NCBI GenBank assembly: GCA_002432865.1
Contig: DJGX01000033.1
Location: forward strand, 4,122 to 68,121
Length of the DNA stretch: 64,000 nt
Direction: 5' to 3'
Origin: Cloacimonetes bacterium UBA5835
GTDB lineage: Bacteria > Cloacimonadota > Cloacimonadia > Cloacimonadales > Cloacimonadaceae
Within the stretch, counting starts at the first letter, position 1. The number at the start of each line of letters is the position of its first letter. Shown here in pieces: positions 1 through 64,000 of this stretch. A program made the position numbers and the translations under genes. The notes beneath the pieces were generated by a model that had not been told where the DNA came from, ran no database searches, and saw only the letters and a list, made by a program, of their open reading frames with translations.

Positions 1-2
1 AT

Positions 3-578
3 TTAGATGATATTCAAACTATTTCCAGTTTAACTATCTTAAGCCATTTAGCCCATAAAGCCGCAGAATATGATACCGAGATTATTGTTCCCTGTAGGTT
101 TTCAATGGTTTTATCTGCCTCTCGAGAAGTAGTAAAAGAAGCATATATAAAAGCTGGGAAACCTGATGCTTACAATCAGGATAGAATTTTTTACTTAACT
201 GATGATCAATTTGGTTATGTGGCAGGAATTGATGGAATTATGGTACGTGAACAACCTGCAGCTAATTTTTTTCTGGGAAGTTTTTATGCTGAATCTTTAA
301 TCTTAGCGGAAACCGGATTTAGTACTGGTGCAATTCAGACTGCTGGAACCGCACAGGCCAGTCAATTACCTTTTTTTGTGGTCTCTTGTGATTACACCTT
401 AATTGGAGAAGAACTTTTTGCTGCATCTGCTTATTTATCAAGAGATCCTCAACAACTGGGTTCACTAAAAGGCCACGATTTTGGAAAACTGTTAGTTATC
501 CTTCTTATAGTGGCTGGAGTTATAGCAGAAATGTCTAATTGGCATTGGTTCAAAGCATTTTTTGAGGGGGCACAATGA
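3..578 (+). CDS. C-terminal part of a conserved uncharacterised membrane-associated protein (tentatively DUF6754-like); 5' end lies outside the window
   Basis: Frame is open from base 3 (LDDIQTISSL...) to TGA at 576-578. Motif GIMVREQPAANFFLGSFYAESLILAETG...QLPFFVVSCDYTLIGEELFAASAYL, then a C-terminal TM helix. DUF label is from memory. Confidence 0.65.
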   Translation, partial: LDDIQTISSLTILSHLAHKAAEYDTEIIVPCRFSMVLSASREVVKEAYIKAGKPDAYNQDRIFYLTDDQFGYVAGIDGIMVREQPAANFFLGSFYAESLILAETGFSTGAIQTAGTAQASQLPFFVVSCDYTLIGEELFAASAYLSRDPQQLGSLKGHDFGKLLVILLIVAGVIAEMSNWHWFKAFFEGAQ

Positions 579-1273
579 AGTATAAAGTCCCTCTTATCTT
601 TGCCTTCGTTTGTGGAATTCTGGTAGTTATTTCAGAATTTATCCCTCACCGTCCTTTCAATATGCTGATCACAACTTTACAAGATTGGTTTATGATTATT
701 TCAGGTTTTGCAATTATCTTGGGACAAATAAGTTTGTTTCAAGCAAACATTAAGAAAATCAGAGGGAAAAACCCAGATTGGCCATTTTATCTTGCTGGGC
801 TCATTAGTTTTTCAATTATGTTAATAGTAGGGCTTTTTTGGGGAACTCAAGAGTATAGAGGAATTCTGGGTCATGGAGATAAAATCCAGGCAGCGATTGG
901 AATGAAACCCTTTGATTACCTATTTGCCAATGCCTTTATGCCTCTTTCCTCAACAATGTTTTCTCTTTTAGCTTTTTTTATTGCTTCTGCTGCCTATCGT
1001 GCTTTTATTATTCGTAGTTTTGAGTCTAATCTATTAATGATTACAGCTGTAATAGTAATGTTAGGAAGAACAAGTTTTGGTGGGATGCTTACTTCTTGGC
1101 TTCCACAAGGGCTCTATTTTTTACATTTACCCAATTTGAGTGATTTCATAATGGAATTTCCCAATTCCGCGGCTCAGAGAGCTATTTTGATAAGTGCCGC
1201 TTTAGGGATTATTGGAAGTAGCTTACGCATTATTCTGGGTATTGAAAGATCTTACCTTGGAGGCGATAAATGA
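575..1273 (+). CDS. Uncharacterised polytopic membrane protein
   Basis: 232 aa, about 6 hydrophobic segments; ATGA overlaps with both neighbouring genes. Confidence 0.8.
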   Translation: MKYKVPLIFAFVCGILVVISEFIPHRPFNMLITTLQDWFMIISGFAIILGQISLFQANIKKIRGKNPDWPFYLAGLISFSIMLIVGLFWGTQEYRGILGHGDKIQAAIGMKPFDYLFANAFMPLSSTMFSLLAFFIASAAYRAFIIRSFESNLLMITAVIVMLGRTSFGGMLTSWLPQGLYFLHLPNLSDFIMEFPNSAAQRAILISAALGIIGSSLRIILGIERSYLGGDK

Positions 1274-2100
1274 GCGCAAACACAAATTCACAAACCGAGC
1301 GCAGAATAATCTACTTAGTTTTGTTAATTGCTGTTGCCCTACCTTTGATTTTTCCTATTGGCTGGAAAACCGAGATCTCCGGTTACACAAAATTAGCATG
1401 GGAACTGATTCAAAATACCCCAGATTCTTCAGTTGTGGTTTTCTCCTTTGATTATGATCCTTCTACCCTAACAGAAATTCAACCAATGGCAGAAGCGATG
1501 CTGGAACATTCATTTTCCCGAAATCAAAAAATTATAGCTATGGCTCTCTGGCCTCAAGGTGTGCAAATGGCAGATCAGGCATTTACAGAAGCGCTGAAAA
1601 AATATCCCGATAAAAAGTATGGAGTGGATTATGTTAATCTGGGCTATAAGGTTGCTGGCATTGTTGCTATCCAAGCAATGGGAAAATCAATGCCAGAAGT
1701 TTTTCCTTCTGATCAACGCGGAATAAAATATGAAGATATCCCAATGCTGAAAAAGGTTAAGACCTTAAGAGATGTTGCCTTTATTTGTTCTCTTTCCAGT
1801 GGAACTCCTGGTATTAAGGAATGGGTTATGGCTGCTCGGGATCCTTTAGGAACTCCTGTTACAGGGGGAACTACAGCTGTCAGTGCCCCTGGCTTATTAC
1901 CTTATGTAAATAGCCAAAAACAACTTTATGGTCTACTGGGTGGGCTTAAAGCTGCCTCAGAATATGAAACTTTGATCAATAAAATTGGCAGTGCTACTAT
2001 TAAAATGGATGCTCAATCTATAGCGCATCTTTTAATTCTGGTGTTTATCATCATCGGTAATATAAAAGCTTTCTATAACAGTAAAAGGAGTGAACAATGA
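1270..2100 (+). CDS. Uncharacterised membrane-anchored protein (N- and C-terminal TM helices flanking an alpha/beta domain)
   Basis: 276 aa; motifs FDYDPST, YGVDYVNLGY, GLLGGLKAASEYE; ATGA overlaps. Confidence 0.8.
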   Translation: MSANTNSQTERRIIYLVLLIAVALPLIFPIGWKTEISGYTKLAWELIQNTPDSSVVVFSFDYDPSTLTEIQPMAEAMLEHSFSRNQKIIAMALWPQGVQMADQAFTEALKKYPDKKYGVDYVNLGYKVAGIVAIQAMGKSMPEVFPSDQRGIKYEDIPMLKKVKTLRDVAFICSLSSGTPGIKEWVMAARDPLGTPVTGGTTAVSAPGLLPYVNSQKQLYGLLGGLKAASEYETLINKIGSATIKMDAQSIAHLLILVFIIIGNIKAFYNSKRSEQ

Positions 2101-2735
2101 GCGGATTTATGGCTACTTTTGGACTCTGGCTTTCAGTTTTTTTCACCTTAAGCATCTTCAGCTTCCTCTATAAAGATAATCCTTTCTATAAACTCTCCGA
2201 ACAAATTTTTGTTGGACTTTCCGCTGCTTACTGGCTAGTCTATTTATATTACAGTGTTATGGTTCCCAATCTGTTTAATAAACTTTTTACCGATTTCAAG
2301 GGAAACCTGATTTTGCTTATTCCTACCGTTTTGGGTTTGATGATGCTACTGCGCTTAATCCCTAAGACACAATGGCTTAGCAGATATCCTATTGCAATAA
2401 TGATTGGTACTTCTGCTGGAATCAATATGGTGCGCTATGCTAAAACTGATCTATTGGGACAAATTAGCGCTACAATGATCAATCCTTTTGCTGCTGATAA
2501 TGTTGTAACAGTAATTGGAAACATACTCCTAATCGTGGGAACTATTTGTGGAGTATATTTCTTTTATTTCAGTAAAAAACAAGAAGGCATAAGAGCAGTT
2601 CCCTCCAAGCTAGGAATTTGGTTTTTAATGATTAGCTTTGGTGCTTCTTTTGGTTATACAGTTATGGCTCGTATCTCTTTATTAATAGGCCGGTTGGAAT
2701 TTTTACTGAAGGATTGGTTGCATATAATTAAATAG
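2097..2735 (+). CDS. Uncharacterised polytopic membrane protein, last gene of the operon
   Basis: 212 aa, about 6 TM segments; ATGA overlap with the previous gene. Confidence 0.8.
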   Translation: MSGFMATFGLWLSVFFTLSIFSFLYKDNPFYKLSEQIFVGLSAAYWLVYLYYSVMVPNLFNKLFTDFKGNLILLIPTVLGLMMLLRLIPKTQWLSRYPIAIMIGTSAGINMVRYAKTDLLGQISATMINPFAADNVVTVIGNILLIVGTICGVYFFYFSKKQEGIRAVPSKLGIWFLMISFGASFGYTVMARISLLIGRLEFLLKDWLHIIK

Positions 2736-2788
2736 TGAGATAGTGAGATGGTGAGGTTGCGAGATAGTGAGATGGTGAGTTGGCAAGA
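2733..2788 (+). repeat. Degenerate 8-bp tandem repeat (TRGTGAGA x7)
   Basis: tagtgaga tagtgaga tggtgagg ttgcgaga tagtgaga tggtgagt tggcaaga, read directly. Confidence 0.85.
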
Positions 2789-2871
2789 TGGAATTTGGAT
2801 ATCGGAATAAATGACATCTTGTCATTTCCTGCCTTGGCTTTATGAACGGATCAAGAAGTTTTTGATATATT

Positions 2872-3633
2872 ATGACAAAAGAAACAGGTGAGTTAATGAA
2901 CGATAATAATTCGGATATGCTCTTCAGCGATGTCTATAATAATGTTTTACCTTTTAGAGACCTGATTCTGCGTATTAGTAAGATCGCTAAAGTTATCCAT
3001 CAACAAGGATGGGCTGAAGCTAATGCCGGAAATATCTCTATCCGTATATCCAATATGCTAATACCCTTTATCCAGAAAAACGGGTGGGAAAATAACTATC
3101 CTTATCAGGACTGGTTTCTTGTTTCCAAAACCGGAAGCCGTTTTCGGGATATGATTGATGAACCGGAGAACTGTTTAATGATAATCGGTGTTGGTAATGA
3201 AGAACATTACTTTCCGGAAGATGCAAAACCTACTTCCGAATGGCTCTGTCACCGTAAAATGCAAGAAATGAACAAACATACTAATTTGTCTTGTATTCTT
3301 CATACCCATCCCACCGAAGTTATTGCTCTTTCTAATACCTCTTTTTTTATAGATAATAAGAAATATCCCAAATGCCTGAATGAACACTTTTATGAGGCAC
3401 TTCCAGAAATACGATTTTTCCTTCCCCAAGGAATTGCTATAGCTGATTATGCTCCTCCCGGAAGTTCTGTTTTAGCTAAAAAAAGCTGTAAGAGTATAAA
3501 CGATAAACAGGCACTTATCTGGGAAAAACATGGTCTCTTGGTTATAGCTGAGAACATAGATATTGCCCTTGACCTTACGGAAGTTATTAATAAAGCGGCT
3601 AAACTATGTCTCTTAAAGCTCTTGAAGTCCTGA
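2872..3633 (+). CDS. Class II aldolase/adducin family protein (rhamnulose-1-phosphate aldolase-like)
   Basis: ANAGNIS, PTSEW, LHTHPTE and WEKHG metal-binding motifs. Confidence 0.8.
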   Translation: MTKETGELMNDNNSDMLFSDVYNNVLPFRDLILRISKIAKVIHQQGWAEANAGNISIRISNMLIPFIQKNGWENNYPYQDWFLVSKTGSRFRDMIDEPENCLMIIGVGNEEHYFPEDAKPTSEWLCHRKMQEMNKHTNLSCILHTHPTEVIALSNTSFFIDNKKYPKCLNEHFYEALPEIRFFLPQGIAIADYAPPGSSVLAKKSCKSINDKQALIWEKHGLLVIAENIDIALDLTEVINKAAKLCLLKLLKS

Positions 3634-3848
3634 AGTCTGTAAGCTAAAATTCATCATCATTTTTATAACTTTAACCTTGTCTATAACCACATTTAGCGAT
3701 AAGGACTTATAACAATGATAAACAACTGGATCATTTGGATAAACCGGTTTTTATATGGGTACTTAAAAAATAAAAGACCTTTTTCAACCGCTATAATCCA
3801 TTAAATCCGTGTTCTAATTTAATCTGTGAGAGATAAACTTCATTGCAC

Positions 3849-3876
3849 TTGACAAGAATACAAGCTATCAGAAAAT
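3849..3876 (+). promoter_or_regulatory. Possible sigma70 promoter of glnS
   Basis: TTGACA at 3849-3854; weak -10 GAAAAT at 16-bp spacing. Confidence 0.35.
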
Positions 3877-3907
3877 GATTATATGTATATAAGGAAAAGG
3901 ATTGAAT

Positions 3908-5617
3908 ATGGATACTAAAGAAAACACAATTGAAAACAAAGAAGAAAAGGCAGTAACTTCCAATTTTATCCGCTCTATAATAGAAAGGGATTTAGAAAGC
4001 GGAAAGCATAAAAGTATTGTAACGCGTTTTCCTCCTGAACCCAATGGTTATTTACATATCGGGCATGCCAAATCCATCTGTTTAAATTTCGGTTTAGCAA
4101 AGGACTATCACGGATGTTGTAACTTGCGTTTTGATGATAGCAATCCGGTGAAAGAAGATGTAGAATATGTAAATTCCATTATGGAAGATGTTCATTGGTT
4201 GGGTTTTGACTGGGGAGAGCATTTATATTATGCATCGAACTATTTTGATAAGCTCTATGAATTTGCGGAATACTTAATTAACGCAGGAAAGGCCTTCGTT
4301 TGTGACCTCTCTTTAGAAGATCTAAAAGAATATAGAGGCACTTTAACTGTTCCGGGGAAAGATAGTCCCTATCGGAATCGCAGTATAGAAGAAAATCTTG
4401 ATTTATTCAGAAGAATGAAGATAGGTGAATTTCCTGAAGGGAGCAGAACTTTAAGAGCAAAAATAGATATGGCTTCCCCAAATTTAAATATGCGCGATCC
4501 GGTTATTTACAGAATTAAAAAGACCCATCATCATAGAACAGGAAATGACTGGCAGATTTATCCTATGTATGATTACACCCATTGCATTTCGGACGCCTTG
4601 GAAGGCATAACCCATTCTATCTGCACTCTGGAATTTGAAGACCATAGGCCTCTATACGATTGGTTTTTAGATCAATTACCTGTGCCCTGTCATCCGCAAC
4701 AAATAGAATTTGCCCGTTTGAATCTTGCTTATACAATTATGAGTAAACGGTTATTACTGGATTTAGTAAATAACCATTTAGTCAGTGGTTGGGATGATCC
4801 CAGAATGCCTACAATTGCAGGAATGCGAAGAAGAGGTTTTACTCCGGAAGCAATTAGAGAATTTTCCGAGCGGATTGGAGTATCCAAAGCTAATTCTATG
4901 GTGGATGACGAGCTGCTGATGTTTTGTGTGCGCGAGGATTTAAATAAAAAAGCTCAAAGAAGAATGGTTGTGGTAAATCCGGTAAAATTAACCATCACAA
5001 ATTATCCAGAAGGTAAAACAGAAACTTTTGAAGCAGAAAATAATCCGGAAGACCCCTCTAACGGAACAAGAATCATTAAATTTTCTCGCAATCTATATAT
5101 AGAGAAAGATGATTTTAGTGAAAATCCAGCTAAAGGTTGGTTTCGTCTTGCCTTGGGCAAAGAAGTTCGCTTAAAATACGCTTATTATATCACTTGCAAC
5201 GAAGTAATAAAAGACAGCCAGGGAAATATTATAGAATTACTTTGCACTTACGATGAAAAATCACGCGGAGGCTGGACAGAAGATGGGCGTAAAGTAAAAG
5301 GAACTTTGCATTGGGTTTGTGCAGAATCTGCTATACCTGTTGAGTTGCGTTTATATGATCGTCTTTTCACTTTAGCCGATATGAGTAATATGGAAGAAGG
5401 TAAGTCCTATAAAGATTACTTGAATCCCAATTCGCTTATAGTTAAACAAAACTGTCTGGCAGAAGAGAACTTGCACAAGGCACAAATAGGAGAACGGTAT
5501 CAGTTTCTTAGAATCGGCTATTTTAATACTGATTATGAAAGCAAACCAGATGCTCTGATTTTTAACCGAATAGTAGAATTAAGGGATAGCTGGGCAAAGC
5601 TCAGTAAGAAAAAATAG
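3908..5617 (+). CDS. glnS: Glutamine--tRNA ligase
   Basis: [19 protein letters not shown] (HIGH), [23 protein letters not shown] at 3908 preferred over TTG at 3902. Confidence 0.96.
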
Positions 5618-5629
5618 AGGGAGGATATT

Positions 5630-5878
5630 ATGGTTTACAAGGTTATTCTTGTAAAAATCGATCAGCGTAGCTCAGAAGCTACCAAGGTTCAGGATATTTT
5701 AACTAAGTATGGATGCAATATTCGTGTTCGATTAGGATTGCATGAGGTATCCAATGAATTCTGTGCTAATGATGGCTTGGTAGTTTTAGAGGTACAAGGT
5801 GATCGAGACATCCTGGATAAGATGATTGAGGAACTGAATGCTCTGGAATATGTGCAAGCTAAGTTAGTAGAAATGTAA
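5630..5878 (+). CDS. Small ACT/NikR-C-like protein (TM1266 / iron-only hydrogenase regulator-like)
   Basis: 82 aa, VQDILTKYGCNIRVRLGLHE pattern; GGAGG RBS. Confidence 0.6.
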   Translation: MVYKVILVKIDQRSSEATKVQDILTKYGCNIRVRLGLHEVSNEFCANDGLVVLEVQGDRDILDKMIEELNALEYVQAKLVEM

Positions 5879-6982
5879 TTATTTCCAGGTGTATTTTCCT
5901 ACCGTCCCCCGCACAGCATAATAAATAAACTGAGCGGGAAAGATCAAAATTTGGACAGGATACAAAAAGCCGAGTTTGCTTCTACTGATTTGTCTTAAAT
6001 GACTTTGTGAAAAAGCAAACTCGGCTATTGTTTTAAGAAAAAGAGAAAGCTGAATTGTTTTGGTGCTCTTTTTGCTCATCACTTGCCACAGAGCAAGATA
6101 AAATAAACAAAAATAGATAAAAACAAAAGCAGAGAGCCCTTTTAGCCACCAAGGATGATATCTGAATTTGGAAGCCCTGCGAATATTAGTTTGATGATGT
6201 TTATTTCTATCAGTGCCATCAATTGAAACAACCTGCATTGCTGAAGAAGGATTATAGGCAGCTTTTCTGATTTTAGGCATCATCTTCATTAGTAGAAGGT
6301 CATCATCCCCTGATCGTAAATGTCCAATACCTTCAAAACCACCGCTTTCATAAAATACTTTCTTTCGGTAAACCATATTACAAGCGCTGCTGGTGAAGGG
6401 AACTTTATAGTATAAACCTGCTGCAGCTAAAGCATAATATACACTTCTCTCAAAATTTTTTAGCCGAAAGATAGTTCCGTCCTTCGTTCTTTTCAAAACA
6501 GAATAGGAAAGCAGATAATCTATATCTTTATCCAAAGAACGGTTGATTTCTTTTAACCAGGAAACAGGAACAAGGCAATCAGCATCAGTAAAAGCAAGAA
6601 TATCATATCGGGATTCATCAATACCTTGTTGTAAGGCAGCTTTTTTGCCAATCAAGGGAGGAGTCTCAGTGTAAAAATCTATAACCTTTAAGTTTGGAAC
6701 TATATTTTGGGTAGCTAAAAACTCCGTACTCCCGTCATTGCTATGATCATTAATCAGGATTATTTCATATTTACCTTCGGGATAATCCAAATGGGTTAGT
6801 GAATTAAGCAGATTGGGCAGATTCGTTCTTTCATTTCTGGCAGGAATAATGATGGAGATTTCTTGAAAAACTTCAGGAACAACCTTTTTTTTATCCTCCA
6901 AGATTATCTTATGGACACCCCGCTTTAGCCAAATTAAAAAGGCTGAATAAAGCAAAGTAAGCAAAGGAAAAACTCTTTTCAT
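5879..6982 (-). CDS. Glycosyltransferase family 2, membrane-associated
   Basis: IIIPARNE, NDHSND, GKKAAL, TDADC (DxD), SGDDDLL; N- and C-terminal TM helices. Confidence 0.9.
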   Translation of the reverse strand: MKRVFPLLTLLYSAFLIWLKRGVHKIILEDKKKVVPEVFQEISIIIPARNERTNLPNLLNSLTHLDYPEGKYEIILINDHSNDGSTEFLATQNIVPNLKVIDFYTETPPLIGKKAALQQGIDESRYDILAFTDADCLVPVSWLKEINRSLDKDIDYLLSYSVLKRTKDGTIFRLKNFERSVYYALAAAGLYYKVPFTSSACNMVYRKKVFYESGGFEGIGHLRSGDDDLLLMKMMPKIRKAAYNPSSAMQVVSIDGTDRNKHHQTNIRRASKFRYHPWWLKGLSAFVFIYFCLFYLALWQVMSKKSTKTIQLSLFLKTIAEFAFSQSHLRQISRSKLGFLYPVQILIFPAQFIYYAVRGTVGKYTWK

Positions 6983-8604
6983 AGAGTTTTAACTAACACA
7001 GAATCAGTAAGCTTAACGAATTTATCTATTTCTGGATTTTCCTGTTTTATATCTTCCAGGGTAGTATGTTGGATATTTACTTTTGTAGGTGGCTCTGTTT
7101 CTTGAAGATGAAGAGATATTTTAACGGGTTTTTCGAATAACTCAGAAATTGAGGATTCCAGAGCTTCCAGATTTGTTTTCAAGCAATTGTAAAATGTATT
7201 CCCTTCCACAGTGAGGCAGAGTTTCTTACCTTCTGCTTTTTTACTGGTTGTACTTTCCAGAGCGATAGCACACATTTGGCTAATCTTCTTTGCGCGAGTT
7301 AAAATGCGTTGCCAGAGCTGTTCTAAATTATCTTGAGTAAATTGCAATTTGACTACAGTAGTTTCCTCTTTGGAAATTGCATCCGGAATTTTTACTGCAC
7401 TTTCTTTTGTAGAATCTTTACTTTGAACAGGTTGCGATTGAGCTGAAGAAATATTGGAGATAGGTTGAGTTTGAGTAATAGACCCGTAATTGAGCTTTTC
7501 TATTATTTTGGCAATATCTTCCATCTCATCCAGTTTGCATAGTTTTATCATTAGAGCTTCTAAAATGAGGTATGGATTGCTACTTGTTTTCAAATCTGTT
7601 TTACAGGCAATAAGATAGGAAAGGATATACATAAGTTTATTTTGACCAAATAACTTTGCCAGCTCATCAAACATTACCTGTTCGTCCTGATTGATATCTT
7701 TAATTTGAACTTGTAATTTCCGCAAAAGGAGGATACGAATAAAATCCTGCATTCCGGAAATAAACTCCTGCAGATCTATTCCCTGTTCAAAAATCTGATG
7801 CAGTTCATTGATCAGTGTTTGAGCATTTTTTTCATAGATAAGAGTAAGAAAATTGTGGTATATTTGATTGGGAATAACACTAAAAATTTGGCGGACTTTA
7901 TCTATAGTAATGTTATTCATACAGTAGGAAATTGCTTGATCCATCAAAGAAAGCGCATCACGCATACCTCCATCTGCTTTGCGAGCAATAAGATATAGTG
8001 ATTCAGTATCAATCGTAATGCCTTCCATTAAACTAATTTCCTGCAACCGCTGAACTATGGAATCAATGGGAATGCGTTTAAAATCATAACGCTGACAACG
8101 AGAGATAATAGTGGGCAAAACCTTTTGCGGCTCCGTTGTAGCAAAAATAAAAATAACATTGTCTGGTGGTTCTTCCAAGGTTTTCAGTAAAGCATTAAAA
8201 GCATTTTTGGAGAGCATATGCACTTCATCAATAATATATATCTTATATTTAGAACCACTGGCAGGATAAAGAAGTTCATGTTGCAATTCTCTGATATCAT
8301 CCACACTGGTATTAGAAGCTCCGTCGATTTCTATTACATCGGGGGAAGTTCCTGCTGTTATTTCTGCACAATTGGAACAGCTATTACAGGGAGTGATAGT
8401 TGGTCCATTTACGCAATTTAAACTTTTGGCAAGAATTCGAGCCAAAGAAGTCTTCCCCACACCTCTAGGTCCGGTAAATAAATAGGCATGGGCTATGCGA
8501 TTTGTAGAAATAGCGCTTTGGAGAATTTCCGTTATATGATCTTGAGCATAGACCTCTTTAAAGCTTTGGGGGCGATATTTTCTGGCTAAAACTATGTAAC
8601 TCAT
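6979..8604 (-). CDS. dnaX: DNA polymerase III subunit gamma/tau
   Basis: LARKYRP, GPRGVGKTS, EIDGASN, DEVHML, SRCQ. Confidence 0.97.
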   Translation of the reverse strand: MSYIVLARKYRPQSFKEVYAQDHITEILQSAISTNRIAHAYLFTGPRGVGKTSLARILAKSLNCVNGPTITPCNSCSNCAEITAGTSPDVIEIDGASNTSVDDIRELQHELLYPASGSKYKIYIIDEVHMLSKNAFNALLKTLEEPPDNVIFIFATTEPQKVLPTIISRCQRYDFKRIPIDSIVQRLQEISLMEGITIDTESLYLIARKADGGMRDALSLMDQAISYCMNNITIDKVRQIFSVIPNQIYHNFLTLIYEKNAQTLINELHQIFEQGIDLQEFISGMQDFIRILLLRKLQVQIKDINQDEQVMFDELAKLFGQNKLMYILSYLIACKTDLKTSSNPYLILEALMIKLCKLDEMEDIAKIIEKLNYGSITQTQPISNISSAQSQPVQSKDSTKESAVKIPDAISKEETTVVKLQFTQDNLEQLWQRILTRAKKISQMCAIALESTTSKKAEGKKLCLTVEGNTFYNCLKTNLEALESSISELFEKPVKISLHLQETEPPTKVNIQHTTLEDIKQENPEIDKFVKLTDSVLVKTL

Positions 8605-8757
8605 CTATCCTCTCATACATTTGTTTTTAATTTTTACAATTAACCATTATTCCCAATGCCCATTTTTAAGCAAGTATTTTCTGCTGGACAGATTACTGGC
8701 TCTCTGTTTTAATTGTTTTGTAAATATAATTACTTAGTCCAATTGGAGGATTTTAAA

Positions 8758-9978
8758 ATGAAACTGGAAGGAAAAGTTGTTATTGCCCAAGGAGGAGGTC
8801 CTACAGCTGTGATTAATCAATCGCTGGTAGGAGTAACTTTGGAAGCACGTAAGTTTACACAGGTTACCCGTGTTTATGGAGCACTTTATGGAGTTCAGGG
8901 CATCGTTAATGAAGAGTTTGTAGATTTAACCCAGGAAACAACTCACAATTTGGAACAGATTGCCAATACACCTTCTTCTGCATTACTCTCTACGCGTGAT
9001 AAACCTGATGAAAAGTACTGTATGGAAATCTTTAAGGTCTTAAAGGCACACGATGTAAGATACTTTTTTTATATTGGAGGCAACGATTCTGCAGATACAG
9101 TTCGTATAGTAAATGAACAAGCAACTAAAGCGGATTATGAATTCAGGGCTATTCATATTCCTAAGACTATCGATAACGATTTAGTTATGAATGATCATAC
9201 TCCCGGTTTTGGCTCTGCGGCAAGATTTGTTGCTTCAGCTTTTACTGGTGCCAATTTAGATAATCGCGCTTTGCCCGGAGTATATATTGGTGTGGTTATG
9301 GGGCGGCATGCTGGTTTTTTAACTGCTTCCTCTGCGATGGCACAAAAATATCCTGATGATGGACCTCATCTTATTTATTTACCCGAACGTCCTTTCCATC
9401 GGGATACATTTCTAAGTGATGTTAAAAGAGTTTATGATCTATACGGCAGATGTGTGATAGCTGTTTCTGAAGGTATTGTAGATGATAAAGGGATTCCTAT
9501 TGTAACCAAGCTTTCTAACAATCAAGAAAAGGATGCTCATGGTAATATTCAACTTTCAGGAACAGGAGCATTAGGAGATTTACTTAGTGATTTGGTTCGC
9601 ACAAAATTGAAAATTAAACGGGTGCGGAGTGATACTTTTGGTTATTTACAACGTTCTTTCATAGGTTGCGTAAGCGATGTTGATCAGCATGAAGCACGCG
9701 AAGTGGGTGAACGTGCAGCTCATTATGCTATCTGGTATAATATGGATGGTTCAATTTCAATTCAGAGAACCGGTTTTTACTCTGTAAATTATCAGCTGGA
9801 AAATCTAAGTGAGATTGCTGGAAAAACAAGAATTATGCCCAATAACTTCATTAATACTGAAGGAAATGGCATTACTGATGATTTTAGGTATTATGTAAGA
9901 CCATTGCTGGGATCAGGATTTCCTGTGGCACATCGCTTAAGAGCTCCTAAAGTAGCTAAACTGCTATTGGAAAGATAG
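8758..9978 (+). CDS. pfp: 6-phosphofructokinase, probably pyrophosphate-dependent
   Basis: GGGPTAVIN, GGNDS, PKTIDND, MGRHAG. GGAGG RBS supports ATG 8758 rather than TTG 8713. Confidence 0.88.
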   Translation: MKLEGKVVIAQGGGPTAVINQSLVGVTLEARKFTQVTRVYGALYGVQGIVNEEFVDLTQETTHNLEQIANTPSSALLSTRDKPDEKYCMEIFKVLKAHDVRYFFYIGGNDSADTVRIVNEQATKADYEFRAIHIPKTIDNDLVMNDHTPGFGSAARFVASAFTGANLDNRALPGVYIGVVMGRHAGFLTASSAMAQKYPDDGPHLIYLPERPFHRDTFLSDVKRVYDLYGRCVIAVSEGIVDDKGIPIVTKLSNNQEKDAHGNIQLSGTGALGDLLSDLVRTKLKIKRVRSDTFGYLQRSFIGCVSDVDQHEAREVGERAAHYAIWYNMDGSISIQRTGFYSVNYQLENLSEIAGKTRIMPNNFINTEGNGITDDFRYYVRPLLGSGFPVAHRLRAPKVAKLLLER

Positions 9979-10370
9979 GTGGACAGTTTTAGAGATATCG
10001 GGATATATAATTATGATAAAGACGAGCTTTATTTGCCTCAGATAGGATCTAAATTCTGAAGTGATTACTGTGAATATACCATTTAAACATTCCGATAATT
10101 CCTATAGAGAGAATTACTCATAATTGCTTCATCTTGTTTCAGGTTGCATTATTATGGCAATTAAGAGTGATGTACTCCTTTTATTTACTTAACGATAGCG
10201 TTCGTCGAAAATTGTTTTCCGCTTTTTTAGCTAATTATTTATTCAGAATTTTACAGGATCGCAATCCTGTATTATTGCTGCCCTATCTTATAATCTTTTT
10301 TTCTCACTTGACATAAAATGATAGCTATATTTAAAGGTATATAAAATAAAAATCAGTTATGGAGGAACTA

Positions 10371-11708
10371 ATGACCATCAATGATTTTATGGCCAAAGTC
10401 GCAGCCAAGAATCCTGGCGAGCCTGAATTCTTACAGGCAGTTAAAGAAGTTGTGGAAACAGTTTGGGATGTTTATGTAAACAACCCTCGTTTCGTGAAAG
10501 CCAATATCCTTGAACGTATTGTAGAGCCCGAACGGGTCATCATTTTCCGTGTCCCTTGGATGGATGATAAGGGTGAAGTTCAAGTAAATCGCGGTTACCG
10601 CGTACAATTTAACAGTGCAATTGGACCCTATAAAGGTGGATTGCGTTTTCATCCAAGTGTAAATCTTTCCATTCTTAAGTTCTTGGGTTTTGAGCAGATT
10701 TTCAAAAACAGCTTAACCACTCTTCCTATGGGAGGAGGTAAAGGTGGAAGTGATTTCGACGCCAGAGGAAAAAGCGATGCCGAAATAATGCGTTTCTGTC
10801 AATCTTTTATGACAGAACTGTTCCGTTATATTGGACCCAACACTGATGTCCCAGCTGGTGATATTGGTGTAGGAGCTCGTGAAATTGGTTACCTTTTTGG
10901 AATGTATAAAAAGTTACAAAATGAATTTACTGGTGTTTTTACTGGCAAAGGTCTTAATTGGGGTGGAAGTTTAGTCCGTCCTGAAGCCACAGGTTTTGGT
11001 GTGGTTTATTTCACGGAAGAGATGCTGAAGACCAAAGGGGAAACAATTAAAGGTAAGAGAGTAGCCATTTCCGGTTTTGGAAATGTTGCTTGGGGTGCCG
11101 TACAAAAAGTTAATCACCTTGGTGGAAAAGTTGTAACTATCTCTGGTCCCGATGGTTATATTTTAGATGAAGATGGAATCAGTGGTGAAAAAATTGATTA
11201 TATGGTTGAATTGCGTGCTTCTAATAATGACCGTGTAAAAGATTATGCAGATAAATATCCTAACGCAAAATTCTTCCCTGGAAAGCGCCCCTGGGAAGTG
11301 AAAGTTGATGTTGCTATTCCTTGTGCTACACAAAACGAACTTAATGGAGACGATGCAAGATCACTGATTAATAATGGTGTTTTCTGTGTTACAGAAGCAG
11401 CTAATATGCCTTGTACTCCTGAAGCAATGGAAATTTTCTTGAATTCCAAAATTCTTTATGCTCCTGGGAAAGCTGCTAATGCAGGTGGTGTAGCCACAAG
11501 CGGATTAGAAATGAGCCAAAATTCTATTCGCCTTAGCTGGAGCAGAGAAGAAGTTGATGAAAAACTTCATGGAATTATGCAAAATATCCATAAAGCTTGT
11601 GTGGAAAGTGGTAAAGAAGCCGATGGCTATGTAAATTATGTTAAGGGTGCCAATATTGCTGGATTCCTGAAAGTAGCCAATGCTATGTGTGATCAGGGTA
11701 TTGTGTAA
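10371..11708 (+). CDS. gdhA: NADP-specific glutamate dehydrogenase
   Basis: GPYKGGLRFH, MGGGKGGSDF, VPAGDIGVG, RPEATGFG, GFGNVA. The ATG at 10359 overlaps GGAGG, which supports a start at 10371. Confidence 0.95.
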   Translation: MTINDFMAKVAAKNPGEPEFLQAVKEVVETVWDVYVNNPRFVKANILERIVEPERVIIFRVPWMDDKGEVQVNRGYRVQFNSAIGPYKGGLRFHPSVNLSILKFLGFEQIFKNSLTTLPMGGGKGGSDFDARGKSDAEIMRFCQSFMTELFRYIGPNTDVPAGDIGVGAREIGYLFGMYKKLQNEFTGVFTGKGLNWGGSLVRPEATGFGVVYFTEEMLKTKGETIKGKRVAISGFGNVAWGAVQKVNHLGGKVVTISGPDGYILDEDGISGEKIDYMVELRASNNDRVKDYADKYPNAKFFPGKRPWEVKVDVAIPCATQNELNGDDARSLINNGVFCVTEAANMPCTPEAMEIFLNSKILYAPGKAANAGGVATSGLEMSQNSIRLSWSREEVDEKLHGIMQNIHKACVESGKEADGYVNYVKGANIAGFLKVANAMCDQGIV

Positions 11709-11733
11709 ACCCCCTAATCTCTCTAAAATAGAT

Positions 11734-11768
11734 AAAGCCCGTATCGGTAAGTCGTTACGGGCTTTTTT
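11734..11768 (+). terminator. Intrinsic terminator after gdhA
   Basis: aaagcccgta-loop-tacgggcttt followed by a T run. Confidence 0.85.
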
Positions 11769-11797
11769 GTATTGATTTTGTCTTCTTCTATCATAAT

Positions 11798-11836
11798 AAA
11801 GGTGTAAAGGTTACTATATCAGTTTTTTACACCTTT
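11798..11836 (-). terminator. Hairpin downstream of the minus-strand oxidoreductase gene, likely terminator
   Basis: Perfect 11-bp inverted repeat aaaggtgtaaa / tttacaccttt with 17-nt loop. Confidence 0.5.
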
Positions 11837-11877
11837 TTCGTTGACTTCAAGAGACCGAGAGAAAAGTATCATAATCG

Positions 11878-14340
11878 TCAAATAAACAGATTCACATTAG
11901 ATTGTTCTGCATCCGCAAGGTAAGTAGCTACTCCCCCAACTTCTACTCCCTCAATCAATTCACTTGGTTCAACCCCCATAATATCCATACTCATTTGGCA
12001 AGCGATCATTTTTACTCCAGATTTTTTTGCTTGCATTATCATCGATTCGAGAGAATCCACATTTTTAGTTTTCATTCTTTGTCTCATTAAAACAGGACCC
12101 ATTCCAGCAAAGTTTATTTTTGACAAACTTAGTTTTTGAGAAGAGCGCGGCAGCATAATACTAAACATTGTTGCCATCATATCTTTTTTCTGTTTAGGAG
12201 GATTTGGTTTTTTAATAACATTTAAGCCCCAAAAAGTGAAGAACATCGTTACTTGTTTACCAGTTGAAGCAGCTCCATTGGCAATTACGAAAGCAGCCAA
12301 AGCTCTATCTAAAGCATCACTGAAGACAATTATGGTTTTATTATTTCCACTTTCCAAGCTCTTGGATATTTTATCACCACCCCCTTTTTGGATTCTGGCA
12401 ATTATTATTTTACCTTCCGTTTTCACTTCCAAAAGGGTGTTGCCAGTCATTTTACACCAGGCAGGAACATCTTTGGCAAATCCCGGGTCGCTGGCAGAAA
12501 TTTCCAAAATATCGCCTTCCGCCAATTTATCCATTTCGTTTTTTAAACGCATAATAGGTCCCGGACATTGTAAACCGCAAGCATCCGCAGTTATTGTTTT
12601 TATATCTCTTTCCATTTTTTCTTCCTTGCCTTTATAGATATTATCATCTTTCCCAATATAATCATCCGCAAAGATATCCTCGTTACTTTGTTTCTGAGTA
12701 GCGTATTCATAAGTAAGATATCCTCCGGAGAGATTATAAACATTCTTATAGCCGTTTTGCATTAAAATGCGCGCGGCAAAATATGAACGCAGACCGGTTC
12801 CGCAGAAAACCACTATTTGTTTATTTTCAGGTATTTCCTTCAACCTTGACCGTATATCATCCAAAGGGATGTTTATACTTCCTTCTATTGTTCCCAAAGC
12901 AGTTTCATCGGGAGTTCGCACATCAATGATAAAGGTATCATTTTTATCCAAGGAACTCAAATCATCCCAATGAATAATATTTACTAAACCGTTGATAATA
13001 TTATCAGCTACCATTCCGGCAATATTTACTGCATCTTTAGCGCTGGAAAATGGAGGAGCATAACTATGTTCAATTTCTTGAATTTCATAGATGGTCTCGT
13101 TATGTTTCAATATATGAGCCAGCATATCTGTCCTTTTATCTACGCCGTCAAAACCAACAATTTGTGCACCCAGCAGTTTCCCATCTTTAGGATTAAAAAC
13201 GATTTTTATAGTTATGGGCAGAGCATCAGGATAGTAACCTGCATGAGAAGAAGTATGTATGATGGAAGAAATATAATCTATTCCTGCATCTTTCAGAACT
13301 TTTTCCGATACTCCGGTTGAACCGACAGTAATATCAAAAACTTTGGCAATGGCAGTTCCAATACTGCCTTTATATTTTCGGATGTTACCTTTAACGATAT
13401 TATCAGCCACGATGCGTGCCTGTTTATTTGCAGGTCCCGCGAGATAAGTTGAGCTTTCCATTTTGGTAATCGGATTGGGATACGCAATTGCATCTCCCAA
13501 AGCATAAATATCAGGATCGCTGGTTTGCAGATAAGAATTTACTCTTATTCCTTTGTTTATTCCCAATTCCAAACCAGCTGCTTCTGCCAGTTTACTATCA
13601 GGACGAACTCCAATGGATAATAATACCATATCTGCATTTATTGTTCTCCCACTCTGTAAATGGACTTGCAAGCCACTTTCATTTCTACTAAAGGATGAGA
13701 CACCATCTTTAAGGTAAAACTCCACTTCTTTCGTTTTTAAGTGTTGATGGACAATAGCCGCCATTTCATAATCCAAAGGGGTCATAACCTGTTCCGCCAT
13801 TTCTACCAAAGTAACTTTCATCCCCAAATTATGTAAATTTTCCGCCATTTCCAATCCGATGAATCCTGCGCCAATAATAACGCAATGCTGAGCTTTATGG
13901 TTTTCAATATACTCCTTAATTTTATCAGTATCGGAAACATTTCGCAGAGTAAAAATAGCACTATCGGATATTCCAGGTAGAGGAGGAATTAAAGGTTCTG
14001 CGCCAGGTGAAAGAACCAGTTTATCATAATTTTCGTGATATTGGCTATCATCTGCTCTTTTTACCGTAACCGTTTTTTCCTTTCTATTGATAGCAATAAC
14101 TTCTTGATTGATGCGAACATCTACATTTAACCGAGCTTTAAAGCTTTCCGGCGTCTGAACAAACAGCCGATCCCTTTCTTTGATTACGCCTCCAATATAG
14201 TATGGTAAACCACAATTAGCATAGGATATATAGCTATAGCGCTCAAACATAATTATTTCCGCTTTTTCATCCAAGCGTCTTAAACGAGCTGCAGTTGTTG
14301 CTCCACCTGCAACACCACCGACAATCAAATATTTGGACAT
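11878..14340 (-). CDS. CoA-disulfide/persulfide reductase fused to rhodanese, TusA and DsrE/DsrF-like domains
   Basis: GGVAGG, SYANCG redox Cys, GAGFIG, YAPPFS; rhodanese VFCGTGLRS; TusA CGLQCPGP; DsrE-like FFTFWGL...IACQMS. Confidence 0.9.
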   Translation of the reverse strand: MSKYLIVGGVAGGATTAARLRRLDEKAEIIMFERYSYISYANCGLPYYIGGVIKERDRLFVQTPESFKARLNVDVRINQEVIAINRKEKTVTVKRADDSQYHENYDKLVLSPGAEPLIPPLPGISDSAIFTLRNVSDTDKIKEYIENHKAQHCVIIGAGFIGLEMAENLHNLGMKVTLVEMAEQVMTPLDYEMAAIVHQHLKTKEVEFYLKDGVSSFSRNESGLQVHLQSGRTINADMVLLSIGVRPDSKLAEAAGLELGINKGIRVNSYLQTSDPDIYALGDAIAYPNPITKMESSTYLAGPANKQARIVADNIVKGNIRKYKGSIGTAIAKVFDITVGSTGVSEKVLKDAGIDYISSIIHTSSHAGYYPDALPITIKIVFNPKDGKLLGAQIVGFDGVDKRTDMLAHILKHNETIYEIQEIEHSYAPPFSSAKDAVNIAGMVADNIINGLVNIIHWDDLSSLDKNDTFIIDVRTPDETALGTIEGSINIPLDDIRSRLKEIPENKQIVVFCGTGLRSYFAARILMQNGYKNVYNLSGGYLTYEYATQKQSNEDIFADDYIGKDDNIYKGKEEKMERDIKTITADACGLQCPGPIMRLKNEMDKLAEGDILEISASDPGFAKDVPAWCKMTGNTLLEVKTEGKIIIARIQKGGGDKISKSLESGNNKTIIVFSDALDRALAAFVIANGAASTGKQVTMFFTFWGLNVIKKPNPPKQKKDMMATMFSIMLPRSSQKLSLSKINFAGMGPVLMRQRMKTKNVDSLESMIMQAKKSGVKMIACQMSMDIMGVEPSELIEGVEVGGVATYLADAEQSNVNLFI

Positions 14341-14553
14341 TATTATAATCTCCTTTTTCTATATTATTTACTATATTGAATAAGATAATTGTTTATGCAT
14401 ATTTGGCAAGTATCAAATACATACATTTCGTCTCATAAGATTTTGAGATTCCGTTCAGGAATAGAACCATCTGAACGATTTGTTAAGAAAATTTAACCAA
14501 TTATTAGTCCTTTTTTCTTGCTCAAAATTAGTTAAATTATTTATAGGTTTTTT

Positions 14554-15270
14554 ATGGATGCACAAGATAAAAAAATATTTATCGTAGAGGATGAAAGAGA
14601 CATTCTGGAACTTATCAGAATGCAACTGAATTCCGCAGGTTTTACAGCAAAGGGTTTTGAAACAGCCCTACCAATGTTGAATTTGCTAAAAATTGAACAT
14701 CCGGATCTTCTTATTCTGGATTTGATGCTTCCCGATATTGATGGGATGGAAGTTTGTCGCCAATTGAAGAATGACAAAGCAACTCAGAAAATACCGATTT
14801 TAATGCTCACGGCAAGAACAGACCTTGAAGACAAGATCAAGGGTTTGGAATATGGTGCTGATGATTATATCACTAAGCCCTTTGAAACAAGAGAACTTAT
14901 TGCCAGGATAAAAGCCATCTTAAGACGCAGCGATTGGGAAAGCGACAAAAATGTTCTTTCCATAACTGAAAACTTCATAATTGATTTTAACCGTTACGAA
15001 GTGTGGGTACAAGGAAAGCGCCTTGATCTCACTTTAACGGAATTTAAAATATTGCAACTTTTAACTAAAAGACCAGGTTGGGTTTATAATCGCAGTCAGA
15101 TTTTGGATTATCTTTGGGGCAATGATAAGATAGTTATTGAGCGCACGATAGATGTGCATATCCGCAATTTAAGAGAAAAATTGGGTAATTATGCTTATCT
15201 GATTAAAAATATCAGAGGAGTGGGTTATCAATTTCTTAGCGAGATAGAAGATGACATTGAAAAAGACTAG
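14554..15270 (+). CDS. phoB: OmpR-family response regulator, PhoB-like
   Basis: IVEDE, LDLMLP, GADDYITKPF, winged helix RTIDVHIRNLREKL; next to the pst operon. Confidence 0.85.
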   Translation: MDAQDKKIFIVEDERDILELIRMQLNSAGFTAKGFETALPMLNLLKIEHPDLLILDLMLPDIDGMEVCRQLKNDKATQKIPILMLTARTDLEDKIKGLEYGADDYITKPFETRELIARIKAILRRSDWESDKNVLSITENFIIDFNRYEVWVQGKRLDLTLTEFKILQLLTKRPGWVYNRSQILDYLWGNDKIVIERTIDVHIRNLREKLGNYAYLIKNIRGVGYQFLSEIEDDIEKD

Positions 15271-16567
15271 TATCACTTCTTTGCTGATTTTTGCTTTTGC
15301 CTTTCTTATATTTCTAGGGTTTATTTTGATTTTGACCAGAGTTCCAATTGTACTGATATTAATTATAACAATTATTATAGCTGCACTTTTTGTTTGGATT
15401 CTCCATATTTTTTTACAAAAACAATTCTCACTTATCTTGCAAACAACTGCACATATAGTCAGAGGAAATCATACCATACGCATTCCTGAACTAAATACAA
15501 AAGAATTCAGTACTTTGCAAGAAGATCTGAACAGGATGCTGGAAAAGCTGGATAAAACCATTCACCATTTGGCTGTGCACCGTGAAGAACTGCGCTTAGT
15601 TCTAAGCTCCATAGACGATATTTTATGGTCTCAAAACCTGGAAGGCAAACTGGAATGGATTAATCAATCCTTTCAGCAGCTCTTTGGTGAAATTAATCCA
15701 AAGCAGCAAATTTACTATTGGGAAGTTATTCGCGATCCAGTGTTATTATCCTTTATCAAAAATAGCGAAAACAGTAAAGATAAACTTTTAAAGGAAGCAG
15801 AAATAGAAGGGCATTATTATCTATTTTCCAGCACCCATAATGATGTTGCCAAACGACGGGTTTTCATTTTGCAGAATATTGATGAAATCCGTCAGGTGGA
15901 ACAGATGAAAAAGGATTTCATCGTTAATTTGGCGCATGAATTACGCACTCCCTTAACTGCGATCAGTGGTTTTGCTGAAGCAATGGAAGATAGCATTAAT
16001 GTAACAAACAGAAGATATTTGCACATCATTCAAAATCATACTAAGCGGTTAATTCATTTAATAAGTGATTTAGAACAGCTAATCCGTCTGGAACGAAGCG
16101 GTTCAATAGAACTTCAAGAAATCAACTTAATCACCTTCCTGAATAATATTTCGCTGATTTTATCCCCGATTATCGAAGAGAAAGGGCTATATTTAAAACT
16201 TGAACTGGATGATAATCTACAGCGTTTAGTTTGTGACCCCTTTAAACTGGAACAAGTTTTTATCAATCTTGTCCAGAATTCACTGCGTTATACAACCAAA
16301 GGAGGCATAACCATCAAGAGTAAATTAATACAGAAGGAAGCATTTATAGAGGTCTCCGATACTGGTAAAGGAATTGATAATATCCATCTACCTCGTATTT
16401 TTGAACGCTTTTATGTAGCAGATCCCTCCCGGAATAAAACCAAGAGTGGAACTGGACTCGGTTTGGCAATTGTAAAACACATCATTCAATTACATAAAGG
16501 CAGGATAACTGTGCAAAGTGAACTCGGAAAAGGCACCACTTTCAGCATCTATCTTCCTCTGGAATAA
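15251..16567 (+). CDS. phoR: Sensor histidine kinase, PhoR-like
   Basis: Two N-terminal TMs, HAMP/PAS-like region, AHELRTPLT H-box, N/G1/F/G2 boxes. Confidence 0.85.
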   Translation: MTLKKTSITSLLIFAFAFLIFLGFILILTRVPIVLILIITIIIAALFVWILHIFLQKQFSLILQTTAHIVRGNHTIRIPELNTKEFSTLQEDLNRMLEKLDKTIHHLAVHREELRLVLSSIDDILWSQNLEGKLEWINQSFQQLFGEINPKQQIYYWEVIRDPVLLSFIKNSENSKDKLLKEAEIEGHYYLFSSTHNDVAKRRVFILQNIDEIRQVEQMKKDFIVNLAHELRTPLTAISGFAEAMEDSINVTNRRYLHIIQNHTKRLIHLISDLEQLIRLERSGSIELQEINLITFLNNISLILSPIIEEKGLYLKLELDDNLQRLVCDPFKLEQVFINLVQNSLRYTTKGGITIKSKLIQKEAFIEVSDTGKGIDNIHLPRIFERFYVADPSRNKTKSGTGLGLAIVKHIIQLHKGRITVQSELGKGTTFSIYLPLE

Positions 16568-16585
16568 TCTCTTACACTTTATGTT

Positions 16586-17107
16586 ATGAATTATTCACAG
16601 ACAGATAAGCTAATTACGCAATATAGCAATTTTGCCTATAGTGTTGCCAGAATATATCGAAATAAAGGGCTGGATTGGGAGGATTTGAAACAAGAATCAT
16701 TAATTGGTTTACTGAAAGCGTCTCAACACTATGATCCTGGAAAAAATGTAAAATTTACTACTTATGCCAGTTACTGGATCAAAAAACAGATTTGCGAAGC
16801 TCTAAAAAAAGATACCAGACACTTGGAAGAGGAATTACACGAAAATATCCCTACCGATAATAACATAGATCAAAATCCTGATTATAGCAATTATAACCTG
16901 AATGTTAGAAAAGAAAATACAGAATACCCTCAGTTCAGTTTTAATTTCCCCTCCGATATGCCTTCAATTGAAATAAACATACTGACACTTTCTTTCCAGG
17001 AAAATAAAACACTGAAAGAAATTGCCGAATTAATGAGTATCAGCGTAGAAAGAGTTAAACAGCACAAGAAAAAAGCCCTCCGTAGATTAAAAAAACATCT
17101 ACAATAA
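16586..17107 (+). CDS. Short sigma-70 family sigma factor (regions 2 and 4)
   Basis: DLKQESLIGLLKA..YDP..KFTTYASYWIK (region 2); TLKEIAELMSISVERVKQ (region 4 HTH). Confidence 0.85.
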   Translation: MNYSQTDKLITQYSNFAYSVARIYRNKGLDWEDLKQESLIGLLKASQHYDPGKNVKFTTYASYWIKKQICEALKKDTRHLEEELHENIPTDNNIDQNPDYSNYNLNVRKENTEYPQFSFNFPSDMPSIEINILTLSFQENKTLKEIAELMSISVERVKQHKKKALRRLKKHLQ

Positions 17108-17312
17108 CAACTGATTTTCCTAGTATTATTCAATAATAATCCCAAAAAATCTCAGTAACATCTCCATAATCTCATTAAGGGATCGTTTGGGAAGTGTTAG
17201 AGGATCTCCTAACAATATATGAAGCATCCTTGAGGTTTCCTAATAAGGTGGATAGGATATATACAAACAAGGATATAGACATCAGTAGTTATTTTAGCCA
17301 TAATCTATAGTA

Positions 17313-17978
17313 TTATATTGATTCTTCTTTAGTTTCAATGTTATGTTTAATTACTTTTCCCTGCACCAGAAAAATGGTATCTTCGGCAATATTGGTAGAG
17401 AGGTCGCCAATTCTTTCCAGATTTTTAGCAATTCGTAATATATGCAAATAGAGCTCTGTTTGTGAAGGATTTTCTCTTATAAGTGATGCTATTTTCTTAT
17501 ATATGTATCTATTATAGTTATCAACTTCATTATCAGCATCACAGACCTGGCGAGAAAGGATATAATCCTCTGCTGTAAATGCAATTATGGCATCTCTTAA
17601 CATTATTAAGGCAGCTTCTTTCATAGTAAAAAGCTCTGGAACAAGTTTTAAAACAGGACTGCTATAAAGTTCAGCAGCACTTTCGGCAATATTAACTGCT
17701 AGATCGCCAAGTCGTTCCAAGTCGTTAGTAATGCGATAGATCATTAGAATTTTCCTGAGGTCTTTGGCTTCGGGTTGATATAAAGCAATCAAAGTGAAAC
17801 ATTTATCATCCAGCTCAATTTCGATTTGGTTTACCTGGTTTTCGAAGTTATTTACTTCAGCCAGAAAACCGGTATTATTATAAAATAGGCCATCCATAGA
17901 TAAAGCTACCATTTTTTCTACTAAGCCCGCTTCTTTCATCAGCATTTTTTTTAGTTCTTGTATTCTATCAGAAAGCAT
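17313..17978 (-). CDS. phoU: Phosphate signalling protein PhoU
   Basis: DLERLGDLAVNIAE and NLERIGDLSTNIAE repeats. Confidence 0.95.
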   Translation of the reverse strand: MLSDRIQELKKMLMKEAGLVEKMVALSMDGLFYNNTGFLAEVNNFENQVNQIEIELDDKCFTLIALYQPEAKDLRKILMIYRITNDLERLGDLAVNIAESAAELYSSPVLKLVPELFTMKEAALIMLRDAIIAFTAEDYILSRQVCDADNEVDNYNRYIYKKIASLIRENPSQTELYLHILRIAKNLERIGDLSTNIAEDTIFLVQGKVIKHNIETKEESI

Positions 17979-17995
17979 TTATCCTCCTTAGTACT

Positions 17996-18754
17996 TTATC
18001 CGAAAACACCAGTCAAATAGGATTCGGTTCTTTTGTCCTTCGGAACAGTAAAAACTTTTTCTGTAGCTCCGTATTCAATCAGTTCTCCCAAATACATAAA
18101 GGCAGTATAATCTGAAATTCTACCTGCTTGTGCGATATTGTGAGTAACGATTAGAATACATACATTGTTTTTCAGTTCCAAACATAACTCTTCAATTTTT
18201 GCAGTAGATTGAGGGTCTAAAGCAGAGGTCGGTTCGTCAAGTAAAATCACTTCTGGTTTATTAGCTAAAGCTCTGGCGAGACATAATCTTTGTTGTTGAC
18301 CTCCAGATAATGCTAAGGCCGGACTGTGTAAACGGTCTTTTACTTCTTCCCAAAGCCAAGCTGCTTTTAAGGCAGTTTCTACTCTATCGTTAATTTCGTT
18401 TTTTGTGTATTTACCTTGTATTTGTAAGCCGTAAGCCACATTTTTATATATGCTTTTAGGGAAGGGATTAGGCTTTTGAAAAACCATTCCTACTCTAAAG
18501 CGGATTTGTGTCACATCTGTTTTCGGCGCGTATAAATCTTCATTGAATAGTTTTACTTTCCCTTTTATCCGGATTTCAGGAATCAGATCATTCATCCGGT
18601 TAAAACAGCGTAGTAAAGTTGATTTTCCGCATCCAGAGGGTCCGATAATTGCTGTAACTCTTTTATCCAATACCTGAAGATTCACATTTTTCAACACATA
18701 ATTCTGACCAAACCACAAGTCCAGATTTTCTGTAGTTAAAATTTCATTTACCAT
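17996..18754 (-). CDS. pstB: Phosphate ABC transporter ATPase
   Basis: [35 protein letters not shown]. Confidence 0.96.
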
Positions 18755-19602
18755 TTTCTTTTTCTCCTAAAGTAAGAACGAATTAATATAGCTGTAGCGC
18801 TTACACCTAAAACCATAATTAATAAAACAACAGCGGTGCCATAAGCAATAGATTTCTGATATTCTGGATGAGTTCCTTCGGTCATTAAAGCATATATATG
18901 GTAAGGTAAAGCCATAACTTCATCGCTTAAACTTTTGGGTAACCGCCGTGTATAAAAAGTAGCTGCCGTGAACATAATAGGAGCAGTTTCTCCAGCAACT
19001 CTTCCAATGCAAATTATTATACCGGTTAAAATATTGGGTAATGCAGTTGGTAATACTATTCTCATTATAGTTTGTTTTTTGGTAGCACCCAAAGCAAGAG
19101 ATGCTTCATAAAAATCTATAGGAACGCTTTTAATTGCCTCTGTGCAGGAAGTTATAAAAAGAGGTAAGGCTAATATGGCTAAAGTAAACGCCCCTGAAAT
19201 CAATGAGACATTAAACCGTAAAAGATTCACAAAGATAGCCATTCCAAATAAGCCATAAATGATAGAAGGTGTTCCAGCCAGAGTATTTATAGCAGTTTGC
19301 ACAATATTCACCAAACATTTCGGTTTACCATAGTTGGTTAAAAAAATCGCAGTTAGTACCCCTAAGGGAATAACTATCATCATAGAGCATACAGTAAGCC
19401 AGAAAGTTCCTATTAAGGCAGGGAAAATGCCCCCTTCTTGCATTGCGTTTCTTGGTGCAGTGAATAAGAATTCCCAGCTTAAAACCTTCCCACCTAAATA
19501 GAAAATTCGGACTAGAAATATGAGTAATACCAATATTGTTAGGCATAGCAGAAGTGTTAGTAAGCTGAGTCCTATGTTATTAACAATTTTCCTTCTGATC
19601 AT
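18748..19602 (-). CDS. pstA: Phosphate ABC transporter permease PstA
   Basis: [29 protein letters not shown]. Confidence 0.93.
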
Positions 19603-20483
19603 TTCCGCTCCCTTTTTAGAATGAAGAATTCTGTTATCAAATTGGAAAAGAAAGTTATTAGAAATAACAGAATTGCTAATGCATAAAGCGATTGATAATG
19701 TAAGCTTCCGATAACGGTCTCTCCCATTTCAGCAGCAATTGTAGAAGTTAACGGGCGCACAGAAGAAAAGACCCCTTGAGGAATTTGAGCGCTACCTCCA
19801 GCAACCATTAAAACGACCATTGTTTCTCCAATGGCTCTACCCACACCAAGCATAATACTTCCCAATATACCTCTTTTAGCAGCTGGAATAATAACAAGAA
19901 AAATACACTCCATTTTTGTAGATCCCAATGCCAAAGCCGCTTCCCGCAAAGATTTGGGTACACTTGAAAGAGCATCTTCACTCATACTGGCTACTATAGG
20001 AACAATCATAATTCCTAAAATTACAGAAGCAGAAAATATATTTAAACCCGTATCCAAATTTAACCAATTTCTAATTTGCGGAGCTAGAAAGGACATTCCA
20101 AAAAGTCCGTATACCACAGAAGGGATCCCTGCCAATAATTCTATTATGGGTTTGACTATTTCCTTCAAACAGTTTCCCGCTACTTCAGATATAAATATTG
20201 CACTCCCTAAACCTAAAGGTATTCCTATAAGTAAAGCACCAATCGTTACCGATAAAGAACCAACGATTAGTGTCCAGGCACCAAATTCAGGCTCAACATT
20301 TGTTGGATACCAATTGCAACCGAACAGAAAATCAAAAATAGGAACCTTGTTAAAAAGTGGTAAGCCTTCTTTAAACAAGCTGTATATTATAGCCAAGAGA
20401 GCTATAATAGTAAATAAAGATGTACTGTAAGTAAGAACTTGAAATGCTTTTTCACTATATTTTTTATTCATCATAGACCTCAT
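19599..20483 (-). CDS. pstC: Phosphate ABC transporter permease PstC
   Basis: ELLAGIPSVVYG, REAALALG, RAIGETM. Confidence 0.93.
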   Translation of the reverse strand: MRSMMNKKYSEKAFQVLTYSTSLFTIIALLAIIYSLFKEGLPLFNKVPIFDFLFGCNWYPTNVEPEFGAWTLIVGSLSVTIGALLIGIPLGLGSAIFISEVAGNCLKEIVKPIIELLAGIPSVVYGLFGMSFLAPQIRNWLNLDTGLNIFSASVILGIMIVPIVASMSEDALSSVPKSLREAALALGSTKMECIFLVIIPAAKRGILGSIMLGVGRAIGETMVVLMVAGGSAQIPQGVFSSVRPLTSTIAAEMGETVIGSLHYQSLYALAILLFLITFFSNLITEFFILKRERK

Positions 20484-20498
20484 CAGAATATTAATGAA

Positions 20499-20521
20499 GG
20501 GCAGAGGGTTAACCTCTACCC
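20499..20521 (-). promoter_or_regulatory. pstS-pstC intergenic hairpin (probable mRNA-stabilising or attenuating element)
   Basis: On the minus strand GGGTAGAGG-ttaac-CCTCTGCCC forms 9 bp with one G.U pair that works only on the transcribed strand. Confidence 0.55.
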
Positions 20522-20539
20522 ACAGTTCTTTCGTTCACT

Positions 20540-21358
20540 TTACTTGATATTTATAAAACCTTGTTCTACAACAATCTTTTGTCCACGATCACTTTGAATA
20601 AAACCGATATAGTTAGCAACAATGCCTTTTGCTTTGCCATTAGTGTACATATACAGTTTTCGGGAAAGAGGATAACTGTTATTTTTAACAGTAAGTTCTG
20701 AAGGTGTAACTTTATTTACACTAAGTAGTTTAGCATTATCATTTAAATAGCCCAGACCCACATATCCAATAGCTCCAGGGGTGTTACTTACTGCACTGAT
20801 AACTGCATTATTGGAAGCCAGTAATTGTGCACTACCAATTACTTTTGCTCCTGCTAATACTTTGTCGTTAAATACTTCATAAGTCCCAGAAGCAACATCG
20901 CGAGAAATAACTACTATGGGTACATTTGCTCCTCCTAACTCCTTCCAATTTATAATGTTACCTGTATATATATCTTTTATTTGCTTAATTGATAGGTTGT
21001 TCAACAAATTACTATTGTGCACAACAATGGTAATAGCGTCGTTGGCGATAGCATAAGGAATTGGGTTTATCCCTTTTGCTTTAGCGGTTGATATTTCCTT
21101 GGATTTTAGTGGCCTACTGGAATTGCATATATCGGTAGTTTTATTTTGCAAAGAAGCAATTCCTACTCCAGAGCCACCTCCTCTAACTGAAATATTGATT
21201 TCTGCGTGATTATTCATAAAGACCTCTGCAGTTGCTTGAGCAATTGGCAAAACCGTAGTTGAACCTGTGCAAGTTATTTGATTTTTCGTTTCTGCATTTA
21301 AACTAAATGCAAGTAACATCATTAACATTGGAGCGACAGACTTGATTATTGACTTCAT
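20540..21358 (-). CDS. pstS: Phosphate ABC transporter substrate-binding protein
   Basis: Signal peptide, GSTTV, GGGSGVG, SSRPL, RDVASGT, IGYVGLG. Confidence 0.93.
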   Translation of the reverse strand: MKSIIKSVAPMLMMLLAFSLNAETKNQITCTGSTTVLPIAQATAEVFMNNHAEINISVRGGGSGVGIASLQNKTTDICNSSRPLKSKEISTAKAKGINPIPYAIANDAITIVVHNSNLLNNLSIKQIKDIYTGNIINWKELGGANVPIVVISRDVASGTYEVFNDKVLAGAKVIGSAQLLASNNAVISAVSNTPGAIGYVGLGYLNDNAKLLSVNKVTPSELTVKNNSYPLSRKLYMYTNGKAKGIVANYIGFIQSDRGQKIVVEQGFINIK

Positions 21359-21376
21359 TTTTTAGCTCCTTTATGC

Positions 21377-22585
21377 TTATAAAATGTTGGCAAATTTCCA
21401 TTTTAGTTGTAAAATGATTTGTGAAGAATCCCTTCTACCATTTGCATAGTCGCTGTGAGATTTATCTTCATCGTAGTTTTTATCAATATAATTTAATTGT
21501 AATTGCATAACAGGCGTATATGTTTCATCTGGCATAAAATTATAATTAACACCAATTGTAGAAGCGATTACTTTATTTCTTGCTTTGTCAGTTTCAATTC
21601 TATCCGATTCATCCCATATATCATATCCACCAACCAGCTGAAGATCGTATTTCACAAAATCCTTCAAATTTAGTATAGGGAATATTGATATTCCTCTGGC
21701 TGTATATTCTTTAGTATTATTGCTATCAGAAAGATTAGGATAATCAACCTTTTTTATGATACATTCACTGATCAGATTTACGGGGCCATATGCCAAACAG
21801 GTATATATATCCATTAGCTGTTGCTTTTCATAAGATGGATTTGTGACTTCTCCATTCAAATCCTTGTCCCTTCCTACTGTGTTATACATATAGGAACCAC
21901 CAACTGTTAAACCAGTTATGGGGGTAATACGCAAATTACCTAAATAGGCAAAATCAGTATTGTCTTTTAGATTGGTACCTACTTTTTTGTATCCTTCGCC
22001 GTTATAAATACCAAAAGCATATTCTCCATAACCAGAAGGAAGATAACCATTTACAGTAATTCCCAAGTCCGCAGAATTGACTACTTTATGTTCATCGGAA
22101 GGGGCTTTGCTTACTAAAGTGTAGTTCCAGTCATAAATACTACCAAAATACACTTTTTGCATTCCCGCAGTTAATGAAAGATCTTTAATTGGAATCAAAC
22201 CACCAAAATCAACATAGGCATATTTTATTTTTAGTCCTACACCATCAATACTTCCAGATTTTGAGGAAGATATCAGAGTACTGTCCTCTAAAGAATAGGT
22301 TTGATATTCATAGGTCTTATCAGTTGTAAAAACATCAACTGTAAAACGCCCTTTTACTTGATCAATAAATTTGGTTTCCAAGCCTAGATATCCCCTTTCC
22401 AGTGAAAAATAATTGTTAACTAATTTATCCTCATAATTGCCATTACTGTCTTTCCGTTTGGCTATTTCGGAAAGCCAGCGTCCCCAAAATTCTCCGCTCA
22501 ATTTGGTTTCTAATCCATTTAATCCGAATGGGATTATAAGCAATCCCATACAAACAAGCTTTTGCATCAAACTCAGCTGTTTCAT
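21377..22585 (-). CDS. Putative outer-membrane porin, first gene of the pst operon
   Basis: Signal peptide, alternating beta-strand pattern, IKYAYVDF, GIYNGEG, C-terminal LQLKWKF strand. Confidence 0.65.
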   Translation of the reverse strand: MKQLSLMQKLVCMGLLIIPFGLNGLETKLSGEFWGRWLSEIAKRKDSNGNYEDKLVNNYFSLERGYLGLETKFIDQVKGRFTVDVFTTDKTYEYQTYSLEDSTLISSSKSGSIDGVGLKIKYAYVDFGGLIPIKDLSLTAGMQKVYFGSIYDWNYTLVSKAPSDEHKVVNSADLGITVNGYLPSGYGEYAFGIYNGEGYKKVGTNLKDNTDFAYLGNLRITPITGLTVGGSYMYNTVGRDKDLNGEVTNPSYEKQQLMDIYTCLAYGPVNLISECIIKKVDYPNLSDSNNTKEYTARGISIFPILNLKDFVKYDLQLVGGYDIWDESDRIETDKARNKVIASTIGVNYNFMPDETYTPVMQLQLNYIDKNYDEDKSHSDYANGRRDSSQIILQLKWKFANIL

Positions 22586-22640
22586 TTTATCTCCTTACCA
22601 CTTTTTGGCTTTCGCCTCTATATTACTTATACTCTTTTAA

Positions 22641-22700
22641 TGTTAAGATTTTATAAGGTGAGCGTTAATTTTTCTTTACATTCTATTAAGCTTGTTTTAC
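22641..22700 (-). promoter_or_regulatory. Candidate Pho-box-like direct-repeat array upstream of porin-pst operon
   Basis: Hexamers at about 11-bp spacing on the minus strand: TTAACA, TTATAA, TTAACG, GTAAAG, TTAATA, GTAAAA (plus-strand starts 22641, 22651, 22663, 22674, 22684, 22695). Confidence 0.4.
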
Positions 22701-22928
22701 TATACCTCAATATTGGGGAATAACGAATCCAAGTTTTGTTACCTTCTCATGATATGAACTAGATTGGGATGAAATATTAGGATGTTGTTCTCATTTTTTC
22801 CTTTCTAAATAGATCGATTATGGCATATTTATAATACTTAATGGACATTTTAATTGCGGAAGTTAAAAAAAATCTGGACAATAAATGCTGCTTTCAGGAA
22901 ATGAGTCAAAACAATATTTGGAGACATA

Positions 22929-23528
22929 ATGAAAAAAGGACACATTATCTTACTCGTTGTCATTCTGCTGATTATAATACTTGCAGGATGGTTTATCGGG
23001 CGTTACAATACAATTCAAAAAGAAAAAGTGAATGTAGAAACTGCCTGGGCTCAGGTACAAAATGTTTATCAAACTCGCTATGATCTTATTCCTAATTTAG
23101 TGGAAACAGTTCAGGGCGCAGCTAATTTTGAAAAGTCAACCTTAACTCAAGTTACGGAAGCTCGTTCAAGAGCTGGTGGGAATATAAATCTTACTTCTGA
23201 ATCCTTAACAGATCCTCAGGCATTTCAAGCATTTCAACAAAGTCAAGCAGGTCTTAGTGATGCTCTTTCTCGTTTAATGGTAGTTGTAGAACGCTATCCA
23301 GAGCTTAAAGCAAATCAAAACTTCTTAACTTTTCAAGCTCAGCTGGAAGGTATTGAAAATCGGATTAGAACAGAAAGAATGCGTTATAACGATTCAGCAA
23401 AGAAATTCAATCAGTTAATTGTAACTTTCCCAAATAATATCATTGCCAGCATAATAAAAGTAAAACCATTTCAATTCTTCCAAGCAGAAGATAGCGCTCA
23501 GAAAGCTCCTAAAGTTCAATTTGACTAA
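22929..23528 (+). CDS. lemA: LemA family protein
   Basis: N-terminal TM, YQTRYDLIPNLV, ERYPELKAN, ENRI..R..YN, FPNNIIA. Confidence 0.93.
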   Translation: MKKGHIILLVVILLIIILAGWFIGRYNTIQKEKVNVETAWAQVQNVYQTRYDLIPNLVETVQGAANFEKSTLTQVTEARSRAGGNINLTSESLTDPQAFQAFQQSQAGLSDALSRLMVVVERYPELKANQNFLTFQAQLEGIENRIRTERMRYNDSAKKFNQLIVTFPNNIIASIIKVKPFQFFQAEDSAQKAPKVQFD

Positions 23529-23781
23529 ATATTTTGATTCTCCGGAACGCTATTTGCTTTATTGCATAGTTGGCTGTATTAGCTGTGAAAAAAATTGAAG
23601 TTTAGAGTGTAAACCCCACATTTTACTGTATTAAGTAGAAATATTCTTACACTTTACAGAAGCAGAGACACCAATGAATCAATATGGTTTATGTGTCCAC
23701 CAGTTAAAATATTATTGGACATATTACTAAAAAAGATTATATTATATGAGAATGCACCCAAAAAATAAGTGAGGTCCCAAA

Positions 23782-24606
23782 ATGCCAGTTGTTGTAAGCG
23801 TAGCAAAACTTATAACCGATTTTATAACACCGGAAAAGATTAGTTTAGCTATCAGAGTTGTTCTAATATTGGTAATTGGAATACCTATAGTTAGATTAAT
23901 TAGGGCTATTACCAAAAAGATTGTGAAAGACCGTCTTTCACCTCAAAGCGAACAATTAGTTATTCGTACCGTATATTATATAGCTGTTCTGATTTTACTG
24001 GTAACGCTGTTAAACGAATTTGGTTTCCATCTTTCAGCTATTTTAGGGGCAGCTGGTATTTTTGGAGTAGCTATTGGTTTTGCATCGCAAACTAGTTTTT
24101 CCAATATAATCAGTGGTATATTTTTAATTTCGGAAAAGCCATTTAAGGTGGGAGATGTAGTCCAAGTTAGTTCCAATATTGGAACAATTGAATCCATAGA
24201 TCTTTTATCAATAAAGCTGAAAACATCAGATAACCGTTTTATTCGAGTTCCAAATGAAACGATGATAAAAACTGAAGTCATCAACATAACACGATATCCT
24301 ATCAGGCGGGCAGATGTTAATATAACGGTTAGTTATAGTGATGATCTGCAAAAAGTTAGGGATGTACTCTTAGATATTGTAAAAAATGAGCCTCAGGCAT
24401 TAACGGATCCAGCACCTTTGTTTTTGGTTGATAAATTCGCTGATTCCGGAATTAATATACTTTTCGGAGTCTGGTCTAAGAGAGAAGATCTCTTTGATTT
24501 AAAAACATCTTTAATGATCGCTATTAAAGAAAGGTTTAAACAAGAAAATATCGAAATTCCGTTCCCTCACATCTTAATTGCTAATGCAGAGGATATTAAG
24601 TGTTAA
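23782..24606 (+). CDS. mscS: Small-conductance mechanosensitive channel
   Basis: AIGFASQ..SNIISG, EKPFKVGD, IEIPFP. Confidence 0.9.
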   Translation: MPVVVSVAKLITDFITPEKISLAIRVVLILVIGIPIVRLIRAITKKIVKDRLSPQSEQLVIRTVYYIAVLILLVTLLNEFGFHLSAILGAAGIFGVAIGFASQTSFSNIISGIFLISEKPFKVGDVVQVSSNIGTIESIDLLSIKLKTSDNRFIRVPNETMIKTEVINITRYPIRRADVNITVSYSDDLQKVRDVLLDIVKNEPQALTDPAPLFLVDKFADSGINILFGVWSKREDLFDLKTSLMIAIKERFKQENIEIPFPHILIANAEDIKC

Positions 24607-24643
24607 CCTATATCTTCAAACTAAATAAAAAAGGAAGTGTATA

Positions 24644-25348
24644 ATGAGTGACAAACCTCAAATTAAAGCCATTATCTTTGATCTTGATGGCACTTTAATC
24701 GATAGCATAGTAGATATTGCCAATGCAATGAATGCTTCTTTGAAAGAACTTGGCTACCCGGAACATCCGGTAGAGGCCTATAAGAGTTTTATCGGAGATG
24801 GCCAGATGGAGTTGGCAAGAAAAGTTCTGCCTGAAGATAAAAGGACCCCTGAAAATATTGATGCCCTTGCCAAAAAGTATTGGGATAATTACGATATTGA
24901 ATGGTATCTTCATACCAATATATTTTCTGGAGTATTATATCTGATTCAACTTGCCGTTGCTCGTAAAATCAAACTGGCTATTTTATCCAATAAACCCCAC
25001 TATTTTACAAAAAAGATGATTCGCCATTTCTTCAGGGGTGCGATGATCCGTCATACTAAAAATCCGTTTGGCGTTTATAGCGGTGAAGAACCTGATAGGC
25101 CCAGAAAACCAGACCCCACAGTAGCTTTAGAATTAGCGGAAAGAATGAAAGTAAAGCCAAAATACTGTGCTATAGTCGGCGATAGCGTAGTTGATATTAA
25201 AACAGCTAAAAATGCAGGTATGATTGCTATAGGCGCTTCCTGGGGTTATGGGAATAAAAAAGACCTTCAAGAAGTAGGAGCTGATTTGATTTTTGATAGC
25301 CCTACTCAAATGTCTGCCTATTTGGATTCACTACCTCTTTGTCTATGA
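24644..25348 (+). CDS. HAD-family hydrolase (phosphoglycolate phosphatase-like)
   Basis: [23 protein letters not shown]. Confidence 0.9.
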
Positions 25349-25761
25349 AGAGTTATCGAAAAGAACTGCATATTCGAACTGATAAACGCAGGGATTATAT
25401 AAATATAACCCCAGAGGTAAGAAGTGTTCTACACGAAAGTGGGATAAAAGAGGGTTTATGCCTGGTTAATTCTATGCATATTACTTCCTCTGTATTCATC
25501 AATGATGATGAACAAGGTCTGCACTCAGATTTTGAGATATGGCTGGAGAAATTAGCCCCCGAAAAACCTCATTCCCAATATCACCATAACGGTTTTGAAG
25601 ATAATGCTGATGCACATTTGAAAAGACAGATTATGGGGAGGGAAGTTGTGGTTGCCGTTTCCAACGGTGAACTCGATTTTGGGCACTGGGAACAGATTTT
25701 CTACGGTGAATTTGACGGTATGCGAGATAAACGGGTTCTGATAAAAATTATTGGAGAATAG
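25345..25761 (+). CDS. yjbQ: YjbQ/UPF0047 family protein
   Basis: [32 protein letters not shown] overlap at 25345. Confidence 0.9.
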
Positions 25762-25827
25762 CACAGAATAATTTGGAAAGAAAAAGCAATCCTATGCTTT
25801 CCCAACAATCCTAATATTATAAACACT

Positions 25828-25854
25828 AAAGCCCGGTATTATAAACCGGGCTTT
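25828..25854. terminator. Bidirectional intrinsic terminator between convergent genes
   Basis: aaagcccggt-attataa-accgggcttt. Confidence 0.85.
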
Positions 25855-25862
25855 AATTTAAT

Positions 25863-26486
25863 TTATTTGAAAAAGTAGTATAACCCTGTTTGAGGTATGT
25901 ACATTACAATTTCACTATCCTCATCAATTGTAATAGGTAATTCTAAAACCCAGTGGAAGTTTTGCCCGATATCAAAATCAAAACCTAAACCAAACCCAAA
26001 ATAGTAAGCATATTTATTATCCCATTTTTTCCTTTCAGGATGGTCTAATATCCGCACATAATAATTATTGGAACTTCGCCGATAATCAACTTCAAATTGC
26101 CTAATCCGAGAGTATATTAAAGAGCCACCCCCGAATGCATAAAATCTACCTATATTGTTATTAGCAAGAGTATGTAAATAATTCATAGATGTACTGATAG
26201 TGGTTTTTCGTCCATTTTCTGTTTTTGTTATTTCAGAAGCACCACCATAATAACCATATAACTCGTAATCAATATCTTTCGAGCCAGTAGTCATACCCCC
26301 CAAAACAATTTGTAAACCACATTTTTCCCAATAGTTCCTATACGCAAAGCCATTTCCTGATAAAGTTCCAAATTGGAAGCCCATACCTGTATCTCTGTTG
26401 ATTTCTTTTTGCTCTGTTTCCTTAGTTATCGCTTCCATACTAAAAAAGCAGAGCATAACTAAAACGATTAATAAGTATTTCTTCAT
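25863..26486 (-). CDS. Exported hypothetical protein, probable small outer-membrane beta-barrel
   Basis: AGGAG RBS supports ATG at 26486 (MKKYLLIV...). Signal peptide, Gly/aromatic strands, ends GLYYFFK. Confidence 0.6.
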   Translation of the reverse strand: MKKYLLIVLVMLCFFSMEAITKETEQKEINRDTGMGFQFGTLSGNGFAYRNYWEKCGLQIVLGGMTTGSKDIDYELYGYYGGASEITKTENGRKTTISTSMNYLHTLANNNIGRFYAFGGGSLIYSRIRQFEVDYRRSSNNYYVRILDHPERKKWDNKYAYYFGFGLGFDFDIGQNFHWVLELPITIDEDSEIVMYIPQTGLYYFFK

Positions 26487-26877
26487 TTTCACTCCTTCAT
26501 TTTCATCTCTTTGATAAGACACTGTATGGATAATTTAACCTAATCTTGCTCATTAGCAAATTTTTTTCTGTAGCTTTTTAGTTTTTACATAGTAGTTCAT
26601 TAAGCTAATCAGTCCTTAGTTCTTGACAGCTGAATCGTATTGATATTTATGACTCTGTAAGAGGATTAAGAATGAAAAGCAACCTGTTAATGCTGCACAG
26701 ACAAACAGCCATACAATTAAATTATTTATCAAAGTGGATTCCGTATTCTATGCGGGAAGACAATCACTTACATAGTAACCAATTATGCTTTTTCATTTGC
26801 GTACAGACAGCAAACCAATGAATATAACATTCTAAATTGAAAGAATATAATATAATTAAGAGGATATAAGGACTTTA

Positions 26878-27936
26878 ATGATGAAAATTGCCCATATTGT
26901 AGGAGCCAGACCTCAATTTATAAAACTCGCTCCACTATCCCGAAAAATTAGACAGCGCCATCAAGAAATTATTATTCATAGTGGCCAGCATTACGACCTT
27001 CAAATGAATGAGGTTTTTTTCCGTGATATGGAAATTCCAGCTCCGGATTACAATTTAAATGTTGGATCCGGAAGTCAGGCAACTCAAACCGCAGCTATTT
27101 TAACCGCCATAGAGCGAATTTTAGAAAATGAGAAACCAGATTTGGTCATTATTTATGGAGATACAAATACAACCCTTGCAGGAGCTTTAGCAGCAGCAAA
27201 ACTAAATATAAAAATTGCTCATATAGAGGCTTGTTTACGAAGTTTTAATAAAAGTATGCCAGAAGAAGTAAATAGAATTGTTGCGGATCATCTAAGTGAT
27301 ATCTTATTTGCACCCACGGAAACTGCAATGCAAAATGCACACAAAGAAGGTCTGCTAAATAAGACTTTTCAGGTTGGTGATATAATGGTAGATTCACTTA
27401 TATTTGGGATAAAGAAAGCAGAAAAGGAATCCAAAGTTTTATCTACTTTGCAATTGGAAGATGAAAACTACTGTCTGTTAACTTTGCATCGTCCTTACAA
27501 TGTAGATAATCCTGATAACTTATTACATATTCTATCAGGACTCAATACCTTGCAAAGAAAAATTATTTTTCCAGTTCATCCTCGCACTCGCAATATTCTG
27601 AAAAAAATAAAGGATAATCATTATCATCATATTCACTATATAGAACCCCAAGCTTATCTGGATTTTTTGTTGTTGATGAAGAATGCCGATATGATTTTTA
27701 CTGATTCTGGGGGAATTCAAAAAGAAGCATATATCTTGAAAAAGCCTTGTGTAACTCTTCGTCCTGAAACAGAATGGTTGGAAACGGTTCAAAGCGGTTG
27801 GAATTTGCTTTTACCAGTTGCTTCTAAAGACTTCCCTAATGAAATCAACAAGTTTACACCTCCCTCAGAGCATCCTGATCTTTTTGGTAAAGATGTAGCT
27901 GAGCTAATTCTACAGACCCTTGAAACCTTCTTATAG
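26878..27936 (+). CDS. wecB: UDP-N-acetylglucosamine 2-epimerase (non-hydrolysing)
   Basis: VGARPQFIK, HSGQHYD, GDTNT, PEEVNR, TLHRP, DSGGIQKEA. Confidence 0.93.
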   Translation: MMKIAHIVGARPQFIKLAPLSRKIRQRHQEIIIHSGQHYDLQMNEVFFRDMEIPAPDYNLNVGSGSQATQTAAILTAIERILENEKPDLVIIYGDTNTTLAGALAAAKLNIKIAHIEACLRSFNKSMPEEVNRIVADHLSDILFAPTETAMQNAHKEGLLNKTFQVGDIMVDSLIFGIKKAEKESKVLSTLQLEDENYCLLTLHRPYNVDNPDNLLHILSGLNTLQRKIIFPVHPRTRNILKKIKDNHYHHIHYIEPQAYLDFLLLMKNADMIFTDSGGIQKEAYILKKPCVTLRPETEWLETVQSGWNLLLPVASKDFPNEINKFTPPSEHPDLFGKDVAELILQTLETFL

Positions 27937-27939
27937 CTT

Positions 27940-30900
27940 TCACCGGGGATTTACAGTTCGTTGAGCTACTACTTTATAAAACTGTTTATTCTCACTTGCC
28001 AGTGTGATAAAAAAGGTCTCAGAAGTTGAACCAACAAGATTGTATGTCCCATCTGGAGTATCACAAGCATAAAATAGATAATTATTGGCATTATTAACAG
28101 CATTCCAATAAATTCTAATAGATGATCCTTGAATCTGCATTTGCGCTTGAGGTGAATTTAAATGAGGAACATACATTCCCACTATCATAAATGGATCTTG
28201 AGCTCCACAAAGAGGAGCAGAAACATTGCGATTACTGATATCCGTTGCTGAAATCCAGTAAAATAGTGTATCACCAATCAGCGGAGCATCAAGATTGCAA
28301 ATCCAATTATCGTTATTCTGATATATCAGGTTGCTGCTACTCCAGGTTCCGTTTTGCCCTATTTTCCAGAAAACATAAGTTGCGTTTAGGTTTAGAGAGT
28401 AACTATGGTGGATCTTTATATTAACAGGAAGTTCTTGTAAAAGAGGAGATGGAATTGGAGGAGTTAATTTTACAGAGAGCATCTGTTTATCAAAAATAGT
28501 GTTAACTCGACAGTGTAAAGCATCTGTAGATTCAAAAGAACTATATGTATAACCTGTTATAGTGTATCCAGGCATAGCATATTGATAAGTTAATAATGCT
28601 GCTGAATCATTTGCTGTTCCCATTAAAGGCACATAGATTTGCTTATTTAAAATGTAAGAATTGATATATGGCTCATTATTGGGAGTATCAATTCTATATA
28701 TTCTATAAGGAGTGCCATAACTGGATAGTGTACTTTGCCATTGAGTTACAATTGTTTCGATAGCATTGTATTGAGGATGGTTTGTTGGAACCCTAATAAT
28801 TAAAACCTTATCTACATCAAGGAGTTTTGCCCAACAATCAATATGATCTATATATGTATTAGTTGGATCTTCAAACAGCTGGTATTCTGTAATCCCAAGA
28901 TAAGAATTCATCATCTGATTGATAGAGCTCTGAGATAATGAAGGATTTTCTGTTAGAACCAAATTCGTGCTCATCGCTTTACCTTGACCGTCAGTTATAA
29001 TGTTTCCCCCAGTATGAGTTAGATTCATCTGATATAAATTTACTCCTAAATAATTGGCTATCGCAGAAGGCACAATATCATCGTTGGGACATGGACGATT
29101 GTAGGTAAAATCTACCAGCTGTAAATTGTTACTGGAATCCATAATTGTCCAGGGGCCATAATCCCTTATCCAGTATGAATCACTGCTGGTGTTTATATAA
29201 CGCACATTAGCCATATTCACCCCATTGGAAGTGAGAACAGAATTACAGGATTGTTGTAATGAATTAGATACTATTATATACAACAAGCCATTATTAGATA
29301 TATCTGCGATAAAAGAGTAAGGTAAACCAATAGGATAACGAATAATTGCTCCTTGTGCAGGTTCCCATTCAGCTACAAAACGAGGTTGTATAGGAATGGG
29401 ATTATATATCTGCTGTAAGGAACCTATATATGTAACTCTATTGAAGGCTGTTACCGTTATTGTATATGTAAATTCTCCTACAGGAGAATTATCTAAATCA
29501 ACCACTGCTATTCCATTGCTGTTAGTTGTAGCAATGCCATAGATTGTTTCAAAATTAGTTATTGATACAAGAGCGTTTGATACACCTGTTGAGACAGTAA
29601 TACTATTAGTTCCAGAAGTTATAGACATAGGGTAGCTAACAAACATTGCTAAGGGAGTTTTGGATCTAACTTGTAGAGACGCATCGCCGAAAATATTCCA
29701 GGTTCTGAACATATTAACTCCATCGCTTCTATAAGCATCCATCATTTTACAGGAACCGTTGTAGTATAAACCTCCTAAAGTTGTATGCGCTTCACTTGTT
29801 AAGAGGTCTGTAACTTCATCCTGGGCACACATAGGAGAATTCCAAGATTGATTTATTGAGCTGGCATAAATTCCAACAGCTCCCCCATTTTCATTGCGCA
29901 TCCAAGCCTCTGCAAAACAGGTGATAGAAACAAAATTTCCATTCACGCAAGCCACATCCATAATGAAGGGAGTTTTATTTCCGTTAGTTAATGCTAATAC
30001 ATTGGAATTATTAAAACCAGTAGTACTCCAGGAAGTATTTGAACCATGCCCTACATAGTTAATAAAACCACGCCCAGAATTTACACTTGAAGAAACAATA
30101 GAAGCAGGTGCTCCCGGATCATAAATCTGGTCAACACTACTATATCCATAATTTAACAGGTCTGTCCGAATTAGATTCATATGGGTTATATCACTTTCGC
30201 CATTATCACCTAAGGAACCTCCTCCTTCTGCTGAAGCGATTCCAATTGCTTCTGAAAGCCAGGTTGCCGTAGTGTTCAAATCTCTTTCATATTGAATAGA
30301 TTTATTAACTTGCGCTGTTAATTCTGCTGCTGTTTCTGCAGAAAATCTTCCAATAAAGATATCAGGATAATTATCGCTACCAGCTACTAAAGAAAAACTG
30401 GGATCACTACCTCCTCCTGCATAAAATAATGTAGGTATATATGGTACATCGCCTACCAATTGTACATAAGTTATATCATTATCGATGTTATAGCGGCTCT
30501 GGATATATGTCTTTAGTTGATCGGCAGTTGTACCTATAGAGCCGAACTCAATTAGTTCCGTATCTATCCCTTTTTGCCTTTTCCAAGCAACATAAGGAGC
30601 TATTTGATTTAGGTAGTTTGCATTACAAATAACCAGGATCTTCCCGAAATTATCATCTACCGATATATAGCGTTCCCTGCTCCAATTCAAAAATTGATTT
30701 TCGTAAATATGGTAAAAACTGCGAGAAATAGAAGCTCTGGAACGACTGATAATATTAATACTATCAGTTCCCTGTACATATACCCGCACTTTAAACGAAG
30801 TGTAAACTCGTAAAATACCGCTAACCGAATTGTAAGCAAAGGGATTAGCTAAAATCGTAATCCCTCGGAAATCCCTTAAAATATAGGGTTCAGATAAAGT

Positions 30901-40028: not shown

Positions 40029-40216
40029 AAGCTTTTTAGGAGTTATTACTATTTAATTGATAACAGGGTAAGCCCCTATATGTAGTTGATGGAACTGAGG
40101 CATAATCTAAGATGATATTTACATTCTGCAGATTAGATTATATATAAAAAAAGGAATTTTCTTCAGGCGATATTTTTGTAGCCTGAAATAAGTTTTATAA
40201 AGCCTATGGAGGTATA

Positions 40217-41242
40217 ATGTTAAAGCACCACATATTGGTATTCAGCTTAATGCTGATGCTTGTTCTACCTTTTACCCTGTCTGGAATATCTCAGGCAGCA
40301 ATGTTATTCTTAACTTTTGAACCTGGTGCTCGTGCCAATGGTATGGGACGTGCCTATTCTGCAATTGCAGATGACGCATATTCAATGTGGTGGAATCCTG
40401 GAGCTACTGCATTTAACAAAGATACTCAAATTGCTGCAACTCATATACCGTGGTTACAAGGTTCTGGAATAGAAGATATCTTCTATGAGTATTTAGGTTT
40501 TAATCACTATTTTTATGGTATAGGCAATATTAATGCGCATATAATCTGGCTTGATGCTGGAACACAGACACAAACCAGTTCCAGTAATGTTGATCTTGGT
40601 GATTTTCATACCTATGAAGTGTCTGGAGCTTTAGGTTATGGATATGAAGTAGTACCAGATAAAATAGGGGTAGGAGGCAATTTCAAGCTTTTATATTCCT
40701 ACCTTGGCCCAAGTGCTGGATTTACTGAACCTGAAGGTTCTGCTTTCAGTTTTGCTTTTGATGCAGGTGCATTGTTCAAAGATGTTGTAGTAGATAATTT
40801 GAATGCTTCCATCGTTTTACAAAATATAGGCCCGGATATCACATACAGTGATAAAGAACAAGCAGATCCTTGCCCGATGACTTTTAGAGCCGGTCTTGGT
40901 TATACTGTTTTTGATAATCCTATGGGGCGTTTAATTACAACTGCAGAGATGAGTAAAATTCTGGCAAATGAGGACCCTTTGTATCAAAGATTGATAACCG
41001 GATGGAAGTATTTTGACGAGACAATATATGGAGTAGGTGCAGAGTATACTTATCTAAATCTGATCTCTTTACGAGGTGGTTATTATTCTGATAAAGAGGG
41101 AGAAGTTGAAGGAGCCAGTTTTGGAGTAGGTGTTGAATATAAATTCAGTAAGCGTTATAAGCTTGGTTTCGATTTTGCTATGGTTCCTGCAGGTGGACTG
41201 ACTGATTACAATAAAATATTCTCTTTAGGGTTTGAATTTTAA
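40217..41242 (+). CDS. porV: PorV/PorQ-family outer-membrane protein (T9SS-associated)
   Basis: LTFEPGARANGMGRAY..DDAYSMWWNPGA N-terminus, LRGGY, C-terminal LGFEF. Confidence 0.8.
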   Translation: MLKHHILVFSLMLMLVLPFTLSGISQAAMLFLTFEPGARANGMGRAYSAIADDAYSMWWNPGATAFNKDTQIAATHIPWLQGSGIEDIFYEYLGFNHYFYGIGNINAHIIWLDAGTQTQTSSSNVDLGDFHTYEVSGALGYGYEVVPDKIGVGGNFKLLYSYLGPSAGFTEPEGSAFSFAFDAGALFKDVVVDNLNASIVLQNIGPDITYSDKEQADPCPMTFRAGLGYTVFDNPMGRLITTAEMSKILANEDPLYQRLITGWKYFDETIYGVGAEYTYLNLISLRGGYYSDKEGEVEGASFGVGVEYKFSKRYKLGFDFAMVPAGGLTDYNKIFSLGFEF

Positions 41243-41440
41243 CTCCTAATAAAATAATGCAAAAAAAAATATATAGGTAGTTGTTTGATGAGGGCTGCTA
41301 AGTCTCTTAAGAATGGAAGTCCTCGTCGAACACCTTTATCTGTTGATATAATGTTATTGACAATTTTTTTGATAATTCAATATTAGAGTAGTATTGGTTA
41401 TATATAAAGTAACCTCGAACACAGGATCAAAATTAATAAT

Positions 41441-44400
41441 ATGAAAAAGCTATCATTACTGCTACTATCCCTATTGGTAATATCTATATTACCTGCCCAA
41501 AAGATGTTTTTAAGTAAAACTGGCGAATATAGTAAACTACTAAAACATCCTTATTTAGATCAATTAATTCAATCCAATTCCAAACTAGATGCAATAAGAA
41601 AGGATTCTGCCAATTATAACCGTTTGTTGGTAATTTTGGTTGATTTTACTTTAGAAGAACCGGATGATTTCAATACCACTGGCAACGGCAAATTCCAGCT
41701 TGAACCCGATCCTGAATATATTTATTCAATTGGAGCTCCTCCTCATAACAGACAATATTATGAAGCCAATCTGGATGCCCTAAAATATTATTATTTAGCT
41801 GTTTCAGCAGGTTCTTATGAACTCCAATATGATGTATATCCTAAAGATAAAGTTGCTTATACATTACCTAAAAGTATGGGATATTATAATCCTCCGGGAG
41901 CAAGTTCAGAACTATTTGTTAGCAGAATGGAAGAATATTTCAAGACTGCTTTTGAATTAGCAGATAGTTTAGATGAGGAAATTGATTTTGCCAGTTATAG
42001 CCATTATATGATTATTCATTCTGGATCTGATTGGCAACATGATATTTCTGCAAACACTCCTTCCGATCTTCCTTCTTTTTATATCAGAGTTGGCGATGGC
42101 AAAGAAGCAGTTGTTGATAATGGTACAGTCCTTATATCACATTCTTGTAATGTTCCCGAAACTATCTCTCAGGATTTTTATATCAGCCAGAGTAATGGAC
42201 AAAATATTCATAATGGCTATGGAGCTTTAAATTCTGTTATAGCACACGAATTTGGGCACTCCTTAGGAATGGTAGATTTATACAATGTATACAATTCTTC
42301 TCCTATGGTAGGCGTGTTTGATATTATGGATAGTGGGGGTTCCGGGATATTAGTTGATGAATTAGAAAATGGGGACATTGTTTATGTGGAAGGTGCCTTA
42401 CCAACATTACCGGGGGCTTTTTCTCGCAATTTAATGTTTCGGGATAATTATCTCGAGCGGGGGTTATTAAAAGAATTTCCCGATTTTCCTGTTTCATCAG
42501 AACTATCCTTGAATGCAATCAGTGCTATGCAAAATACAACTGATCCTGTTCCTCACACTTACAAAATTCCACTAAATGCCAAAGAATATATTTTAGTAGA
42601 AAACCGCAATGTAGATCCTGACGGTGATGGAGGTACAGCAGTTTACGGAGCATTGGATGGAAGAGTTGTTTTATACCCAACTCCCTTTGAAGATATAACT
42701 CCTCCACCTCCCACTTATGAATATGATTATCTTCTACCTTCATTTATAAAAACTAACGGATCAGCAATAGGTGGCGGAATCTTGGTTTGGCATATAAACG
42801 AAGCTATTCTATATGATGAAGGCCAAACTGATAGCTTTGGTAATTGGACCAGTAATTTTGATGCCAATACAGTGAATACTAATTTTTACCGAAAAGCGGT
42901 TTCAATTATTGAAGCTGATGGACTTACAGACCTGGGTAGTGAGTATTCTATGTATTGGACAGGCACACCTTACGATTACTTCCATACACATAAACCAATA
43001 CTTGATTCTGGTGGTTTATTTGTCAACTGGAGCCAGGAACTTTGGAAACCAGAACTTACTCCCAACACAAAACCACCTTTGGTGGATAGTTTTAATATGC
43101 CTGGTTTTTATCATTTAAAACAGATAAGCAATCCATCTCGTAAGATGAGTTTTCGGGTAGAAAGTGGTTTATTTGATAGCACTCATATTCTGGATTATGA
43201 TTCTGCTACCACGATAACAGGTCCTGTAATAAATTCTGGATTTAGCGAATGGAACATTCCCGTGTTAAAAACAGGAAATGTAAATTTGCTAAGTAATAAC
43301 AACGGTATCTGGCAAGATCTTATGGGAGATTATACTATCTCATTTTCTTCTACTGATTATCCCTTACAAAGAATGGATATCAATCAGGACGGCTTTTGGG
43401 AATTAGTAGGCATAGAGAATAATCAACTTTATTCTATCGATTGGGCTAATGATGATCTTATTGTAAAAACAATCACTTTCCCTAATCCTCCTACTACTAC
43501 TCCTTTATCTATGGATAATTCGCTTATAGTAGGTACCGATGAAGGCATATATGCTTTGAATAACTTCGTTGAACCGTATTATGTTTCTATTCGAGGAATA
43601 AAATGCCTGGCAGGGTATGATGATAAAATAATAGCTTTAGGCGAAAACTGTTTTAAGATTTTTTCCACAGTAGACTTAAGCTTAATAAGTGAGTTTTCTC
43701 TTCCAGAATCCTTTGGCAATATTGAACCACTAATTTATACCAATCCCGATAGAACAATCACTATGATTTTTGTTATGTCTAATAGTGGGAATCTATATCG
43801 TCTATATCAAAACCGACTGGAATTAATCTTTCAAAATCACAGTAATAATACACCTGGCCAATTAGCTTGTACTTCTTTAGGTGATATATCGCCAGTTTTA
43901 TTCTTTGGTATCGGTAACCAATTTTATGCTCTAAAAGCTGATGGAACCAAACTAACCAACTTCCCTATTGTATCTTATGATACAGTTTCCAGTTGGGAAA
44001 GCCCTATGGCTTTACAACTTAATGTGGATGAGACCCTATTCTATCCTTTACGAGGTAGTGGTTATTTAGCTGTAGATAAATACGGGAAAATAGTTCCAGA
44101 TATGAGTTTGTCGGTAAATCGGGAACACAAATCAGATTATCTTTTTTACAATCAACAGCAACAATCATTATGTTGGTATTATACAGATAATTCCGGTAAG
44201 CTATATATTCACACAAAAAATGGTATATCAACCAATCCTATTCTTTTTGCTGGTTTCAGAAATGGGGCTAGCGGCTGTGCCATTTTTGATTTTAAGGATG
44301 AGAGCACTAGTTCCACTGAAAAGTATGCCTATATATATCCCAATCCTGTTCGCAAAAACTATTTCAAGATAAATCTTCAGAACTATTATGGCCAAACAAA

Positions 44401-44575
44401 ACTGTGGCTTTATGACATCAGCGGAACTTTAATTCGCAATTTAGTAATTCCTGAAACTCTGAACAACCCCAGAGATTTTGAGCTGAGCACTAAGGGTCTT
44501 AGTTCCGGAGTATATATTATGATTTTAGAAAACGGTTGTACAACAAAGCAACTTAAGTTTGCCATAGAAAAATGA
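41441..44575 (+). CDS. Secreted M6 (immune inhibitor A-like) metalloprotease with T9SS type A C-terminal domain
   Basis: Signal peptide, LLVILVDF, AHEFGHSLGMVDLY zinc motif, FDIMDSG, ENR; C-terminal IYPNP...YDISG...LSSGVYI. Confidence 0.8.
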   Translation: MKKLSLLLLSLLVISILPAQKMFLSKTGEYSKLLKHPYLDQLIQSNSKLDAIRKDSANYNRLLVILVDFTLEEPDDFNTTGNGKFQLEPDPEYIYSIGAPPHNRQYYEANLDALKYYYLAVSAGSYELQYDVYPKDKVAYTLPKSMGYYNPPGASSELFVSRMEEYFKTAFELADSLDEEIDFASYSHYMIIHSGSDWQHDISANTPSDLPSFYIRVGDGKEAVVDNGTVLISHSCNVPETISQDFYISQSNGQNIHNGYGALNSVIAHEFGHSLGMVDLYNVYNSSPMVGVFDIMDSGGSGILVDELENGDIVYVEGALPTLPGAFSRNLMFRDNYLERGLLKEFPDFPVSSELSLNAISAMQNTTDPVPHTYKIPLNAKEYILVENRNVDPDGDGGTAVYGALDGRVVLYPTPFEDITPPPPTYEYDYLLPSFIKTNGSAIGGGILVWHINEAILYDEGQTDSFGNWTSNFDANTVNTNFYRKAVSIIEADGLTDLGSEYSMYWTGTPYDYFHTHKPILDSGGLFVNWSQELWKPELTPNTKPPLVDSFNMPGFYHLKQISNPSRKMSFRVESGLFDSTHILDYDSATTITGPVINSGFSEWNIPVLKTGNVNLLSNNNGIWQDLMGDYTISFSSTDYPLQRMDINQDGFWELVGIENNQLYSIDWANDDLIVKTITFPNPPTTTPLSMDNSLIVGTDEGIYALNNFVEPYYVSIRGIKCLAGYDDKIIALGENCFKIFSTVDLSLISEFSLPESFGNIEPLIYTNPDRTITMIFVMSNSGNLYRLYQNRLELIFQNHSNNTPGQLACTSLGDISPVLFFGIGNQFYALKADGTKLTNFPIVSYDTVSSWESPMALQLNVDETLFYPLRGSGYLAVDKYGKIVPDMSLSVNREHKSDYLFYNQQQQSLCWYYTDNSGKLYIHTKNGISTNPILFAGFRNGASGCAIFDFKDESTSSTEKYAYIYPNPVRKNYFKINLQNYYGQTKLWLYDISGTLIRNLVIPETLNNPRDFELSTKGLSSGVYIMILENGCTTKQLKFAIEK

Positions 44576-44593
44576 TCTATTAAGGAGTTCACA

Positions 44594-45562
44594 ATGAAAA
44601 AAACAGCTTTACTATCGCTTCTCCTTATCTTTAGCTTTTGTCTATTTGGGCAAAATAAACAGGAGACAGACATTGACCAGTGGCTGTATCAAACAGAAGA
44701 AGAAAATATAGATGCATCCCGAGATACAGTTATTACAAACGATTTAATAAAAGTTAACTACAATCAAAAAAGCGCTCATTTAGCAATGGCAATGTCTATG
44801 TTGATTCCAGGTACAGGTCAATTTTATGCCAATCGAACAGCTATTACAACTTATATTTTCCCGATATTAGAACTTGGTTTTATTGGTGGGATTGTATATT
44901 ACAATAAACAGGGTAACGATAAAACCGATAAATATGAAAAATATGCCAATGGAGAACTTGTTACTTACCTTACTCCTGATGGAACTCCAATATCAGGATA
45001 TCGTTATGAAAGAGGAAGGCAAAATCAGATTCAGGATATCTTGAAAGATATTAATACCGTTGATATATATGAAGATACCTATTTCCGCTTGGACGAGAAT
45101 AATTCTCAGCATTTTTATGAAGACATCGGGAAATATCCACATTATGTTTTCGGATGGATGGATTGGTATTACCGTTTTGCAGCTGACGAATCAGGAAATT
45201 TTGTTACTCCACGTTGGCAATTTGATGGCCCCAACGATAGCCCTCACACTCACTGGACAGGCAATTATCCCATTTGTGGACAAAATACAGATATAGCCAT
45301 TTCTATTAATTCACATGAGATGAGCCGAATGAGGCAAACTTATATTAAAATGCGCAATGATGCTAAAGATGATTATGGTATCGCCCATCTTTTTACTTTT
45401 GGTTTAGCTTTTAACCACCTTGTATCAGGGCTTGATGCTGTCCGCGTAACCAGAAATTTTAACCGTTATTATATTTCTCAGGCAGCTCCTTCCTTTAATT
45501 TCTATGCAGCAATGCCTTCAGGAAATGTAACCCCTATGGTAGGTTTTAAGTGGATGTTTTAA
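44594..45562 (+). CDS. Exported envelope protein, paralogue 1 (S.LIPG.GQ.Y motif)
   Basis: Signal peptide; SMLIPGTGQFY; NHLVSGLDA; ends GFKWMF. Confidence 0.7.
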   Translation: MKKTALLSLLLIFSFCLFGQNKQETDIDQWLYQTEEENIDASRDTVITNDLIKVNYNQKSAHLAMAMSMLIPGTGQFYANRTAITTYIFPILELGFIGGIVYYNKQGNDKTDKYEKYANGELVTYLTPDGTPISGYRYERGRQNQIQDILKDINTVDIYEDTYFRLDENNSQHFYEDIGKYPHYVFGWMDWYYRFAADESGNFVTPRWQFDGPNDSPHTHWTGNYPICGQNTDIAISINSHEMSRMRQTYIKMRNDAKDDYGIAHLFTFGLAFNHLVSGLDAVRVTRNFNRYYISQAAPSFNFYAAMPSGNVTPMVGFKWMF

Positions 45563-46209
45563 AATATAAATTCTGGCTGATTGTTTTAATCGTATTATCA
45601 GCTTCTATTCCGCTATTGGCTTTACCCAAAATAGTATATCCTGTTTCTTCTTTAATATTACCGGGAAGCGGAGAATTACTTTTGGGACATAACACAAGAG
45701 GAGCAACTTTGTTAGGAGCGGATCTTGTAAATCTATATGCATTTTACGCTACAGACAAAGAAATTGATTTGCAAAAAGAGAACTATATGAAATTTGCGGA
45801 ACTTTATGCAGGGGTTCCTTATGGAATGCCAAAACAGCACTATCAGGCAGTTCAAAATTATCCCAGTAGTTCTTATTACAATAATATCCAAGATATGATG
45901 GCAAGAAACTATTATCTGATATACAATTATGATCCTCAATCTTACACTGATTATATCGCTGCTAATACTTATCAAGGTGATGAAGAATGGAATTGGCAAA
46001 GCGAAGATAAATGGAATCAATACAAAGCTATTCGCAAAAGACATCAGAAAGCGAAAATGAACAATCAGCTCTGTCTAGGATTATTACTTCTTAATCGCTG
46101 CCTCAGTGTTATTGATAGCTCCATTCTATCTAAAAAGGAAATGGGTAATGTATATCTATCTCCTTTATCAAACGAAGGCGCTATGCTGCATTATCAAATA
46201 GACTTTTAG
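45550..46209 (+). CDS. Exported envelope protein, paralogue 2
   Basis: GTG start; SLILPGSGEL; QWNW-like EEWNWQS; NRCLSVIDS; ends HYQIDF. Confidence 0.7.
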   Translation: MDVLKYKFWLIVLIVLSASIPLLALPKIVYPVSSLILPGSGELLLGHNTRGATLLGADLVNLYAFYATDKEIDLQKENYMKFAELYAGVPYGMPKQHYQAVQNYPSSSYYNNIQDMMARNYYLIYNYDPQSYTDYIAANTYQGDEEWNWQSEDKWNQYKAIRKRHQKAKMNNQLCLGLLLLNRCLSVIDSSILSKKEMGNVYLSPLSNEGAMLHYQIDF

Positions 46210-46219
46210 GAGTAACATT

Positions 46220-46867
46220 TTGAAACGTATATATATTTTTCTGCTGATCATTCTTTTTGCTGCAATGTTATTTGCAGAAAACCGTAGTTTGATGGTTTTA
46301 AAATCTTTGGCGGTTCCTGGCTTGTCTCAAATAAATTCCGGAAAGGAATACGGCTATGTAATGCTTACTACAGAGGCCTTAATTATTGGCTCACTTTTTT
46401 ATTTCAATAGTGAAAGCGACATATTAAAGCAGGAATCTTATGAGTATGCCATAAAATATGCTCATCTTGCTCCCGGACATTACAGTGATACATATTTTAA
46501 GCACTTAGCCCGTTATGAAAGTAGCGGTTTTGATGCCGGAGGCTATAATAACTGGATTCGCCAAACTGCTCTGGAATTATATCCTTACGACCCCGCTATG
46601 CAACAACAGTATATGGCAGAAAATTGTTATACAGATGATCAATACTGGCATTGGGATAGTTCGGAAAATCGTAATCAGTATAATAAAATACGCAATCGCA
46701 GTAACGATTACAGAGATTATGCTATGGTAACAGGAGGCATTTTACTACTAAATCATCTGACAAGTGCTATTGATGTTATGCGTTGGAGTGCAGAAGCTAA
46801 GCGAGGTAATATCTCTTTTTCTCTTAAGGAAAGAACACCTATCCTTCAGCTAAACTATCAATGGTAA
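46220..46867 (+). CDS. Exported envelope protein, paralogue 3
   Basis: TTG start with AGGAG RBS; SLAVPGLSQ; QYWHWDS; NHLTSAIDV; ends LNYQW. Confidence 0.7.
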   Translation: MKRIYIFLLIILFAAMLFAENRSLMVLKSLAVPGLSQINSGKEYGYVMLTTEALIIGSLFYFNSESDILKQESYEYAIKYAHLAPGHYSDTYFKHLARYESSGFDAGGYNNWIRQTALELYPYDPAMQQQYMAENCYTDDQYWHWDSSENRNQYNKIRNRSNDYRDYAMVTGGILLLNHLTSAIDVMRWSAEAKRGNISFSLKERTPILQLNYQW

Positions 46868-46880
46868 ACCTTTTTCTGTA

Positions 46881-47363
46881 TCAGAGTTTCTCCTGATAAT
46901 AGAATAATTCCTCTTCCTCATTTTGCCAACTATAATGAACTTGACCAATAAAGATAGTATGATCTCCGCTGCGAATTTCAGATACAACCTCACATTCAAA
47001 ACATGCAACGGCATCTTTCAAAACTGGTAATTTATTCAATTTACCCTGAATATACTCCACTTTGGCAACCGTAAATTTATCCATATCTCTCCCTGAATTC
47101 GAGCCACACAAAGATAAAAGCTGCTTCATTTTAAGCGATGGAAAGACCAAATTAAAATATCGATTTGCCTGAAGACATTCATGAGAATATCGGCTTTCGC
47201 CAATTGATATTGCAAACATCGGAGGCTGAAGAGAAGTGCGCATAAACCACTCAATCGTTATTAGATTATAACCACTCGTCGGCTTTTGCGTTACTACCAG
47301 TGCTACTTTGGCTGGTAAATGAACTTTTCCATAACTTACAGGCAATTCTGAAAGTTTAATCAT
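46881..47363 (-). CDS. Flavin reductase-like (DIM6/NTAB family) protein
   Basis: PPMFAISIG, CGSNSGRDMDKF, GDHTIFIGQV. Confidence 0.88.
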   Translation of the reverse strand: MIKLSELPVSYGKVHLPAKVALVVTQKPTSGYNLITIEWFMRTSLQPPMFAISIGESRYSHECLQANRYFNLVFPSLKMKQLLSLCGSNSGRDMDKFTVAKVEYIQGKLNKLPVLKDAVACFECEVVSEIRSGDHTIFIGQVHYSWQNEEEELFYYQEKL

Positions 47364-47987
47364 CTTATCTCCTAAGCAATATTAGTTATATATATTATAG
47401 CCCAAATTTGAAGTTTTGCAACCTCAAGATTGATTTTCCCTCGGCCTGTTAATAGATACAGCTTTGCATTCTTAGTGTTATGAATCTGGGCTCAAAACCT
47501 GCCATAATTTCCATAATGCTATCGAATATAGTAAGATCCATTTACAATAATCCGCTGCTATACATAGAACCTACAAAATTCAAAGGAAATAACAGTATCA
47601 CTTTTATGCTGTTTATTAAAAACCAATCGTCCAATTTCCTTCATGAAAATGGGCATAGCTTTCTAAAAATAGAGATAAGCTTACCCAGAATATCTGCAAA
47701 ATCGGATTATTTTGAAGAAGCGCCAAAAAAATATTTTCCCGCCCAAAATATAGCTGTAAGCTTGTAACAATGCGGAAAATTGCATAGTTACAGCTTACTT
47801 TAAAGAATAAATATTTTGAGAAAATAACAACTTATTGCCTGCCAAATAGTTAAGCCCCTAAACTTGATAAATGAGCTTAAGAGTATATAGCCATAACTAT
47901 AAGTAGTATAAAATGATAAACTTTCCACCTTGAACCCTGATGTTGAAAAAAATACTCTATCTATTTATAAAAAAACGCATTTTGCAC

Positions 47988-48016
47988 TTGACAATAAAAA
48001 CGAGATCTCATATAAG
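47988..48016 (+). promoter_or_regulatory. Sigma70 promoter of the dcw operon
   Basis: TTGACA (47988-47993), 17 bp, TATAAG (48011-48016). Confidence 0.7.
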
Positions 48017-48139
48017 AACCATAGAAAGTCATAAAAACTCAAAATATCTCAAGGCGGTTCTAAAAAATGAGTCAAAAAAGCACGGACTTTAAAGAAAAAG
48101 AGCTTTATAAAGGGAAACTCTAAAAAAAGGATTTCGAGT

Positions 48140-48580
48140 ATGTCTGGTGAATTTCTTGGTATTTTCGAAAATTCAGTGAACAAGCAAAGGGTAATAATTC
48201 CCGCAGCATTCAAAAAGAAGTTTTCTGAGGAATCGGAAAAGAAAGTTATTGTTACTCTGGGGCCCAATGATACAATAGCTATCTATCCTTTGGATAACTG
48301 GAATGAAACCCTGGAACGTTTAAGAATTGGTGACGAGCATAGCAATAAACTTCGCACCCAATTAATCGATTTTGCTATGACAGAACAGGAATTAGAGGGT
48401 CCGGGAAGAATTCGTATTCTGGAAAGGTTGCTGAATGAAGTAAATATTACAGATAGTGTTATTATTAAAGGCGAGGGGCATTATATTTCACTTTGGAATC
48501 CCAAGGTTTATAATGAAGTTCGTGCCAGCAAACTTAATCAACACCGCAAAGAATTTACTTCAGAGGATTATCAGCTATGA
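48140..48580 (+). CDS. mraZ: Division/cell-wall cluster transcriptional regulator MraZ
   Basis: Two AbrB-like halves (RVIIPAAF; GRIRI...IIKGEGHYISLW); first gene before rsmH. Confidence 0.88.
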   Translation: MSGEFLGIFENSVNKQRVIIPAAFKKKFSEESEKKVIVTLGPNDTIAIYPLDNWNETLERLRIGDEHSNKLRTQLIDFAMTEQELEGPGRIRILERLLNEVNITDSVIIKGEGHYISLWNPKVYNEVRASKLNQHRKEFTSEDYQL

Positions 48581-49575
48581 TATTTCACACTCCAGTAATG
48601 GCAGAAAAGTGCATCTCTTATTTAAATTTGAGAGCTGGGAAAATATATGTTGATGCAACAACCGGAGGTGGAGGACACAGCTTAGCAATGTTAAAATCTG
48701 AACCGTCCATAAGATTATATTGTTTCGATCAGGATATGGAAGCAATTGAAGAAGCAAGTAAAAAACTAAGTAACTATGAAAATGTAGAATTGATAAAAGC
48801 TAATTTCCAACAGCTTCGTACTGAGCTTGCCTATCGTAAAGTGAAAGGTATTGATGGCATACTTTTTGATTTGGGTGTTTCTTCTCACCAGCTCAATAAT
48901 GAAAACCGGGGTTTTAGTTTTGAGAAAGATGCTCCTTTGGATATGCGAATGGATAGCAGCCAAGAATATAGTGCTTATGATGCAGTTAATGAATTAGACG
49001 CCAAAGAATTAGCTAGGATATTTAGAGATTATGGAGAAGAGCTAAATGCCTTTCGGATCGCTAAAGCCATAGAACGGAGCCCAAAACCTGTGAATACAAC
49101 AGGCGAATTAACCAGAATAATTGAAAGCGTTGTTGGAAAAGGAACTAAGGCCTCGCTTAAAACTAAAGTGCGTATATTTCAAGCATTAAGGATTTATGTA
49201 AATAAGGAATTGGAAGTTCTTGCTTCTACTTTGAAGGATGCTATAAATTTATTAAATCCGAAAGGTAGGATAGTGGTTCTTAGTTATCATTCTTTAGAAG
49301 ATCGAATCGTTAAACAAGAATTTAAGAGAGCAGAACAAGAATGTATATGCCCTCCCCGTTCCTTAGCTTGTAACTGTAACCATCATAAACAGTTAGTTAT
49401 TTTAACTTCCAAACCCATAACCGCATCAGAAGAAGAAATTTTGGCAAATCCTCGTTCGCGCAGCGCTAAATTGCGTGCTGCAGAAAAAGTTAAAGAGGAA
49501 AACAAAGAGGAAAAAACCTACCGCAAATCAAACCGGCAGAAAACACAGGAGGAAAAATGCGTGGCAAAATCCTGA
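48577..49575 (+). CDS. rsmH: 16S rRNA m4C1402 methyltransferase
   Basis: HTPVM, DATTGGGGHS, DLGVSS, LDMRMD, SYHSLEDR, NPRSRSAKLR. Confidence 0.96.
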   Translation: MIFHTPVMAEKCISYLNLRAGKIYVDATTGGGGHSLAMLKSEPSIRLYCFDQDMEAIEEASKKLSNYENVELIKANFQQLRTELAYRKVKGIDGILFDLGVSSHQLNNENRGFSFEKDAPLDMRMDSSQEYSAYDAVNELDAKELARIFRDYGEELNAFRIAKAIERSPKPVNTTGELTRIIESVVGKGTKASLKTKVRIFQALRIYVNKELEVLASTLKDAINLLNPKGRIVVLSYHSLEDRIVKQEFKRAEQECICPPRSLACNCNHHKQLVILTSKPITASEEEILANPRSRSAKLRAAEKVKEENKEEKTYRKSNRQKTQEEKCVAKS

Positions 49576-49913
49576 TACTTGTGTCCCTATTGGGAGTTGT
49601 GTTTTTTCTAAGCTTTTACAATAATAACCGAATCGTGCAATATACCAGACAAATTTCTGAGCTGGAAAAGACCTATTATGCGGAAAAAAACATCAATACT
49701 GAATTATTAGTAGAACTTGATGATTTACGCAGTGGGAGACATATTGCTTCTTTAGTAAGAGTAGAATTGAGCAATTTTATTCCTGATCAACAAGCAGGTA
49801 AAATTATATATGTACACGAGCCTTCAGCTAAACAAGATAAGAAGACCTATTGTATTATAGATCTATTAACTACTAAAGCTGAAGCTAAAAACATACAGGT
49901 TTTGTTGGATTGA
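49557..49913 (+). CDS. ftsL: FtsL-like cell division protein
   Basis: Single TM followed by a coiled coil, between rsmH and ftsI. Assignment is largely positional. Confidence 0.6.
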   Translation: MRGKILILVSLLGVVFFLSFYNNNRIVQYTRQISELEKTYYAEKNINTELLVELDDLRSGRHIASLVRVELSNFIPDQQAGKIIYVHEPSAKQDKKTYCIIDLLTTKAEAKNIQVLLD

Positions 49914-49914
49914 G

Positions 49915-52089
49915 ATGAAATCTCGCTTTTACTTTTTAGTTGTTATTTTTGGTCTTGCTTCAATTTTTTGGGTAGCGTATCTATTCTGCATTCAGATTTT
50001 AGATCCCTTCCATTTAGCTGGAGTAAGAAGAATGCGATATACACCTAAAAAAGAAATTTTAATTCCTCGTAGGGGTTCAATTCTTGATTCCCAGGGCAAT
50101 CTTTTAGTTAGCTCAATAAGCTACTATCAAATAGATATAGATAGATCTTCCGTGGCAATGTGGGCAAAAGATAATAACTTAACATTAGAAGATGCGTTCG
50201 CGAAATATGCAGAATTGATTGCTGCTCATACTTCTTTAAATAAAGATGAAGTGTTAAAACGCCTAACTATTGGCAATAAAAACACTTCTGTTCAAATTTC
50301 CAACAAGATTAGCGAAGTAGAACTGGACAAATTGATTCGGGATTTTAAATCTAAAGAAATGATCGGTTTGATTCATAGCTTCGCTTCAATGAGAAGAATA
50401 TACTCCAAAGATATATTGGCTGCAAGAGTAATGGGTTCAGTGCGCGAGGTATCTGATGGTTACGATCCTGCAACTCATAGTAAATCTCTCTATCAACTCT
50501 CTGGAGTTTGCGGAATAGAATCCACTTACGATAAATACTTATCTGGAAATTATGGCTGGAAAGAAATAGTATTGGATGCCAATCATCGACCTGTCCCCTA
50601 TCCTAATCTGCATTCCAAAAAACCTCAAAACGGTTACAATGTTTATCTTACAATTGATTCTAAAATTCAAGAAATTGTAGAAAATGCTCTATTTGAGGGA
50701 ATGGAACAATACAGCGCAAAAAATGCTGGCGCTATTGTTATGGACCCGAATACCGGTAAAATTATAGCAATGGCTGGAGTATCCAGAGATGATAGAATTG
50801 AAGATCCGAACTTGGTGAGAGTAAAAACCAATATTCCTGTTAGTTTTATGTTTGAACCTGGTTCTACAATGAAGCCTTTAACTATGTTGCCCGCTATTGA
50901 ATATAAACTGGTAAAGCCAACGGAGACATTTCAATGCGGTAGATACCAAACCGGACGAAGAGTTATTTCGGATACACATCAATATGGAAATCTTACTCCT
51001 CGCGAAATAATAGTTAAATCCAGTAATGTAGGTATTGCTAAAATAGCGGAACGAATTGGCCCCACGCGGTTATATGAGAAATTTATAGCTTTGGGTTTTG
51101 GCCAAAAAACCGCTTTAAATATGACAGGAGAATCCAGTGGAATGTTTGCCAAACTGCAAAACTGGGATGGCTATACATTACATTCAGTTTCTTTTGGCCA
51201 AGGTATATCTACAACTGCCTTACAACTTGCCACTGCCTATTGTGCCATTGCTAATGGAGGGAAATTGATGAAACCTATTATTGTGGATACCATCCGCGAT
51301 GAAGAAGGAAAAATAGTTGAACAATTTGAACCCACGGTTTTACGCAATGTATCTACTCCGGCAGCTACTGATACTATAAAGTCATATCTTCAAGGTGTGG
51401 TAGATAATGGAACAGCTAAACATATAAAAATGGATTATATCCAGGTTGGCGGAAAAACTGGAACTGCTCAAAAAAATATTACAGGAACCAAAGGATACAG
51501 TGAAGGTAAATATAGTTCTGTATTTGTGGGAATGTTCCCCATTGAAGATCCCCAAATGGTAATAGTGGTTTTTTATGATGAACCGGCTCCTGGATTTCAT
51601 TTTGGCAGCACAAGTAGCGCTCCCACTTTCAAAAAAATAGTGGAGAACATTCTATTTATGCCCGATTGCCAGATTTTGCCTTATAATGAACGTTTGATGC
51701 AAACCTCATTAACTATGCCTAAACTTATTGGAATGCATCTTTTCCAAGCAGAAAGGACTTTGAACTATTATGGATTTCAATATAAAGTCGAGGGGCCAGA
51801 TTCTGCCTCTGTAGTTATTGATCAATATCCAAAAGAAGGAGTTACAGTAGATCCACATTATCCAATAACCTTAAAGATAGGCCCCAGTGCAGATAAAAAA
51901 GCCCCTGTCCGCGAAGCAGGAATTATGCCAAATTTAATAGGACTTAGTTTAAGAGAAGCTCTAAAACAAGCATCAGCTCACGGTTTGGCAATCAATATTC
52001 GTGGTTCAGGAATTGTCCGCTCTCAATCTATTCTTCCAGGGAGTAGAATATTGGAAGGCAGTAAATGCCATCTGGAGGCATCGTTATGA
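49915..52089 (+). CDS. ftsI: Class B penicillin-binding protein with two PASTA domains
   Basis: RRGSILD, EPGSTMK (SxxK), SSN, KTG; C-terminal MPKLIG/MPNLIG PASTA repeats. Confidence 0.93.
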   Translation: MKSRFYFLVVIFGLASIFWVAYLFCIQILDPFHLAGVRRMRYTPKKEILIPRRGSILDSQGNLLVSSISYYQIDIDRSSVAMWAKDNNLTLEDAFAKYAELIAAHTSLNKDEVLKRLTIGNKNTSVQISNKISEVELDKLIRDFKSKEMIGLIHSFASMRRIYSKDILAARVMGSVREVSDGYDPATHSKSLYQLSGVCGIESTYDKYLSGNYGWKEIVLDANHRPVPYPNLHSKKPQNGYNVYLTIDSKIQEIVENALFEGMEQYSAKNAGAIVMDPNTGKIIAMAGVSRDDRIEDPNLVRVKTNIPVSFMFEPGSTMKPLTMLPAIEYKLVKPTETFQCGRYQTGRRVISDTHQYGNLTPREIIVKSSNVGIAKIAERIGPTRLYEKFIALGFGQKTALNMTGESSGMFAKLQNWDGYTLHSVSFGQGISTTALQLATAYCAIANGGKLMKPIIVDTIRDEEGKIVEQFEPTVLRNVSTPAATDTIKSYLQGVVDNGTAKHIKMDYIQVGGKTGTAQKNITGTKGYSEGKYSSVFVGMFPIEDPQMVIVVFYDEPAPGFHFGSTSSAPTFKKIVENILFMPDCQILPYNERLMQTSLTMPKLIGMHLFQAERTLNYYGFQYKVEGPDSASVVIDQYPKEGVTVDPHYPITLKIGPSADKKAPVREAGIMPNLIGLSLREALKQASAHGLAINIRGSGIVRSQSILPGSRILEGSKCHLEASL

Positions 52090-54935
52090 TTAATAAAATA
52101 ATAAATGCCTTAAAGCAGAATTCTCTATTGATAGAAACAGCTAATTTGGAACAACTGCAAAACTGGCAGGGAAAAGTTCAAACCGATACCAGAAAATTGC
52201 AACCAGGTGATATTTTTGTCTGTATTAAAGGCACAAATTATGATGGCCATAATTTTATTCCTTCCGCTCTTAATAAAGGTGCAGCATTAATTGTAGGACA
52301 GGAATTTGATAACATCACTTTCCCTTATCTAAAAGTGAAAGACAGTCGTAAAGCGGCAGCTATTATTGCTCGAATTGTGTTGCTTCCAGAAAAAATTCCA
52401 TTTACTTTGATTGGGATAACAGGCACTAATGGAAAAACTACTACCTCAATAATGATCTATGAAGCTATCAGAGATTTGGGGTTTCGTTGTGGTTGGATTG
52501 GAACTTTGGGTTACTATATTGAAGGTAGAACTTTCCCTTCTGAGAGAACCACTCCCGATATTATTGAACTAAATGAAATATTCGCTCAGATGATAGATGA
52601 AAGGGTAAATTATGTAGTTATGGAGGTTTCTTCCCATTCACTATCTCTAAATAGAGTTTATGGAGTTAAATTCGATTATTGTTTGTTCAGTAATCTGGGT
52701 CGAGATCATCTTGATTTTCATCTTACTATAGAAAACTATGGTCAAACGAAAATGAGCTTTTTTGAACAAGGCGCAAAAGATGGTAGCGTTTCCATCGTCA
52801 ATACCGGCGATCCTTTTGGTATAAGGATAAAGGAAATGCTTGTTGAAAAACACGCTAAAGTACTTTCTCTTGGAAGTGAAGATGCTGATTTTCGTTTTGC
52901 CGATGTACAAACTGATATAAATAACAGCAGCTTTCGGTTGCAATCCGATAAAGATGAGATTTATATTATCAGCCGCTTGATTGGTAATTTTAATATTCAA
53001 AATTTGGGGTTAACAGCTCTCACTTTATATGCAATGGGGTTCAAACCTGAAGAAATTCACAAATCTATAAAAGATATTCCTCCCGTCCGAGGCAGAATGG
53101 AAAAAGTGGAAAACAATTATGGTATCGGCATTTTTATCGATTATGCTCATACGCCTCAGGCTATTGAAAATGTTTTAGAAGCAGGAGAGGACTTACCTCA
53201 TAAAAGAATGCTCTGTTTATTTGGTGCCGGAGGAGATAGAGATAAAGGAAAAAGACCCCTAATGTTGAAAGCAGCTCTCAATCATAGTGATGTTGTTATT
53301 ATCAGTGATGATAATCCACGCAGCGAAAACCCTGAGGCAATTATCAGGGATATTGTATCCTCAAGCGATATATTTTTACCCTGGTGGATTATCAGAGATA
53401 GAAAACAGGCAATAGAATCCATTATTCGGTTTGCACAAAAAGATGATATTGTTCTTATTTGTGGGAAAGGGAGTGAGAACTACCAAGAAATTGAGGGGGT
53501 TCACTATCATTTTGATGATCTCGAAACGACTTTGGAAGCACTGGCAAAAAGGGATACAAAAATTAAAGACGACGCAGAGTTTATTCTACCTGTTGATCAG
53601 ACCCTAATGAAACTACTATTTATTTCAAATTGGAATCCCGAACCTTCTGGTTATAAAGAGCCAGTATACTATAAATATCTATATACAGATTCTCGCATTC
53701 TAAAGCCTGAAAGCATATTTGTAGCCATTCAGGGAGAGAAATTCGATGGCCATAACTATCTAAAAGAAGTACTTGCCCCTAAAGAAAATTGCGCTATTGG
53801 TGAAAAATCTTGGTCAGAGGAATCTCCTATCGCAGAATTTCAATATTTTCAGGTGAATAATAGTTTGGAAGCAATGGGTTCTATCTGCCGTAAATATTTA
53901 GCTCTATTTGCTCCTCACAAAATTGCTCTAACCGGAAGTACTGGTAAAACTACCTCCAAAGAATTGATGGCTCAAATTTTGGAAAGTTCCGCTCCCACTT
54001 TGAAAACCCTGGCTAATGAGAACAATATGATAGGCCTCTGTAAAACTATTTTGAGGATAAAACCTGAAGATCGTTATGCCCTTTTTGAACTTGGAACCAA
54101 TCACTTTGGCGAAATTGCTTCTTTGGCAGATGTTGCCGATCCTGAAATTGGTATTATTTTGAATATCGGTCCTTCTCATTTAGAGTATTTTAAGGATGAA
54201 GATGGAGTTTTTCAAGAAAAGATCGCTCTATTTAATAGACCTCTTGCTTTACGCTTATATCCTGGAGATGATTCTCGTTTTCAATATTTTGCCAAGCAGG
54301 GATTAAGTATTGGCTTTAATGAAAATTGTGATTACAGGATTACGCAACATCAGATTTTGGATAGTAGCCAGTCCTTTTATTTGAATGAGGATTTATGGAT
54401 TATTCCTTATGGAGCACCTTACTTTGCTTTAAATGCTGCCTTTGCTATTGTGTTATGCTTGAAATTGGGAATCAGCAAAAAAGATATACAATCAGCTTTA
54501 AATTCTCCCATCTATCTGGAATTAAGAAATCAAGTGGTAAAAAGAGGAACAGGGATACTGATTCTGGATTGCTATAATGCTAATCCTTATTCTATGCAAA
54601 AAGCATTAGAATATTGGCAAACACTATCTTCAGAACAACCTCATTATGCTGTTTTAGGTGATATGCTGGAACTTGGAAATAGCTCTGTTATGTATCATAA
54701 AATGATTGCTGCTATGCTTTCTGAAATGCGCTACGAAAAACTGATCACTGTTGGTTCCTTTTCGCGATTGTTTCATCCTGATAGAGAAAATGCTATCCTG
54801 CATTATAATAATGTGGAAGAATTAATTGCTTCGGGAAATTTACGAACCTTTCCCAACAATGCAATAATTCTAGTTAAGGGCTCACATTCAATTCAACTGG
54901 AGCGCATAATCCCAATCCTTAAAGGAGAGAACTAA
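52086..54935 (+). CDS. murE-murF: Bifunctional MurE-MurF ligase
   Basis: MurE: ITGTNGKTTT, EVSSH, DYAHTP, DNPR (mDAP type). MurF: LTGSTGKTTSK, ELGTNH, DCYNANP, GDMLELG, VKGS. ATG 52086 has a GGAGG RBS and ATGA overlap. Confidence 0.93.
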   Translation: MINKIINALKQNSLLIETANLEQLQNWQGKVQTDTRKLQPGDIFVCIKGTNYDGHNFIPSALNKGAALIVGQEFDNITFPYLKVKDSRKAAAIIARIVLLPEKIPFTLIGITGTNGKTTTSIMIYEAIRDLGFRCGWIGTLGYYIEGRTFPSERTTPDIIELNEIFAQMIDERVNYVVMEVSSHSLSLNRVYGVKFDYCLFSNLGRDHLDFHLTIENYGQTKMSFFEQGAKDGSVSIVNTGDPFGIRIKEMLVEKHAKVLSLGSEDADFRFADVQTDINNSSFRLQSDKDEIYIISRLIGNFNIQNLGLTALTLYAMGFKPEEIHKSIKDIPPVRGRMEKVENNYGIGIFIDYAHTPQAIENVLEAGEDLPHKRMLCLFGAGGDRDKGKRPLMLKAALNHSDVVIISDDNPRSENPEAIIRDIVSSSDIFLPWWIIRDRKQAIESIIRFAQKDDIVLICGKGSENYQEIEGVHYHFDDLETTLEALAKRDTKIKDDAEFILPVDQTLMKLLFISNWNPEPSGYKEPVYYKYLYTDSRILKPESIFVAIQGEKFDGHNYLKEVLAPKENCAIGEKSWSEESPIAEFQYFQVNNSLEAMGSICRKYLALFAPHKIALTGSTGKTTSKELMAQILESSAPTLKTLANENNMIGLCKTILRIKPEDRYALFELGTNHFGEIASLADVADPEIGIILNIGPSHLEYFKDEDGVFQEKIALFNRPLALRLYPGDDSRFQYFAKQGLSIGFNENCDYRITQHQILDSSQSFYLNEDLWIIPYGAPYFALNAAFAIVLCLKLGISKKDIQSALNSPIYLELRNQVVKRGTGILILDCYNANPYSMQKALEYWQTLSSEQPHYAVLGDMLELGNSSVMYHKMIAAMLSEMRYEKLITVGSFSRLFHPDRENAILHYNNVEELIASGNLRTFPNNAIILVKGSHSIQLERIIPILKGEN

Positions 54936-56038
54936 TGTTTTATCATCTTCTTTACCCTCTTGCTAAATATAGCATCGTTTTTAATGTGTTTCGCTATGTA
55001 ACCTTCCGTTCTATTGGAGCTTTTATTACTTCTTTGATAATATCGCTTTTGGTGGGCCCAACTTTTATTAAAATGCTGCGTAAAAGGTCTGCCGTAGAAA
55101 CAATTGATGAAGACCTCCCTGAAAAACATCGCTTAAAACAAGGAACTCCAACTATGGGAGGAATCATTATCTTATTTTCACTGCTCATTTCTTCTTTGTT
55201 ATGGAATGTACTAACCAATCCAGCTATTTTAATGATGTATTTGGCAACTGTCTGGCTAGGTATTTTGGGGTTTTTGGATGATTATTTAAAGAATTTTGTG
55301 AAAGCTAAAAAAGGATTGATTCCCCGATACAAGCTGTTAGGTCAAATTTCCGTTGGTTTAATTATTACTTTGGCAATATATTACAGCAGTTCCGTTACCG
55401 ATAATATAACAGCTTTACAGATCCCCTTTTTTAAGAATTTGATAATCCCATTAGGTTGGATATTTATTCCTTTTGCTGTTGTATTTATCACTGGAACCTC
55501 CAACGCCGTAAATTTAACTGATGGATTAGATGGTCTTGCTGCTGGAACTTTAGCTTTTTCTTTTCTGGGTTTAGGAGTGATGAGTTATCTGAAAGGTAAT
55601 TATATTGTTGCCGATTATCTAAATCTGGAGTTTCTTTCTAATGCAGGTGAACTAACAGTTTTTATCAGTGCAATAATGGGAACTTTAATTGGATTTTTAT
55701 GGTTCAATAGTTACCCTGCACAAGTATTTATGGGCGATACTGGCTCTTTAACCTTAGGTGGAATTGGAGCTGTTATCTCTATTTTATTGAAAGAGGAAAT
55801 CTTCTTTATTATCATCGGCCTAATCTTTGTAGTAGAGACCTGCAGCGTTATTATACAGCGTTCCTGGTTCAAATATACAAAACATAAATATGGACAAGGT
55901 CACCGAGTTTTTCTTTGTGCACCCTTACACCATCATTATGAACTTAGAGGTATTCACGAATCCAAAATAGTTATGCGTTTTTATATTGTGGCAGCTATGC
56001 TTGTAGCTATGGGTTTATCTACAATAAAACTTCGTTAA
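54935..56038 (+). CDS. mraY: Phospho-N-acetylmuramoyl-pentapeptide transferase
   Basis: GTPTMGG, GFLDDY, NAVNLTDGLDGL, FMGDTGS, APLHHH. Confidence 0.96.
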   Translation: MFYHLLYPLAKYSIVFNVFRYVTFRSIGAFITSLIISLLVGPTFIKMLRKRSAVETIDEDLPEKHRLKQGTPTMGGIIILFSLLISSLLWNVLTNPAILMMYLATVWLGILGFLDDYLKNFVKAKKGLIPRYKLLGQISVGLIITLAIYYSSSVTDNITALQIPFFKNLIIPLGWIFIPFAVVFITGTSNAVNLTDGLDGLAAGTLAFSFLGLGVMSYLKGNYIVADYLNLEFLSNAGELTVFISAIMGTLIGFLWFNSYPAQVFMGDTGSLTLGGIGAVISILLKEEIFFIIIGLIFVVETCSVIIQRSWFKYTKHKYGQGHRVFLCAPLHHHYELRGIHESKIVMRFYIVAAMLVAMGLSTIKLR

Positions 56039-56052
56039 AGAGAGTAAATGAG

Positions 56053-57405
56053 ATGATTGAGAAAAACAAAAAATACGGTATCTTAGGTTTGGCTCGCAGT
56101 GGAATTGCCGCTGCTTATAAATTGAAAGAATTAGGTGTTATTCCTTTTTTAAGTGAGTTGCGTCCTGAGACGAAAATCCCAAACGCAGAAAACCTGAAAA
56201 AGGACTTTCCCTGTGAATTTGGAGGCCATACAGACAGACTGCTTGATTGTAACTGCTTGATAGTAAGTCCCGGTATACCTCTTAATACTTCTATTTTGCA
56301 AAAAGCAAGAGAAAGAAAGATTGAACTTATCAGTGAAATCGAACTGGGTTACCAAATAAAAGCCAATGATTCTAAAATCATTGCGGTAACTGGCTCAAAC
56401 GGGAAAAGCACAACCGTTAGCTTAATTTATCATATCCTAAAGAGCTTGGGGAAAAAATCTATTCTTGCAGGTAACATTGGAGACCCTTTTTGTGGTTACT
56501 CCATCGAAAAACCAGGGTTAGATTATATCGTTTTGGAAATCAGCAGTTTTCAATTAGATCTGATAGATACTTTCAAGCCGAATGTAGCTGTACTGTTAAA
56601 TATTACTCCCGACCATATCAATCGCTACAATACCTTCGAGGATTATGCCCTTAGTAAGGTGAACATCTTCAAGAATCAAACAGCAACAGATACAGCTGTG
56701 CTATTTATGGATTCTCCTGAAATTATGCTATATACTAAGAATATAAAAGCTAGCAAGTTATATTTTTCCTCACATCAGATAGAAACAGCTTATGCTTATC
56801 CAGTAGATAACTATATACAATTGGGGCCTACTACAAAAGTTCCACTTTCCAATCTGGAAATTAGAGGACCTCATAATTATGCTAATGCAATGGCTGCTAT
56901 GCTTGCAGTTTATGCATTATATCCAGAACCAGCAAAAATTGCTGAAGCAATTACAGGTTTTAAGCCTCTGCCTCATCGTTTGGAATTTGTGGGTAGCGTA
57001 AATGGCATTTCCTTCTATAATGATTCCAAAGCTACTAATACCGATTCGGTTCGCAGTGCCTTGCATAGTTTTGATAAACCCATCAGAATTATTATGGGGG
57101 GCTCCGACAAAGGTGAAAGCTATAGTACTTTAACTTCCGATATGCAAAAAATAGTAAAAAAGGCATATCTGACAGGTGATACATCAGAGAAAATGTATCA
57201 AACCTGGAACGGAATAATCCCTCTTGAATGCATATCTGATTTTGAGGATTGTGTAACTAAAGCATATAATGATTCCCTTCCAGGTGATATAATCGTTCTT
57301 TCTCCTGCCTGTGCCAGTTTTGATAAATTTAAAAATTATGAAGAGCGAGGAGAATTCTTCAAGCTTGTTGTAAATAGGATTATCAAGGAAAATGAAAAGA
57401 AGTAA
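56053..57405 (+). CDS. murD: UDP-MurNAc-L-Ala--D-glutamate ligase
   Basis: GLARSG, TGSNGKST, EISSFQL, NDSKATN, SPACASFD. Confidence 0.96.
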   Translation: MIEKNKKYGILGLARSGIAAAYKLKELGVIPFLSELRPETKIPNAENLKKDFPCEFGGHTDRLLDCNCLIVSPGIPLNTSILQKARERKIELISEIELGYQIKANDSKIIAVTGSNGKSTTVSLIYHILKSLGKKSILAGNIGDPFCGYSIEKPGLDYIVLEISSFQLDLIDTFKPNVAVLLNITPDHINRYNTFEDYALSKVNIFKNQTATDTAVLFMDSPEIMLYTKNIKASKLYFSSHQIETAYAYPVDNYIQLGPTTKVPLSNLEIRGPHNYANAMAAMLAVYALYPEPAKIAEAITGFKPLPHRLEFVGSVNGISFYNDSKATNTDSVRSALHSFDKPIRIIMGGSDKGESYSTLTSDMQKIVKKAYLTGDTSEKMYQTWNGIIPLECISDFEDCVTKAYNDSLPGDIIVLSPACASFDKFKNYEERGEFFKLVVNRIIKENEKK

Positions 57406-58531
57406 AATCCAAAGCTATATCGTTAGCTTCGATAAAGTAATTTTAATTACTTATTGCTTATTGTGCGTTATCGGGCTAGTGGTTATGTTGGATATTTCAT
57501 CTGTTCAGAGTTCTATGCGCTATTTCTATAGACAGCTTTTCTTTATGATAATCTCTGCCATTTTCGCTATTGTTATTTTATATACTCTAAATTTGGAAAA
57601 ACTTAGAGTGCTTTCTCCCTATATTGTGTACTTAACCATTCTTCTACTGATTATAGTTTTGGTGAAAGGAAATACTGTTAAAGGAGCTACTCGTCAAATA
57701 AACTTAGGTTTTATAAATTTCCAACCAAGCGTTTTGGCGCGTCTGGCTCTAATTTTCTATTTTGCTCATATCTTAGATAAAAAGAATGAAGAACTGGTAA
57801 GCTCTACAACTGGTAGTTTTTTAGGTAATTTCTTTGCCTTAGTAGTGGTTACAGGGGTTACTTTCCTGTTAATTATTATGGAACGGCATTTAAGTACTTT
57901 AATTATAGGTGGATTAACACTCTATGGTATGCTTATCTATGCTGGAGCTAAAAAAAGAGTTCTTATCACAATAGCGATAATTGGCATAATTGCAGGATGC
58001 CTCGTTTTAGCTAATGGAGCAGATTATAGAAAAGGACGCTTAACAACATACAAAAAGTTCAGTCTGTTCTTAAAACCCGCAGGTGAAATCAAAATTGAAG
58101 ATAATGATTATCAGGTGAAGGAAAGTTTAACAGCTCTTTCCAGTGGAGCAATTATAGGAACAGGTATGGCCAGAGGAAGAGCAAAACATTATTATCTTCC
58201 TGAAGCCAGAACAGATTATGTATATACGGTGATTGGTGAAGAATGGGGATTTGTTGGTGCTCTTATTGTTTTTGGCTTACATTGTTTTCTCTTTTTCCGC
58301 TGTTTTTGGATGGCACATTCTCAAGAAAATCGATTTTTAGAATTTCTGGGAGTGGGTTTAGCAATGAATATATTCTGTAATGTTTTAGTTAATACAGGTG
58401 TAGCTATGTCTCTTTTACCTCCTACAGGAAATACCTTACCATTTATCAGTTATGGTGGTTCAGCTCTATTGATTGATTCCATCGCCTTGGGAATGTTGTT
58501 AAATATTAGTGCCCAACGGAGATATGTATGA
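57392..58531 (+). CDS. ftsW: Cell division SEDS glycosyltransferase FtsW
   Basis: GATR, FQPS, LPEARTDY, GEEWG, LPFISYGGS. Confidence 0.93.
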   Translation: MKRSKIQSYIVSFDKVILITYCLLCVIGLVVMLDISSVQSSMRYFYRQLFFMIISAIFAIVILYTLNLEKLRVLSPYIVYLTILLLIIVLVKGNTVKGATRQINLGFINFQPSVLARLALIFYFAHILDKKNEELVSSTTGSFLGNFFALVVVTGVTFLLIIMERHLSTLIIGGLTLYGMLIYAGAKKRVLITIAIIGIIAGCLVLANGADYRKGRLTTYKKFSLFLKPAGEIKIEDNDYQVKESLTALSSGAIIGTGMARGRAKHYYLPEARTDYVYTVIGEEWGFVGALIVFGLHCFLFFRCFWMAHSQENRFLEFLGVGLAMNIFCNVLVNTGVAMSLLPPTGNTLPFISYGGSALLIDSIALGMLLNISAQRRYV

Positions 58532-59610
58532 AGTTTATTTTTGGTGCAGGTGGAACGGGTGGACACATCACTCCAGCTTTAGCTTTGGCAGATGAACTAC
58601 AGAAATATAACCACGATATTCTATTTATTGGCAATCGCAATAGTATTGAGGAATCTCTTTGTAAATCAGCCGGTTATCCCATTCGCTATATAAAAGTACA
58701 AAAATTATATCGCTCCTTTAAATTGGAAAATTTGGTGTTCCCTTTCTTTTTAGCCAGCAGTATCATTGCTGCAATCAGCATCTTAAAAAAAGAAAAACCT
58801 CAAGCAGTAATTTGCACAGGTGGTTTCGTTGCCGGACCTACAGCTATAGCTGCTTCTTTATTAAAGGTCCCTTTGTTCTTCCATGAAAGCAATAGTTACC
58901 CTGGTTTGGTAACTCGGAAGATGGCAAAAAAGATAAATACTATCTTCATCTCGTTTGAAAATAGCAAGAAATACTTAGTTAAAGCTAAAACCGTAAACTA
59001 TGGAATTCCTCTTAGACAAAGCAAAATCAGCAGTACCCAGAAAACTTTTGAACTAAGCTCTCTGGGCCTGGATAACAATAAACCTACTATTATAGTTAGT
59101 GGAGGCAGCCAAGGTTCAATTGCAATTAATACTGTTGTCAGTTCTGCCATACCGGTTATATTATCTATGGGATATCAAATAATCTGGCAAACGGGTAAAA
59201 CTAGTTACGAGCGTTTCGCAACCAAACATAAAAATACCGAAGGTGTTTATATGTTTGCCTTTTCGCCCGAACTTCCCAAGATGCTTTCTAAATGCGAATT
59301 AGCAATAACGCGTGCAGGCGCGATGACTATCGCCGAACTGGAAGAAAACTGTATTCCTGCTATTCTTATTCCACTTCCAACCGCGGCAGAAAATCATCAA
59401 TACTATAATGCTCTGGCTCAGCAAGAAAAGGGAGTTGCTATGCTTTTAGAACAGAAAGACCTATCACTCTTAACTCTGGTTGAGAGTCTTAAAAAGATGA
59501 GCGAAAACCTGGCATATTATCAAGATAATCTGTTCTCGCTTCCCAAAAATCAGGCAGCTGAAAAGATCGTTCATTATATAATTAACTATCTGCAAAACAA
59601 GGGGGAATAA
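58528..59610 (+). CDS. murG: Lipid II GlcNAc transferase MurG
   Basis: GGTGGH, HESN..PG, GGSQG, RAGA, HQYYNA. Confidence 0.96.
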   Translation: MKFIFGAGGTGGHITPALALADELQKYNHDILFIGNRNSIEESLCKSAGYPIRYIKVQKLYRSFKLENLVFPFFLASSIIAAISILKKEKPQAVICTGGFVAGPTAIAASLLKVPLFFHESNSYPGLVTRKMAKKINTIFISFENSKKYLVKAKTVNYGIPLRQSKISSTQKTFELSSLGLDNNKPTIIVSGGSQGSIAINTVVSSAIPVILSMGYQIIWQTGKTSYERFATKHKNTEGVYMFAFSPELPKMLSKCELAITRAGAMTIAELEENCIPAILIPLPTAAENHQYYNALAQQEKGVAMLLEQKDLSLLTLVESLKKMSENLAYYQDNLFSLPKNQAAEKIVHYIINYLQNKGE

Positions 59611-60986
59611 TGCTCGGAAGAACAAAAAAAATACATTTCGTCGGAATCGGCGGAATCGGAATGAGCGGAATTGCAGAATTTTTACATAATCAGGGTTTGG
59701 TAATTACTGGTTCAGACCTAAAAAAATCAGAAATTACAGCACACTTGGAAGCATTAGGAATCAAAGTTGAAGAAGGACATAGACCAGAAAACCTTGGAGA
59801 TGCAGATGTTGTAGTAAAATCCAGTGCTGTAACAGATGATAATCCTGAAATATTGGCAGCAAAAGAAAAGAAAATTCCTGTTATCCGCCGCGCTGAAATG
59901 TTAGCTGAAATCACCAGAATGAGCTTTTCCATCGGTATTTCTGGAACGCATGGAAAAACAACTTCTACTTCTATGGCTGGTTCAGTTTTAGAAAGCGCTG
60001 GTTTAGAACCAACTATCATTGTGGGAGGGAAAGTAAAAAACTTTGGTAGCTCCAATGTGATGGGAAGCGGAAAGTATATAGTTGTAGAAGCAGACGAGTA
60101 TGATCACTCATTCCTAGCTTTAACTCCTTGTATTGCGGGTATAACCAATGTAGATGTAGATCATCTTGATTGTTATCAAGATTTGGATCACATTAAAAGT
60201 TCTTTCATTGAATATGCTAATAAAGTACCCTTCTTCGGAAGCGTTATTGCCTGTTTGGATGATCCAGGAGTACAATCAATTCTGCCCTTTATTAATAAAA
60301 GGATAGTTACTTACGGGTTTTCAAGACAAGCAGATGTACAAGCCAGAGATATCGAAATGCAAGGCTTCAAATCTTCCTATGATCTATCCTATAAGGAGTA
60401 TAAACTGGGGCGCATAAATTTGAATGTTACCGGCAAGTATAACATCCAAAATTCTCTGCTGGCAGCTTCTATTGGCTTGGAATTGGATATCCCTTTTACT
60501 GCTATTCAGTTAGGCCTGCAAGAATTCAACGGTGTTTATAGACGGGTTGATATGAAAGGAGAAGCCGCAGGAATAACAGTTTATGACGATTATGCTCACC
60601 ATCCAACAGAAATAAAAGCTACTCTGGAAGGTTTTAAAGATAGTGTTAAAAGAAGGATTGTAGTACTATTTCAACCTCATTTATATTCTCGGACAAGAGA
60701 TTTTTACGAAGAATTCGGTAAATCATTCTTTTCTTGTGATTGCCTCATTTTGGCCCCAATTTATCCTGCCCGGGAACAACCTATTCCAGATATAACATCC
60801 AAATTAATTGCTGATGCAGCCATTCAAAGTGGTCATCATCAAGTTCATTTAGTTGAATCTAATTCGGAAATAGTAAGCCGAACTCTTCCCCTGCTTAAAG
60901 AGGGAGATATCCTAATCACAATGGGAGCAGGTAACATTTGGAAGTATGGAGAAGAAATTTTAGGAAAGTTAAAAGAATTATGTTGA
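59610..60986 (+). CDS. murC: UDP-N-acetylmuramate--L-alanine ligase
   Basis: GIGGIGMSG, GTHGKTT, EADEYD, DDYAHHPTE, FQPH. Confidence 0.96.
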   Translation: MLGRTKKIHFVGIGGIGMSGIAEFLHNQGLVITGSDLKKSEITAHLEALGIKVEEGHRPENLGDADVVVKSSAVTDDNPEILAAKEKKIPVIRRAEMLAEITRMSFSIGISGTHGKTTSTSMAGSVLESAGLEPTIIVGGKVKNFGSSNVMGSGKYIVVEADEYDHSFLALTPCIAGITNVDVDHLDCYQDLDHIKSSFIEYANKVPFFGSVIACLDDPGVQSILPFINKRIVTYGFSRQADVQARDIEMQGFKSSYDLSYKEYKLGRINLNVTGKYNIQNSLLAASIGLELDIPFTAIQLGLQEFNGVYRRVDMKGEAAGITVYDDYAHHPTEIKATLEGFKDSVKRRIVVLFQPHLYSRTRDFYEEFGKSFFSCDCLILAPIYPAREQPIPDITSKLIADAAIQSGHHQVHLVESNSEIVSRTLPLLKEGDILITMGAGNIWKYGEEILGKLKELC

Positions 60987-61070
60987 CACAAAGCATAACA
61001 TATAAAAAAGTAGTAACTTGTAAAGCTGAGATTGATTTTACTAAAATCTCAGTTAAACAGATAAAGGACT

Positions 61071-64000: not shown

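Follow-up and report, generated by a model that had tools for sequence, protein, structure and literature searches.

Overlapping genes for membrane proteins raise the question of whether their products act together and, if so, what they may do in the cell envelope. Such a locus was found on contig C11 of a bacterium described as the wastewater bacterium Candidatus Cloacimonas. The stretch of DNA analyzed here, termed the window, comprises 64,000 nt and corresponds to C11:4122-68121. Its ORF listing contains four co-directional ORFs on the + strand, designated A, B, C, and D. The features of the locus are as follows (window positions unless contig C11 is given).

1-578, + strand: 3' part of gene A in the window (residues 176-366; ORF 3-578, open at its 5' end), with the DUF6754 Pfam match
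C11:3599-4699: full gene A, 366 aa
575-1273, + strand: gene B, 232 aa, polytopic membrane protein with six hydrophobic segments
1270-2100, + strand: gene C, 276 aa, TM helix, alpha/beta domain, TM helix
2097-2735, + strand: gene D, 212 aa, polytopic membrane protein with about six helices
2809-2852, + strand: probable 3' end of the transcription unit, with a hairpin and a fall-off in metatranscriptome contig coverage

All three junctions between the four genes read ATGA, as had been described in an initial annotation of this DNA, and a purine-rich Shine-Dalgarno-like stretch is located directly 5' of each of them (A/B, B/C, and C/D). The same annotation had placed the start of the operon upstream of the window; this was correct, since gene A begins at C11:3599, 523 nt 5' of the window. 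An 8-bp AT-rich hairpin was detected 3' of gene D at 2809-2827. Metatranscriptome contigs covering U-A-B-C-D start at L003:2654-2714, shortly upstream of the lipoprotein gene U; in run X6, a contig ends at L003:6973, corresponding to window position 2852, with a depth of 0.6 thereafter. Consensus scans for promoters and terminators yielded counts not exceeding those in shuffled sequence, and the ORF-free upstream stretch yielded no Rfam or tRNA match. All four genes are genuine and transcribed.

Subunit A starts with a signal or anchor sequence, which is followed by an Fn3-like domain and then by an alpha/beta domain with one TM helix on either side. The stretch consisting of both TM helices and the enclosed alpha/beta domain is the Pfam domain DUF6754 (PF20539), which matched the part of A located in the window with E = 3.3e-93 and the full protein with E = 1.4e-123, in the latter case over the whole 257-position model. 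With 411.5 bits, as compared to a gathering score of 27 bits, A clearly belongs to this family; however, the Pfam entry covers one of the four subunits and has no function attached. A literature search revealed no paper mentioning DUF6754, PF20539, or PF13941 (the family of a putative partner protein described below), and a search for GlmL/ASKHA returned noise only. An AF2 model of A residues 108-366 (pLDDT 89) showed the element order TM-alpha-(beta-alpha)x6-TM. The DUF6754 domain had a mean column identity of 64%, as compared to 45% for B, 33% for C, and 31% for D; this cytoplasmic domain is the most conserved piece of the system. A possible acidic motif of the HAD-like or CheY-like type following beta-1 was considered and rejected, the respective Asp being located outside the invariant and nearly invariant columns.

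B, C, and D, analyzed as window proteins and with 51-54 homologues each, yielded no Pfam or NCBIfam match other than scattered ones below threshold. The B family comprises 2376 representative clusters (50% identity) at E ≤ 1e-10 and the C family 2938 homologous clusters; among the matches listed, every named one is 'hypothetical' in both cases. Hydropathy and positive-inside analysis of 53 homologues predicted that B is N-in and C-in. C is predicted to consist of a TM helix, a periplasmic alpha/beta domain, and a further TM helix, with both termini in the cytoplasm; residues Q249, H253, and N264 are invariant in an alignment of 51 homologues and all lie within the C-terminal TM helix. The alpha/beta domain of C, modeled with pLDDT 90-98 in an orthologous C-D fusion, has the same order of elements as that of A. 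The alignment of 54 D homologues revealed two invariant motifs, namely FLYKDNPFY after TM1 and FGASFGYTVMARISL in the last helix. D is predicted to be N-out because of positive-inside counts and because two independent C-D fusions contain one extra TM helix between C and D. Conserved Cys or His clusters are absent from the family alignments of B and D, and no Cys is invariant.

The initial annotation had assigned a TM anchor and an alpha/beta domain to two of the proteins and about six TM helices to the other two. Both alpha/beta domains, those of A and C, and the two polytopic proteins B and D were recovered; the single anchor was not, since A and C have a TM helix on either side of the domain and thus two flanking helices each. 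Pfam and NCBIfam searches of A, B, C, and D agreed with the earlier remark that no ATPase or redox motif is visible. From these data we infer that the Fn3-like domain of A is periplasmic and its Rossmann-like DUF6754 domain cytoplasmic, that the similarly built alpha/beta domain of C is periplasmic, and that B is oriented N-in and D N-out. The idea of an ancient duplication of a bitopic-plus-polytopic pair was examined by hhalign, which returned probabilities of 4% for A versus C and 0.6% for B versus D. Since the alpha/beta domains of A and C have their element order in common, homology may exist despite these low values.

Among 80 related loci distributed over more than 12 phyla, 70 show the same gene order A-B-C-D; contig ends or ORF-calling misses account for 8 of the remaining 10. 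This conserved arrangement is far beyond chance. The survey of 80 loci contained 91 cassettes with up to four in tandem, and one-genome-per-species data contained more than 573 loci. Pairwise distances were correlated for every pair of the four families (r = 0.72-0.82, 93 cassettes). Furthermore, C and D are fused in the proteins P0121, P0145, and P0150, two of which are topologically coherent. Fusions and correlated divergence, together with the conserved order and the translational coupling, indirectly support a physical association of the subunits. According to the initial annotation, the four proteins belong to a single membrane complex that might be an undescribed transporter or sensing system; this proposal gained support from the co-occurrence, the fusions, the correlated divergence, and the failure to find a transporter match (see below). 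The C-D fusion of locus L082 was rejected as a guide to the arrangement of C and D: it lacks the extra TM helix that the inferred topology requires and hence may result from loss of a stop codon or from an assembly error; the C-D packing in its model was set aside. The D part of the C-D fusion model reached moderate confidence only (pLDDT 60-80).

The system is present in most Cloacimonadota; other carriers include Zixibacteria, Fermentibacteria, WOR-3, Planctomycetota, Poribacteria, and Myxococcota. In an Ignavibacteria-type phylum, the DUF6754 domain was present in all 285 sampled genomes, so that this phylum offers no presence/absence contrast. Downstream neighbors conserved across phyla were not found in the related loci; an AMP-binding enzyme and a class II aldolase located downstream are confined to Cloacimonadota, as are TonB-dependent receptors to Fermentibacteria. 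ABC genes upstream of the cassette occur in some other Cloacimonadota only.

On contig C38, the source genome harbors another cassette, A'-B'-C'-D'-A'', that has diverged. A' (386.7 bits) and A'' (373.2 bits) also belong to DUF6754, which thus has three matches in this genome and none in 14 control genomes. In addition, contig C40, which was outside the scope of the initial annotation, carries a single-copy trio of putative cytoplasmic partners, namely p131, a 620-aa GlmL-like protein of the ASKHA (actin/Hsp70/sugar-kinase) fold, and a 376-aa partner protein. In other phyla, the GlmL-like gene and the partner gene are neighbors of ABCD: in about 35 of the 80 loci, they map no more than 8 kb away, and in the clearest examples they immediately precede it. 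PF13941 is the only Pfam family recurring upstream across phyla (15 of 121 neighbor proteins). One Myxococcales genome contains the complete operon PilZ-GlmL-P371-A-B-C-D, and homologues of p131 are encoded directly upstream of the GlmL-like gene in 11 loci. The partner was single-copy in all four genomes checked, two of which carry 4 and 5 copies of A; in the source genome, one partner faces three A genes. Furthermore, 5 of 51 Cloacimonadota genomes, all of them reduced, lack the partner, and the same five lack DUF6754; both were present in all seven controls checked. Since the trio is not linked to either cassette in the source genome, its coupling to the cassettes is deduced from other genomes and from one co-loss event.

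We give an even chance to the explanation that A-B-C-D constitutes the inner-membrane core of a multi-protein machine that is conserved but as yet undescribed and that performs ATPase-coupled translocation or transduction with exchangeable cassettes. Whatever cassette a genome encodes, the single-copy ATPase trio would dock on its conserved cytoplasmic side, ATP turnover would be coupled to cargo movement or to conformational signaling across the cytoplasmic membrane, and the variable periplasmic parts would select the partner or cargo. ATP hydrolysis is poorly documented for GlmL-type proteins in general, and no substrate path is apparent; both points weigh against an ATPase-coupled model. 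A more specific version, possible but doubtful, is a new class of primary-active machine in which one ASKHA-fold module (p131, the GlmL-like protein, and the 376-aa partner) would energize a number of interchangeable cassettes. Each cassette would consist of four subunits arranged as two pairs of opposite orientation, with one bitopic alpha/beta and one six-TM subunit per pair. To our knowledge, no transporter, pump, or secretion system has an ASKHA-type engine or such a paired four-subunit architecture.

Sequence and fold searches gave no confident match to a characterized transporter family; such a match, like a lack of conserved co-occurrence, would by the initial annotation have refuted its proposal. 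PDB sequence and profile searches returned Fn3 domains for the N-terminal domain of the A family profile only; B, C, and D had no match with E < 1. Foldseek searches of the PDB with the models of the A domain and of the C-D fusion yielded nothing at E ≤ 1e-3; the best E-values were 2.4e-3 and 6.4e-3, respectively, with TM ≤ 0.38. ABC_tran or permease matches were absent from A-D and U, and none of A, B, C, D, U, p131, the GlmL-like protein, and P376 matched the anti-phage defense models of PADLOC-DB v2.

It is unlikely that the cassette encodes a solute importer of the secondary or binding-protein type (amino acids or peptides being conceivable substrates), with C as tethered periplasmic binding domain, B and D as permease, and the trio as a regulator or unrelated. 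Several paralogous cassettes per genome, typically five in the Ignavibacteria-type phylum, do resemble substrate-specific transporter families; the host is an amino-acid fermenter, C carries a periplasmic alpha/beta domain beside two polytopic subunits, and the lack of linkage to the ATPase in the source genome would fit as well. However, Pfam, NCBIfam, PDB sequence, and Foldseek searches revealed no similarity to a transporter family, and C has a single Rossmann-like lobe instead of the two-lobed fold of binding proteins. None of the inserted domains (TPR, WD40, FG-GAP, FHA, HHH, and EF-hand) is solute-binding, and the strongest constraint acts on the cytoplasmic domain, which is lost together with the ATPase partner. 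ECF and ABC importers share one energizing module among several membrane or specificity components. By analogy, the DUF6754 system has one module for 2-5 cassettes and likewise combines a conserved inside face with a variable outside face, but it has no ABC ATPase and no homology to EcfT or S-components, and its putative engine is of a different fold.

The ATPase-coupled machine favored here requires a closer look at this putative engine. The 620-aa protein matched the Pfam family MutL (PF13941) with E = 2.4e-129, and the ASKHA motifs DCGSTTTKA, DIGGATTD, and GSGGVLSH are readable in its sequence. With this match and the phosphate motifs it resembles GlmL/MutL and Or-4. It belongs to the broader Pfam model but stayed below the cut-offs of the GlmL-family NCBIfam models TIGR01319, NF040745, and NF040744, scoring 166 bits (cut-off 204) for the glmL family, 220 (475) for GlmL, and 198 (600) for Or-4. 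It also differs from GlmL and Or-4 in being about 160 aa longer than their models, in being paired with p131 and the 376-aa protein, and in its linkage to membrane cassettes. A B12 mutase was neither adjacent in the source genome nor recurrent beside related loci. The 376-aa partner gave weak matches to the barrel-sandwich domains NqrA_N and RnfC_N (E = 0.003-0.006), which are under the Pfam cut-offs. A phosphohistidine swivel domain, suspected in this protein from one His, was discarded; the residue is not conserved in 12 aligned orthologues.

These matches recall Na+-NQR and Rnf, whose membrane subunits NqrC, D, E or RnfG, A, E include two six-TM proteins of about 200 aa with opposite orientation; the complexes also contain one bitopic subunit with a periplasmic domain and one cytoplasmic alpha/beta subunit. 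The likeness is one of architecture only: B and D are predicted to be oppositely oriented six-TM proteins, and C is bitopic with a periplasmic alpha/beta domain, but sequence or fold matches, cofactor motifs, and equivalents of NqrB/RnfD or NqrF/RnfB are missing. About 160 members of the B, C, and D families contained no Rnf-Nqr, FMN-binding, or Fe-S Pfam match at E ≤ 0.1. In spite of the architectural echo and the weak matches of the partner, we thus regard a cofactor-free relative of these ion-translocating redox complexes as highly improbable, also considering that B and D have no conserved Cys/His clusters. The same holds for a membrane anchor of a metabolic enzyme serviced by a GlmL-type reactivase. 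According to NCBIfam names, GlmL relatives accompany B12 mutases; however, no redox or B12 enzyme is consistently adjacent to the cassettes.

Under the inferred topology, most lineage-specific additions to the cassettes seem to be exposed on the periplasmic side of the membrane. Additional Fn3 modules, an FG-GAP propeller in B, a ComEA/GspK-like HHH domain in D of Myxococcota, an EF-hand insert in one D variant, and coiled-coil inserts were assigned to this side, and the ectodomains of A' and A'' comprise about 700 aa including an Fn3-like domain. TPR and WD40 inserts in B have no loop placement; a B variant with an FHA insert is likewise unplaced and may be an exception. FHA is usually a cytoplasmic domain type. 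The HHH, TPR, and WD40 inserts are each limited to single lineages. The inserts found so far are protein-interaction or scaffold modules and not classic solute-binding domains.

A variable outside and an invariant inside would also be expected of a transmembrane sensor or transducer whose periplasmic domains detect ligands and whose conserved cytoplasmic domain relays the signal, and both the PilZ gene upstream in one Myxococcales operon and the EF-hand of one D variant fit such a role. Still, it appears improbable: kinase, cyclase, HAMP, PAS, or receiver domains were found neither in the cassette nor consistently adjoining it, and four membrane subunits with about 16 TM helices in up to five copies per genome would be heavy for this task. 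Periplasmic decorations such as Fn3-like, FG-GAP, TPR, WD40, and HHH domains are typical of protein or polymer interaction. Together with the ASKHA fold of the partner ATPase, they would fit an envelope machine that handles proteins or polymers, driven or serviced by an Hsp70/actin-fold ATPase, whose task would be to insert, export, anchor, or control the quality of envelope proteins, polysaccharide, or DNA. With its macromolecular cargo, such a machine is a special case of the favored explanation; it is rather unlikely, as there is no signal for a polymer-wide channel and no resemblance to components of Sec, YidC, Tat, T2SS, T4P, or Wzx/Wzy; furthermore, GlmL-type proteins have no Hsp70 substrate-binding domain, and the HHH, TPR, and WD40 inserts do not extend beyond their single lineages.

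If the favored reading as an ATPase-coupled machine with exchangeable cassettes holds, a whole class of inner-membrane machinery has been overlooked since model organisms lack it (none in 14 control genomes), and the carrier organisms dominate anaerobic digesters and sediments. Coupling of an actin/Hsp70-fold ATPase to a membrane complex would, if true, represent a new principle of energization. Even if the function were more modest, thousands of membrane proteins now listed as 'hypothetical' would receive an annotation, the 2376 clusters of B being only one of the families concerned.

Finally, all three loci, namely ABCD, the C38 cassette, and the trio locus, are present in metatranscriptome contigs from digester and sludge. 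Coverage of the C38 cassette extends from about 1061-1089 to 9299-9440. The genes of the GlmL-like protein and its partner are covered as well; here, coverage ends by about position 8914, past the stop codon at 8796.

The four genes A, B, C and D at the 5' end of the window had been described in the initial annotation as an ATGA-coupled operon beginning further upstream. Inspection of the ORFs confirmed this arrangement: ATGA occurs at all three junctions, a purine-rich Shine-Dalgarno-like stretch lies ahead of each, and reading contig C11 upstream of the window placed the start of A (366 aa) at C11:3599, before the window start (window, C11:4122-68121). The genome is 2.17 Mb in size with a completeness of 99.9%, and the best protein matches assign it to Candidatus Cloacimonas. 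A second, diverged cassette is located on contig C38, its proteins sharing 34-47% identity with those of the window.

Genes of the two cassettes and of contig C40
C11:2730-3527, U, lipoprotein-like gene, 265 aa, precedes A
window 3..578, + strand, A (3' part), ORF open at the 5' end
window 575..1273, + strand, B, ORF
window 1270..2100, + strand, C, ORF
window 2097..2735, + strand, D, ORF
C38, second cassette, A' 975 aa, B' 209 aa, C' 404 aa, D' 200 aa, A'' 929 aa
C40, gene string, purQ-like, ComF-type phosphoribosyltransferase, p131, GlmL-like (620 aa), P376

An array of the octamer ATAGTGAG, repeated six times in tandem, begins at the D stop codon (window 2732-2789); the array is also readable as a 24-nt unit repeated 2.2 times and occurs nowhere else in the genome. 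Upstream of U, outside the window, 1.3 kb (C11:1422-2730) contain no ORF of at least 70 aa except one 75-aa TTG ORF, gave no tRNA or Rfam matches and have almost no metatranscriptome coverage. Other Cloacimonadota carry a gene for a 1087-aa fused ABC ATPase-permease upstream of U and an AMP-binding enzyme gene between D and the aldolase gene; both are missing here. This class II aldolase-family gene (window 2872-3633) lies directly 3' of the operon, its best NCBIfam match being rhamnulose-1-phosphate aldolase, under the cut-off.

Metatranscriptomes of digester, sludge and wastewater origin contain the locus; contig depth is no measure of expression level. In four runs, contigs of the window operon (locus L003) start at L003:2654-2714, just before U. 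In run X6 they stop at L003 6973, equal to window 2852, and an 8-bp hairpin (window 2809-2827) lies just before this end. The C38 cassette (locus L004) was covered from about 1061-1089 to 9299-9440, with single contigs spanning D' into A''. The GlmL and P376 genes were covered as well; coverage dropped to zero by about 8914, shortly past the P376 stop, which points to RNA and against DNA contamination.

In A' as in A'', about 700 aa are extracellular. Four other Cloacimonadota genomes contain two long-A genes about 5.4 kb apart, spaced like A' and A'', and a short-A gene elsewhere. Upstream of A' (L004 600-1000), many metatranscriptome contigs join or end loosely, as from a repeated (REP-like) element. 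Between D' and A'', one base at L004 6528 is missing in all four RNA runs relative to the assembly; either the strains differ or the assembly is wrong at this site. A 755-aa ORF on the minus strand (L004 9719-11986) converges on A''; its sequence, judged by eye, suggests a DNA methyltransferase or an enzyme of the restriction type.

The spread of the system was analyzed by DUF6754 alignment, A being a member of this Pfam family (PF20539, E=1.4e-123). More than 573 loci were found in a one-genome-per-species collection, in phyla including Cloacimonadota, Zixibacteria, Fermentibacteria, WOR-3, Ignavibacteria, Planctomycetota, Poribacteria, Coatesbacteria, Eisenbacteria, Stahlbacteria, Rifleibacterium and MAGs labelled Deltaproteobacteria; a further carrier is a Myxococcales genome. 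Every one of the 285 genomes from the phylum to which locus L044 belongs has DUF6754, typically in five copies; none of 14 control genomes does. In the 80 loci kept, tblastn recovered the order A-B-C-D, only L035 and L073 being without detectable partners in the available sequence. Strict ORF calling gave at least one complete cassette in 70 of these loci, 91 cassettes in total and up to four in tandem; eight of the remaining ten end with the contig or were missed in ORF calling. Median junction gaps are 9-11 nt. Pairwise distances of the four families correlate (r=0.72-0.82, 93 cassettes); thus, cassettes duplicate and diverge as units. Furthermore, of 1.84 billion representatives searched with the B profile, 2376 clusters (50% identity) matched at E<=1e-10, and B and C homologues are 'hypothetical' in every named case among the matches listed.

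B, C and D, each with 51-54 homologues, matched no Pfam or NCBIfam family and no PDB sequence, profile searches included. The N-terminal part of A resembles Fn3 domains, a profile of 54 homologues matching titin and further structures of this type; residues 108-366 of A were modelled by AlphaFold (pLDDT 89, pTM 0.83) as a TM helix, alpha-(beta-alpha)x6 and a second TM helix. C has a soluble domain between an N-terminal and a C-terminal TM, the latter containing the invariant residues Q249, H253 and N264; in the model of an orthologous C-D fusion (pLDDT 90-98 for the C domain), the element order equals that of the A domain. B has six hydrophobic segments and D about six helices. Foldseek against the PDB returned no match at E<=1e-3 for the A-domain and C-D models, the best being generic Rossmann-like halves of GT-B glycosyltransferases (TM <=0.38).

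None of the comparisons run placed the system among the ABC transporters, Rnf/Nqr, the transporters or secretion components represented in the PDB, or the PADLOC defence systems, where no match was obtained. DUF6754 is not mentioned in the literature searched; the system is unpublished and far from known kinds. In architecture, analogies may be drawn to the importers that share one engine (ECF/ABC) and to Nqr/Rnf, with its two six-TM subunits of opposite orientation. As A, B, C and D are real and expressed genes, are conserved and physically linked, and co-evolve, they very probably encode one membrane complex. The earlier, cautious proposal of such a complex, possibly an undescribed transporter or sensor, is supported by conserved order, co-divergence, C-D fusions and the absence of a confident match to a characterised transporter family.

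Topology was predicted from charge distribution and from variants. By the positive-inside rule, both termini of B are predicted to be cytoplasmic. Three C-D fusion proteins were found, two of which, P0145 (522 aa; locus A-B-CD) and P0150 (632 aa), have one extra TM each between the C and D parts. These extra TMs, positive-inside counts and, in long D variants, an additional C-terminal TM with a basic tail all point to an N-terminus of D on the outside. The third, P0121, is a 571-aa ORF (L082:13592-15307) joining the C and D frames with no extra TM. Stop-codon loss or a MAG assembly error may have produced it as an artefact; therefore, its model was taken for the fold of each part only. Given this topology, most lineage-specific insertions would be periplasmic.

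Putative periplasmic inserts
A, Fn3 modules
B, TM3-TM4 loop, FG-GAP propeller
B, TM5-TM6 loop, further inserts
C', 129 aa
D, TM4-TM5 loop, HHH (ComEA/GspK-like), EF-hand or ~280-aa coiled-coil

Roughly one third to one half of the top B matches have an insert in the TM3-TM4 loop, the longest reaching about 450 aa. When 57 long B variants were scanned against Pfam, no more than three had a named domain: TPR, WD40 and FHA, each in a single protein. FHA, usually a cytoplasmic domain type, is the single possible exception to the periplasmic pattern. The DUF6754 domain, cytoplasmic by the predicted topology, is the most conserved piece (mean column identity 64%; 41 invariant positions, many acidic). 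From the kinds of inserted domain we lean towards protein or polymer partners over small solutes.

Additionally, neighbouring proteins (121 upstream, 86 downstream) were scanned against Pfam. Only MutL/GlmL (PF13941) recurred across phyla, with 15 proteins of about 620 aa followed by a 375-aa protein without family. The two genes are found no more than 8 kb from the cassette in about 35 of 80 loci, and PilZ-GlmL-P371-A-B-C-D forms a single operon in a Myxococcales genome, P371 being the counterpart of P376. Homologues of p131 lie immediately upstream of GlmL in 11 loci. In the genome under study this pair is the GlmL-like protein and P376 of C40. The 620-aa protein contains the ASKHA phosphate motifs; its scores against the NCBIfam models for GlmL, Or-4 and the glmL family stay under their cut-offs. 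Each of four genomes checked has one copy of the 376-aa partner, and two of these genomes have 4 and 5 copies of A. Of 51 Cloacimonadota genomes, 46 carry the partner; the other five, complete, 1.6 Mb in size and of one genus, also lack DUF6754, and all seven control genomes have both. This joint absence counts as a single co-loss, which fits a link but is not strong statistically. The membrane complex probably works with the trio of p131, the GlmL-like protein and P376. We tentatively suggest that the system may translocate a cargo, because one engine serves many cassettes, the inside is invariant and the outside variable, and the partner is ATPase-like.

Other Cloacimonadota have ORFs of about 950-1060 aa, for example at G288:C13:575990-576688 and G318:C8:15477-16580, part of which resembles the 376-aa partner (E=1e-15 to 1e-45). 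By size, they could be a paralogue in which GlmL and the partner are fused. The genome under study and the three most closely related to it have no such ORF. The one in G288 is located 2.3 kb upstream of a cassette with a long A.
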